From Octopus vulgaris (Eukaryota): a stretch of DNA of 64,000 nt. A program made the position numbers and the translations under genes. The stretch is taken from positions 62,062,001-62,126,000 of the forward strand of contig OX597832.1 of NCBI GenBank assembly GCA_951406725.2, written 5' to 3'. Numbering within the stretch: the first letter of the stretch is position 1; every line of letters begins with the position of its first letter. Of the stretch, positions 1 through 64,000 are shown one piece after another. The notes under the pieces were generated by a model. The model saw nothing but the letters and a program-made list of their open reading frames with translations. It had not been told where the DNA came from and searched no databases.

Positions 1-889
1 TAATTACAATATTCGGGTTCAAATCCTACGTAGGTCAACATTCTCTTTTCCACATCCAGGGTCGATAAATATAAATATGGACAAATAAATAACAATTGGA
101 ATTAATCTAATGCTTCCAGGACCATAACTGTCCGTCTTTTACCTACAGTAGAAATCTTTATTGCCAGGACGAAGATGACAGATGTGGAACGTTACATAAC
201 GTGTAACATTTCTTAAGATACTGAGATGCCTCCTTTCGAAGCTAAATAGAAAAACAAAGATGGGAATCACGATCGTTCTTTTTCTCTCAACAAATTTAAT
301 TCGTCATTGGTGTTATGTAATGCAATATTTCCGATTCAAATACTAACAACAGGCAAATGAGAGAAATCCTCTAATTACTGATATGAAGGACACTGAAGCT
401 CAAGAGATGAGGTTTCAATTATAGCTTGAAAGATTGTAAAGACAATAACATTGTTAACATTCGCCTGAAAATATGGAAGACATAACATGGTATTCCGTTA
501 TAACTATAGCCATGCTCTGAAGACAGACAATACGCATACAAATTGTTGCTTGAAACCATTTCTGTACAACTAGATCGTTAATAATCTTTAAAGAGTATGA
601 ATGACTTAACATTCTATTTACTATTAACATTAATTAATGTTATAATTATGAATGGACAGCAAGATATAAATATATTGCTTTCTAACTTTGGCACATGGCC
701 AGCAATTTCGGGCGAGGGGATGAGTGGATTACATCGACCTCAGTGTTTCAAAGGATGAAAGGCAAAGTCGATCTCATTCGAACACAGAACGTGAACACAG
801 TTGAAATGCCGTTAAGCGTTTTGTCCGACACGGAAACGATTCTTCTAAATCGCCACCTTATGAGATATAAATATATTGATAAACGAATC

Positions 890-1110
890 AAGGCAGGGAG
901 CTGGGCAGAATCGTTAGCATGCCGGACAAAATGTTTTCCGGTATTTCTTCAGCCTATTTACGTTCTGTACTTATATTCCCGAAAGCTCGATTGTATATTT
1001 CCTCCCTTTTCTGGTGGTCGAAATAGGTATATTTTGAGCACTGGGGTCGATGTACTCGACTTTTCCCTCCCACCACCCACTCAATATTTCTGAACTTCTG
1101 CCAAACGTAA
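890..1110 (+). mobile_element. tRNA-derived SINE family A, diverged copy (head-to-head with a partial minus-strand copy at ~685-860)
   Basis: GGCAGGGAGCTGGGCAGAATCGTTAGCA head and GGTCGAAATAGGTA...CACTGGGGTCGATGTACTCGAC body match the cleaner copies at 39761 and 9268. Confidence 0.7.
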
Positions 1111-2194
1111 AAGAAATGTGTTAATAAATAAATAAACATACCGATAAAGAGTCTGTTGGTTCAACCAACAGGACAGCTTAGTTATAAAATTTGTTGCAGT
1201 TTTAAATGGCTACGTATTCCGAAGTCTCTTGTAACACTAACATAATATTCAATGACGGAGTCTTAAAAATAACATCTTCCAAAAACAACAGTATCACAAC
1301 TGATAAAAGGCAAGAACGTATTGTCTAATGTAGTGATAAATATATTCTTAAAAAATGTGGATAATCAGAAATATCCTCTACCATAAAGTCTGATTCACCA
1401 AACCTAACATGGTGGAAAATAGCAAAAACAACAATATGCTTTCAATTTATTTGATATCAAGCAGCGTCTGAGACCATTCCTGGTTCTGTGATTCAAACTT
1501 CCGGTTTAAACTGGTCCAAATCAAAACCTTACGTTAGATTATTTTATTTTCCAGAACCAAAAGCAATAATTGCGATGTTAGTTTAGTAAATTCTTTGATA
1601 TTTTCAAATTATGTATAGCCCCCATGTTAGATTTGATTGTGCAGAACAATGATTCATTCCGTTCTTTCTGTGACCATCTCGTATTATTTCAGCGACCATG
1701 TATCATCTACTATGGTGTCAGTTGTTGTTTAAGCTATCAATTTGATGAAGTCACGAGGATTGGATTTAAGAGACGTGTTGCAATATGGCTGCTATATTTC
1801 CTGTAAGAAACAGCATCTCTATTTCCCTTAAAGTCTTCGACTTGGGTTTTTATTGTTGTAGCCCAGGTTTAGGAAAAACCTGAAGTTGTTTGTGGTTAGC
1901 CGCTGGTCAAACTAACCTATTAGTAAGGCATTCCGATAATGACCATTTAGCCTTTTCTTCAGGAATATAATATCAGATATGTCCATTCGTAAGATTACAA
2001 ACAACTCCGTTTCGTCATAAGTTAGTGAAATGCATATATTTTACAGCAGGGACTATGCGGTAGGCCATTAGAAAGAAAAAACACCAAACTTAGTCAACAG
2101 GATACATATATATATATATATATGCGTGTGGGTGAATGCATGTGTGTATACCTACGTTTGTATATTTATACACACACGTAAATATATGTGTACG

Positions 2195-2259
<65 letters not shown>

Positions 2260-2281
2260 TACACATACATATATGTGTACG

Positions 2282-2312
<31 letters not shown>

Positions 2313-2938
2313 GCATGCACACACATACGTGTACACTGTTTGAACTGGAACAGGATACTGCGTTTTATATATACTATCCATATACCTTCTGTATCTATGT
2401 AGGATTGTTTTTCCATCTGCAACAAATAGGTCAAGTAACTATTTCGTATGTAGTCCTTTAGCGCTTGAAGAACTCAATTGTATTTTTTTGTTTTTCTATT
2501 CCTGTTTATTTTCTTCCTTTTTTTTTTTTGCACGTCTTATGTTTCTCAAGTTCTTCTTCAGCGTAGTGAATCCTTTTCTGCCGAAAGTTACGCTAACAGT
2601 CGCATTATCGTAAGTATAAACAAACGAGTTTCGCCAGTCGGTGTAAATGTCATTATCAACTAGGTTTTACAGGATGTTCATTTTACTTGTTTATTTACTT
2701 GTTTATCTATTATTTTTTTCTGCTTTCTGTTACGAGAAATTGAGAGGAGGACGAAGATAATATCTGTTATAAGAGGTGTAAATATGTTGCGAGAGAACTA
2801 AAGGAAACGAAGTTAGACACGAAATGGAGGACGTTTGATACACATTTTAAACAATCCGTAGACGCACGCACACACATACTCACAAACACACACAATCATA
2901 CACACGAACATACATATACATATATAAATCTATACATA

Positions 2939-3159
2939 TACGAGAGAGGGCTGAAATGTGCCTGGCTTTAAGGGAATAGTGAAAGGTCCAGTTGGAGGCC
3001 GAAACTTCCAAGTTCTTTTACAAGGCTTAGAAAAAATGAAGGACCAGTGCAATAACAGTGTGAACCTGAGTGGGGAATATGTTGAATAAAATCGTAATTA
3101 ACTGATCCTCCTATATTTTTCAAACTCAAAGCCAGGAACTTTTCAGCACCCACCTCGTA
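2939..3159 (+). mobile_element. Mariner-derived MITE / internal deletion derivative
   Basis: Imperfect TIRs TACGAGAGAGGGCTGAAATGTGCCTGGCTTT and AAAGCCAGGAACTTTTCAGCACCCACCTCGTA with TA ends. Interior retains a transposase C-terminal remnant (..SVNLSGEYVE*). Confidence 0.8.
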
Positions 3160-3180
3160 TAGATAGGTATATATATATAT

Positions 3181-3377
3181 GAATACAGTGTACATTCAAA
3201 CACATAAGAGATAACCAAAAAATAGGGTATCTGACTCACTAGAAAGAGCAGTTAAAACTCCAAGCCACTAATAGTTGCAATTCTGAAAGGGAATGAAAAA
3301 TAAAAACATTTACCCTAGGAAAAATAGGGTAAATGTTTTTGGGTTATCTCTTATGTGTTTGAATGTACACTGTATTC
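3181..3377. repeat. Nested perfect inverted repeats (36 bp outer, 16 bp inner)
   Basis: 3181-3216 is the exact reverse complement of 3342-3377; 3302-3317 is the exact reverse complement of 3325-3340. Confidence 0.9.
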
Positions 3378-3465
3378 TTCTATGAATAATGACTAAATTT
3401 TTCCTTCTCGCTAGACCATTGGTAGCAAAGAATTTTTCTATAAATATTTTGGCTACCCTAAGATT

Positions 3466-3503
<38 letters not shown>

Positions 3504-3649
3504 TTGCATGGATGCATATTTGTATGTATACATATATGTTTGCATATGTATATATATGTATATATATACACACATATATATATGTGTGTGTGTGTGTATG
3601 TCTATATATGTTTATATAGATGTATATATGTTTGTATGCATGTGTATGT

Positions 3650-3850
3650 CTGTGTTTGTTCTCCTCACCACCTCACAATCGTTGGTGTTTAGCTTATGTT
3701 CCTGTAACTTAGCAGGTTAGCAAAAAAGTGTGATAGAATTAGTAGCAAGTTTAGATAAAGTCCTGGGGCCGTTTTCATCCTTCAAACACTTTTCGGGCCG
3801 GTGCAGCAGCATGGCCGCACTCTGTTCACTGAAGCAAGTACAAGATAAAG
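3650..3850 (+). mobile_element. SINE family C, 3' portion
   Basis: Diverged match to 48030-48221 (GTAACTTAGC..GATAGAAT..CAGCATGGCCGCA..ACTGAAGCAAGTA). Confidence 0.6.
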
Positions 3851-3875
3851 GACATATATATATATATACACACAC

Positions 3876-3912
<37 letters not shown>

Positions 3913-3956
3913 CGTGGTTATTTGGGTGTATACATATATACGCATACATATGCACA

Positions 3957-4000
<44 letters not shown>

Positions 4001-4039
4001 CACGCACACACACATACACACACACACACACAGACAAAT

Positions 4040-4290
4040 CTCGCACTCAGTCGGTAACGACAACGATGCTTCCAGTTGATCCGATCAACGGAACATCCTA
4101 CTCGCGAAACTAGCGTCCAATTGGCTGAGAACTCCACAGGCACTTTGTATCCTGAAATTATTTCTCAGGGAAATTCCTGCGTGACTAAGAATGTGGCAAT
4201 TCAGAGTTGTACCTCAAAAGCGAGGAATAGATCAATTCTGCCGGCTGAGTTGTCTGACACAACATGAAATTAAGTGCCTTGCAGAAGAGC
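4040..4290 (-). mobile_element. SINE family D, diverged partial copy
   Basis: TCCAGTTGATCCGATCAACGGAACA block shared with 15452-15817 and 59161-59530. Confidence 0.6.
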
Positions 4291-5456
4291 ACGACACTCC
4301 GTCAGCAAAATTGTTTTTCCTCACGAAATTTCGGGACCCTAGTAATGAACTCATCTGCATACAGCCAATCAGAGTTCACCTTGACCTTATTTTCAAGTTA
4401 ACGAACACTACCATCTAAACTCATGACGAAGAACAGTGTTGTAAGTTGACCGATCGCCAAGTCATGCCTGATTTTAGAAGGAGACAAGTTATTAGATATA
4501 TATGCATCAATACCTGTTATCGGATTTTGTTAGGGGTCCATGTGGTAAAGATATGAATGGGAAAATGCTGGTAGAGGGTTACGTACTAGCAACCCTCTCC
4601 TCTTACTGCTTTAGAAAGTAAACAACAACACAAATAACTACGCAGAGCAGCCATGGTTGAAACGAGAACAAAAACAAGAACAACAAGTGTTCTTAATAGA
4701 GAAGCGCAGCGTGGTCATTGCTTAGCCAAGTGACCTTATTTTATTACTCATCACTCGTTATGCGCTCATAAATCAGTTTGGTAGTTGAGCTGTGATTGGC
4801 TGTATACAAGTGCGTTCAAAATTGGAGTCTGGAACTCTCGTGGAAAAAAAACATTTCGTACCCCGCCAGGAATCGAACTTCCGACTAAATGATTGGGAGT
4901 CGAATAACCTTCATCTCTAAGCCACGGGCTTTCCCACACACTCATACACTCATTCATAACTTGCTCATGTATAAAATTACTATAATATTTACACTATATT
5001 CTTCACTCCACGCAGGTAAATTCTGCAGGTGCATCCTGAAAAATCTACTTCATTACCGACTCTAAAATGTCATTCATAAGAGGCAATGGCGCCTGTGTTA
5101 TCACACAGTAATGATATGCGGTATATCATATTCTAGACATAACGATATTGCTCAAATAAATATTTAAAACTGAACACATTACTGCAGTAAACAAATCGTA
5201 GCTTCCTCCATTATGAACTCGGATAATATTAACAGATTGGAATACTTTCTAAATTCTTGCATAAGCCAAACAAATTCGGTGCGGGGGAGGATAAGTCGAT
5301 TACTTCGACTCCACTCCTCAACTGGCATTTAATTATCGACACCGGAAAGCATGAAAGATAAACGCGACCTAGGCGGAGTTTGAACTCGGAACGAAATGCT
5401 GATAAGCATTTTGCCCGGCCTGCTGAAGATTCTGCCAGCTCACTGCCTTAATAAAA

Positions 5457-5487
<31 letters not shown>

Positions 5488-5495
5488 CGATGATG

Positions 5496-5541
<46 letters not shown>

Positions 5542-5729
5542 TGTTGATGAAGATAATAATAACTAAAGGCACTAGGCTTGAAATTTTGGGAGTCGGAATG
5601 AGTCGATTACATCGGTCTCAGTTTTTGACTGGTTCTTATTTTATCGACCCTGAAAGGATAGAAGGTAAAGTGGACCTCGGCGGAATTTGAACTCTGAACG
5701 TAGCAAAAATAACAACAGTATGATTTCTA

Positions 5730-6150
5730 TGATGCAATACCAGGCATCATGGCTGGTCGTGGCTCTCATGGCTTCTCATCTTAACAGATTGAAAGTGTTA
5801 TCATGTAGATGATCTATTTTGGTATCAAAGATGGGCTACAACAAATATTCTACTCAATACGACAGATTTGCTTGTCAGTTGTTTGACCATAACAAGTTGA
5901 GCATATCTCTTAGTGGCTGACGATATGTGTATCTCTGATCACGAGCAGAATTAGTGGGGCAGCTTTATAGTCATGTGTTGAGAGGAATTATTCGGGGTTT
6001 GAATAATTCACCTTTGGAAACATGGGTATTTCGTTCATCATCCTTAAACAACCCTTATTCAGGGACTTTTTGAGGAGGATGGGCTACTCGACCTCAAGAA
6101 AATTCTAACTTGGCCCTACTTGCGAGGACATGTGCTGTATTTTTCAATAT
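5730..6150 (+). mobile_element. Family B (TAA-associated 558-bp element), diverged 5' ~420 bp
   Basis: Colinear with the reverse complement of 18581-19138. Confidence 0.8.
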
Positions 6151-6391
6151 CCTGCTTCTGTCCCTTATGGGTGGGACTCCGTGCATCATTTTATGTTGCA
6201 TCCATTCTGCAGTCTGGGTCTCATCAGGTATATCCATACATAAAGTTGTGTGTGGCTAAATAGTCTGAGTTTAGGCTGCCTTGTTGTAATACGCTCGCCT
6301 GGTTACGGAATGAAACATTGCTGTTATTTTCATTACTCTTAACTTTCCATAACAAAAATTGTAAACGTGTAAATATAAATATATTTGATAT

Positions 6392-6664
6392 TTTTATATA
6401 AGCTTAAAGCTTATGGTGATCACCGTGCAATGACTAAGGAAAATAGTCTAATAAAGGGGTCTATAAGGCCTCGACAGAAAAAAGAAGGCTTACCTATCAG
6501 CGTGAGACTCGAACCCACTCCCCTTTTTAACACAAATACACACTCGAGTCCCACGCGGATACCAAAGCCTTCTTTTTTCTATCGAGGGCTTATATGGCTC
6601 TGTATTAGGTTATTTTCCTTAGACATTGCGAGGTGATCGCCATAAGCTTTATGCTTATATAAAA
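6392..6664. repeat. Foldback element: ~121-bp imperfect inverted arms with a 31-bp spacer
   Basis: 6392-6512 aligns to the reverse complement of 6544-6664 (AAGCTTATGGYGATCACC..CTAAGGAAAATA..AGAAAAAAGAAGGCTT..GCGTGRGACTCGA). Confidence 0.85.
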
Positions 6665-6960
6665 TTACCATTATTATTATTTACAGGATTGTAAAACATG
6701 ACACCGTATAAAATACTCTTCGATAAATATATTTGTTTATATTTACAAATGCTTACCAAACATCCATGCGTATGAACGACAGAATGTCTTTCTGAATCTA
6801 GTGTTTTGTCTGTTTGGAGCTGTGAGACGGTACCGAGTCCCGTTGGAGGTTCCAAGGTGCGTCTTGAAAGTGCTGATTCGCTCACGAAAGCCGTTCAGCT
6901 TCCAGAATTTCGCTAATGTATCGCTAAGATTTTATAATGCTGTATAATTTTTATATCACA

Positions 6961-7353
6961 CTAGCAGTATCGCCCGGCATTGCTCGGGTTTGTAGGGGAA
7001 ATAACTATATAAGCATTTTTAGAGATGTAAAGTATAATAGCCATCTCAATATGGCTAACCACAAAGGGGGGGTTACTGTAGCTTTTTACGTTCTGAGATT
7101 TAATAATAAATTTTTAGAGAGTTACTTCCCTTATATATGCCAAAAATGCATTAAAAATGGGAAAAATTGATGGTAATTTTTTTTTAAATCGTAGACTCAT
7201 CGTAGACGCGCGCTAATACCCAGAAGGGCTCGATATGAATCACGACTATAAGATACCCGGTTTTGGTTAAACTGCACCACAAAATGTGGGAGTAGTTAGG
7301 AATCTAAATCGTAGGAGACAGACAGCACACAACCTCACTTTTATATATAAAGA
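6961..7353 (-). mobile_element. Non-autonomous Helitron (393 bp)
   Basis: On the minus strand it starts A|TC, ends CTAG|T and has a GC-rich subterminal hairpin CCCGAGCAATGCCGGG shortly before CTAG, with no TSD. These are canonical Helitron termini. Confidence 0.85.
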
Positions 7354-7880
7354 TTTATTGAGAATTATTAAAGCCCGAAACTCTGACAGGTTACTTTTAG
7401 TTTCACTCAACCAAAACCTCTATCAAAACAGTGGCCCAAGGTACCACACAGTAGGACAGAACCCGGAAGCATGTTGTTGGGAAGCAAGATTCTTACCATA
7501 CAGTCACGCCTGCGTCTATTTCCTTTATTTCATTCCATGGTTTTGAACGCTTATTCTTACAGATTTTTTCATTCTTTGCCTAGTTCTTCATTGAGATATT
7601 TTCGGTCGCCGAAATTGACAGAACCATTAACAGACACGTTTTTCCTTCTTTAACTACGGTACTTCAGTATGATATATGAAACGTCTACCAATATTTACAG
7701 ACACGTTCTAGAGTAATATTACCGTTTTAAGTTTAGGCAGGATTTTTCGCGTAAGCTTTCCTAAATTTCAACACAACTTCTGTAGCACTGGCTTAGTTTC
7801 CAATAACAACCCCAAATTTATTCTTTATTTATCTTTCTACCTACCTAACTCTCTCTTTTCCTTCTTTCTACTACTATGAG

Positions 7881-7959
<79 letters not shown>

Positions 7960-8052
7960 ATATATATATATATATCAATCTGTCTGTCTGTCTGTCAATC
8001 TGTCTGTCTGTCAATCTCTCTATCTATCTAGCTACGTATACATATTTGTTCG

Positions 8053-8103
<51 letters not shown>

Positions 8104-8170
8104 ATCTGTCAATCTGTCTGTCTGTCTGTCAATCTCTCTATCTATCTAGCTACGTATACATATTTGTTCG

Positions 8171-8211
<41 letters not shown>

Positions 8212-8471
8212 ATCTGTCTGTCTGTCTGTCAATCTATCTATCTATCTAGCTACGTATAATATTTGTTCGTATGTACTATATATATATATATAAAATTATA
8301 TATAAATTTTATATATTGATATAAGTCTGTCTGTCTGTCAATCTGTTTATCTATCTAGCTACGTATACATATTTGTCTCTAATAATATTATATAATATTT
8401 TACTATAAAATTGGATTTAATCATAAATCTGATTTTTTCCCTGTAAATTTGGATTTATTCCCTAATATTTA

Positions 8472-8503
<32 letters not shown>

Positions 8504-8660
8504 CAATCTGTCTGTCTGTCTGTCAATCTCTCTATCTATCTAGCTACGTATACATATTTGTTCGTATGTATATATATATATATCAATCTGTCTGTCTGTC
8601 TGTCAATCTCTCTATCTATCTAGCTACGTATACATATTTGTTCGTATGTATGTATGTATT
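7881..8660. repeat. Compound minisatellite: (TATC)n then ~6 units of (TA)n-TCAATCTGTCTGTC..CTAGCTACGTATACATATTTGTTCGTATG
   Basis: Unit recurs near 7975, 8100, 8208, 8323 (degraded), 8502 and 8582. Confidence 0.85.
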
Positions 8661-8785
8661 TACGTATATAAACGCGAGCACAGAGATGTACATATATAGT
8701 TATATATATGCGCATACATATATATTTAAAACAAATAGAAAGAGAAGTGAAGAGAGAGAAAGAAATACATAGGCAGACACACGCA

Positions 8786-8836
<51 letters not shown>

Positions 8837-9267
8837 CTAGCTAGATAGATAGATAGATAGATCGAGCGTCCATGGATCAGTAGTGTGTGTCTGGAAACAT
8901 TCTGGATGTAGAAAAAGCACGCGAATAATGAGAATTTGCTCAATGCCTATAGCTCTATTAAACATAATCACACATCATGAGAGAACTAGCTAAAATCGTT
9001 TCTCAGGACGGGATATATCCATCACTACAACCAATTACCACTCACGCTCTCCCAGAAGGTTTCATCACATCCGCCGTCTTAAACGATTAATTCAAATGGA
9101 CTTCTCTCAACGCCATTGCTGTTCACACTGTCCTGGACACAGTCATTTCTGAATAACAGCACATCACTTGACTCGGGCCGAATAAACGCTGCATACACCA
9201 CGTCTTCCTGGGAAATGTTATGTTCTCTAACAAATGTTAAAGAATGTGAAGCAAGCGAAGGAAGAGA

Positions 9268-9805
9268 TGCCGATTATATCAACCCTAGTGCGCAACTGGT
9301 ACTTAATTTATCGACCCCGAACAGATGAAAGGCAAAGTCGACCTCGGCGGAATTTGAACTCAGAACGTAGCGACAGACGAAATACCTGTTTCTGTACTAC
9401 CCACAAGGGACTAAACACAGAAGGGACAAACAAGGACAGACAAACGGATTAAGTCGATTATATCGACCCCAGTGCGTAACTGGTACTTATTTAATCGACC
9501 CCGAAAGGATGAAAGGCAAAGTCGACCTCGGCGGAATTTCAACTCAGAACGTAGCGACAGACGAAATACCTATTTCTTTACGACCCACAAGGGGCTAAAC
9601 ACAGATATGACAAACAAGGACACACAAACGGATTACGTCGATTATATCGACCCCAGTGCGTAACTGGTACTTATTTAATCGACTCTGAAAGGATGAAAAG
9701 CAAAGCCAACCTCGGCGGAATTTCAACTCAGAACGTAACGGCAGACGAAATACGGCTACGCATTTCGTCCGGCGTGTTAAATTTTCTGCCAGCTCGCCGC
9801 CTTCA
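9268..9805 (-). mobile_element. SINE family A trimer (one full head plus tandem ~180-bp units)
   Basis: Three repeats of CCTCGGCGGAATTTBAACTCAGAACGTA; full head (CTGCCAGCTCGCCGCC on +) only at the right end. Confidence 0.9.
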
Positions 9806-9819
9806 ATAATAATAATAAT

Positions 9820-10031
9820 CTTTTCTACTATAAGCACAAGACCTGAAATTTGAATGAGGAAAATAATCTACTATATCGACTCCACTGCGCAGCTGGTACA
9901 TAATTTATCGACCCCGCAAGGATGAAAGGCAAAGTTGACATCGGTGGAATTTGAACTCAACGTAAAGACAGACGAAGTACCGCTAAGCATTTCGCATAGC
10001 GTGCTAACGTTTCTGCCGGTTTGCCGCCTTA
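9820..10031 (-). mobile_element. SINE family A monomer
   Basis: Same head and central domain as the trimer, with the short alternative tail (GCACAAG.CCTGAAATTT on +). Confidence 0.8.
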
Positions 10032-10809
10032 GGCGTACATATATGTGGTAAGGTGTTGTAGTAATTTATACATTCCTTGTCGAGCTAGCAAAACATGTTC
10101 GATTATAGATTTGACAGAGTAGCGAATCACATGATCAATGGAGGTTGTTGTAGTCGTTTGCTACGTTGTGATATTTCCTCTGTCCCTACCAACAGACAAT
10201 GAGATCGACTGGACCGTGTCCCCTTTGCTTCTATTAGGCTCGACATATATACATAGTCACTGCTGAGACGCTTCCACAAAATAAAAAAAGAAAAGCCGTT
10301 AGAAAACCGATTATAGCAGCGACTCCATCTAAGAATATCTGAAGAAGGAATATTATTCCGAAATATCATATCAGACTATGGATGGCTCAATTACCACAGG
10401 TATATAGCCCATTGTCTGTATTATAGTGCATTGTTGTACCATTCAAAGCTTTTTATTCTTTATATAGATAGTGTTGGACTTTGCTGTGTCTCATTAAACT
10501 AGACTTGTTTTACGAATGTGAAGGTAGCGACCCCTAATGTCATTGATGCCTCTATTATACTATTATAGTTTTATTAATGAGAAGAGGAGCTGGGGACAAA
10601 GAGATTGTGACCGACAGAGAAGAAAAGGAGAGAGAGGGGGAAGAAAGAAAGAAAGATAAAGCGTGTAGAAAAGAGAAAGAAAGGAATAGGTTTAAATCTG
10701 TGATAATTATTGGATGCAAAAGATCCTAAAAAGACAGAGCAGGAGACATTGGTGAAAGTGAGAGAAAATAGGGAATGGCGCGCATTTAAAGAGAGATCAA
10801 ATAAGCGAG

Positions 10810-11350
10810 AGAGGGGTAGTTAGAGGGAGAGAGAGAAAGAGAAAGATGGAGTAATGTATAAAAATAGAAAAGATTCACAGAGAGAGGAAGACAGAGAGAC
10901 CGGGGAGAGAGAGAGAGAAAGGCAGAGAGACGGGGGGAGAGAGAGAGTAAGAGGAAGACAGAGACAGGGCAGAGAGAGAGAGAGAGAGGAAGACGAACAG
11001 ACTGGGGTGAGAGAGAGAAAGGAAGACAGAGAGACCGGGGAAAGAGAGAGAGAGAGAAAGGCAGAAAGACGGGGTGAGAGAGAGAGAGTAAGAGGAAGAC
11101 AGAGACAGGGGTGAGAGAGAGAAAGGAAGACAGAGAGACATGGGTGAGAGAGAGAGAAAGAAAATGAAATCTCGAAATATCACAAGAGAACGAGTTGTAG
11201 AAACGAAAGACAAGATTTAAAGATGGGGAGAAAGAGAGGGAAATCAAGATGGAGAAGGAGGATGTGACATGGGTTAAATGTTGAGGCAGAGAAAACTCGA
11301 GCAAACGAGATAAAGAAACACAGAGAGAGAGAGAGAGAGAGAGAGATACA
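10810..11350. repeat. GA-rich polypurine low-complexity tract with internal duplications
   Basis: GGAAGACAGAGAGACCGGGGA and GAGTAAGAGGAAGACAGAGACAGGG each occur twice among (GA)n. Confidence 0.85.
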
Positions 11351-11490
11351 GACAGCGAATGCAAATTGCGGCGGAAAATGAAATTTTATATATGTGTGTA
11401 TGTATGCGTTTATGTGCGTGAGTGTGTTTATGCGTGTGTTTGCGTATGTATGTATATGTATGTAGGCATTTTATATGCATATATATTAAC

Positions 11491-11538
<48 letters not shown>

Positions 11539-12394
11539 GTATGTTTGTATATATATATAGATTTAGTATATATTTATATATGTGCATATGAATATACAGT
11601 TAGAAAGAGAGAGAGGGAGAGAAAGAGAGAGAGGGGAAGATAAAAAGAAAGAGAGAGAGGGAGCGAAAGAGAGCGAGAGAGGGAGAAGGAGAAAGAGAGA
11701 AAATGTGCGAAAGACAGAGAAAGGAATAAAAATGTAATTAAATGAAATAAACATTTCCGGGGCAGACATTACAGTAATAAAGGAGGGAAAAGAAAATGGT
11801 TTTTATTTGTAGCGAACATTTACCATAATAATATTCGTTCTATCACAACGCTATTAAAATTAATTTTCTGTCTATGATAAATGGATAGCTTATCAGACAG
11901 TGGAACATTTACGCACAGGGACTTTTGCTTCTCCTAAAACAATTACAGTTTTTTAAACATTTTAACGTATAATATCTTCCTTGTTTGTTGGAAGCCATTT
12001 TTTTTTAATAAATTTCAAATCGACATCATATCATATCAGTTAAAAGTTTTGATTTATTTTTAAAATGTGATTCTCATAAATGTGTACATAAAGGCGTGCA
12101 ATCGTGCACATATATACGCTTTTGTGCGTAGTTGCGTATAAGCATACGTATGAATGTATACGAGAATGTATAAATATGGGTGTATGTAATACAAAAAGTC
12201 GAATAGGTTATCTGGTACTGTTACAGTTGTTTCATTAGGAATTTTTATTGCGACATATACATGGTGCAGCCAGGCATGCAGTAGGCACAGATACACGAGG
12301 TTATGTAATACGTTAAATAATTCTAAACTCAGCGGGTTTACCCAATATTCAAGCGAGAATTGACATATTGATTAATTAACGCATCGTCAATAAT

Positions 12395-12426
<32 letters not shown>

Positions 12427-12714
12427 CTTCTCTATACATACATATGTACATATGTACATGCATACATTTATACGTTGTTATTAAAGCCGCAAATAAATCA
12501 CAAAAATACTTGGAAAAATCTGCTACAGAGTTTCACATTCCCATTTGTCGGACAGTTTTGGTTGAGAACGAGAACGTGAAACTCTGAGTAGCAGTTTTTG
12601 TGATATATTTGTGATGTTTTTGCAACTTTAATAATAAAGCATATTGCTCTATCTCCAGTATTCGAGTACTATCTTTCCCACCTTGTTCCACATTTATGTA
12701 CTTAATCTGATACA

Positions 12715-12972
12715 TATAGTGTTGGTGCATAATTATTGCGGCTATTTTTCAACAAATTCTATTCAACAAAAACAATAACAACATGTAACAAAAGCATATT
12801 TAAATGATTATTGCGGAGCGTGTTCATCATCTGCTTCAATTACTGCTACTCATTTGCTTGGCAGACGGTCAGACTCACATTTAAAGATGTTTTTGTTAAA
12901 TATTGTTATTGTTTTTCTTGAATAAAATTCGCTGAAAAAAAAAAGCCGTAATAATTGTGCACCTACCCAATA
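12715..12972. mobile_element. Mariner-type MITE with ~70-bp imperfect TIRs
   Basis: TATAGTGTTGGTGCATAATTATTGCGGC.. and ..GCCGTAATAATTGTGCACCTACCCAATA resemble Hsmar1/Made1-type TIRs, with TA ends. Confidence 0.8.
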
Positions 12973-12989
12973 CAAACATATATTATCTT

Positions 12990-13151
12990 CTCTCTTTATT
13001 TTCTCTCCTTGTTTCTATCTGTGTTCCTTTCAGTGGAAGAGCGTAGGCTCGAAACGTTAAAGAATTGTTCACTTCCCGAGCGTTAAACTAATACGTCTGT
13101 TCGTTGTCTACACCACCTGTCTTCGTCTTTTGTTTTTTTTGTGAATTCTCC
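12990..13151 (+). mobile_element. Solo PLE terminal repeat (pLTR-like) with hammerhead-like motif at 13027-13062
   Basis: Homologous to 14680-14844; ends at a TA/TACA microsatellite. Confidence 0.75.
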
Positions 13152-13172
13152 ATATATACATACATACATATA

Positions 13173-13720
13173 TGGTGGCTGCCCCCTCGTTATCGAGTAT
13201 GGCCATTGCGCGAAGCTTAATCAATGTTGTTATCGTGCAATGCCTGTGCAATAAGATTTTTTTAAAGTGAGGAAAGGCTGTGCACTGAGTCAATCCCACT
13301 CACTAAGCAACAGCAGCCATAATCCGAAAAGAAGAACACGTCAACATCATCGGTAACCACTGAGCCGTAGGTTTTATGTCGGAGTTATCCCAGTTACCTG
13401 AGTTACCTTCTCCTAGAAGGATGCCTTAACACAGGCTAGGAGTCCTTCACTTCCAATGGTTTAACCGCGCGATCGGGTATTCAGTCCGATTATTTCTATG
13501 TCCCCGCGCATGATACAGCCTTACGACATTTATTGGATGGCCGTTGACTCTCAAGAGTTCCTCCGCCCTTTGACGGGTTTTATTTTTCATCCCGCAGGGT
13601 GTCCGATAAACACCCTCCTCACCAAGCAAGCTTGGTGGGGTTGCCGGTTTAGTCGCCGACGATCCGACCATGCAAAAGGTTATACTGGGTTACATGTTAC
13701 CAGTAGCACTCGAAAGTGAC
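13173..13720 (-). mobile_element. Non-coding RTE-related retroelement derivative
   Basis: Minus strand has motifs I recall from RTE 5' UTRs (CTAAACCGGCAACCCCACC; CTAGGAGAAGGTAACTC) and an RTE-like end (GGCCATACTCGATAACGAGGGGGCAGCC), flanked by microsatellites. Confidence 0.5.
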
Positions 13721-13780
13721 CTGACATATACATACATATACATATACATATACATACATATACATATACATATACATACA

Positions 13781-13814
<34 letters not shown>

Positions 13815-13830
13815 CATTTACATTCAGATA

Positions 13831-13871
<41 letters not shown>

Positions 13872-14842
13872 CGCAGTAATTGTGGATAATAGAAAATGCA
13901 ATAACCTACTAGCGGTTTTGATAAGGTTGATGAGAAACGTGTCCCACAACTGCGACTCAACGGAATTGGAGAAACATATACAACTCTCATTACATTGCAT
14001 GCAGTTCTCTGGGTACAACCAAGGAAACCGCAGCGTGGGGTACAAAGAAGCCATGATAAAATCTAAGACCCGCATAGAGAGTGACGCAAATGAAAGCTGT
14101 CCGCTATACAAGAGTGAATCATGCCATCGAATGGAGTGAACAAAGAAGATATGTAAGGACAACTCATGTTTTGTCGATGCTTCACTTGGAGGCGAACTAG
14201 CGTAGCATTTCAGAAAAGCCTTACATAAGATAAATCTACGGATAGAAAGGCCTGGAATTCTTATAAAATCCTTGAATTGTAGAACCTATCCATTTGGAAA
14301 GACTCCCTTTACGTATAATAAGAGTACAATGTATTGAATAAGCCCAGCGATAAACTGTAAAACTAGGAATGTAGTCTAAAGCATAAGGTGTACAGAGCGG
14401 CTGTGAAGAAACAGGATAACAACTTAAGTTGAAGAGACAGCCTGTAGCATAGGTGAGAGGACAAGTCAACACTGGCGCGAACGTAAGAAGGAGAGAAGTT
14501 CGTCAGTGCTATACCGATATGCAAAATCAGAAGGCGAGGGCTAGGTAGATTATATGGATGTTATAATATAGATTGCGCCTCGACAGAAGACGTGAACAGA
14601 GTAGTAACACCCCTCGCCTCGAAATGTGACGGCTAAAGACAGAAAAAAGAATAAATAAATAAAAGAAATGGGTACAAACTACACACATTTTTCTCTCTCC
14701 TTGTTTTTTCTCTGTGTCCCTTTCTGTAGAAGAGCGTAGGCTCGAAACGTAAAAGACTTTATCTATTCCTGTGCGTTATACTAATACATCTGTTTGTTTT
14801 CTACACCACCTGTTTTCGTCTTTTGTATTTTTCGTAAACTCT

Positions 14843-14844
<2 letters not shown>
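13872..14844 (+). mobile_element. 5'-truncated, decayed Penelope-like element: RT thumb, linker, GIY-YIG endonuclease, pLTR
   Basis: ORF 13882-14139 ([19 protein letters not shown]) then FVDASLGGELA, ERPGILIK..YPF, NCKTRNVV*SIRC and *VEETACSIGERTSQH, i.e. a decayed VVY-I-C..YVGET..ER..EH GIY-YIG motif. Flanked by (TA)n on both sides. Confidence 0.8.
14720..14755 (+). ncRNA. Minimal type-I hammerhead-like motif, variant core CUGUAGA plus extra A
   Basis: CTTT-CTGTAGA-A-GAGC-GTAG-GCTC-GAAA-CG-TA-AAAG: stem I CUUU/AAAG, stem II GAGC/GCUC, palindromic ACGU stem III. Confidence 0.6.
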
Positions 14845-14888
<44 letters not shown>

Positions 14889-14890
<2 letters not shown>

Positions 14891-15393
14891 AGAGTTTACG
14901 AAAAATACAAAAGACGAAAACAGGTGGTGTAGAAAACAAACAGATGTATTAGTATAACGCTTTTGCGTTTCGAGCCTACGCTCTTCTACAGAAAGGGACA
15001 CAGAGAAAAAACAAGGAGAGAGAAAAATGTGTGTCGTACCCATTTCTTTATTTATTTATTCTTTTTTCTGTCTTTAGCCGTCACATTTCGAGGCGAGGGG
15101 TGTTACTACTCTGTTCACGTCTTCTGTCGAGGCGCAATCTATATTATAACATCCATATAATCTACCTAGCCCTCGCCTTCTGATTTTGCATATCGGTATA
15201 GCACTGACGAACTTCTCTCCTTACGTTCGCGCCAGTGTTGACTTGTCCTCTCACCTATGCTACAGGCTGTCTCTTCAACTTACGTTGTTATCCTGTTTCT
15301 TCACAGCCGCTCTGTACACCTTATGCTTTAGACTACATTCCTAGTTTTACAGTTTATCGCTGGGCTTATTCAATACATTGTACTCTTATTATA
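14889..15393 (-). mobile_element. Inverted copy of the PLE 3' ~530 bp, tail-to-tail across (TA)n
   Basis: Near-identical reverse complement of 14314-14844 with a ~18-bp deletion near 14960; spacer 14845-14888 is pure (TA)n. Confidence 0.95.
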
Positions 15394-15403
15394 TATATTA
15401 TCT

Positions 15404-15445
<42 letters not shown>

Positions 15446-15451
15446 TCCTCG

Positions 15452-15817
15452 CGTGGCACTCCGTCGGCACTCCGTCAGTTACGACGACGAGGGTTCCAGT
15501 TGATCCGATCAACGGAACAGCCAGCTCGTGATATTAACGTGCAAGTGGCTGAACACTCCACAGACGTGTATACGCTTAACGTAGCTTTTGGGGGAGATTC
15601 AGCGTGACACAGAGTGTGACAAGGCTGGCCCTTTGAAATACAGGTACAGCAGAAACAGAAAGAAAGAGAGAGAAAATCGTGGTGGAGTACAACAGGAGCC
15701 TCATGGAGCTTTAGGTATTAGGACTCAATGAACACTCACAACGGCCGATCTGGGAATCAAAACCGCGATCCTACGACCACGAGTGCACTGCCCTAATAAC
15801 AGAGTCATTGCGCTTCT
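15452..15817 (-). mobile_element. tRNA-derived SINE family D
   Basis: tRNA-like head at the right end (minus: GCGCAATGACTC..GGTCGTAGGATCGCGGTTTTGATTCCC); body shared with 44338, 46563 and 59161. Confidence 0.8.
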
Positions 15818-16434
15818 ACATGTACATATTTATAACCACTCTACAAGCGATCCTCCATTGCCTTAGTATTACCGACATGTAAAGTTATGTCTAATAGTTG
15901 CAATCATGTATTAGACGGATCCGTCTCGTAGGAAAGTCATTTGTATAGAATTTCCATCGCCTTCCTTCGACAGATGCAAGCTGCTAGATTTTATCTGTCT
16001 GATGTCTGGGGTCCTTCGTGATAAATGTTCTGGAGTGTATTACACTGAAATACGTTTTTAATTTTCATGTGAAAATGAAAATGATGTTAGCATGAGAGCG
16101 CTCACATCCGACAAATTTGTCGTAAAATGTAAAATTTGTTGTAATGGCGCTTGCCTTAACGTTAGAACCGGCCTTGAGTTAGTGAGATTTTTGACAGTAG
16201 CCCTAGGAGGTCTCGGCCTCGTCCTGGGATGTTTTGTTGTTTTGTTTTGAAATTTTCTTCTGTTATTTCTGTTGTTTACACGATGTTTTATGTTATCTCA
16301 CTCTGTATCGTTCTGTTTACCTGACTTAATGTTTATGTCAGCCTTTTGTTTTTATTTTATTATCTTTTTATTATATGTTAACACTAACAATTTATGTCTG
16401 TCCTCAATCCTTGGCTCTGATAGAACAAATATAG

Positions 16435-16470
<36 letters not shown>

Positions 16471-16798
16471 CCACCACCACCACCATCATCATTATCATCA
16501 TCATCATCATCATCATCATCACCATCATCATCACCGTCATGATCGTCATCGTCATTATCTACATCATCCTCATCACCGTCATCGTCATCGTCATTATCCT
16601 GATCATGATCATGATCAGCATCATCTTCAAACCACCACCATCACCACCATCACCGTCATTATCATCATTCTATTATTATTATGCTTGGTTTTTGCTTTGT
16701 ATTTGAACAAGTTGACTCCAAGTCTCACCCACAGACCTAAAGAGTCAACAAGTTAGAAGATCAAGTTATTCCTAGTATCATTATTGTTGTTGTTGTTG

Positions 16799-16847
<49 letters not shown>

Positions 16848-16857
16848 TACGATTATT

Positions 16858-17068
16858 AAGACGGTGAGCTGGGAGATTCGTTAAGAGGCTGAGCGAAATG
16901 CTTCGGGGCATTTTATCCGTCTGCAGGTTCTGAGTTCAAATTCCGCCGAGGTTGACTTTGAATTTAGTCCTTTCAGAAACGAAAAATAAGTACTAGTTAA
17001 AGTCTGGGGTCAATGTAATCGGATGATCCCCTCTCCAAAATGGCTGCCCTTGATGCAAAACTAGAAAT
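16858..17068 (+). mobile_element. SINE family A monomer
   Basis: GGTGAGCTGG..GTTCTGAGTTCAAATTCCGCCGAGGTTGACTTTG. Confidence 0.8.
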
Positions 17069-17103
17069 TATCATCATCATCATCATCATCATCGTCGTCA
17101 TCG

Positions 17104-17294
17104 TCGTCAGACACTAAGGGATATGGTCAACTGGTTAAGGTCAAACAACTGACAAGCAAATCTTTGCCGTTGAGCAGAATATTTGCTGTAGCCTATCTTT
17201 TATACCAAAACAAAACAATGTACATGATAACACTTCCAATCAGTTAAGATCAGAAGCCATGAGAGCCACTGTCTGGTACTACATCAGGGCATTT
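17104..17294 (-). mobile_element. Family B partial copy (5' ~190 bp)
   Basis: Matches 18950-19138. Confidence 0.85.
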
Positions 17295-17309
17295 CTTATG
17301 ATTATTATG

Positions 17310-17378
<69 letters not shown>

Positions 17379-17921
17379 GCATGCCATCAAAGTGACACTG
17401 GGGTAAAATATACGAAGCCCAATATACCCATCATGACTACCCCTCTGATAAGGGTACACCAGGCACATGCATCACAACCATATGTGCGCGACATGGGGAT
17501 CTCATATCAAGATAAACAGCACATGACCTTGCAGGTGGGGCCCAGTTAGAATTTTCTTCAGGTTGAGTAGCCCATCCTGCTCAAAAGGTCCCTGAATAAG
17601 GGTTGTTTAAGGATGTTGAAAGAACCACCCATGTTTCCAGAGATGAACTATTCAAACCCCAAAGAATCCCTCTCAACACATGGCTATGATGCTCCCCCAC
17701 TACTTCTGCTCGTGATCAGAGATGCACATATCGTCAGCCACTAAGGGACATGCTCAACTGGTTAAGGTCAAACAACTGACAAGCAAATCTGTGGTATTGA
17801 GCAGAATATTTGCTGTAGCCCATCTTTTATACCAAGACAAAACAATGTACATGATAACACTTCCAATCAGTTAAGATCAGAAGCCATGAGAGCCACTGCC
17901 TGGTACTGCATCAGGGCATTT
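17379..17921 (-). mobile_element. Family B near-full copy in (TAA)n
   Basis: About five substitutions (by eye) relative to 18581-19138; lacks the last ~15 nt. Confidence 0.95.
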
Positions 17922-17949
17922 ATTATATTATTAATATTATTATTTATTG

Positions 17950-18505
17950 TCTTTGCACAGCTTCTAACTCTAGAGATGTTCTACGGTGTATTAACTAAGG
18001 TAAGAACTCTTAATTTTCGAGCATCTTCCGAAGTATCCTTGCGGTTTCTAGCAGTGCTGTTTTCTGCAAGTGCTCAACCATTATTGCAGCCCCTATTTGT
18101 TCCATGTACTTCTTGAGATTTTTCTCACTGTTCCCAATTGTTACTACCACCTTTTTCATCGACTTCAACTGCGTAACTTCCCAAGCTAACCTGTCATAAC
18201 TCTCGACTTTTCTTTATTTCTTGTCGCATACCTTGCTGTCAGCTGGGCCTGCTATATCTATGATCCAGCACAGTTTGTTTTATTTCTCAATTAAGACTAT
18301 GTCCTGCTTCATATTCTCAATCTCATGGTCGCACTGAATTAAAATCCCACATGATCTTTGCATTATAATTTTCGACGATGCCTTCAGGTTTGTGGTTGTA
18401 CCAAATTTTTTGTTCTGTCAAGTCCATACTTGTTGCAATGTGTCCAATGGACAAGCCTGGCTGTATTGCCGTGACATCTCTTATATTCCTTCTGCGCTTA
18501 TCAAT
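17950..18505 (-). pseudogene. R4/Dong-like RLE non-LTR retrotransposon, decayed 3' fragment
   Basis: Minus translation EYKRCHGNTARLVHWT..IQCDHEIENMKQDIVLIEK*NKLCWIIDIAGPAD corresponds to the RHD and PD-(D/E)xK restriction-like endonuclease region. Confidence 0.85.
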
Positions 18506-18580
18506 TTCTTATGTGTTGTCTATTCTATTATCTTTATCATGATCATCATCATCGTTATTATTATTATTATTATTATTATT

Positions 18581-19138
18581 GAGTGAGAGAGCAGTGCATG
18601 CCATCAAAGTGACACTGGGGTAAAATATACGAAGCCCAATATACCCATCATGACTACCCCTCTGATAAAGGTACACCAGGCACATGCATCACAACCATAT
18701 GTGCGCGACATGGTGATCTCATATCAAGATAAACAGCACATGACCTTGCAGGTGGGGCCCAGTTAGAATTTTCTTCAGGTTGAGTAGCCCATCCCGCTCA
18801 AAAGGTCCCTGAATAAGGGTTGTTTAAGGATGTTGAAAGAACCACCCATGTTTCCAGAGGTGAATTATTCAAACCCCAAAGAATCCCTCTCAACACATGG
18901 CTATGATGCTCCCCCACTACTTCTGCTCGTGATCAGAGATGCACATATCGTCAGCCACTAAGGGACATGCTCAACTGGTTAAGGTCAAACAACTGACAAG
19001 CAAATCTGTGGTATTGAGCAGAATATTTGCTGTAGCCCATCTTTTATACCAAGACAAAACAATGTACATGATAACACTTCCAATCAGTTAAGATCAGAAG
19101 CCATGAGAGCCACTGCCTGGTACTGCATCAGGGCATTT
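18581..19138 (-). mobile_element. Family B full-length copy (558 bp) inserted in (TAA)n
   Basis: Minus strand reads (TAA)n-AAATGCCCTGATGCAGTACC...CTGCTCTCTCACTC-(AAT)n; seven related copies in the window. Confidence 0.95.
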
Positions 19139-19143
19139 ATTAC

Positions 19144-19225
<82 letters not shown>

Positions 19226-19314
19226 ATTATTATTATTATTATTATTAATATTATTATTATTATCATTATCATCATTATTATTATCATCATCATTATTATT
19301 ATTATTATCATCAA

Positions 19315-19374
<60 letters not shown>

Positions 19375-19445
19375 CATTATCTTCATCATTATCATTATTA
19401 TTATTATCATCATTATTATTATTATCATTATCATCATCATCATCA

Positions 19446-19489
<44 letters not shown>

Positions 19490-19515
19490 ATTACCATTAG
19501 TATTATTATGATTAA

Positions 19516-19570
<55 letters not shown>
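19139..19570. repeat. (ATT/ATC)n microsatellite
   Basis: Direct reading. Confidence 0.95.
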
Positions 19571-19968
19571 TCACCCTCTGCTACAGTCGTCGTTTGCGTT
19601 AACGTTAGCATTATTATCAATATCAGGATCAGTTTATTATTTCCAATACTTTTATTAACGTTTAATTCTACGCTTCATTGCTTTACCATTTTTCTTCAAA
19701 CGCGTTGATCGGTTTGGCATTAGATTCTCACAAGAAACAAAAGTACCATTAAACTATTTTATTACATCATTGATTTCGCGTAGTCTCTCATTTGTTGATT
19801 ATTTTTATTTCATATTTATTTTCATTGCGTATTATTTTATTTCTTATTTGGGAGAAAATTATATTTTTTAGACTTTAACATTCGCTGATTAAATCTTAAA
19901 GTACTTCGGAGAAAAATAGTTCATGTCTGCGAGAAATAAAAGAGATGAAAGAATATATTGCAGACAGT

Positions 19969-20510
<542 letters not shown>

Positions 20511-21104
20511 GCATTACGCACTCATACACACACACACGTCCTCTTTCACTCACACAGATGCTTTAAACAGTGTTTTATAGCTCAAAATATACAAGTTATA
20601 AAATCTAATACCGCAGAACAATAATAAGATGGTAATTTCTGTTACCTGGTAGTTCAATATTTTGGGGTCAGGACACATTCTGCAGGAAATTTACGGAGAA
20701 ATGTTGACATCAAAAATATCGGATATCAAAGCACAAACACACACATAGGCATACACACACGCACTCAACCACCCCATACACACACATATTGATACCTGTA
20801 TACTTACATACATATATATACAGAGATAGATACATGCATACATATACCTTAATACTGTGTGAACAGATATCCTCGTAGGCAGAAAGCTGATGTTAAAGTT
20901 TTAATTAATCATATTAAACAAATTAGTCGCTCCATTTCTCTTAAATTACCGGATGCGCTGTGTATAGAAACATTGGCTACTTGTGGCCCTGAGACAGGTA
21001 TAAAGACATAGACACTTCTGATGAGAATCTAACAAGGTTCAATAAACGTCTGAGTCTGCTTGTCATTCCTGTAGTCTACGGAAACAGTTAAATTTGCCCA
21101 TTTC

Positions 21105-22200
21105 AGAAACACGTTGTCGAAGGAGTAAAATCAAGCTCAGCCAAAGTCGGTAGTGGTGTTCCACAAGGTACTGAGCTGAGCCCACTTCTTTTCATCATCT
21201 ATATTGATGACATCTCTGATATCATCAAGCACAACAACATAAGAATTTCTGCAGATGATTCCAAGCCCCAGAAGGTCATCAATAAAGTGGGTGACCGGAA
21301 AGCTTTCAGTCTGTCCTGTTGGCTGTTATCCTATGGGCGGAAAAGAATAATATGCTGCTGAACGAGGAAAAATGTGAGTTAATCCACTTCGGAAAAGAGG
21401 ATACCCTGAAACTCACAACCTCCCTTCTTTCAGGTGAAACTCTCATGGTATCCAACATCAGAGACTTGGAAGTAATAGTGAAAAACAACATAACTTGGGC
21501 CGCTTATATGAATAGTAAAGTTGACATGACTCGCTGAATGTGCTCCTGGATTCTCAGAACATTCTAGTCGTGAGATATCCACACCATTATCCTTCTAATC
21601 TCTGCGTTTGCTCGACTCCAACTTCAATACTGTTATCTACTGTGGTCTCCCCACACGAAAGAATGTATCGTGAATTTGAAGTACCCTAAAGATCAATTAG
21701 AAAAAAGATAGATGGCATGACGGGCCTTGACTACTGGCGTCGACTCGAAAAGGTCAACCTTAATTCTTTTCAACGTCGCCATGTGAGCTACGTCATCTGC
21801 ACGTTGTGGAAGATATTCCATCAGCATTGGCCAAATGACTTTGGCATCACTTTTAAGGTGGACCCAAGGCTTGGAGCCGTGCTATCCGTCCACAGCATAA
21901 ATCGCATTCACATCTTATAACAACAATACAGGTCAACTATTTCACCTCAGTTGGCCCGGATCTCTTTAACATTACACAAAACACGTTAAAGCAGAAACAT
22001 ACCCCATAAAGTTCGAGAAGTCTTTGGAGAAAGTACTTCAAGAAATCCCGGATAAACCTCCTACACCCACATATGGCTCCGTAAGCAATAATTCTCCACT
22101 CGAGTGGGCCATGTTGTCCGAATTCTGACTTGAATGACTTCGCCAGGTGCAGCTATTAAGTTAGATATGGCCTGGGCCAATACTGGCCGAAACTTATCAA
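21105..22200 (+). pseudogene. CR1/L2-like LINE reverse transcriptase, 5'-truncated and decayed
   Basis: VGSGVPQGTELSPLLFIIYIDD..ISADDSK; WAEKNNMLLNEEKC; LQYCYLLWSPH; LDYWRRLEKVNLNSFQRR, with stops and frameshifts. 3' hairpin GGCCA-ATAC-TGGCC (22175-22188) precedes (TATG)n. Confidence 0.9.
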
Positions 22201-22377
22201 AATATGTATGTATGTATGTATGCATGTATGTATGTATGTATGTATGTATGTATGTATGTATGTATGTATGTATATACATATATAGAGAAAGAGAGAGAGA
22301 GAGCAGGAGATAGATAGATAGATGCATACATACATACATACATACATACATACATACATACATGCATACATACTTAC

Positions 22378-22555
22378 GTGGCGAGTTGGCAGAATCGATA
22401 ACATACCAGGCAAAATGCCTACCGGTATTTCCTATGTCTTTATGTTCTGTGTTCAAATTCCGCCGGCCTCCACTTTGCTTTTCATCTTTTCGAGAATGGG
22501 GTCGATGTAATCGACTTACCACCTCTCTCGAAATCGCTGATCTGGTGCCAAAATT
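22378..22555 (+). mobile_element. SINE family A monomer with internal deletion
   Basis: GGCGAGTTGGCAGAATCG..GTTCAAATTCCGCC..GGGGTCGATGTAATCGAC. Confidence 0.75.
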
Positions 22556-23120
22556 ATTATTAATATTATTGTTGTTGTTGTTGTTGTTGTCGTTGTTGTT
22601 GTTATTGTTGTTATCAATTGATTTTGACACCATAAAACTTAAAGTTCGTCCGGCTCATTGAGCCATCTTATTCTAACGAAGTAGGTTCCTGTGACGTGTC
22701 TACAAATCTATAAGAGGCACGGGCCGAAACTTTAAGTTGTACGGCGCCGCGCGTTAAAACCAGAAAGTTATGGGTCAGGAGTGGCGGTTCGATCGGCCTC
22801 GGACTTGGTTCGTGTACATGGTCTTGATAAGCCACCAGACTATAGAAACATCAATATACATCACTCCACAAACTGAAATCTCTGGTGAGGTGACTCACCT
22901 GTGTATGACGTTCCGGTGTTTTAACACCCGTTGCTTTGAGACAGTAATCTTAACCGCATAAAATTGCAGTCTAGGGGTATATAAGCATGTTTTGTGTGCT
23001 AATTGTGTGTGATTGATAATGTTCAATACTCTAGAGCTGCTTGTATTTCATATTTGAATTTACACATACCCACACACATGTATATGTATATAGAGATAGA
23101 TATTTACACACTATATATAC

Positions 23121-23170
<50 letters not shown>

Positions 23171-23181
23171 ATCTATATATA

Positions 23182-23217
<36 letters not shown>

Positions 23218-23380
23218 CATACATACATATATATATATACACATATATATAAACATACATATATATATCCATTGATATATATATGTACATATATATATAC
23301 ATATATATATATATGTATATAAATAAATATATAAGTACATATATATACATGTATGTACAAGTATATATATATTTATATAT

Positions 23381-23436
<56 letters not shown>

Positions 23437-23799
23437 CTATCTTTATGTTGTCTCCCTCGCTAAGTTTCCTTCTTAGTCCTCCGCATCGTCTCCATACGTC
23501 TGTATTCCCCTTAACCTGTTATTGTCCCCTCTTGAAATATTCTTTTTTTTTTTACTAATATATTCTTGCTTTTCCAATATTGTTATTTTAGTTTTAGCTT
23601 TCTGTTCCATTATTTATTTTGGTTTCTGTTCATACATATCTCTTACTTTGACGGTTCTTTGTCTATTTAGTTTTATAATCCTGCCCAGTAACTCATTACT
23701 GATAAATTCAATTGAAAAACTGGCTATTTTATATAAATAACCTTTAATACTCTCGCACAGCCATTGTCAGCTATCCTTGATGAAGAAAGAATGGAACCG

Positions 23800-23876
<77 letters not shown>

Positions 23877-25696
23877 TTATTGAAGGAAAACACGTACATA
23901 AAAATAAATAAATATAAACAAGAGAGCTGGACGAAAAAGCTTCAGTATTTGATAATATTGCTGAGCAGGCAATAAAAAGACTTTGTCAAAATGGTCATCT
24001 AGAAATGACAAAAAAAAAACGAAGGAAAGAAAGAAATTTAAAGAAAGAATTGTAAGAAGTATGGTAGAGAAAGTAGAAGAAGAAAAAGAAGGAGTAGATA
24101 AGCTTAGAGACGTTCCGTTTCTGAATGGTTAGATTAATATAGACTTTCGTTCATTGCAATCTTGCTGCGATTTTAGCAGGGTTTTGACAATACAGATTAA
24201 TTCCTCTATCAAGAGCAGATCTCGCAAGAAATCTTCAAAGCGATTTTTATCAGATAATGAACAGTCTTTGAGATCACATACGCTTTCTTGCAGTCTCTCC
24301 GTCTCTCTCTCTGTGTCTTTCTCTCTCGCCATATCTCACTCGCTCCATATCTAACTACTATTCTCTTGTTTTCTTTCATTGTACTTTTATCTGGATTATT
24401 AGTGTTTGCGTACGTGTGTTCGTGTGTCTACGCGCATGCGGTCACCATCTTTGCTATAGTTCATTCCTCGTGTCATTGTAGAAATAACGATAAATTGCCA
24501 TACGAGTGTCGGCCGAATGGTGCTATAGAAAACAGGGAAATAATGAACAAAAAAAAAAGGGAGTAGTGAGTTGGCGGGGTGGGGTAGGATTAAGCGTATA
24601 ACTTATCGTCGTCCCTTCTTCTCCCTTTTTCTGCTTTCAACTAGTAGTCATTGATAGCAGATTAAGCAATAAAGGATTAAGAACGAAAGATTAACTTGAA
24701 AGAAATAAAGAAAAGGGACAACACAAAACGAATGAAAAAGAATAAAAGGTATAAAAAGCTAAACCACACAGAGGTAAAACATATCTAGGGAACACCACAT
24801 ACCATTAAGGTATGTATATATGTGTGTGTGTGTATGTGCCTGTGTGTGGGTATATATATATATGTTTATATATATATATACGTATACACACATACACACG
24901 CATACACACAAACACATATGAATGAAGTGAGAGAATAATTAACTCAAGTATAAAAGATGGAGAGATATAGAGAGAATCGCAGCAAAAAAGTAATCACCCA
25001 TTCGAAGTTCAATTGGACACGTTTGAAAAAAATGAAGGCATTCATAGAAGCGTTTCGATAAAAAATTTCCCTTCTCATATGTTACTTCAATAAGATGTAA
25101 AGCAATCTTTTTTCTGTATAATAAATAAATGATTTCTTTCCCCTTTCACATTCAATCAAATACCGCAAAACCAAGAAACACTTTACAGCAATGAATTTGG
25201 TTATTATTGATTGCACCTATCAACAGCCAAGAGGTCTGAGCCAATAAAAGCGTTCCACACCCTGTACACATCCTATATTTTCATAGGAGGAGCAAAACGA
25301 ACTGCGACTCCATCAAACATGGTATTTCGCTTTTTTGCTTTTTCTTTTTCGTAGAAATCTCTTCAAGTTTAACTCACATCCAATTATAGTGGTCACCAGC
25401 ATTTCTCCCAACGCGGCCCACTTTTAATGCAAGACAATTATGCTAATGACCAAGTAATCGTGTGCGCAACAAGACCGGATACGGTGCATTAATATGAAAT
25501 TTCATTATTTCGAGGATAGATACGTGGCGAGACGTTTGCTTGTCAACAACAAGATTCCGGTTTCAGTCTCATCGCATTTTAGCTTGATCCAGTATTCTCT
25601 ACTCTAGCCTAGGGTCAGCAACCAAAGCCTGGTAAGTGTATCTGGTAGAGGGAAGCTGAAAGGAACCCGGTATATATATATATGTATATATGTACG

Positions 25697-25746
<50 letters not shown>

Positions 25747-26267
25747 TAGGGGAGAGAGAGAGAGGGGAGAGAGAGAGAGAGAGGGGAGAGAGAGAGATAC
25801 ATACATACATATATGCATACATACATACATACATACATATGTGTTTGTGTGTGTGTATGTGTGTATGTATGTCTATGTGTGTGTGTGTGCTTGCTTCTGT
25901 GTGTGTGCGCAAACGTGTTTTTGTGCTTATCCCACACTACCGGCTGACTGTAACTCGTAAACTGATCGGATTGGCAAAGAGAAACCGATGGAATAAGTGC
26001 CAGGCTTAGAAATAATTACTGTGATCGATTTTACGACAAAAACCCTTCCCACGACTGAAGCAATTAAAAGAAAGGGAAAACAAAAGAAAATATATGCATG
26101 TGTTACCAATATTACACATACACACACAAATATATATATATATATATATAAGTGGCTGTCTGTCTCTCTGTTTATCTGTTTATCTATCTATCTATTTACC
26201 TATCTATCTCTCTGTCTCTGTCTGTCCATCTCTTTATCAATCTATCGATCTATCTATCTATGTACCA

Positions 26268-26338
<71 letters not shown>

Positions 26339-26612
26339 CATCTATCTTTCTATCTATCTATCTATCTATCTATTTATTTATCTACCTATCTGTCTATATA
26401 TCTATCTAACTATCGATTGACATACTTGAATATCGATACATAAATATCATCGTCGTCATCATCATCATCTTCATCATCATCATTATTATCATCCTCCCCA
26501 CCACCACCACCACACCATCACTATCTCTGCCATCATGATCTTTATCATCACCATCTCCAGCACCACCGCCGCTGATGATGATGAGGATGACGATGTTCAT
26601 GATCCTGATCCG

Positions 26613-26657
<45 letters not shown>

Positions 26658-27289
26658 TATCATCATCACCATCATCATCACTATCATCATCTTCCGTGTA
26701 ATCATCCCTACACTAACAAAACGCCCAACAATAAAAACAACACCAATTTATTTCTACAGCAAAGCAAATTCGAAAACTTCCAATTAATGACCGATGTTTA
26801 GGCAACTGAAGATCGTAGCCGTGTTTTACAGACACAGTTTGCAGCCTTTTGCTAAATTGCTTCATTACGACGGGACACATTTTAAACGCAGATGCCTACC
26901 ACAGGAACGTGCATATTTATTACAAATATATTACAACTCTTATAAATAAAATATATCCTATAATTATGAGCCAACCTCATTTGACACTTTCCGAAAATGT
27001 TTATATAAACCCGACCCTTTTATATGATGAGTAATTGTATAATAATTGAATATTATAGGTTTCTTATATGCCCCTTGGACGTGGATGGGATGGTCTCTGT
27101 CAATGTGAATGGCAATTGTAATTAAATGATCTTTTAGGTTTGTCTAACTTGTAAAGTACAAACTACAGAACTACCCGATCCCATGCAGCTTTTGTTTCTT
27201 CATATCTTTTTGGAAGATAGATATTTTTTTATTGAATGTATTAAAACATACATTTCCGAATATTTCAGAATTTAGTGCGGGGAAAAATG

Positions 27290-27800
27290 GAGTTGAGTGG
27301 ATACTCCATACGTCTCCTCAAAACATATGAGGAAATAAAACTGGTTTATTATTCTCAGACCGACCCCGATCCCAAATGGTTTTTCACTCCAGATTATAAC
27401 ATAATTGCTATTTATATCAACTAAAATGCATTTGTAGAACATTTTATCCGAAAATATTATGTTTTCAAAGATTTATGAGGAAACAAATTTAGCTGGGTGA
27501 ATTATCTGACCCCCATCTTATATGCATTTCGTTTTGCACATAAAATTCCGAAATAATCGTAATCTGCACCATCTGAATTGATTTTGTAGAAATTTTGTTA
27601 AAACACGTATTGTTCAGCAAGTTATGAGGAAAACAATCGGTGTGTGTTAGTTATTCAAATTCCAGTCCATCTCTCCGAAAATCTTTTTCACAATATATTC
27701 CGACATAATCCTTCTTTATACCATACAAAATGTGTCTGCGGAAAATTTTATGAAAAAATATCCATTTTGCAGAGAACCAAATCCACTGAGGAGGCACACA
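27290..27800. repeat. Highly diverged ~150-bp tandem repeat (3-4 units)
   Basis: TATGAGGAAA at 27326, 27474 and 27623; TTTGTAGAA at 27431 and 27583; CCGAMATAATC at 27548 and 27700. Confidence 0.6.
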
Positions 27801-28675
27801 TCTATAGTTATAACATCGTAAAACAGACCCGCGATCATACTCATTCAGGTGTAGTGAGTGATTCTACGTCTGCCTCACCTCGTTTCTTTTCAGCATTTAA
27901 ACTAGGTTACGAGAACTCAATTCAACGTTATCATAAAGTAAATTTGTATCGCCTTCGTAAAGAAATATATTTCTTACAAATATATTTCTTAAAGGGAATT
28001 CCCAAAGATAATTCACAGTTCTTCGTTAAAATCATAATACACTTAGACGTTCCGATAAATGACATTACAGACACAGGTGTTCAGTGAAATAATTTTCACA
28101 GACATCCAATTAAATCATATTACACATAGATATACATTCAAATGATATTACAAATCTTCGTTCAAGTGTGTGATATTAAGAGATTCTATTCAACTATATT
28201 GACAGGTTTATTCAATTTTATGCGGCAACAAGCCAATTAATTCTAATCCACAGGCGAAATATAGTTTGCCAGATATGGCAATATGCTTCGCATCCTTGCA
28301 GCTCTATCTAGTAATCTTGTCAGTCTAAAGCAAACAACTTCGTCGTTTAATTTACTTACATTTTTTTCTGATTTCGAAATGGCGGCGGTGATTAAATGAT
28401 TTTAGCTTATTTCTAGAGTAAAGAATTTTTGATAAGTAAATGAAAATTCATAGTCAAACTTAAAAGGTTTTTAGCTATTTTATTAAATGTTTTAAAATTA
28501 ATTATAACCTTAAGAGAGGTATTTTAAGAAATTATTAAGACTCGTTAAACTTAGTGAATTTAGTTAGGCGGTTAGTTAGCCACACCATTACTTCAGCGGA
28601 GAAAATGCTCAAGGGCATTTCTTCCGGCTCCTAATGTTCTAAGTTCAAATGTCACTGACGTTGTGTTTGTCTTTA

Positions 28676-28888
28676 AGGTGGTGAGCTGGTAGAATCGTTA
28701 GCACACCAGAAAAAGTGTGCAGCATTTCGCCCGTCTTTACTTTCTGAGTGCAAATTCCGCTGAGGTCTTTTCTTGCCCTTTATCTTTTCGGGGTCGATAA
28801 AATAAATATCATTCGAACCCTGGGATCGATGTAATCGACTAGCCCCCTCCTCCAAAATTAATAGCCTCGTGCCCAAATTTGAAAGCAA
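28676..28888 (+). mobile_element. SINE family A monomer
   Basis: GGTGGTGAGCTGGTAGAATCGTTAGCAC..TTTCGGGGTCGATAAAATAA. Confidence 0.8.
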
Positions 28889-29189
28889 TCTTACTGAATT
28901 ATGGCTAATTGCCTTACATCGAAGACTTGCATAGAGTGTAATTAGTGATATAATTATTATCTACTGATTGAAGGTGAGGCTCGCAGAATCGTTTCGGCGC
29001 CGAAAAAAAGCCTGTCTGGAGTAATTTTCCCTAGGTGCTTTCATTCTTAGTTAAAATCCTTCTGAGACTCATCTTTGCCGTCCATCAAATTGGGATCGTT
29101 AAAATAAAGAATCACTCAAAAACTGGGACGATGGTATCGAATAATATCCCTCACCTAAAAATTCCTGTCCTTCTGTTTAAATGAGAAGC

Positions 29190-30446
29190 TACGAGAATGC
29201 GCTGAAAAGATCATAATTTGATTATGAAGGACTGATGCTAGTGCTGTGAAGTCTTGTACGCATTAGTTTCAATGCTTCTTATTAATAACTGCATTGTTTC
29301 TTTCGTGGTAAACTGACATCTAACTCTTCAAAGAAGACTTCAAATGTAACTAGTAGCGGTTTCTCTTGAAAAATTAGAAAATTTGGCATCGTGATACCAC
29401 AAAATATCTACTGAAAACGGTTTAGAACTCGAATACATTAATGCTGGCATGGTTACTATATTATGGAATGACACGGCAGTTTTATCAACAGTGCAAAAGT
29501 GGGCGGATGAATTTAGGAGGGGAACGGAACATCTTTAAGATGACTCAACGTTTGGACGTCATGCAAACGCCACCACCAAGTGGAACGTTGATCATGTTTA
29601 TCACATGATGATAGATGATAGGAGAGTGACTATAAATTAGATAACCGAATTTATTACCATATCCCGTGAGACAGTTGATAATATTCTGCACAATGAGATT
29701 GGCATGACGTAGGTTTCTGTTCGGTACCTAATAAAAAGCGCATCAGGCTGATCACATCACGGGAAAATCTGACGTTGTTTAAAGCAGATACATCTGGTTT
29801 ACTTAAACGTTTCCTAACCCAGGATGTTGTTGGCTTCATCACTTTGAACCAAGAACAAAGAGACAATCTTAGCAATGGAGACATCTCTCTTCACCTGTTC
29901 TAAACAAGGCCAAGCTCATTTTATCTGCAGGGAGGCTGATTGTCTCAGCTTTTTGGAATGTAGAAAGCATTGTGCTCAATGTGTTTAACGACTATCTTCA
30001 AAATGGCCACACCATCCATGGAATGTATTATGGCAACAGGGTGAGGCAGTTTCCAAAAGCTATCGAGACCAAACGCCCAGGAAAACTGAGTAAAGGTCTC
30101 CTGTTTTATCAGGATAATGACCCAGTACACAAGTCCTTGATTTCAAGGCCTTCTGTCTGTGGTTTTGGACTTGTTCATTACCCTCTCTATTCTGATTTGG
30201 ACCCATTTGACTATCAACAGTTCCCCAACATGAAAAGAACACTTGCCTCCGAACAAATTATCGCAGTGATGATGATGTCATATCTGGGGTTAATGACATT
30301 TTTGAGCTATAAGATGAAAGATTCTTCACCAATGGGATCCAACCATTGCAACAAGGATGGGAAAAATATGTGGACAACAAGGGGGTATTTGTTCAAAGAT
30401 AAACCACATTTGGTCGAGCTATAGAGTTTTCAGCCGAACCTCGTTA
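29190..30446 (+). mobile_element. Full-length (~1.26 kb) decayed mariner transposon
   Basis: ORF 29972-30424 has KRPGKLSKGLLFYQDNDPVHKS and HYPLYSDLDPFDYQQFPNMK (mariner HQDNAP..H and YSPDLAPSDY motifs). Imperfect TIRs ACGAG..GCTGAAAAG and GTTTTCAGC..CTCGT. Confidence 0.9.
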
Positions 30447-31000
30447 ATATAAAACCATTCTGCTTGCGATCGTCTATCGCCTTATTTTTGATGACATGTA
30501 GAGTTATATCTAACAGCTACTATCCCACATAGGATGGATCCGTCTCTTAAGCGAGTCCATTATTGAGATCGTTCCATCATCTCCCTTTGGCCGGTGTCAA
30601 CAGGCAGTTTTATCTGTCTGGTGCATTTCGAGAAAAATATTGGGTGAATGAGACTGTAGTAGATGAAAGCAGATTCCTTCCTTTTTGACGAAGCCCTCAC
30701 AACGTTCTCCAGTTTCGTTTGAAGATGAAGATGATATTAAGGAGAGAGGAAAGCAAACAGGATTTGGATGTGAAAATTCCGTGAATTTTCCATCACAAAT
30801 TGCCTGAAGATCCTATACACCTACAGCCGGAGCTGTAGCAAGAGTGATTCGCACAAAGCAATATAATACATACATACATACATAAACACGCACACACACT
30901 CACACACACACACTCACGCACACACACAGACACATATAAATATATATTCATATATATATATGTATATATATATTCATATATATATGTATATATATATAAG

Positions 31001-31306
31001 AGCACCATCCAAGCGTGATCGTTGCCAGAATAGCTGACTCGCTTCCGAGCCGGTGGCACGTAAAAAGCACCATTCGAGCGTGGCCGTTGCCAGTACCGCC
31101 TGACTATCCCACGTGCCGGTGGCACGTAAAAACACCCACTGCATTCTCGGTGTGGTTGGCGTTAGGAAGGGCATCCAGCTGTAGAAACTCTGCCAGATCA
31201 GACTGGGGTCTGGTGCAGCCATCTCGTTCGCCAGTCCTCAGTCAAATCGTCCAACTCATGCTAGAATGGAAAGCGGACGTTAAACGATGATGATGATGAT
31301 GATGAT
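31001..31306 (+). mobile_element. Headless SINE-like retroposon fragment with an internal ~65-bp tandem duplication and (GAT)n tail
   Basis: AGCACCAT..GCCGGTGGCACGTAAAA twice, then GGTTGGCGTTAGGAAGGGCATCCAGCTGTAGAAAC, ending GGACGTTAAAC(GAT)n. Confidence 0.7.
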
Positions 31307-32405
31307 ATATAGGCAGGGTGTGAGAGAGGTGGATAGAGAGGGCAGTCACTCATTTTCTTTCCTGCCATCCGGATACATTGTTTCTTTTAAAGCATCTGGT
31401 ATATAATTCACATGAAATCATCCCTATCCACCTTCCTCTTACATGTATTTATATGTAGATGCTTGTGCCAGCCAAAGAGAATTAACAAATGCTTCTTGTG
31501 ATACTGTAACAAACCCTGTATATGACCTGTTCATTGCCACTTCGTATACATAACTAAATTACGGCCATTGGATGATTTAAACAAAGAGATACTTGATAAA
31601 TCACAAAAGTCAGATATATTCCGCTGTTTGCTATCAAATTTACTTAGAACAATCGAGAAACTATATAAACAAGAGGTCTGCTTCTTGTGTGTTGGAGGTA
31701 TTGTATATCTTACACGGAAGAATATGAGAATCTGCATAAAAAATTACACGCTGAAAATGATGTAGGTCGCAGTTACATCTGGACGAGTTTTATGGGCGCC
31801 ATATTATTTACCAAGTTTCTATATACTGCTAGCAATATGGTTAGGTTGTAAATGCAAGAAGAGATATCGTGGAGTATGTTACTGAGTATGATACGTGCGT
31901 TGCTATATATAGAGAGAAAGGGTGGAGCGGAGTAAGATGTTTTGGTTCTGTGGTTAAGAAATTCGCTTTGCAAACACTTGGTTATGAGTTCCATCCCAGA
32001 AGGCAGTCTTCTACTATAGCCCCAGACCGCCAATATACATGGACATAAATAACATAAAATAAACTGTCAAGCATTGGTGGCGGACAAACACGCACACACA
32101 AATATATATATACGCACACATATATATATATACAGGGTTTTTCAGAAAGTCACAGTCCATTTATAGCTTTATTAATATACATGTTGTAATTTGGAATACA
32201 AGAAAAGAATATGAATAAATATAATAAATTATGTTGAAAGTGATATCTTTGTACATACCATCTCGTAAAATGTGTTCGAAGAGAAATATAAGTTAGTCGG
32301 TTGTTAAAACCATTTTGGGGTGGAAATTTTGAATACTAAAGTACAACATTCGATTAAGAAAAGTGCACAGTGATTTTCCGAACAGGTAAGTAGATTGGTA
32401 GTTGT

Positions 32406-32439
<34 letters not shown>

Positions 32440-32452
32440 TTATATATGTAGT

Positions 32453-32655
32453 TTTGGGGATATGGTTTGAAAGATTCTTTATGGGAGTTCGTGTGTTGAA
32501 AAGGAACGCAGTTTGAGTAACGGACAGAGTATTGAAAAGGGTGCAAGATGCAACGAAAATTTTAGAAAAATAAAAACGAAGCAAGTGGAATGTTTACCGG
32601 TGAGTGTGTGAAATTATAAGGCACCAAAAAAGAATACCCTCCCCAGACACAACAG
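32453..32655 (+). mobile_element. Rearranged copy of the 39065-39432 element family, with hammerhead-like motif at 32529-32565
   Basis: 32453-32501 matches 39066-39112 directly; the remainder matches the reverse complement of 39121-39282; ends at (TA)n. Confidence 0.75.
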
Positions 32656-32687
<32 letters not shown>

Positions 32688-32719
32688 TTATATATATATA
32701 TGTTATATATATATATATG

Positions 32720-32776
<57 letters not shown>

Positions 32777-32931
32777 AGACGTTGTTGCCATCATAAGGAT
32801 TTTGTAAACTTCGGAACTAATATGACATAATTCTTTTTTTGGAATGCTATATCGCGAAGTATACACAGAAATCTATAAACAACACAATATTTATAGGATA
32901 TTGTTAAAAGATTTCTCTGTTTTCCGAGATA

Positions 32932-32989
<58 letters not shown>

Positions 32990-33101
32990 GTATTTGTGTA
33001 TATATATATATATATATATATACAAACATACATGTATATGTAGGTAAGAATAGGTAAATATATATGTATCACTCCCCCCTCTCTCTCACTCTGGGTTCTA
33101 A

Positions 33102-33180
<79 letters not shown>

Positions 33181-33626
33181 TATATATATATATTTGGATG
33201 TATATGTATTCAAGCGTGTATATTGCATGTATGTATATTGCATGTATGTATGTATGTATGTATGTATGTATGTATGTATGTATGTATGTATGCATGTGTG
33301 CATGTATGTATATGAATCTGTATCCCATTCAGAGATTGTCGAACGCCAAAGAAACAACTGCAATGGAGGCCTTAAAAGTTCTACTTTATCACTGTTTAGC
33401 AGGTATTTTCTACGACTTCACCTCATCTTGTGTCACAAATAATGGTAGATGCTTCTTTCAATACTGTTTCTAAACAACACCAGCAAGGAAATACATTCTT
33501 GTTGCTGTTGTTGTTGTTGTTATCGTCGCTGTTACTACTGTTATTTTTTATGAAGATCTATGATACTACACAAAACATCAATCATTGAAATCCGTGCAGT
33601 TGCACTATCACTTATTTATTTGAGTA

Positions 33627-33655
33627 TATCATCATCACCATCATCATCATGATCG

Positions 33656-33727
<72 letters not shown>

Positions 33728-33799
33728 CTATCATCATCATCATCACCAGCATCACCATCATCATCATCATCATCATCATCACCATCACCATCATCATCG

Positions 33800-33857
<58 letters not shown>

Positions 33858-33876
33858 CATCATCACCACCATCACT

Positions 33877-33973
<97 letters not shown>

Positions 33974-34023
33974 CCATCATCCTTTATTATTATTATTATT
34001 ATTGTTATTATTATTATTATTAT
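33627..34023. repeat. (ATC)n/(ATT)n microsatellite
   Basis: Direct reading. Confidence 0.95.
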
Positions 34024-34481
34024 CGCAATTTAGGTTAGTTGAAATATGCTTCTCACATATTTCAGCTGCTCAAGGCAAATACACTGAGGTTACCGTGGAG
34101 AAAAAATATCACTCTTCTGGTAAAAAAAAATAAAAAATAAAGGTGCGAAAACACCTAGTGCGTTCTGTGTCGCCATCTCTCGGGAATCTCAGACATCAAT
34201 GTTTCGAGTTGTGTTTATTGACTCTTCTCGATGGGATGTACCAAAGAGAGGCGACCTGAATAAAGCTTGTAGTTTTATATGCAATTTAGTGGACATGTTG
34301 CCTGATTTGTGCTAGTAGATCGTCGAATCGAAATAAATAACGAAGCAATGGCGCAAGCAGTGTTTACGTATAATCAGAAATTAGGTTAGTTGTAATACGT
34401 TTATTTTACACTATGAATCCTTTTGTCTCTCGAATGACGCTATTCCGCCAACTAGCCGACCAGGTCAGTATATATATGTGC

Positions 34482-34541
<60 letters not shown>

Positions 34542-34818
34542 ATGCATGTATGTATGTATGTATGTATGCGTGTGTGTATTTGTGTATGTGTTTATCCCTC
34601 ACAATTGTTTGGCAGCCATATTGGTGTGTTTACGTGCCCGTATCATAGCGGTTCAGCAAAAGAGACAAATAGAATAAGTACTAGGCTTACAAAAAATAAG
34701 AACTGGAGTCGATTTGTTCGCCTAAAGACGGTGCTTCAGCATGGCCGCAGTCGAATGACTGAAACAAGTAGATGAATAAAAGAATAAATGAATATATATA
34801 TATGTGTGTGTGTTTGTG

Positions 34819-34881
<63 letters not shown>

Positions 34882-34884
<3 letters not shown>

Positions 34885-35050
34885 CGAGGTCTAATCAAGA
34901 AGTATCTGGACTGTTGCCATTGTAACGAAGTTAAAACACGCAGAGTAGAACCGCTAAAAAAAATTCACCTTGAAGTCTGCAGTGCATTCGCACTAAGATA
35001 TAGCGTTCTAGCTCACTTTCGCTCTTCACAGCCGTGCTTGGAAAGAAAGT
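34882..35050 (+). mobile_element. Mariner-like left-end fragment
   Basis: TACGAGGTCTAATCAAGAAGTATCTGGACT resembles a mariner TIR and follows (TA)n; no right end seen. Confidence 0.45.
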
Positions 35051-35080
35051 ATTATTATTATTATTATTACTTTTCATACA

Positions 35081-35480
35081 AAGGCGGTGAGCTGGTAGAA
35101 TCGTTAGCACACCGGACGGAAAGCTGAACAGTATTTGGTCTTTTTTGCATTCTGATTTCAAATTCCACCGAGGTCGACTTTACCTTTCATCCTTTCTGGA
35201 GTCGATAAATTAAGTACCAGTTGCGTACTGGGGCCGACCTAATCGTCTGGCACCCTTTATTCATATAAAGCCGGCGAGCTTTCAGAATTGTTAGCTCGCT
35301 GGAAAAAAGCTGAACAGTTTTTCGTCAGTCGTTACATTCTAAGTAAAAATTCCGCCGAGGTCGACTTTGCCATTCATCTTTTCGATATCGATAAAATAAT
35401 TACCAGTTGAACATTGGGGTTCGATGTAATTGACTCATCTCCACTTCCCCCAAGTTACCCTTGTGGCGAAAATTTGAATA
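35081..35480 (+). mobile_element. Two adjacent SINE family A monomers
   Basis: Two heads (35082, 35269), each followed by CCGAGGTCGACTTT..CATC.TTT..TCGATAAA. Confidence 0.8.
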
Positions 35481-35534
35481 ATTATTATTAACCATATATA
35501 CACAACAGTTTCGACTATCGGAAAAGAAACAATT

Positions 35535-36030
35535 ATATTCTCTTCATCTACTGCTACTAAATCAGGCCTTCTAGCCTCCATTAGACTGTCAGTCTGAATG
35601 TTAAATTCCCACAACGTCTTATATTTCTTACTTTCTAGTACTTTACTAGGTTCGTGTTCATACATTTATCAGTATGTTCAAATCCTAGCTTTCTACTTAA
35701 CTCCCAGTGGATTACTCCCCCTAGATTGTCATGTCTTTTCTTGTATTCTTTCTGATTTGCAGAGCCTACATTGGGAATCTAGTTGGTTTTTGTCTATCTT
35801 GGCTTTTATCCAATTAATCCTTAATGCTTGATCTTGTACCGCTACTAACAAACTTTCTCTCTCCCTTTTCAGCCTTCCTTTCTGTAACCATAACCATGTC
35901 TCACTATTACTATTTGCTGCAACTATCTTTGGGGATTTCCCATGCAGCGCCTACTACCAGTCAGATAACTTCTGCGCTTTTTTTCTGGTTTTTAACTTCG
36001 TTTGGGATTTTGGTTTCCCTAATTATAAAG
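35535..36030 (-). pseudogene. R4/Dong-like RLE retrotransposon fragment
   Basis: Minus translation ALHGK..TWLWLQKGRLKRERESLLVAVQDQALR..CRLC..EYKKRHDN..IHWEL..YEHEP..LWEFNIQTDSLMEARRPDLV; abuts (TAA)n at 36033. Confidence 0.9.
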
Positions 36031-36032
36031 AT

Positions 36033-36177
<145 letters not shown>

Positions 36178-37143
36178 GATTTTTATTACTTTTTGTTAGA
36201 GTGTTGCACTCCCGATCTAAAGATAGCGATTTCTGTCCCTAGACCGGCTGGTTGTGTTCGTTTGCATAACTTCTTCTCTTGTTGCTCTGTGACACCTGAT
36301 GCGCGGCACACGGTGCACCTATTCAGACGGCGTCGATTTGATGGAGAGATTAATCTAATATACTGCACATACATTTGATCACTACAAACAAATCACTTGT
36401 GCTGGCCGTTCGGCAGAAAAGGTGAACGGTCATACATCGTCTTCGATGTATGAAGAGTTCATTTATTTATTAAAAGTATCATTTCGATGTCTGGTGAGAT
36501 ATTCGCTTGAAAATGGCTTCGTAGTGTCAAAGAGTCTATTGTAATAGCAGCACAAATCGTAGTAGAATCCAGTGCTAAGATTTTAGAAACATTCAGTCAA
36601 AATTCCGAGACATTACAAGACGTTCCAAATTCCAAGATAGACACACAGACAGACAGGCAGACACGAAGACACACCGGCCAACTAACAGACAATTGATTCC
36701 TTCAATTTCAAGAGTACCAAAACTACATACGTTTTATGTAAGCAATTAAAGTCTGTAATAACAATGCCATTTCTCTCCTTGAAAATTCTCCCATAAATCA
36801 CACGTGGAGGGGCAGTGTTGTGGCTGTTAGCGCTGGTGGTGGTGGCAGTGAAGCTCACCTCCTTCCTCCTACCGTCTGTTTCACATATTCTGCTGTATCT
36901 GTATACATATGTTTCTACTTATAATAGTTATTACATATGTTATCAGGTAATGTATTGCAGTAACATTGCAATAAAACATAATCGGTAGTTTTGAAAATTC
37001 AACAGTTGAGCAGGATAAATTTTCCTCGTGTTAACACATAATAACAACACACACACATACATACATACATACATACATACATACATACATACATACATAC
37101 ATACATACAAATATACATACGTTATCACCACCCGATAGAGAGG

Positions 37144-37179
<36 letters not shown>

Positions 37180-37194
37180 AAGAGAGAGAGAGAA

Positions 37195-37228
<34 letters not shown>

Positions 37229-37299
37229 GGGGAGTGGACACTGCTTGAAATCGACTAACAGCACAGTATTGCTTAATATTTGTACGTTTATCATGACGG

Positions 37300-37514
37300 G
37301 AAGATGATAACGATGGTGTAGATGATGGTGATGTTGATGATGATGATGATGATGACGACGACGACAACTGATGACTATGACGATGATGATGAGAATGATG
37401 ATTATGATGGAGGAAGTGATTAGTGGAGATGATAATAACGAAGCGGGAAATTAGGATTGTGATGGTGATGATGGTGTTGGTGTGTTGTCGTTATTGTTGT
37501 TGTTGTAGTTGTTG

Positions 37515-37547
<33 letters not shown>

Positions 37548-38130
37548 ATGGTTGTCGTTGTGTTGGAGGTGGTCTGGTGGTGGTGCTGCAGCTTCTGCTG
37601 TTGGTGGTGGTGAGATTCCTGGTTGTGGCGGAATTGGGAGTGGTTATACTGGTAGTAGTGATGATGATGATGATGATGACGACGACGACGACGACGACGA
37701 CGATGATGATGATGATGATGATGATGATGGCAGTACTGGTGGCGGTTACGGTTGTAGTTGTGTTAGAGGTGGTCTGGTGATCGTGGTGGTGGTCGTCGTC
37801 GTCACCGTGTTGTAATGGTGTGGTGTTGATGTGGTAGTGGTGATGCTGGTGATTGTACTGGCGGCGCCCCGTCGATGATGGTAATGCTAGTTGTTGTAAC
37901 GCGTTTGGGGTTGCTGCTAAGATGGCGATGATGATGATGCCGATACTGAGAACGAGGACGATGATGATGATGGAGAAGATGAGGGAGAAGGCGGAAGTCG
38001 ACGACGATGATGAGGATGATGAGGATGGTGATGATGATGATGGTGACGACGATGATGAAGAAAATGAAGAAGAAAAAGAAGAAGTGGAGGAGGAGGAGGA
38101 GGAGACAGATGATGATGACCATCCTCATTA
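37300..38130. repeat. Mixed trinucleotide low-complexity region (GAT/GGT/GTT/GAC/GAG)
   Basis: Direct reading; no credible coding frame. Confidence 0.85.
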
Positions 38131-38241
38131 TGATATCAACGTTAGCGGTAACAAAGCAGGTGTTATTGGTGTACGTAATTATGGCGGTGAGGATTACCAG
38201 CAACTCACAAATTATCGGCTTCAATTCTCAGGATATAGAGC

Positions 38242-38288
<47 letters not shown>

Positions 38289-39064
38289 GGACAGAGAAAA
38301 TAAATCAAGTCTGTAGATCGCACTTACACCAAGCAGAATCCTTTAATCATTCGACCTAATTAATTATTACAGTAAATCCAGTTTTGTATTTTAGGATAAC
38401 AATATGTAGTAAAATATAACCCTCACAAACGCTCACGACTTGAAAATCTGTTGTTGTATATATCCAGGGATCGTTTACAATGAAAACGCAGCTGTTGTTT
38501 TCTTAGGGTCGACAATTTTGTACGAGAGAGTCTTGTAGGATGTTTAGAGCGAAGTATTAGTAATGGACACGGGAAAAGAATACAGAGAAGTACTGCTTGT
38601 AGCGGCATCTAGAGGCCAAAAGCCTTTATACACTGTCGTCCAAACCTGCAAGAAAATAACAGGAAATTACTTCAACAAATTATCACATCATTCACAGAAT
38701 GAACTACGATTTGCAGCGATTGTAAAAGGTATTTACACACAGCCGCTCGACATACTTAGATATAGTCAAAAATGGCCTGAACAAAAATCACATCGTTTAA
38801 GATATAAGGACAAATACTAGATTTTTTGCTCGTGTATAACTATGGCTGAAATAAGAATCGACTCATTGAGAACACTTTGATAATAGCTCTGCCCAAGTGC
38901 TATTGAAAGGTCACTAGTCAGATTGAGAAGCAGCTACTTTCAACTCGTGTCCTGAAAGCTACAATCTTGTGCATAAAAAACCCCCACCATATTATGGATA
39001 TGAACATTAAGAGATGCACAAATCCAATTTATGTATTTATAGAACTACTATAAATTTAGATTCA

Positions 39065-39432
39065 TTTTTGGATTTGGTTTGCAAGATTCTTTATGTGAGT
39101 TCGTGTGTTGAAGCATATTTTGTTGTGTCTGAGGGGAGTCAATCTCTATTAGTGCCTTATAAGTAACCACACTCACCGGTAAAATTTCCACTTATTTCTT
39201 TTTTCTTTTTCTGAAATTTTCGTTGCGTCTTGCAAACTTTTCAATTGTTTTGACTCTGTCCGTTATTTACACTGCGTTCCTTTGTTGTTTGTTTAACGGA
39301 CACAGTCAAAACTATGGAAAAGGTTGCAAGACGCAACGAAAATTTTAGAAAAAGAAAAAAGAAGTGTAAATTTTACCGGTGAGTGTAAATTATAAGGCAC
39401 CAAAAGAGAATGACTCTCCCTAGACGCAACAG
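39065..39432. mobile_element. 368-bp hairpin element with 13-bp TSD and a hammerhead-like motif in each arm
   Basis: AAATTTAGATTCA at 39052-39064 and 39433-39445; inverted arms 39121-39265 and 39294-39431. Confidence 0.85.
39312..39348 (+). ncRNA. Minimal hammerhead-like motif, U3-A8 core variant plus extra G
   Basis: CTA-TGGAAAA-G-GTTGC-AAGAC-GCAAC-GAAA-AT-TT-TAG; sister copies (39211-39247 minus, 32529-32565) have core TTGAAAA. Confidence 0.55.
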
Positions 39433-39760
39433 AAATTTAGATTCAAAATCGTGTTATCATGGTTTTTGCAGTCGATATCTTTTAACATAAATGCCTCCTC
39501 ATATGATCTAAGCTGTATGTGCTAGCCTTTCGATTCGCAGCCATTTGTTTCGATTCAATCCGAACGTACATCCAGTATAGCCTCGGGTCCACTAATGCCT
39601 GGTGCCATTTTAATCCTAATAAAAGACTGTCCGAAAGGTCGAGCGGTCCATTCTCTATGACAATTCCATTGTACTATTTCTGTCACTTTTTCCAGATAAT
39701 TAGTTTTATTAGCGGAGACCACCACCTGCTGCCAGAGGTTATATCATATTAATATATATA

Positions 39761-40342
39761 GGGCGGAGAGCTGGCAGAATCGTTTGCACGCCGGGCAAAA
39801 TGCTTAGCGGTATTTCGTCTGACGCTGCGTTCTGAGTTCAAATTCCGCCGAGGTCGACTTTGCCTTTCTTCCTTTCGGGGTCGATAAATTAAGTACCAGT
39901 GACGCACTGGAGTCAATGTAATCCACTTAATCCGTTTGTATTTGTTTGTCCTCTCTAAGTTTAGCCCCTTGTGGGCAATAAAGAAATAGGTATTTCGTCT
40001 GCCATGACGTTCTGAGTTCAAATTCCGCCGACGTCGACTTTGCCTTTCATCCTTTCGCGGTCGATTAAATAAGTACCAGTTACGCACTGGGGTCGATATA
40101 ATCGACTTAATCCGTTTGTCTGTCCTTGTTTATCCTCTCTGTGTTTAGCCCCTTGTGGGTAGTAAAGAAATAGGTATTTCATCTGCCGTTACGTTCTGAT
40201 TTCAAATTCCGCCGAGGTCGACTTTGCCTGTCATCCTTTCCGGGTCGATTTAAAATGTACCAGTTACGCACTGGGGTCGATATAATCTGTTTGTTTGTCC
40301 TCTCTATGTTTAGCACCTATAGACAATAAAGAAATAAAGAAA
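39761..40342 (+). mobile_element. SINE family A trimer
   Basis: tRNA-like head (GAGCTGGCAGAATCG; GAGTTCAAATTCC), then units starting GGTATTTC at 39809, 39989 and 40173. Confidence 0.95.
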
Positions 40343-40779
40343 TATATATATATATGTATCCGAAACTCTATGCTTGGCAAGCACAGTGTTCAAGGTTCGG
40401 TCCTTATGTGGGGTGATGTAGTAGACAAAAACTGAAAGAAGCTCATTGTGCATGTGTGTGAGGTGGTGCATGAGTGTGTGTGAGTGTGTGTGTGAGAGAG
40501 AGTGTGAGTGTGTGTGAGTGTGTGTGTGAGAGAGAGTGTGAGTGTGTGTGTAGCAAAGCTGAACAACGTAAAGAATATATAAAATTCGGGTTGCTTTATG
40601 TACCCTATCTCACAAAAGACGTCTATTTTCCGAACTTGAAGACTAACACAAACAATTACCATTTTGCTATGAATCCCAACTCCGAATAACATCTCACTCT
40701 CAGACCAGAAGATTTCTTGAAAATTGTATTTCCCTCAACTCCTAGATATGTCTTTGTTCCTTTCTATCCAACCCGATCC

Positions 40780-41465
40780 CCATCCTTCTCCCTGTCTCTC
40801 TCCTCTTCTTGTCTAACTCCTCCTTCTCACACACACACACACACACACACACTCGCTCCCTCTGCCTTTCTCATTGTCTTCTTATTTATTGCTGTCTATC
40901 CTATTCGTCTGCTTCTCTCTCTCTCTCTCTTTCTGTTTGTCGCTCTCGCTCTATCGGTCTCTCAGTCTCCCTCTCTCCCTCACTCTCTCCATGTTTGTCT
41001 TTATCTCTCTGTCTGTCCTTTTTCTCTCTGTCTCTGGTTATCTTTTTCTCACTTCTCTCTGTCTTTCCTTCCTTTTCTCTCCCTCTCACTTTCTGTTTGT
41101 CTCTATCTCTCTACCTCTGTCTTTCTGCCTCTCTCTCTTTCCCTCACTCCCTCTATCTATCCCTCCCTCTGTCTCTCCCTCTCTTTCACTATCTTCTTTC
41201 TCTCTGTCTTTGTCTCTCTGTATGTCTATTTTCTTCTGTCTTTCTCACTCACTCTTTCCATTCGTCTCTGCCTCTCTGTCTCTCTGTCACAGTCTGTCTC
41301 CCTCTTTCTCTCTCTCTTTCCCTTCCTCTCCTTCTCTCCCCCTCTCTCTCTTATTTTTGCTCTCATTCTCTCTCTCTCTCTCTTACTTTTGCTCTCATTC
41401 TCTCTCTCTCTCTCCTAGCTTCTTTCTCTCTCTCTCCCTGCCTCCGTCTCTCTCTCACTCTCTCT

Positions 41466-41526
<61 letters not shown>

Positions 41527-41530
41527 TTTC
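40780..41530. repeat. CT-rich polypyrimidine low-complexity tract
   Basis: Direct reading; explains the long Leu/Ser ORFs. Confidence 0.9.
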
Positions 41531-42251
41531 AACACCTTTCACTATTCCTCTCTGGAGTAACATATTGATTACACTATTTAAAGCGATAGCATGTAATGTA
41601 TTAAATTATTTAATTTCAACGTTTCATGCAGCCCCGGGGACTCGATATATTAACACCAATACAACACTAACGAAGCCGTCCCCTTCCATGCTTAATGTGT
41701 GGAGAACGGTGGAGATTAACGGAAAACCTAGCCTCCTGCAAGCTAAACTCGTAGGAGGCAGGAGTACGAACTGTTAAACAGAGTAACTGGAGTTAATTTC
41801 ATTTGGTTGTGTTCAGTTTAGTTATAAAGGCGATACATACCAATCGAGGAAGCGAAATTTAGAGACGCTAGTCGAAGAGGCAATCTTTGTGTGGATAGAC
41901 AGCCTCCTAGAAATAGCGGTCAAATCTTCAGCAGAAAACGATATAGTGATGGATTTCAAATTGAAGCATTGGGTAGCACTAATTGGTGCCCTGTCCTGAA
42001 ATTGAACCAGCGACCTTAAGAATGCAAATCAAATTACCTAAATATCAGACCATGATATTATAACATTCTTTCATTCTTTTTTCCTCTCTGCTTACCTCAG
42101 AATCTATCACTCTTTTGCAGACGTTTTTTTCTTTTTTTCATAACATTTTCTGTTCTTTCTTTCTAATCTATTTTGCAGACCTAAAACACTTCGCATGGAT
42201 CAATTCGTCTCTCACCCATCGACCGTTCTTCCTGCCTGTCTGCTTAAATCC

Positions 42252-42361
<110 letters not shown>

Positions 42362-42638
42362 CCTATATGCGTGTGTGTGTGTGTAGGTAAGAAGTATGGA
42401 GGTAAATTAGCATATGTGTATGTAAGAGTATAGTTAATTAATATATACTATATTATATATGTGAGTGTGTGTGTATTTATATGCGTGTACGTACATACCT
42501 ATCTAATCACTTGTGCACATGCATATCTACATTACTATATAGACATATCCATTCATATGCAGATAGACAGGCAGACAGATAGATAAATAGATAGATAGAT
42601 AGATTGATAGAGAGAGAGCGATATATATATATATACAT

Positions 42639-42709
<71 letters not shown>

Positions 42710-42821
42710 CATAGAGTGATTGATAGATAGATAAATTGATAGCGAGACAGATAGTTAGGTATATGCATACATAGAAGCATACATACATTTCCTACAATAC
42801 AGCAAACAGATATATACATAC

Positions 42822-42872
<51 letters not shown>

Positions 42873-43716
42873 ATATAGTACATATACTCGCATACATAGA
42901 TACATAGATACATGGATACACACTCGTTGCATATACGCATTACCTAAAAAAATCTCACTTCCTACCCACATAGCTACTTACCTACCTACTCACTTGCCTG
43001 CCTACCTACCTACATACCTACCAACCTACCATTTTCTTACATCTCTAAGTACATATGCACCAATCCAGCCACCTATCCACCTACCCTGAACTTGAGAACA
43101 TACCCACATAGGTCTCCCCCACACACTTATGCACAAATTCATATATATATGTATATAAACATAAATATATATATATACATATATATGTGTGTGTGCGTGT
43201 ACGTGTAAATGTATATATATATATATACACTTATATACACATTCATATATATATGTATATAAATATATATATGTATATATACATACATACACATACATAT
43301 ACGTGTAAATGTATATATATACATATTTATACGCATAATTGCCTAACTTCCGGTCTATTTCCTATCAACGTACATACCTTTTTAACTACCTCTGTAAATA
43401 TTAATGCGTACCTACTTATTTACAAACTCTCCTACTTACCTCCCTCCCTCCCTCCCTACCTACCTACCTACATACATACATACCTAACTACCTACCTATT
43501 TAAACACGATTTTGACCTCTTTTCGCGAAACCAACGGAGGAAATGATAAAACCGTTCGCTTCAACCCTTTAAAATACATGTTTACGTTTATTTATTCCCA
43601 TTGTGTTGACTCACTCCTTCATCATCTCGTTGCTTCCAGATTTCGATGATGTCATTATATATTTTTAGAATGGACAATACATTCGTTATTGTTCATTAAT
43701 AATTCCTCCGTTACTG

Positions 43717-44085
43717 TCAACGCTGATCAAGGACATCAGATGGGAGAAAAAGACGGTCACAGCGTGTTTGTCTATAGCCAGTAAATCCGATTCGTGGCCG
43801 GAAGTCCCTCCCGCAAGTCGGCCACTGGCGGGAGAGAGTCTGTTCTGCGCTTGCGCACTCTGCGTTTTCTTGGTACTCCTGTATTCCTGTTCCCCTCGTA
43901 TGATGTGACATCACTGCATCTCTACTAGCCAATTGGTGCATCATCGCCATGCAGGACAGTCGTCTGCTAGGGTGTCACAGATGTCGGGGCTGATCTCAAA
44001 GCCCTTCAGTGAGGATATTGTGTGTATCCTTGAAGCACCTTTTTCTGTCCATCTTGCGAGTTCTTGCCCTCCGCCACTTGGAGAG
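43717..44085 (-). pseudogene. RTE-clade LINE 3' fragment
   Basis: Minus translation RKRCFKDT..SLKGFEISPDICDTLADDCPAWR..PTCGRDFRPRIG, an RTE C-terminus with a decayed zinc finger. Confidence 0.75.
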
Positions 44086-44337
44086 TCCAGTGTCAGGCAT
44101 TCGAACAAGGGTGTCAATGTTGCGTAGTTGTAAAAGACCAGATCTGATTGGTTTAAACAGAAACGAGTAAAATATTTGGGATAAACATGGTTGGTATACG
44201 ATCGGTTTAAATGTTTAATGGTTAAACAGTGAAGATTACGATCAACATTTGATATACGTCAGTAAAATTACTAGCGCTGTTTCGTTTTCTTTAATCTACG
44301 TTCTTAATTTCAAACCAGTGGATCTAGACAGATATCG

Positions 44338-44657
44338 TGAAAGCGCGTGGCTTAGTGGTTCGGGTATTCGGCTCGCGATCGTAAGGTCGTGAGTTCAATT
44401 CCTGGCGATGCATCATGTCCATGAGCAAGACAATTTATTTCATGTTACTCCAGTCCATTCAACTGGCAGAAATTAGTTGTACCTGTATTTCAAAGGGACC
44501 AGCCTTTTCACACATTATGTCACGCTAAAAACACTGAAAACTACGTTAAGTGCACACGTGACAGTGGAGCGCTCAGTCACTGCACGTTAATTTCACGAGT
44601 AAGCTGTTCCGTTGATAGTATCAGCTGGGAACCTCGTCCTCGTGACCTTCAGAGTGC
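44338..44657 (+). mobile_element. tRNA-derived SINE family D (CORE-like central segment)
   Basis: A box TGGCTTAGTGG, B box GAGTTCAATTCC, then TGTCCATGAGCAAGACA. Confidence 0.85.
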
Positions 44658-45239
44658 TTTTAGACAGATATCTACCTAATTGCATTCACGCATGCTCACC
44701 TACCTTCCCACGTTCATACATATATGTAAATGCTTAAGGGAAAATCTGGATAAGCTTTCTTCTCAAAAACGCCATTACAACTACTTGAATGCAACAATAA
44801 AAACATGCAAGACATTTCCCAAGTTTAATGTGTGACATAGCTTTCAAGATCTACATTCCAGCGCTGGTGCTTTGTATCATATTTAGAAACCAGCTCCTTG
44901 AATACTTCATGAATACTTCAAATAATTACAAAACGGAAGACCACCTGTCTCTTTATCTGCGTACTACCTCCCTCCCTCCCTACTCACCCACCAACATACC
45001 TACCTACCTACAAGAAATCAGTCAACTGACATGCACATTACAAATGCAATCGCTATGTGCAGCCGTAAAATATGCAAGACCTTTATCACGTTTAAAATGT
45101 GACATTGTTTTCGTTATCTACATTCCAAAGATGGAGGGAATTTTTTTATCTTTCTTAGAAACCAGCTCCTTGCTCAGAAAAAATAATTCAAATAAACATA
45201 CATACATACATATCTATCATTCGCCATGATAGATCGCTA

Positions 45240-45412
45240 GCCACTACACATTCTTTATTTTCTCTCCTTGTTTCTTTCTGTGTTCCCTTCTGTGGAAGAG
45301 CGTAGGCTCGAAATGTTAAAGACTTTTACACTTCCCGAGCGGTAAACTAATACATCTGTTTGTTATTTACACCATCTGTCTTCGTTTTTTGGGGGTTTTT
45401 TTGTGAATTCTC
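45240..45412 (+). mobile_element. Solo PLE terminal repeat with hammerhead-like motif at 45286-45321
   Basis: Homologous to 14680-14844 and 12990-13151; ends at (TACA)n. Confidence 0.75.
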
Positions 45413-45554
45413 TACATACATGCATACATACACGCCTACATACATACATACACGCCTACATACATACCTACATGCATACACACATGCATACATACATACA
45501 TATATACATGCATACATACATACATACATACATACATACATACATACATACATC

Positions 45555-46070
45555 CATGAGATAAGATGTAGCTAGGACACTATAATAAAATCCGTCGGAA
45601 GGATAACCCAGAGGACAAAGAAATAAGAACCCACAGTATATTAGAAGCCCAAAGGCACACATAATAAGAAGGAATACTGATGGAATGTACCATTGAAGAC
45701 CGCGATAAAATGTAAGCTCAACAGGCCTCATATTATGATTTGGGATAGAGAAGAGAAACTGAGCGGATGTTAACATAAAGATACAGATCAGTGAAAAAGA
45801 GAAAACCTACGCTGAACTATTGTAGAATATGCAGTAACTCAATCCAGATTAAAAGTTCAGGTTTATACCTGTAATTATTGGGGCCCTGGGATATGTATAC
45901 TGCCTAAATACCCATCTTTAGAAATTAAGATTCTCAAAATCAGAAAGGGGACAGCTACTTCGAAGAGTACAGATGCAATCCATCATTGGAAATGTAAAAA
46001 TCTGTAAAACTTTATCATTTAAATATATATGAGCGTGTCTAAATATGCACCTATATACGTGAGAATACAA
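45555..46070 (+). pseudogene. RLE non-LTR retrotransposon 3' fragment (second family) in (TACA)n
   Basis: WNVPLKTAIKCKLNRPHIMIWDREEKL..ISEKEKTYAELL..FIPVIIGALGYV. Confidence 0.8.
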
Positions 46071-46120
46071 ACATATATATATGTGTATATATATATAGAT
46101 GTATATATATATGTATATGT

Positions 46121-46519
46121 ACTCTTTACTCTTTTACTTGTTTCACTAATTTCACTGTACCCATGCTGGAGCACCACCTTTAGCCGAGCAAATCAACCCC
46201 ATGACTTATTCTTTGTAAGCCTAGTACTTATTCCATCGTTCTCTTTTGCCGAGCCGCTAAGTTACGGGAACATAAACACACCAGCATCGGTTCTCAAGGG
46301 ATGTTGGGGGGACAATCACAGGCACACAAACATATACACACATACATATATATATACATATATACGACGGGTTTCTTTCAGTCTCCGTCTACCAAATCCA
46401 CTCACAAGGCTTTAGTCGGCCCGAGGCTATAGTAGAAGACAATTGCTCAAGGTGTCACGCAGTGAGACTGAATCCGGAACTATGTGGTTCGTAAGCAAGC
46501 CACTTACCACACAGCCACT

Positions 46520-46522
<3 letters not shown>
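46121..46522 (-). mobile_element. tRNA-derived SINE family C, near full length
   Basis: Reverse complement of 47799-48221. Confidence 0.9.
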
Positions 46523-46562
<40 letters not shown>

Positions 46563-46563
<1 letters not shown>

Positions 46564-46883
46564 ACCACTCCGTCGGTTATGACGAAGAGGTCTGAGCTGA
46601 TACGATCAATGGAACTGCTTGTTCGTGAAATTAACATGAAAGTGGTTGAGTATTCCAGACACGTGTATCGTTAACGTAGTTCTCAGGGAGATTCAGCGTG
46701 ACACAGAGTGTGACAAGTCTAGCCCCTTTAAAATACAGGTACTACTCATTTTTGGCAGACGAGTGGACTCGATCAACGTGAAGTAAAGTGTCTTCCTCAA
46801 GGACACAACGCGTCGCCAGGGATTGGGCTCACAAACTTACGATCGTCAGCCGAATACCCTAACCACTAAACCACGCGCCTTCA
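46563..46883 (-). mobile_element. SINE family D
   Basis: Reverse complement of 44338-44657. Confidence 0.85.
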
Positions 46884-47155
<272 letters not shown>

Positions 47156-47798
47156 TATATATACATATATATATATTGTGTGTGTCTGTGCGTTTATATA
47201 TATATATATAAACTCACACACTAATACACTAATACACGCCCACGTACATACAGAAATATAATAAATGTATTATGATATATTTTCTTTTTATTCTCTCTTC
47301 TGATCACTCACTCTTTCCCCTTCTCTCTCTCCCCTTTTCTCTCACTCTTTCTCTCGCTCTTCTCTCACTCCCGCGCTCTCTCTCTCATGTTGCCCTCACA
47401 TTTAAAATATTCATCATCGGGCCAGGCCTGCATACATCTACATCTACACAGACTCACACCTACAAGCACAGCACACAAACAACCCTCAAGCAAACACATT
47501 CCCATGGTTCTATGCTCCATATTTCTCTCAACACCCCTTTGTCTCTTTCTCATATGCGTGTCCTCTCCCGTTTTGTCTCTTAATTCGTCTGTCTCTCTTT
47601 CTGTTTTACCCCTTTCTCTTTGGTTTCCTCTGTGTGTATGTGTATGTCTGTCTCTCTCTCAGCTCCACACGCACACATACACACGTACAAAGGATGACAT
47701 ATTCTCTGCTTCTACGTTTCTTTCTCTCTATCTGTATCACTTTCTCTTTAACTATTTTCAACATGCACACCTACATATATACATATACACATACATAT

Positions 47799-47962
47799 AG
47801 GCGCAGGAGTGGCTGTGTGGTAAGTAGCTTGCTTACCAGCCACATGAATCCGCGTTCAGTCCCACTGTGTGGCACCTTGGACAAGTTTCTTCTACTATAG
47901 CCTCGGGCCGACCAAAGCCTTGTGAGTGGATTTGGTAGACGGAAACTGAAAGAAGCCCATCG

Positions 47963-48017
<55 letters not shown>

Positions 48018-48221
48018 TTGTGTGTCTGTGTTTGTCCCTCAACATCGCTTGACAACCGATGCTGGTGTGTTTACGTCCCCTTAACTTAGCGGTTCGACAA
48101 AAGTGACTGATAGAATAAGTACTAGGCTTACAAAGAGTAAGTCCTGGAGTCGATTTGCTCGACTAAAGGCGGTGCTCCAGCGTGGCCGCAGTCGCATGAC
48201 TGAAACAAGTAAAGTAAAAGA
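47799..48221 (+). mobile_element. tRNA-derived SINE family C, full length with internal (TA)n(TG)n
   Basis: A box TGGCTGTGTGG, B-box-like GTTCAGTCCC, CORE-like GGCACCTTGGACAAGT, tail AAGTAAAGTAAAAG. Confidence 0.9.
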
Positions 48222-48809
48222 CTATATATACATATGATTATACACTATATTTATCTACCCGTTTCTCTCATTCTCTCTCTGCCTCTCTCCATCAGTCGTT
48301 CTCTCTCTCTCTCGCTCTCTCTCCCTCTAAATTTCGTACACATACTCACACACACACACACATTCACAGACACACAGACACAGGCAAGTAGGCGAACAAA
48401 GACACACTTTATTACACAAGTGTTTCCAAAACACACAAACACATAACTGGAAGCAACATGAACTTCGACGAGAACAAGAACAGAACAACAACAACGATAT
48501 TGACGAAGAGGACAACAATGGTGACAAGCAGCAACTACAACAACAATCAGAATCACGTGTACTGATACCGCCTCCATCAACAGCAACGAAAAACGAAGTC
48601 TTAATGATCTCCGTTTTAATATCCACGTTATTATCTGCCTGTTAGCAGCCAAAGTGATGAAGGACAGGGGCTTTCAGATAGAATGGTGTCAGAACAACAG
48701 AACATCTGCTTCCATCTCTGCGGCAACTGGAAGGCATGAAGTTGACAGAATTTACAGTTCTACAGAAACAATGTGTCAGAAGGCGACATCAGAAGCACTT
48801 GTGCTAATA

Positions 48810-49033
48810 ATCTTTTTCACAGTCGGCACAAGGCCTGAAATTTTGGGGGAGGTAGGAGGGGCCAGTTGATTAGATCGACACCAGTACGCAACTGATACTT
48901 AATTTATCGATATCCCGAAATGATGAAAAGCAATGTCGACCTCGGCGGAATTTGAGCTCAGAACACAAGGACAGACGAAATATTGCTTAGCATTCCGCCC
49001 AGCGTGCTTACGTTCCTGCCCGCTCGCCGCCTT
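48810..49033 (-). mobile_element. SINE family A monomer
   Basis: GTCGACCTCGGCGGAATTTGAGCTCAGAAC..CTCGCCGCC on +. Confidence 0.8.
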
Positions 49034-49053
49034 ACATGTGCTAATAATAAAAA

Positions 49054-49152
<99 letters not shown>

Positions 49153-49159
49153 TAATAGT

Positions 49160-49585
49160 TGCCCTGATGCCGTACCAGACTGGCTCTCATGGCTTCTGAG
49201 CTTAACTGATTGGAAGTGTTATCATGTACATTGTTTTGTCTTGGTATAAAAGATGGGCTACAACAAATATTCTGCTCAATACCACAGATTTCTTCATCAG
49301 TTGTTTGATCTTAACCAGTTGAGCATGTCCCTTAGTGGCTGACGATATGTGCATCTCTGATCACGAACAGAAGTAGTGGGGGAACATATTAGCCATGTGT
49401 TGAGAGGAATTCTTTGGCGTTTGGATATTTCCCCTCTGGAAACATGGGTGATTCATTCAACATCCTTAAACAAACCTTATTCAGGGACCTTTTGATTGGG
49501 ATGGGTTACTCGACCTGAAGAAAATTCTAATTGGCCTACACCTGCAAGATCATGCGCTGTTTATCTTGATATGGGATCACCATGT
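49160..49585 (+). mobile_element. Family B 5' ~425 bp, joined directly to an RLE retrotransposon fragment
   Basis: Follows (TAA)n; colinear with family B up to GATCACCATGT. Confidence 0.9.
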
Positions 49586-49981
49586 GAAATGGTATGACAC
49601 ATCATTAGCGAATGCCCGAAATTGGCACAGCGCGAATACGAAAGACGGCATGACAAGAATGATGCATTGGGAACTCTGTAGGTAATCAAGGCCTACAAAG
49701 AGTAAGGACGTGGTATGAGAAAACACCAGGAGGAGAGTAGACGTGATACCAACAGTAATTGCCGAACTTCGAAGTATCAGCACTGAACTACCAGCATGGC
49801 TGAAAAATGATCGGTGCAATTGTGAAGGTAGAACGCCTACAAAAATCAGCATTGCCTGGAACTACAAGAATTCTTGGCAAGGTTCTTGCAGCATGACCAG
49901 TAAACAGTGTGACCTTACTCTGTTGGTTTTGGACAGCTGATACTTTCCATTATACCCGGTAATATAAGCTGTGAGTTTTCA
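49586..49981 (+). pseudogene. R4/Dong-like 3' fragment with internal deletion, ending in (TAA)n
   Basis: HIISECPKLAQREYERRHDK..MHWELC (zinc-knuckle/RHD region) and LQKS-type C-terminus. Confidence 0.8.
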
Positions 49982-50020
49982 TATAATAATAATAATATTG
50001 ATAATAATAATGAAAATGAT

Positions 50021-50056
<36 letters not shown>

Positions 50057-50079
50057 AACAACAATAATAATAATGAATT

Positions 50080-50522
50080 CAAGTTTTGGCGCTGCGAAAA
50101 CAATTACAGGGAAGAGGTGGGTCAACTACATTGACACCAATACTTAACTGGTACTTGTTTTAGCGACACCTAAAGGATGAGAGACAATGTCGACATCGGG
50201 TGAACTTGAGCTCAGAATATAGCGACGGGCGCAATGTTGTTAAGCATTGAGACGGGTGTGCTAACGAGTCTGCCATCTCGTCATCTTCAGAATAATAATA
50301 ATTTTTCTTTTATCTCAAATTTTGCCACCAGGGCACGTGGGGTGGTGTGGATAAGTCGGTTACATCGACTCCAGTGTTCAACTGGTACCTATTTCATGGC
50401 CCCCCTAGAGGATGAAAGGCAAAGTCGACCTCGATGGAGTTTGAACTGAGAACTTAGTGACGGGCGGAATACCGCTAAGCATTTCACCCGGTGTGCTAGT
50501 GACTCTACCAGCACGCCGCCTT
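50080..50522 (-). mobile_element. Two adjacent diverged SINE family A monomers
   Basis: GGATGAAAGGCAAAGTCGACCTC-type block twice. Confidence 0.75.
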
Positions 50523-50552
50523 TAATAACAACAACAGCAATACTACTACTAC

Positions 50553-50966
<414 letters not shown>

Positions 50967-51007
50967 AATAATAATAATAATAATATTAATAATTGTAATA
51001 ATAATAA

Positions 51008-51209
51008 TTTCTACTATAGGCACAAGGCCTGACATTTTGAGGGATGGGCCACTAGACTAGATCGACCGCAGTACGCAAGTGGAACTTAATTCATCGACCT
51101 CAGTTGAATTTGAACTCGGAACGCAGTGACAGTTGGAATATCGCTAAACATTTCGTCCAGCTTGCTAACGATTCTGTCTGTTCTCCGCCTCATTATTATT
51201 ATTATTATT

Positions 51210-51284
<75 letters not shown>

Positions 51285-51507
51285 AAGAATGGTTTCAAAT
51301 TTTGCCACAAGAGTAGTTGTTTTCTGGTGAAGGGATGAGTATATTACATCGATTTTCAGAGTTCAAATGATATTTAATTTATCGACCCCAAAAGTATGAA
51401 AGCCAAAGTCGACCTCGGCGGAATTTGAACTTAGAACGTAACTAACGACGGGTGAAATACCGCTAAACATTTTCCCCGACGTGCTAACGATTCTGCCACT
51501 ACGCTGC
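51008..51507 (-). mobile_element. Two SINE family A monomers separated by (ATT)(AAT)(AAG)n
   Basis: AAAGTCGACCTCGGCGGAATTTGAAC block and GCTAACGATTCTG head on +. Confidence 0.75.
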
Positions 51508-51846
51508 ATTATTAATGATAATTATAATAAAATTTAAGATATATCAAAACCTAAAAAAATTCTTTTCGACAATATCACCAGCAAAAATATAAAAGCAATA
51601 GCAAAAACATGTCCGAAAAATCAAGAGCAAAACACAACAATAGCTACAACAATGTGAGGCAGTATCGTGAACAACAACAGAAAACTTCATCAACAACAGC
51701 AACAAAAATAAAGAATAGAATGTCTAAAACCAATCCGAACTGAATGAAATTTTCGTGTTGATGTCGCCATAATAGAAAAAATATGAAGTATCAAAAGAGA
51801 ATAAAATCCGTCTGCCAGACATATGAATGTATACATATGCGCATAC

Positions 51847-51887
<41 letters not shown>

Positions 51888-54320
51888 CATAATTATATAT
51901 AAATATATATATATATATATATGTATATAATTATGTATATATATATATATAAATATATACATATAAATATTTTTATGATATATATATATATATACATATA
52001 AATATTTTGATTATATTTATGTATATAAATATATATATATATATATATAGATATAGATATCACATAGACATATGCATATGTGTTTATATATACATATACA
52101 TACATAGTCACACCCGTATATATAGATGGATTTATATTACATATATTAATTCTATACACAGACACAGACGCACAGACACACACACAGTCACATATATATA
52201 TATATATTATATATATGTTAGATATATTAATGAGAACTCTTAACAATAGAGATTGGCTTCAGGGAATAAAAACCCAGCTAACAAAATAGGATTGTCAATT
52301 TATTACACATTCCATTGGTTAATAACAACAACAACAACAGTAACAACTTGAGCCATAATAACAATAACTTAATAGTTTTCTTATCTGCCGCAATGGCATA
52401 ATCCTGGAATAACAAAACATTCCATGCAATATTGATTAACGGGCTTATTGGTTTATAGCTACGTGAAAAATTATGGATAAGAGATTGTCTATATATGTTC
52501 TGTGGAACAACGGAAAGGAACAATTTAAAAGTCATATGTACGGTGACTAAAAGATTAATTAAGGTTACCTCACGACGTTTCGGAGAATTGTCAGACACGA
52601 CCTAACTCGAAAAAAGCTAGGATTAAAAAAAATATCCGTAAATATTTTTTGTTGTCCATTAGTTGGTGAATAGTGGATGGAAATTGGAGGCTCTGGGGGT
52701 ATTGTTAAACCGTTGATGCAGTCTTCAACACTATCGTTATTCGCCAGATAGCAACATCGTTAACATGCCGGACGAAATGTTCAGCGACATTTATTCTGGA
52801 TTTACCTTCTGAAATTAAATTCCGATGCAGTCGAATATGACCTTCATACTTTCGAGAGTCGAGAAAATAAGTACTAGTTAAGCAATGGAGTCGATAAAAT
52901 AAGGACTAGCTGAATAGCTGAGTAAGGTGTCGATGTAATTGACTACTTGTTCCCTCAAAATCCCAGGCCTTGAGGCTACATTACAAAGAATTTTCCTTCA
53001 AATAAATGAAGTAATTAGTAGGTAATTTTCGCCAAATTGTTGGTTCAAAGAACTTAGAATAGTATAACATCTCGTTTCTCTAGTTTCAGCAGCATCGGTG
53101 GAAGAGTGTGATAGTCTTTACAAGTTCGTAGGTTTGAAGATTGCGAATGGTGTAGGAAGAGTTGAAATATGTGCGCTTATTTGAAGAAATATGAAGGAGA
53201 AGTTCCTGGTGATTTTAAAATTTAGGATTTGTGCGAATTACACAGTGAGCAAATGTTCTTGGAGGAGAAGCCATAGAAACTGGAAGTCATGATTGCTGAA
53301 ATCTATCGTTTATGATGATGGAATCTACGTGTGCACAACTACCAAACCTTGAAATGAATTTGAGCAGAGTGTGTGTGCTGGTTAGCTGAGAAGGGCCGAG
53401 AAATCTGTGCCTCACAGGAAAATAGGACATGCAACTTGCGTATAAGTAAGAGGCGACATTTGAGATCTAGACTGAAGGGAAGCCCTCATTTGTTTGAGAA
53501 CATGGAAGAGAATTGTCCAGGCAGGTTTCATCTATTGATAGAGGCAATGGCGTATATAAGCAGCAAGCGTAGATATTTAAGCAGGCGCGTTGATTGGCGG
53601 AGGAAAACTCCGCGAATTCAGACAACAGAGCAAGCTGTGCGAGACATACCTATGGTTCACATAGTGATATTCCCCTGCGTGGTGTATAACCTTAGCAGTA
53701 AAACATTGACGGTATGACATTTGATCTCCGGCACGACACGCTCTACAATATCTATAGCAGGCAGCAGATAGACCGTCAGGGATACACTTGTAGACATGGA
53801 CGACGATATAACTTGAGATTTAATAACGCTTAATATGATAAAGCATAACTGCATAACATTGCAGTATAGCATACACATAACAGTTTAATACAATATAATA
53901 GATATATAATATAATGAAAATATATCATATACATATGATATAAAATGAAAATATATAGTATTACAAAATATAATATAATACAATATAAAACAATAATAAA
54001 AAAAGATAATAAAAAGTAGCAGTATAAAATGTATCTACGGCTGCACTTACTTTGGCCCGAACACAGGATCACATGATCTCCTACGAAACCACTTACTAAA
54101 CGAATGAAGCTCAGTAATGTGTGATGTACGCATGTATGTATATGTAGTGTATATGAAAAGACACGCACACACGCATACACAAATGCACACACATGTGTAT
54201 ATATATAGCACAATGTATGTACACATATACGAATATATAACTATACATGTAGTGCTTATATGTATGTATGGATGTATGTGTGTATGTATGTATGTATGTA
54301 TGTATATATATATATATGTG

Positions 54321-54351
<31 letters not shown>

Positions 54352-54374
54352 GTGTGTATATATATATACGCACG

Positions 54375-54434
<60 letters not shown>

Positions 54435-54840
54435 AAATGAGAAAATGGAGAATATATATTTATATAGATATAGATATAGATATGTATATATAGTCCAGTG
54501 GATACATAAATATATCTAATCAACTGAATGGCCAACGCCCCGTTGTAACTATGTTGTGCGCTTGTGATATTATATATATTTATATATGTATATGGATGTA
54601 TGTATGCATATCCATCTGATTAGGTATGTATTTAGATATCTACATACACATGAAAATTATATTCGTGATTTTCATGACTAAGATTTACACAAATACACAC
54701 ACAGTCACTTACAAATATATATATATATATCGTATACATCTATATACATACACACATATATACACATACGCATATGTACGTATTTATTGATATGTATAAA
54801 ATATACAAAATGAGGTGTGTCCACATAAACATATACATAT

Positions 54841-54921
<81 letters not shown>

Positions 54922-55989
54922 CGTATATGCATGGATATATACGTAGATATAAAATAAGTACTTGTAAATTACGGGCTGAGTAAAACCTCTTTGATTGACA
55001 GGTTCACAGACATCATTATACGGTCAATGTATATTTGACGTATTCATCAAGATAATAACCGTTATTTTCCTTACCTAGCCTTGTCGAGCAGTTTTTTTTT
55101 AATTATTATTTTTCCTTTCCGTTATCGGTGTCCATTCAGTGAGCAACAAATTTCACAGCCTCACTTACACGAAACACACACTATCGCATTTATCACCCAT
55201 ATTTATGGCCTAACATTATTAACATTTTTTTGTTCATTTTTTATTTTCTGTTTAATATACGATTCCTGCGGTGCTAAATTATGCTTGATTTTCTCTTTTT
55301 TTTTTTTCCTCGCTTTTTTTTTTAAGTTTCTGTTTCATGTTTCTTGTTTCGATTTTTTTTCATTCACTGATTTTTTTTTTTTTTTTTGCATTTAGGTCAC
55401 GAGGTGTTCTTCAGTATTGCTCTTGCTTTTATGGCCGTCATTTTCAAGCAACTTTGTTGCATATTATATGGGATGGCGACTGGCCATTACAAAATTGATA
55501 GACATAGTCGTAAATGCAAATATGGAAACTGTCACACAATCACAAGTTTCCATGCATATATGTGTGTGTGTGTGTGTGTGTATGGATGTGTATATATATA
55601 TGTACGCATAGCTATAAGCGTATTAGTATAGTTACATGATTTTACTTACAGGGTGTGCTTATATACAATCACACATAGCAGCTAAGAGACACAGGTGTGT
55701 TTATATCATATATAATATATGCAAATAAACTCAAGCAGGCTCCTGGACAATGGCATACACATACATTTGTGCATGCGTGTGTTTGTAGGTCTGCACATAT
55801 GTAGGTGTATACCTGTGCGAATATGGATATATAATTATATATAGATATGTGTGTGTGCGTATGAGTGTATATATGTGAGTTATATTTTCGTGAGGACTTG
55901 CATTTTATTACTGTGATTACATTGTGGATTCCCCATTCTTCCATACCGTCCCCACCACATCAGTCGCTAATTTTTCTACTAATTTTTTA

Positions 55990-55995
55990 TTATTG

Positions 55996-56063
<68 letters not shown>

Positions 56064-56074
56064 ATTATTATTTC

Positions 56075-56167
<93 letters not shown>

Positions 56168-56243
56168 CTTTATTATTTTATTATTATTATTATCATTATT
56201 ATTATTATTATTATTATCATTATTATTAGTATTATTATTATTA

Positions 56244-56325
<82 letters not shown>

Positions 56326-56351
56326 CATTATTATTAGTATTATTATTATTA

Positions 56352-56400
<49 letters not shown>

Positions 56401-56450
56401 CATTATTATTATTATTGTTGTTGTTGTTATTATTGTTGTTGTTGTTATTA
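55990..56450. repeat. (ATT)n microsatellite
   Basis: Direct reading. Confidence 0.95.
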
Positions 56451-56451
56451 T

Positions 56452-56818
56452 AGGTGAGCTGGCAGAACTGTTAGCATCCAAGGCGAAATGCTTAATGGCA
56501 TTTCGTCTGCCATGACGTTCTGAGTTCAAATTCCGCCGACGTCGACTTTGCCTTTCATTCTTTCAGGGTCGATCAAATAAGTACTTGTTACGCACTGGGG
56601 TCGATATAATCGACTTAATCCATTTGTCTATCCTTGTTTGTCCTCCCTGTATTTAGCCCCTTGTGGGTAGTAAAGAAATAGGCATTTCGTCTGTCTTTAC
56701 GTTCTGAGTTCAAATAACGCCTAGGTCGACTTTACCTTTCATTTTTTCGAGGTCGATAAAATATGTACCAGATGAATACTGGAGTCGATGTACTGCCTTT
56801 GTGGCAATATTTGAAACC
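56452..56818 (+). mobile_element. SINE family A dimer
   Basis: Head at 56452, junction AAGAAATA|GGCATTTC at 56680/56681. Confidence 0.9.
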
Positions 56819-56842
56819 ATTATTATTATTATTATTATTATT

Positions 56843-57379
56843 GAGTGACAGAGCATTGTATGCCATCAATGTGTGGTAAAATATACGAAGCCCAGTATAG
56901 CCATCATGACTACCCGTCTGATAAGTGTACTCCAAGCGCATGCATTACAACCATATGTGCGCGACATGGTGTTCTCATATCAAGATTGACAGCGCATGAC
57001 CTTGCAAGTGAGACCCGGTTAGAATTTTCTTCAAGTCGAGTAGCCTGTCCTCATTAAATGATCTTTGAATAAGGGTTGTTTCAGTATGTTGAACGAAACA
57101 CCTTTGCTTCGAAAGGTGAATTATCCAAACTCCAAAGAATTCCTTTCAACACGTGGCTATGATGCTTCCCCGCTACGTCTGTTGTTGATCAGAGATGCAC
57201 ATAACTATCGGTTAGCTCAACTGGCTAAAGTCAAACAACTGAAAGCAAATCCGTGGTGTTGAACAGAATATTTGTTGTAGTCTATCTTTTTTACCAAGAC
57301 AAAACAATGTACATAATAATATTTCTCATCAGTAAAGATCAGGAGCCATAAGAGCCACTGACTGGTACTGCATCAGAGC

Positions 57380-57383
<4 letters not shown>
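56843..57383 (-). mobile_element. Family B full-length diverged copy in (TAA)n
   Basis: Both termini present (GAGTGACAGAGC.. and ..CATCAGAGCATTT on +). Confidence 0.9.
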
Positions 57384-57449
<66 letters not shown>

Positions 57450-57756
57450 ACATACATAGATGGCGATCTGGCAGAATTATTAGCACGCCGTACGAAATGT
57501 TTAGCGGCATGAAGCCTGCATTTGTGTTCTGAGTTCAAATTCTATCCAGGTCAACTTTGTCTTTCTATCTTCTAGTGGTCAATAAAATAAGTAACACTCT
57601 AGCACTGGCGTCTTTGCGTTCGTGTTACCCCTTCCACGGAAATTCTTAGTTTTGTCACAAAATTTGGAAAAAAATTCTTATTACTCTTGTCATCATTATC
57701 ATAATCATCATCATTTTCCTCATGTTCATCATTATTATCATTATTATAAGTATTTC

Positions 57757-57837
<81 letters not shown>

Positions 57838-57918
57838 CCTTAACTTTATTTTTATTAATTATCTTTTATGTATTATTATTATTATCATTATCATTATTTC
57901 TATTAATTATCTTTAATA

Positions 57919-57960
<42 letters not shown>

Positions 57961-59160
57961 CATCATCATCATCATCACCATCATCGACACTTGTTTTTCT
58001 ACATTCCAAACTCCTCGGTTGTCAGGTGACTAACACTGATAATTTACGAATCAAAAGTTTCCGATAAACACTTTCAAAGAACTTTTCCTACCTGAGAAAT
58101 GACACCGTCATATTATAATTTATTGAAAATATATGTAGATTAATACATAATATATCATTTCTAAACTACAACAAACTTTAAGTTGGTCAGCTCTATGGAA
58201 ATGCTTTAAGAAGATGCTGAAAGCCACAAATGCATAATCATAAGCTATATCCGCCTAACGTTAAAAGCTCATATGAATAAATAGGTGTATAAATATATAT
58301 TTAAAACACATACACAAACACACACACACACACACGTACATATTTACATTCATATATATGCTATATAAACAGATATATGTGTATGTAGATGTATGAGTGT
58401 GTGCCGTTCTGTGCATATATATTTATATATATATATATTGACCGTTTACTTAAAAATTTTGTGGCGAAAAAATTTGATTGTTAAGTGAGAGTACTACTGG
58501 CAGTGGTTTCGAAGTTTCGGCTGGCTAAGCCACCGTCAAACTGCAATGGCTTGCAGTTAATTTTACATAGTTTCTGTTGTGTTAAAAATGATGATGTATA
58601 TTTAAGTGGAGTGTTAAACAGATTGAAGAGTGGGTTGTTATGAAGAGGTGTTTTAGACAGATTTTTATTGAGCTAATTTGGGGTTGTGCTATTGTTTAAA
58701 ATTTATTTATGTATGTAGAACTTAGTAAGCAGGTCTGTATATTTAGGCATTTCCTCATCAGGTCAAGGGGTTGCTTTTTATTGGTTAACAAAATGAATGT
58801 CGATAGGAATAGGAAAGGCCGGTTGTTTTAATTATATTTGGTTTCATCGGATTCAATCTTTTCCTTTGTAATGGAAAGATCAAAGGTTCGAACTCTAGTC
58901 AAGTATTTAAAAGCTTAGTAATTCTCTGTAGGCAACATTTTCGAAAACGTTTTTAGTTGTTTTGCATTTTACAACCAGTATTACCTAATTTGATTGGGCT
59001 GGGTTCAGTAATTGTCTCCCAGACTTTTTCAGCCCCAAATGTCTTCGTTAAACAGGAATTTCCTTTTTTACCAGAAGTATATCAATTATACAGGAAATAC
59101 TGAAATGATGAACTAATACAAACAACAAAAATAACAAACACTTTACTGTTTAACAAATAT

Positions 59161-59530
59161 CGTGGCACTCCTTCATTTACGACGAGGAGTGTTCCAGTTG
59201 ATCCAATCAACGGAACAGCCTGCTCGTGAAATTAACGTGCAAGTGGCTGGGCGTTCCACAGGCATGTGTACCCTTAACCTAGTTCTCGGGGAGATTCAGC
59301 GTGACACAGAGTGTGATAAGGCTGGCCCTTTGAAATACTGGTAAAACAGAAATGGGAAGAAAGTTGTGGCGAAAGAATACAGCAGGGTTCAACACCGCCC
59401 CCTGCCAGAAGCTCGTGGAGCTTTAGGTGTTTTCGCTCAATAAACACTCACAACGCGCAGCTTGGGGATCGAAATCGCGACCCTATAACAGCGCGTTCGC
59501 CGCCCTAACCACTGGGCCATTGCGGCTCCA
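59161..59530 (-). mobile_element. SINE family D
   Basis: Colinear with 15452-15817. Confidence 0.85.
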
Positions 59531-59947
59531 AGTTTAACAAATATATTACACAGATTAGAGAAAATGCGTAATTACACATCTTAGCATAAAAACTAGAGTT
59601 TCGGCTATTCATGAAATGAATTTTTCCCTTGCTGTTTTGCTTGAATAACTTGCATCGTGACAGTCAATTTGCAGAGACCAGCAGTCATCAGACAGCCATC
59701 ATGTTTGTGTTCCACCTACCTTGGTACCTAGTCTATATGGTTTCGCTGTCTTGGTGGAATCTTTCTCCTTGCTCATCATTTATTGTACAATGATTTTCAG
59801 GGAATTAGTGCAGATGACTGTGCAGAAAATGCACGTTCACATTCATGTTGCAACCCAGTGCTCCAAAAGCCTGCTTAATAGGGTCTTCAGAACATTATTT
59901 ACATTATTTACATTTGACGGATATTTGTTCTCATCTTGTTTGGCGTT

Positions 59948-59993
59948 AACACAACGTTTCGGCTGATATACCCTCCAGCCTTCATAAGGTGTC
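59948..59993 (-). ncRNA. Minimal type-I hammerhead motif (G5 mutated in this copy) plus extra A
   Basis: GACAC-CTTATGA-A-GGCTG-GAGGGTATAT-CAGCC-GAAA-CG-TT-GTGTT: 5-bp stem I, 5-bp stem II, palindromic ACGU stem III. Confidence 0.7.
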
Positions 59994-60115
59994 TTGGGGA
60001 AATTTCGAACCCGAGTTCTTATTCCTAAGGTATTTTCGATGTTGTTATTATTATTATTATTATTATTGTTATTATTATTATTTTTTTATTATTATCATTA
60101 TCATTATTATTATTC

Positions 60116-60187
60116 AGGTCACTGCTTGGAATCGAACTCCGAATATTGGGGTTAGTAGCCCGCGCTCTTAACCACTACGCCATATCC
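60116..60187 (-). promoter_or_regulatory. tRNA-like Pol III type-2 promoter head
   Basis: A box TGGCGTAGTGG (60172-60182), anticodon-like arm GGG-CTACTAA-CCC, B box GTTCGATTCC (60128-60137). No proper acceptor stem, so not a tRNA gene. Confidence 0.75.
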
Positions 60188-60689
60188 GTCAAATGTAAAT
60201 GATGTAAATAATGTACATAATTCCTCTTCTCTTAAATATAGAACTGTATTATCTGATATACAGAGTCTTCAGAAGGTCTTCATAATTTTATGACTTCTTG
60301 TTTCTCATGAAATCAGCCACAACTGTGGCAAAAGCATCCTATGTCCCCCACCACCATCCAAACGCTAAACACTGTCTCCAAAAACGACTCGTCCTGCAAT
60401 AGTCATCTCATCTGTACAAAGCGTATATTCATGCCACTTGTCACCAAAGGAAATCAGTTTCAGAATTGTCAACATTTATGAAGTAAACAAATGCAGATTT
60501 GTGATGGCGTTGCTCATTAAAGAGCATACATACCGTAAAGTTTTTTCAACAGTTCTTTGACCATGTTAGACAAAAAATTTAGCTTGGACAATATGATCTT
60601 ACAATTAAGACATGAAGGGCGTGTGTTCACTTTAAAGAAAGCAGAGTGTGGGCATATCTGCAGATAAATTCCACAAATATGTGACAAGT

Positions 60690-60976
60690 GTTATGTGAAG
60701 GACCACAGAAATGTGCTGTTTACTAATATAATGGAATTTAAAGAACGGCAGAAACTGATTAGATTTGGGATCGATGCAGTACCGGACAAGGATTATGGAT
60801 TATTTTTCCTGTTTGTTTTACTTAATTTTTTAGAGAGGTCGGGTTCATTTTTAGTATTCTTGTTTGAGAGAACACTCGAGTTAAGATATTCTCATTTTAA
60901 AAATCATCTCCAGCTAATCGTTGAAAGGACGTCTGTGCTGCCTTGGTGGAGGTTTGCACTCTCCGGGTGCTCTTGA
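60690..60976. mobile_element. Possible Helentron/DINE-like non-autonomous element fragment
   Basis: End motif GCCTTGGTGGAGGTTTGCACTCTCCGGGTGCTCTTG resembles such termini; from recall only. Confidence 0.35.
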
Positions 60977-62199
60977 ATTATTTAAATCATTGCTGTTTCA
61001 TTAACTTTCATACATTTTTGCTTGTTTAGGACTTTCTACAAAATCAATTAAATCTGTCTTACTCTAAAGACAACCTGGTTTCATCTTTGATAGACTTTAC
61101 TGATATTTAACATCGTTGATTATATTAACGAAGGATATTCCTACACTTTATCATTCTGTATCGTTCTGTATCTTATGAAGATGAGGTAACTGTAACTGAA
61201 TATGTGTGCAATATAGTTGTCTATTTGATCTGGCTTCTGCTGTTTTTAGTGTTTATGGTCGTAGAAATACAAACATGGTTACGCGATAAATTATTTAACA
61301 ATAGCATTATTATTAATAATACATGTATATTCTTCTGTACTTCTTTGAGCGCTGAACTGGTCATTATTGTGTTGGGGGTTATACCTTATCTAGGAAACGC
61401 AATTGTTATCAATGCCTATCATGCGGTTTAAAACATTTGGCTTCGAGCCAAAGAAATTTAATGAGAGGTGTTCAAAAATCTATATCTCAAGGCCAGTTTA
61501 ACTACAAGTAATCAACCAAAGCGCCTGTATGTGGTCGTCCGAGATGGGACGAATAGCAGTTATAAGTCTCAATATGTGTTGCAATTGGCTTCTGTTCGAT
61601 GCTCGTTAACGGTGCTGAATGCTCCGTCTCTTCATCATCATCATCATCATCATCATCGAGTTTGCTGTCGTCGTCGTCGTGATCGTCCTCACCATGATAA
61701 ACTCGTCCTTAGCTTCGTCGTCTTCATCGTCAACATCACCGTGGTTGTTGTCGACATCGTCGTCGTCGTCGTCGTCATCATCCTTATCATCATCAAAACC
61801 ACCACCACCATCATCATCACAGACACTCTGCTCGCATTCAACCATGTCTGTCTATATGCAAAATTGCGAGTCCTATCAGAAATGAATAATCGATCTGCTC
61901 TGCTGATCTCCGTCCTCAATTGCTTGTGATCCAGCTGTGTTTTCCGGTAACCAAACAACTGTTGCATTGTGGGAGAATTGACTGCTATTTATATCAAGTC
62001 TAGCAATGGATGTGTTGCGCTTCACTTAGACCCGCGATATGCTTTTAATAAGCATCCGTACTGTCGTCTCTTTCCATGTGATACGTTTATTGTATTATTT
62101 ATAAAACTTTGTTTATCTTCCATAAACATAAACGCACACGGACCTCACGTCCCCAACCACACCCACTGCCTCCCTGCCCTCCCTACACACATAATCATT

Positions 62200-63020
62200 G
62201 ACCCCACACACACACACACAGGTACACACGTCTGCTTACATGGACACAATCAGTGACACACACACTTATTTGTCCATACATAAACCTATGCTTCTCCTCT
62301 GTCCACACACACTTGTCTGCTCACTATGACACACAACCAGTGACACACAAACATACACATACACAGACACACTTGTCTGTCCATACACAAACTCATGCTT
62401 CTCCGTCCACACACACACACATACAAACACAAACACAAACATATGCCTGTCTGTCAAAACAAACAAACACACACAGACATACACACACATGCTTGACTCT
62501 CCACACACATACCTACACACCTCAATGTCTGTTCATGAACACAGACACACTCACACACAGATACACATATGCTTTTCTGTCTACACAACACACACATAGA
62601 CACAATAGACACACACACATACAGACACACACAACACACGCACATGCTTGTCTCTCCACGCACATACTCACCTATACCTCAGTGTCAGTTCAGTCGACAA
62701 ACACACACACACACACACACATACACACACACATAGACGCAGATACTTCTCCTTCCACACATACTAACACACACGTGCACACACTTACTTGTCTGTCCAC
62801 ACAAACACACACGCACACACATACACACACATGCTTGGCTCACCACACACATACTCACGCACGCACCCCAACGACTATTCACAAGCACAGGACACGCACA
62901 TGCATGTCTTTCCACACAAGCACACACATACACTTCTCCTTCCACTCATACTAACACGCACACACACACACACACACACATACTCTCGTCTCTCCACACA
63001 TACAGTCACACACATAATGA
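62200..63020. repeat. Degenerate (CA)n-rich minisatellite with recurring TGCTTGTCTGTCCAC motif
   Basis: Direct reading. Confidence 0.85.
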
Positions 63021-63170
63021 TGGCTACGTCTTTGTCAGATGATTCCTGCCTCGTTGTACAGTCAACATCCATTCTCTTTCATTTACTGATGAAGTCCGAG
63101 GTGACACGAAATACGAGGTCTGAGATGACACGAAATTCGAACTGACAATTAACATATTCTGCATATATGC

Positions 63171-63205
<35 letters not shown>

Positions 63206-63965
63206 CACACACTCATACCTAGATACAGTCATAAAACTAAAGATAAAACTCAACTTACTAATGTGACATATCAATATCATTGGATACGATCAGATACACT
63301 ACACACTAAATACTCTTGGATAAATATCGGATATATATCCAGTAAAAAGCAAGAAGACAACTAAAATATATTTCAGCCTTAATCTTGATATCAGTGGAGA
63401 ATCGCAGAGTTTTCGATGTAAACGATACGCCCAAATCAACATATTTTTCTGATAGGCCTTACAAAAAGTCAAAATGCCAACAGGATGCACCTAAGCCCCA
63501 TCGCCACACAGTTCATACACACACACACACGCACACACACACGCACACACACTGACACACACACACACGCACACATACTTATATATATATGTATATATAT
63601 ATACATAGTAGTACGTACGTACTTACATATCCGCCGTACATATATGAAATCGCATAGGGGAGATTGCTAGATACGTTCCCACCCATACAAGCGTATATAC
63701 ATACACGTATACATACATATATACATACACACATACAAACATACGTACATACATACATACATACATACATACATACACGCATGCATGTATACATATATGC
63801 ATACATACATACATACATACATACATACTTACATACACATACATGTCTGCCTTCTAAGTTGAAATCCTGCCGACCTCAAGTATTGGGTTTGATTCCTACT
63901 TTTACCAAACTTCCCTCTCTTTACTTCCTCTCCATGATTCTATACTCTCTGTCTCTGTCTCTGTC

Positions 63966-64000
<35 letters not shown>

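Follow-up and report, generated by a model that had tools for sequence, protein, structure and literature searches.

A terminal-repeat hammerhead with U at core position 6 in a young, high-copy, Neptune-like Penelope lineage

The stretch of DNA analysed here (64,000 nucleotides; the window) carries hammerhead-like motifs with U at core position 6, a position that is normally A. An earlier note on this DNA had proposed a family-level A6U variant of a hammerhead in the terminal repeat of a PLE. The locus raises the questions of whether U6 characterizes a family or a few decayed copies, which element owns the motif, and whether such a hammerhead still cuts. The motif is the terminal-repeat hammerhead of a young, high-copy, Neptune-like Penelope lineage, with U6 throughout all sampled subfamilies.

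The 19-mer running from G8 to A15.1 (G8-A9-A-GAGC-GUAG-GCUC-GAAA) occurs exactly four times in the window, at 13036(+), 14729(+), 14968(-) and 45295(+), against an expectation of 0 from 100 shuffles of the window. As the earlier note had described, this string is invariant in four copies, position 6 is U in all of them, and position 7 is variable (A or G); the predicted cut, 14751/14752, is in the correct register. The copies are not equal, however. Only the one at 14724-14755 is otherwise intact, and it agrees with the published consensus for minimal PLE hammerheads (PMC4209133) everywhere save position 6. The other three are damaged in the core or helix III (Table 1). Nor do the four copies represent four insertions: 14724(+) and 14991(-) belong to the two halves of a single inverted duplication of roughly 530 bp around a (TA)n tract (14314-14844 and 14891-15393). 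Thus, the window holds three independent insertions.

The inverted duplication (14314-15393) extends past the stub into approximately 365 bp of flanking DNA, as though the inserted copy had folded back and copied its neighbour. An imperfect inverted repeat of another repeat family (12715-12972, 73% over 267 nt) lies just 5' of the first stub, and at 10335-10375(+) another family is represented by a minimal hammerhead with a canonical core (CUGAAGA) and a 5-bp helix II. Rfam returned no hammerhead match for the window copy. It likewise missed a canonical sister copy, so this null is uninformative. In an Rfam scan of the whole window, hammerheads were absent among the best 150 of 238 weak matches.

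Table 1. Features of the window and the basis on which they were assigned.
Feature	Positions	Strand	Basis
Independent pLTR stub, G7/U17 subfamily, ends approximate	12988..13152	+	
Hammerhead with U6 and private U4A in that stub (copy at 13031 reads CAGUGGA)	13027-13062	+	
Remnant of RT-thumb and GIY-YIG, decayed (several stops), from an A-rich PLE family	13870..14568	+	46% aa to L076 ORF
5'-truncated pLTR stub, Neptune-like U6 family, A7 subfamily, ending at the (TA)n target	14678..14844	+	blastn against full element L116; the family's upstream sequence ends at ~14678
Intact minimal type I hammerhead-like motif with U6	14720..14755	+	sequence, motif scan, published PLE consensus
Helix I of intact copy	14720-14723/14752-14755	+	
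Core C3-A9 of intact copy	14724-14730	+	
Extra A of intact copy	14731		
Helix II and GUAG loop of intact copy	14732-14743	+	
GAAA of intact copy	14744-14747		
Palindromic ACGU of intact copy	14747-14750	+	
Position 17 of intact copy	14751		
(TA)n microsatellite in the middle of the inverted duplication; target of the insertion	14845..14890	.	sequence; full elements likewise end in (TA)n
Inverted duplicate of 14314-14844 (stub plus flank)	14891..15393	-	self-blast, pairwise alignment
Hammerhead of the inverted duplicate (copy at 14991), U16.1C, 18-nt deletion after helix I	14960-14995	-	
Independent pLTR stub, G7/U17 subfamily, beginning at the family's common 5' boundary, ends approximate	45219..45412	+	
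Hammerhead with U6 and C15.2U in that stub (copy at 45290)	45286-45321	+	

Position 6 was surveyed in the window's own genome (2.8 Gb, G000). The 16-mer formed by helix II plus GAAA had 24,016 exact matches; the reversed control had 0. With the 5' core added to this pattern, position 6 was U in 19,249 of 20,091 copies (96%), A in 267 and C or G in 575; by eye, G6 occurred in 9 of the first 100 matches listed. A motif-independent sample comprised 71 copies, from the first 70 listed of 17,331 matches to a downstream-flank pattern. The core was present in 64 of these, and all 64 had U6. Position 7 of these cores was A in 22, U in 22, G in 10 and C in 10, and position 17 was A or U in 62 (A 48, U 14, C 1, G 1). 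C3, U4, G5, G8, A9, G12, A13, A14 and A15.1-U16.1 each had the consensus letter in 60-64 of the 64 cores. Finally, 40 loci located via the endonuclease protein yielded 38 distinct motifs, all with U6.

The family-level reading of A6U is borne out by these three samples (19,249/20,091, 64/64 and 38/38). Canonical CUGA in young copies had been named in advance as the observation that would count against it; instead, U6 was found in all 38 protein-anchored hammerheads and in both pLTRs of five two-pLTR elements. Some of the A6 copies inspected (n = 30) were point changes dispersed across U6 subfamilies; the others belonged to the oldest subfamily, in which the first 100 of 892 matches, read by eye, had 81 U, 11 C, 7 A and 1 G at position 6. 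When helix II was left unconstrained, the same lineage accounted for 98 of the first 100 matches listed. U6 copies with an altered helix II (U-U mismatch, UUCG loop) made up 2 of 100 listed matches (L211:5016(+) and L212:1549(-)). Searches that fix CUGANGA overlook about 20,000 hammerhead-type motifs of this family.

The owning element was identified from full-length copies. The proposed location in PLE terminal repeats was confirmed by five elements with the U6 hammerhead in both pLTRs (L116, L117, L125, L132 and L135); the window holds stubs only. L116, L117, L125 and L135 are 98.2-99.6% alike, and their pLTR pairs are 97.0-99.8% alike. L116 has a single intact ORF of 1,075 aa with an RT and, at its C-terminus, a GIY-YIG domain; in Pfam, RVT_1 scored above the cut-off (E 1.5e-7) and GIY-YIG below it (E 0.0074). 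The ORF begins about 730 nt 3' of the predicted cut. The endonuclease is preceded by a C-x4-C-x2-C linker, which fits CX2-5CxxC, a Neptune feature that is also common to Nematis (PMC8557442). Full U6 elements end in (TA)n. The linker and the (TA)n preference point to a Neptune-like family, the linker being shared with Nematis. In an indirect comparison, 39-52% aa matches were obtained to endonuclease pieces lying 5' of Acropora-Neptune-like hammerhead motifs. Long U6 copies lead upstream to a C-rich endonuclease, P0001, for which there were 16,490 first-look candidates; the 150 that were scored were 90-100% identical.

The hammerhead of this family has a 4-bp helix I, a 4-bp helix II with a predicted pairing probability of 0.68-1.0, an extra A after position 9 and, as the remnant of helix III, a palindromic ACGU. 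With its U6, it is filed as a derived variant of the minimal type I PLE hammerhead and not as a canonical member. Short tandem hammerhead repeats, the mark of non-LTR retrozymes, were found as one five-unit array (L317), and most copies are single stubs. That array (G000:C8:18599500-18604500) has five near-identical hammerheads ~492 bp apart in units that span -97 to about +395 relative to the cut; it is retrozyme-like, with a junction that differs from the cut site. Similar junctions occur in L231, L235, L318 and L324. Full-length U6 elements also stand head-to-tail with a 4.47-kb period (L319/L320, G000:C6:117.39-117.40 Mb). The family was further detected in sequencing runs labelled as four organisms, and a contig of organism B matched exactly over 62 nt across the U6 core. 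Contig variant tables lacked the known position-7 variation and so were not used for position 6.

The earlier note had pointed to one copy lying directly downstream of decayed RT-thumb and GIY-YIG coding sequence. This remnant is real, but it comes from a different PLE family, an A-rich one represented by L076 (1,312-codon frame). The U6 family ORF had no tblastn match in the window at E<0.01 and is merely 21-27% identical to the A-rich ORF, and a U6 hammerhead lies downstream of 0/18 other relatives of the decayed ORF. These results rule out the remnant as the U6 family's coding region. The window stub is without the family's own upstream sequence and is joined to foreign DNA at about 14678. 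Based on this junction and the 0/18 relatives, the adjacency of remnant and hammerhead is a nested insertion. Elsewhere in the window, 39065-39142(-) contains a 26-codon match to the N-terminus of the A-rich ORF (65%, E 6e-4) and probably derives from the pLTR/tail of an A-rich element. The published U3-A8 core was seen in hammerheads at L089:8241(-), L089:8603(-) and L077:729(+), two of them 362 bp apart.

Sister lineages have the same helix II stem with other loops (6,576 matches) and share downstream pLTR sequence with the U6 family. Position 6 was A in all 63 flank-anchored sister cores. The sister loops are variable, and the outer pair of helix I is G-C, as compared with C-G in the U6 family. 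Because A6 is found in 63/63 sister cores and in the published rows available (PMC4209133), U6 is most simply read as a derived change at the root of the GUAG-loop lineage or close to it. Trees of the pLTR (~170-190 nt), in one of which A6 rows were purposely over-sampled, resolved the subfamily ladder but neither the basal A6/U6 order nor the direction of U4C.

Other core changes occur in related lineages. In the triloop sister (L337-L406, G000:C1, drawn from 12,065 flank-pattern matches), 44 of 63 sampled cores carry U4C (CCGACGA), a majority that a CUG-anchored search overlooked. These copies are less diverged than canonical ones (median 4.1% vs 7.7%). U4C is also a viroid variant with reduced activity in vitro (PMC3088659). 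In the young A-rich family (L062-L095, e.g. L076:1976(-) and 6574(-)), 27 of 29 hammerheads have A9C, and helix III is a non-palindromic GAAC; L067, an older relative, retains A9. Within the families sampled, the presence of A6U, U4C and A9C, each uncompensated, in three abundant lineages suggests that selection for fast cleavage has been relaxed or reversed. In metagenomes, U6 had 22 matches. Eighteen are Acropora-type-like and look like scattered point changes, with canonical partners in 3 loci, although a U6 subfamily may be among them; 3 are GC-rich, without helix I, and are put down to chance. The remaining one, L420, is a lone minimal hammerhead with U6 on an unrelated contig; both its loop and its helix I are distinct.

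Conservation of the fold was evaluated on 215 collected copies, of which 193 were hand-sorted into eight groups. Seven groups (9-54 members, 3-15% diverged) gave consensuses. Of the 36 hammerhead columns between the helix I strands, 2 (N7 and N17) differ among these, as compared with 41 of 97 ungapped columns in the flanks (Fisher p 2e-5). Core positions other than 6, 7 and 17 are invariant, and all seven consensuses keep G8 and G12, the catalytic guanines of the hammerhead. At the flank rate, fixation of the ten other core positions has a chance of ~0.004. Positions 7 and 17 are those left free in the published PLE consensus (PMC4209133). Since only these vary, the hammerhead fold appears to be under selection in the U6 family. 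The apparent invariance is inflated, as many consensus copies came from hammerhead-anchored patterns and subfamilies were assigned by hand; the flank-anchored check covered the younger subfamilies. One caveat on this reading is the GUAG loop, as it too is fixed in the seven consensuses although catalysis by itself does not demand it; downstream pLTR segments are also conserved. Protein binding, as opposed to catalysis, could account for the conservation.

The 5' ends of genomic copies were considered as a sign of cleavage and rejected, as neither lineage has a pile-up at the cut. One of the 71 flank-anchored U6 copies begins at the predicted cut, 2 begin 3-7 nt upstream and 4 downstream; 64 read through the motif, and 48 begin 61-140 nt upstream. 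Of 55 copies reaching into the 5' UTR (four being units of one array), none begins at the cut and 36 have 5' ends beyond -200. In the A6 sister, 0/70 copies end at the predicted cut. Thus, read-through is not specific to U6, and templates are uncut or re-ligated in both lineages. The zone 60-140 nt upstream of the cut, in which 5' ends pile up (48/71 in L247-L316; 43/70 in the sister, L337-L406), lies near an ATG-containing motif in both lineages; the pile-up possibly reflects the RNA start or microhomology with (TA)n.

Folding predictions distinguish U6 from A6. The predicted probability of G5-C15.2 pairing was 0.86-0.98 in six of seven subfamilies with U6 and 0.30 in the G7 subfamily; with A6, it was 0.00-0.23. 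According to these predictions, U6 would additionally allow U4-G5-U6 to pair with the helix III ACG, in competition with the palindromic dimer. Two other roles for the altered core were rejected. CUGUAG would resemble a splice acceptor after a pyrimidine tract in the A7 subfamily only, and no GT-AG joint was found in contigs. Repair of U6 by RNA editing is excluded, as A-to-I editing cannot turn U into A.

The data to be explained are that U6 is fixed, the remaining core is conserved, the elements kept multiplying and nearly all inserts carry an uncut motif. We hold at about even confidence that the motif is a slow ribozyme, with putative cleavage only when it is paired with a second copy or aided by an element protein. 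The element RNA would start about 60-140 nt 5' of the cut, from the pLTR. U6 would pair the core strand with the helix III ACG (G5-C15.2, U6-A15.1), keeping the monomer off. Reverse transcription would begin about 110 nt 3' of the cut, into (TA)n targets, and copying would mostly pass through uncut or re-ligated RNA, leaving stubs of roughly 200 bp like those in the window. Cleavage would be rare and protein- or dimer-dependent, and its low level may be tolerated or even advantageous, as cutting would ruin the template. The natural A6C variant retains slow activity and prefers Mn2+ (PMC3088659, PMC7151607). In a type III hammerhead, mutants of the CUGA turn had low activity, and second mutations failed to rescue them (PMC9901934). 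Cutting by the Anolis PLE hammerhead requires the PLE protein, and insertion in vitro can proceed without this hammerhead (PMC11167929). The weak predicted off-state pairing in the G7 subfamily (0.30) counts against a slow, protein-assisted ribozyme. Overall, conservation favours a retained hammerhead fold, and published mutagenesis favours slow cleavage.

A broader proposal, which we put forward tentatively, is that selection has acted on PLEs in this genome to weaken the ribozyme they carry. Three independent lineages would each have fixed a different uncompensated core change (A6U, U4C or A9C) in subfamilies that are young and abundant, the catalytic fold being otherwise retained, and the hammerhead would have become either a switch gated by protein or an RNA scaffold that does not cut.

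It is possible, though rather doubtful, that catalysis is lost and that the hammerhead-shaped RNA is kept as a structural signal, either as a binding or positioning site for the RT/endonuclease or as protection of the RNA end. The 64/71 copies that read through the motif agree with this, as does the tolerance of different uncompensated changes in three lineages (A6U; U4C, 44/63; A9C, 27/29). Similarly, catalytic mutants of the Anolis element had no effect on insertion in vitro (PMC11167929), and Naiads multiply without canonical hammerheads (PMC8557442). Yet each lineage has one deviation, with ten other core positions fixed (chance ~0.004 at the flank rate), and the sole drifting positions are those that are free in the catalytic fold.

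We consider it unlikely that U6 is compensated, for example by the fixed GUAG loop contacting the helix I bulge, in a normally active ribozyme whose cut RNA is re-ligated to circles, so that inserts look uncut. The loop is indeed fixed in seven consensuses while those of the A6 sisters vary, and the 36/55 full-length copies with 5' ends beyond -200, well upstream of the proposed RNA start, are what a longer-than-unit or circular template would give; a circle model has been proposed for PLEs (PMC4209133). However, tandem genomic copies (L319/L320) account for longer-than-unit templates without circles, a rarer U6 form has a UUCG loop and a helix II U-U mismatch (2/100 listed), and CUGA-turn mutants were not rescued pairwise in the type III hammerhead (PMC9901934). 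That the hammerhead is a functionless relic hitchhiking with the element is very improbable: one master lineage could have given rise to all of the intact-looking features, and hammerheads have been suggested to be PLE parasites (PMC8557442), but flanks changed at 41/97 columns and the hammerhead only at N7 and N17.

The literature searched contained no natural A6U hammerhead, no measurement of A6U activity and, in hammerhead-PLE papers, zero occurrences of the term A6U. Lunse 2017, figures and preprint supplements lay outside that search, and a prior description is possible there. As a family-wide variant of a known PLE hammerhead, natural A6U is thus apparently new, although it may have been described earlier. 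Lunse reportedly found in 2017 that small PLE hammerhead variants cleave as dimers. According to a review, PLE hammerheads whose stem III is short and palindromic act as dimers (PMC6765202). The role of PLE hammerheads and their need to cut are an open question (PMC4209133, PMC8557442, PMC11167929). The genome provides natural matched pairs, close lineages with A6 vs U6 and U4 vs C4 that all transpose at high copy number, which makes this question testable with 50-nt RNAs. The value of the locus lies in these pairs more than in the window stub.

With the minimal type I hammerheads of metazoan PLEs (Cervera and de la Pena 2014, PMC4209133), the U6 family has in common a U-rich 5' flank, a short helix I, an extra nucleotide between 9 and 10.1, G10.1-C11.1, GAAA, a palindromic C-G at 15.2/16.2, H17 and location in both pLTRs. 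In the Acropora digitifera Neptune motif, the letters of the helix II 3' strand and of helix III are the same as in the U6 family (PMC4209133). The difference is position 6, which is A in the consensus and Figure S3 rows of that paper. Its search descriptor fixed the core, as its authors admit, and the sole core variant discussed there is a compensated U3-A8. The Anolis Poseidon element PAc (Frangieh 2024, PMC11167929) likewise has a pLTR hammerhead 5' of an internal start of reverse transcription, uncut RNA as the main template and no RNA ends seen at the cut, which in the U6 family is judged from genomic copies. In contrast to the U6 family, in which the ORF lies ~730 nt after the cut and protein assistance is inferred, the PAc hammerhead has a canonical core and overlaps the ORF start. 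The phage Bcep176 hammerhead (Perreault 2011, PMC3088659; Naghdi 2020, PMC7151607) also has a natural substitution at position 6, A6C, with the rest of the core kept. It is a single phage sequence, whereas U6 is fixed in >19,000 retrotransposon copies across an age series.

Follow-up and report, generated by a model that had tools for sequence, protein, structure and literature searches.

A 368-bp hairpin in the Octopus vulgaris genome is most likely a decayed head-to-head insertion of two truncated Penelope-like element 3' ends

Endonuclease-bearing (EN+) Penelope-like elements (PLEs) have been described as forming insertions with inverted, head-to-head pseudo-LTRs and a tail at one end only, in which the end of the tail or pseudo-LTR overlaps the first codons of the ORF; their targets are (TA)n tracts, their duplications measure ~8-10 bp and their tails 30-40 nt (Arkhipova et al. 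2013, PMC3846280; Craig et al. 2021, PMC8557442). The hammerheads reported for metazoan PLEs include pairs 100-700 bp apart on opposite strands, and their cleavage is weak and dimer-dependent (Cervera and de la Pena 2014, PMC4209133), and those of the Schistosoma mansoni element Cercyon combine a U3-A8 core, a G10.1-C11.1 pair, an extra nucleotide that separates position 9 from 10.1, a short palindromic stem III and a short stem I. In Poseidon, a PLE of the lizard Anolis carolinensis (Frangieh et al. 2024, PMC11167929), two 3' end points within the start of the ORF bound the tail, insertion into AT-rich targets proceeds from uncut RNA, and read ends do not accumulate at the cut site. Non-LTR retrozymes are non-coding derivatives of PLE pseudo-LTRs with type I hammerheads and are organized in head-to-tail tandem arrays (bioRxiv 10.64898/2026.07.22.740005). 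The octopus PLEs given in one supplement table of Craig et al. (PMC8557442) belong to Naiad and Hydra families only, and our literature search, beyond whose reach lay the work of Lunse et al. 2017 on PLE hammerhead variants, found no report of octopus PLE hammerheads.

The window, a 64,000-nt stretch of Octopus vulgaris DNA (contig OX597832.1), contains a hairpin that an original prediction made from its letters had described as a non-autonomous PLE-type unit with hammerheads on opposite strands. The features considered here are the following.

39052..39064, + strand: left copy of the 13-bp target-site duplication, its last 4 nt overlapping the tail end (possible microhomology)
39061..39119, - strand: tail, a ~59-nt 3' extension of arm 1 corresponding to codons ~9-27 of the PLE reading frame
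39120..39293, - strand: arm 1, a pseudo-LTR of PLE family A truncated at its 5' end, to which the 28-bp "spacer" belongs
39211..39247, - strand: decayed U3-A8 minimal hammerhead of arm 1, with stem I broken and G10.1U
39294..39432, + strand: arm 2, a 5'-truncated pseudo-LTR that ends at the short (no-tail) 3' site
39312..39348, + strand: decayed U3-A8 minimal hammerhead of arm 2, with U4G at 39316; a cut would fall after 39345
39433..39445, + strand: right copy of the 13-bp target-site duplication
32458..32500, - strand: third insertion, inverted tail only
32500..32655, + strand: third insertion, forward pseudo-LTR with a decayed hammerhead at 32529-32565, in (TA)n

When the coordinates were re-read in the sequence, the duplication AAATTTAGATTCA was found at 39052-39064 and 39433-39445 with 368 bp between its two copies, and the inverted arms and the third related copy were present as predicted. 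Possible microhomology is included in the 13 bp, because TTCA, with which the left duplication closes, is shared with the tail end, and the right duplication opens with two letters that match the continuation of the element. The inverted segments 39121-39265 and 39294-39432 are ~80% complementary in a gapped alignment, and the whole element folds into one long hairpin (-189 kcal/mol). The arms had been described as ~140 bp long and 28 bp apart; a gap does separate the segments so delimited, but when reverse-complemented this "spacer" reads as the family sequence that lies upstream of the arm. Arm 1 therefore reaches 39293, and the two arms join directly at 39293/39294. On the left, a one-sided extension of ~55-59 nt (39061/65-39119), absent from the original prediction, corresponds to the family tail. 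Arm 1 differs by 6.7% from the family A majority and arm 2 by 5.7% substitutions; the two have no private change in common. The ORF start codon lies inside arm 2, at 39410, and no ORF is found between the arms, a difference from the published EN+ insertions. The output of a repeat search over the whole window was dominated by microsatellites.

The arm is present in at least 1821 first-look candidate copies, 40 of which were scored, and it turned out to be the 3' end of a coding family. Upstream of it lies a CA/TA-rich, microsatellite-rich UTR of ~630 nt and, farther upstream, a reverse transcriptase (RT) with YVDD and a GIY-YIG-type nuclease domain with a Y-I-G-E-T motif, which answers the suggested search for flanking PLE ORFs. 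Among 30 loci selected through their nuclease, 21 have the arm farther downstream on the same strand, and arm plus tail also precede the ORF in L071 and L094; in L071 the tail continues into a reading frame that resembles the N-terminus of family B. A pseudo-LTR thus stands before and after the ORF, as it does in the tandem units of family B. Copies of family A lie ~5% from the majority (median of 156 copies) and their frames are broken. Family B is a younger sister with intact frames of 1311-1312 aa, those of L097, L099 and L100 carrying a long Asn-rich insert, and family C (L102-L106, L147-L176) is another younger sister. Segments of family A are 53-60% identical to the intact 1311-aa ORF of B, and B is 54% identical to C. 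The nuclease of C matches Pfam GIY-YIG (PF01541) over the cut-off (E 1.8e-5), and a Pfam search with family A fragments and the family B protein returned nothing over the cut-off. When a distant protein was used to look for more sister families, most of what came back was A, B and C again. The parent family has a single ORF with an RT followed at the C-terminus by a GIY-YIG endonuclease, its own copies in A being broken, and all six cysteines (a C-X4-C-X2-C linker plus two in the nuclease motif) were found in 16 of the 20 copies that could be parsed among the 30 loci. Judged by this domain content, the parent is an EN+ PLE family; a PLE origin of the hairpin had been proposed in the original prediction. 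The cysteine layout of linker and nuclease corresponds to the CX2-5CxxC linker and CCHH cysteines of the Neptune and Nematis clades (PMC8557442). Compared with the Neptune-like family D of the same genome, family A has a shorter linker and an RT only ~26% identical, which tentatively points to Nematis. As a side observation, the Neptune-like family (L123-L146) has 781-aa frames and a U3-A8 hammerhead without the extra nucleotide.

Family A copies have two fixed end sites, ~59 nt from each other and both within the first part of the ORF, and families B and C each have two 3' end points 56-60 nt apart, so that the tail is longer than the 30-40 nt of published EN+ PLEs. The two sites correspond to the pair of internal RT start positions mapped in the lizard PLE (PMC11167929). 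The tail is optional, is present on one end and matches the ORF start. Among outward-facing pairs not selected for layout, all 14, the window pair included, have one end with a tail and one without (chance ~6e-5, if ends are independent and even). Overall the proportion is 43 of 48 pairs, about half of the 48 having been found with a query of this layout; the other five are multi-copy loci or have ends running into microsatellites. Target-site duplications are AT-rich and vary in length: outside microsatellites they measure 10-15 nt in 17 of 26 pairs, compared with ~8-10 bp in the published cases, and are shorter or missing in the rest, when 1-2 letters shared with element ends and up to one mismatch are allowed. 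Hairpins under 460 bp have distinct arm junctions in 31 of 31 cases, three multi-copy loci being left out of the count; as every short hairpin has its own junction, the hairpin arises anew at each insertion. Arms mostly occur singly, and hairpins grade into inverted insertions of 0.7-2.7 kb with ORF pieces. Shared internal structure, as in a non-autonomous element, a fixed duplication, as in a MITE, and a tandem array, as in a retrozyme, were not observed; the window element is a head-to-head pair, in contrast to the retrozyme arrays, and is not amplified as a unit. Only one arm of 167, in a sample biased towards long arms, starts at the hammerhead cut site, in line with insertion from uncut RNA. 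Since arm start points are biased by the choice of query, an apparent clustering of arm 5' ends just upstream of the motif was set aside. Comparison of four sequences showed no conserved hairpin near either start site (-3.3 kcal/mol for the consensus). In L057, L111, L225 and L237 the two arms of an inverted pair share 3-7 private changes, which suggests later homogenisation or a common diverged template. For the window insertion itself, contigs of a second organism run from both of its flanks into the element, so it appears older than that split, and no empty site was seen among the joints listed in public contigs.

Combined, these results make it very probable that the window hairpin consists of two 5'-truncated 3' ends of an EN+ PLE family that were inserted head to head, most likely in one integration event, and have since decayed; its hammerheads are predicted to be inactive. 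By analogy with the lizard PLE (Frangieh et al. 2024), the protein of the element would nick both target strands ~13 nt apart; with uncut pseudo-LTR RNA as template, each nick would prime internal reverse transcription, in one case from the short site and in the other from the tail site, and both cDNAs would stop early and then be joined head to head. Poseidon is the source of the biochemistry and belongs to a different clade, without the cysteine linker according to Craig et al. (PMC8557442), and its hammerhead overlaps the start codon, whereas that of the octopus families, known from sequence, lies 56-101 nt upstream.

The original prediction's reading, in which a non-autonomous derivative of a PLE is mobile as a whole hairpin and can cleave itself when either strand is transcribed, could draw on the many hairpins of ~310-450 bp and similar form across the genome and on the derivation of each arm from a real hammerhead. 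It is very unlikely and largely refuted by the distinct junctions, by the gradation into longer insertions with ORF pieces, by the identity of the arms as the 3' end of a coding family and by the state of the window motifs described below. The inverted arms and the flanking duplication would also suit a MITE with long inverted repeats that derives from a DNA transposon of the cut-and-paste type, but the duplication has no fixed length, the tail makes the ends asymmetric and the mostly single arms belong to an RT-coding element; the linkage to RT/GIY-YIG refutes this origin, to which we give practically no weight. The inversion step is where a live rival is found, namely fold-back or self-priming of a single cDNA or RNA, or a later rearrangement, within a PLE origin. 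Self-priming is favoured by Arkhipova et al. 2013 (PMC3846280), the two arms of an insertion carry the same state in 174 of 206 subfamily-diagnostic cells (84%, compared with 51% in shuffled pairs), and some pairs share private changes. However, the arms end at different fixed 3' sites in every one of the unselected pairs and their 5' lengths differ; several pairs disagree at 2-4 diagnostic sites (L219 1/5, L222 2/5, L265 4/8), and the window arms have no shared private change. The two arms thus seem usually to come from the same subfamily, not always from the same template, and we regard single-molecule folding or rearrangement as unlikely, in second place to two-site priming.

The hammerhead was assessed separately at the level of the families, where the majority of 64 and of 156 family A copies reproduces the consensus given in the original prediction; none of the three window copies carries it. 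The motif lies 71 nt (A), 101 nt (B) and 56 nt (C) upstream of the start codon and has the core N3-U-G-A-N-N8-A / GAAA / UH with a 3-8 pair, G10.1-C11.1, the extra nucleotide and a palindromic stem III. Stem pairs were read by position in a script, as MAFFT alignments mis-registered stems I and III. Across A, B and C, a set of three related lineages, ten pairs give 30 of 30 Watson-Crick cells, and six of the ten are changed on both sides: 3-8, two in stem I, two in stem II, and 15.2-16.2. The 3-8 core pair is U-A in A, C-G in B and G-C in C, while G12, A13, A14, A15.1-U16.1, G10.1-C11.1, U4, G5 and H17 are kept in all three. The motif is not a chance match: a descriptor of the hammerhead matched once in 512 kb and not at all in 3 x 400 kb of Markov-resampled sequence, for a chance rate of ~1 per 500 kb. 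In another organism's reads and contigs, the 13 differences listed for the family C region avoid all 42 paired or core positions, four of them falling in loop II. By this comparative evidence, the family motif counts as a genuine minimal type I hammerhead, and the U3-A8 reading of the original prediction holds at the family level. That this swap is a known natural variant is in print (PMC3088659; for PLEs, PMC4209133), and a CUGANGA search would indeed miss it. The octopus family shares the Cercyon features listed above, with a stem I of only 3 bp and a stem II of 5 bp; the G3-C8 core and the C3-G8 core with A9C of its sisters are not among the variants in the available text of PMC4209133. G3-C8 has been reported to restore activity partly in hammerhead mutants (PMC8495972; PMC11167929).

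Within family A, the outcome that was to count against the motif, conservation no higher than in its flanks, is nearly seen (divergence 3.0% vs 4.0%; polymorphic sites 0 of 29 vs 10 of 125, p 0.12; motif intact in 47 of 141 copies), but it is uninformative there because inserted copies decay neutrally, and the signal lies between families. Family B has its C3-G8 core with A9C in every copy seen, family C has G3-C8 with a 7-bp stem I, and one loose-end consensus of family C from another organism has U8; the A9C and the U8 are departures that strict catalytic constraint would not favour. A protein-binding or regulatory structure of hammerhead shape in the pseudo-LTR, whose cutting is no longer needed, would account for these departures, including an A6U in a fourth family, for the 3-bp stem I, for arms that run through the cut site and for the lizard ribozyme mutants that left in vitro insertion unaffected (PMC11167929). 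It would also agree with the RNA data, in which no read-end pile-up was found at the cut site of family A (one run) or C (three runs) in ~6% of each run, the libraries being orientation-balanced, possibly from other species and of a kind that may not show cleavage ends. Family matches among these reads occur in both orientations and none on the unique flanks of the window insertion, and they were taken as evidence of neither expression nor cutting. On the other hand, the core positions listed above are kept in A-C, the 3-8 pair, needed for the active fold, covaries three ways, and for related motifs cleavage in dimeric form or in the presence of protein has been reported (PMC4209133, PMC11167929). 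We consider a purely structural role improbable, to about the same degree as the fold-back origin, and prefer a hammerhead which, with its 3-bp stem I, likely needs a dimer or protein. MFE cofolding gave an active dimer for no family, in programs that do not model the active dimer. In the parent element the start codon follows the U3-A8 hammerhead by ~70 nt, and this hammerhead would cut weakly, as a dimer only (through its palindromic AAUU stem III) or with the protein of the element.

The copies in the window are a different matter, as none combines an intact core with foldable stems. The arm 2 motif has U4G (39316), and that of arm 1 has G10.1U (39236) besides two stem I changes (39246, 39213). 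In the third copy, stem I and stem II are each interrupted by one mismatch, and the consensus letter makes up 99.5%, 99%, 92% and 65% of depth at the lesion sites in public contigs (run X15), so the window lesions are private. Stem II forms with a probability of 0.99 in arm 2 alone, ~0.001 in arm 1 alone and <0.0001 in the fold of the whole element on both strands. Given the head-to-head geometry, transcription of either strand reaches the antisense arm ahead of the sense motif, and this arm is predicted to block the hammerhead fold on both; both copies are predicted to be inactive and locked shut. An Rfam scan gave no hammerhead family among the 150 of 238 matches listed. With private lesions in both motifs, cleavage on whichever strand is transcribed, as originally proposed, is unlikely in folding models, and the window copy is most likely ordinary genomic debris.

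Other motifs and repeats were noted along the way. Families D, E and F, which are other repeats, have motifs of the same build, two of them with U3-A8, and L178:126-165 is a U3-A8 hammerhead with a palindromic stem III in an unrelated repeat. In the window, 13870-15393 is a decayed PLE of the same clade, 46% identical to family B, whose family has the core C-U-G-U-A-G-A (A6U) in 23 of 23 motif matches from 20 loci; despite its broken frame, it is duplicated tail to tail around (TA)n as a palindrome with 99-100% identity, which means either a late duplication or an artefact of the assembly. The segment 10258-10460 (motif at 10338, + strand) belongs to a repeat family whose minimal hammerhead is of the canonical C3-G8 kind; this family has at least 1627 candidates and a weak link to a PLE nuclease (1 of 15 loci). 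The frame at 29873-30424 resembles, by eye, a fragment of a mariner-type transposase.

The inverted layout, the tails and the U3-A8 motif have already been published for PLEs, and the octopus family is a new instance of them. Its importance as a family is modest. With insertions of this kind numbering from hundreds to thousands, it preserves a natural record of PLE integration, in which the rule of one tail and one no-tail end is what two-strand, two-site priming directly predicts for the genome. The young sisters, whose ORFs are intact and whose 3-8 pairs differ, offer substrates for testing PLE hammerhead cutting and its need for protein. A bolder reading, which we hold as tentative and somewhat doubtful, is that the hairpins preserve, as fossils, the work of a PLE integration complex that acts as a dimer, its two RT subunits each being committed to one start site, short or tail, and able to copy two different RNAs into the two target strands, and that the clade cycles its hammerhead core through U3-A8, C3-G8 with A9C, G3-C8 and A6U and keeps it active with the aid of its own protein. 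If this were true, a single genome would hold a natural mutational series of the catalytic core.
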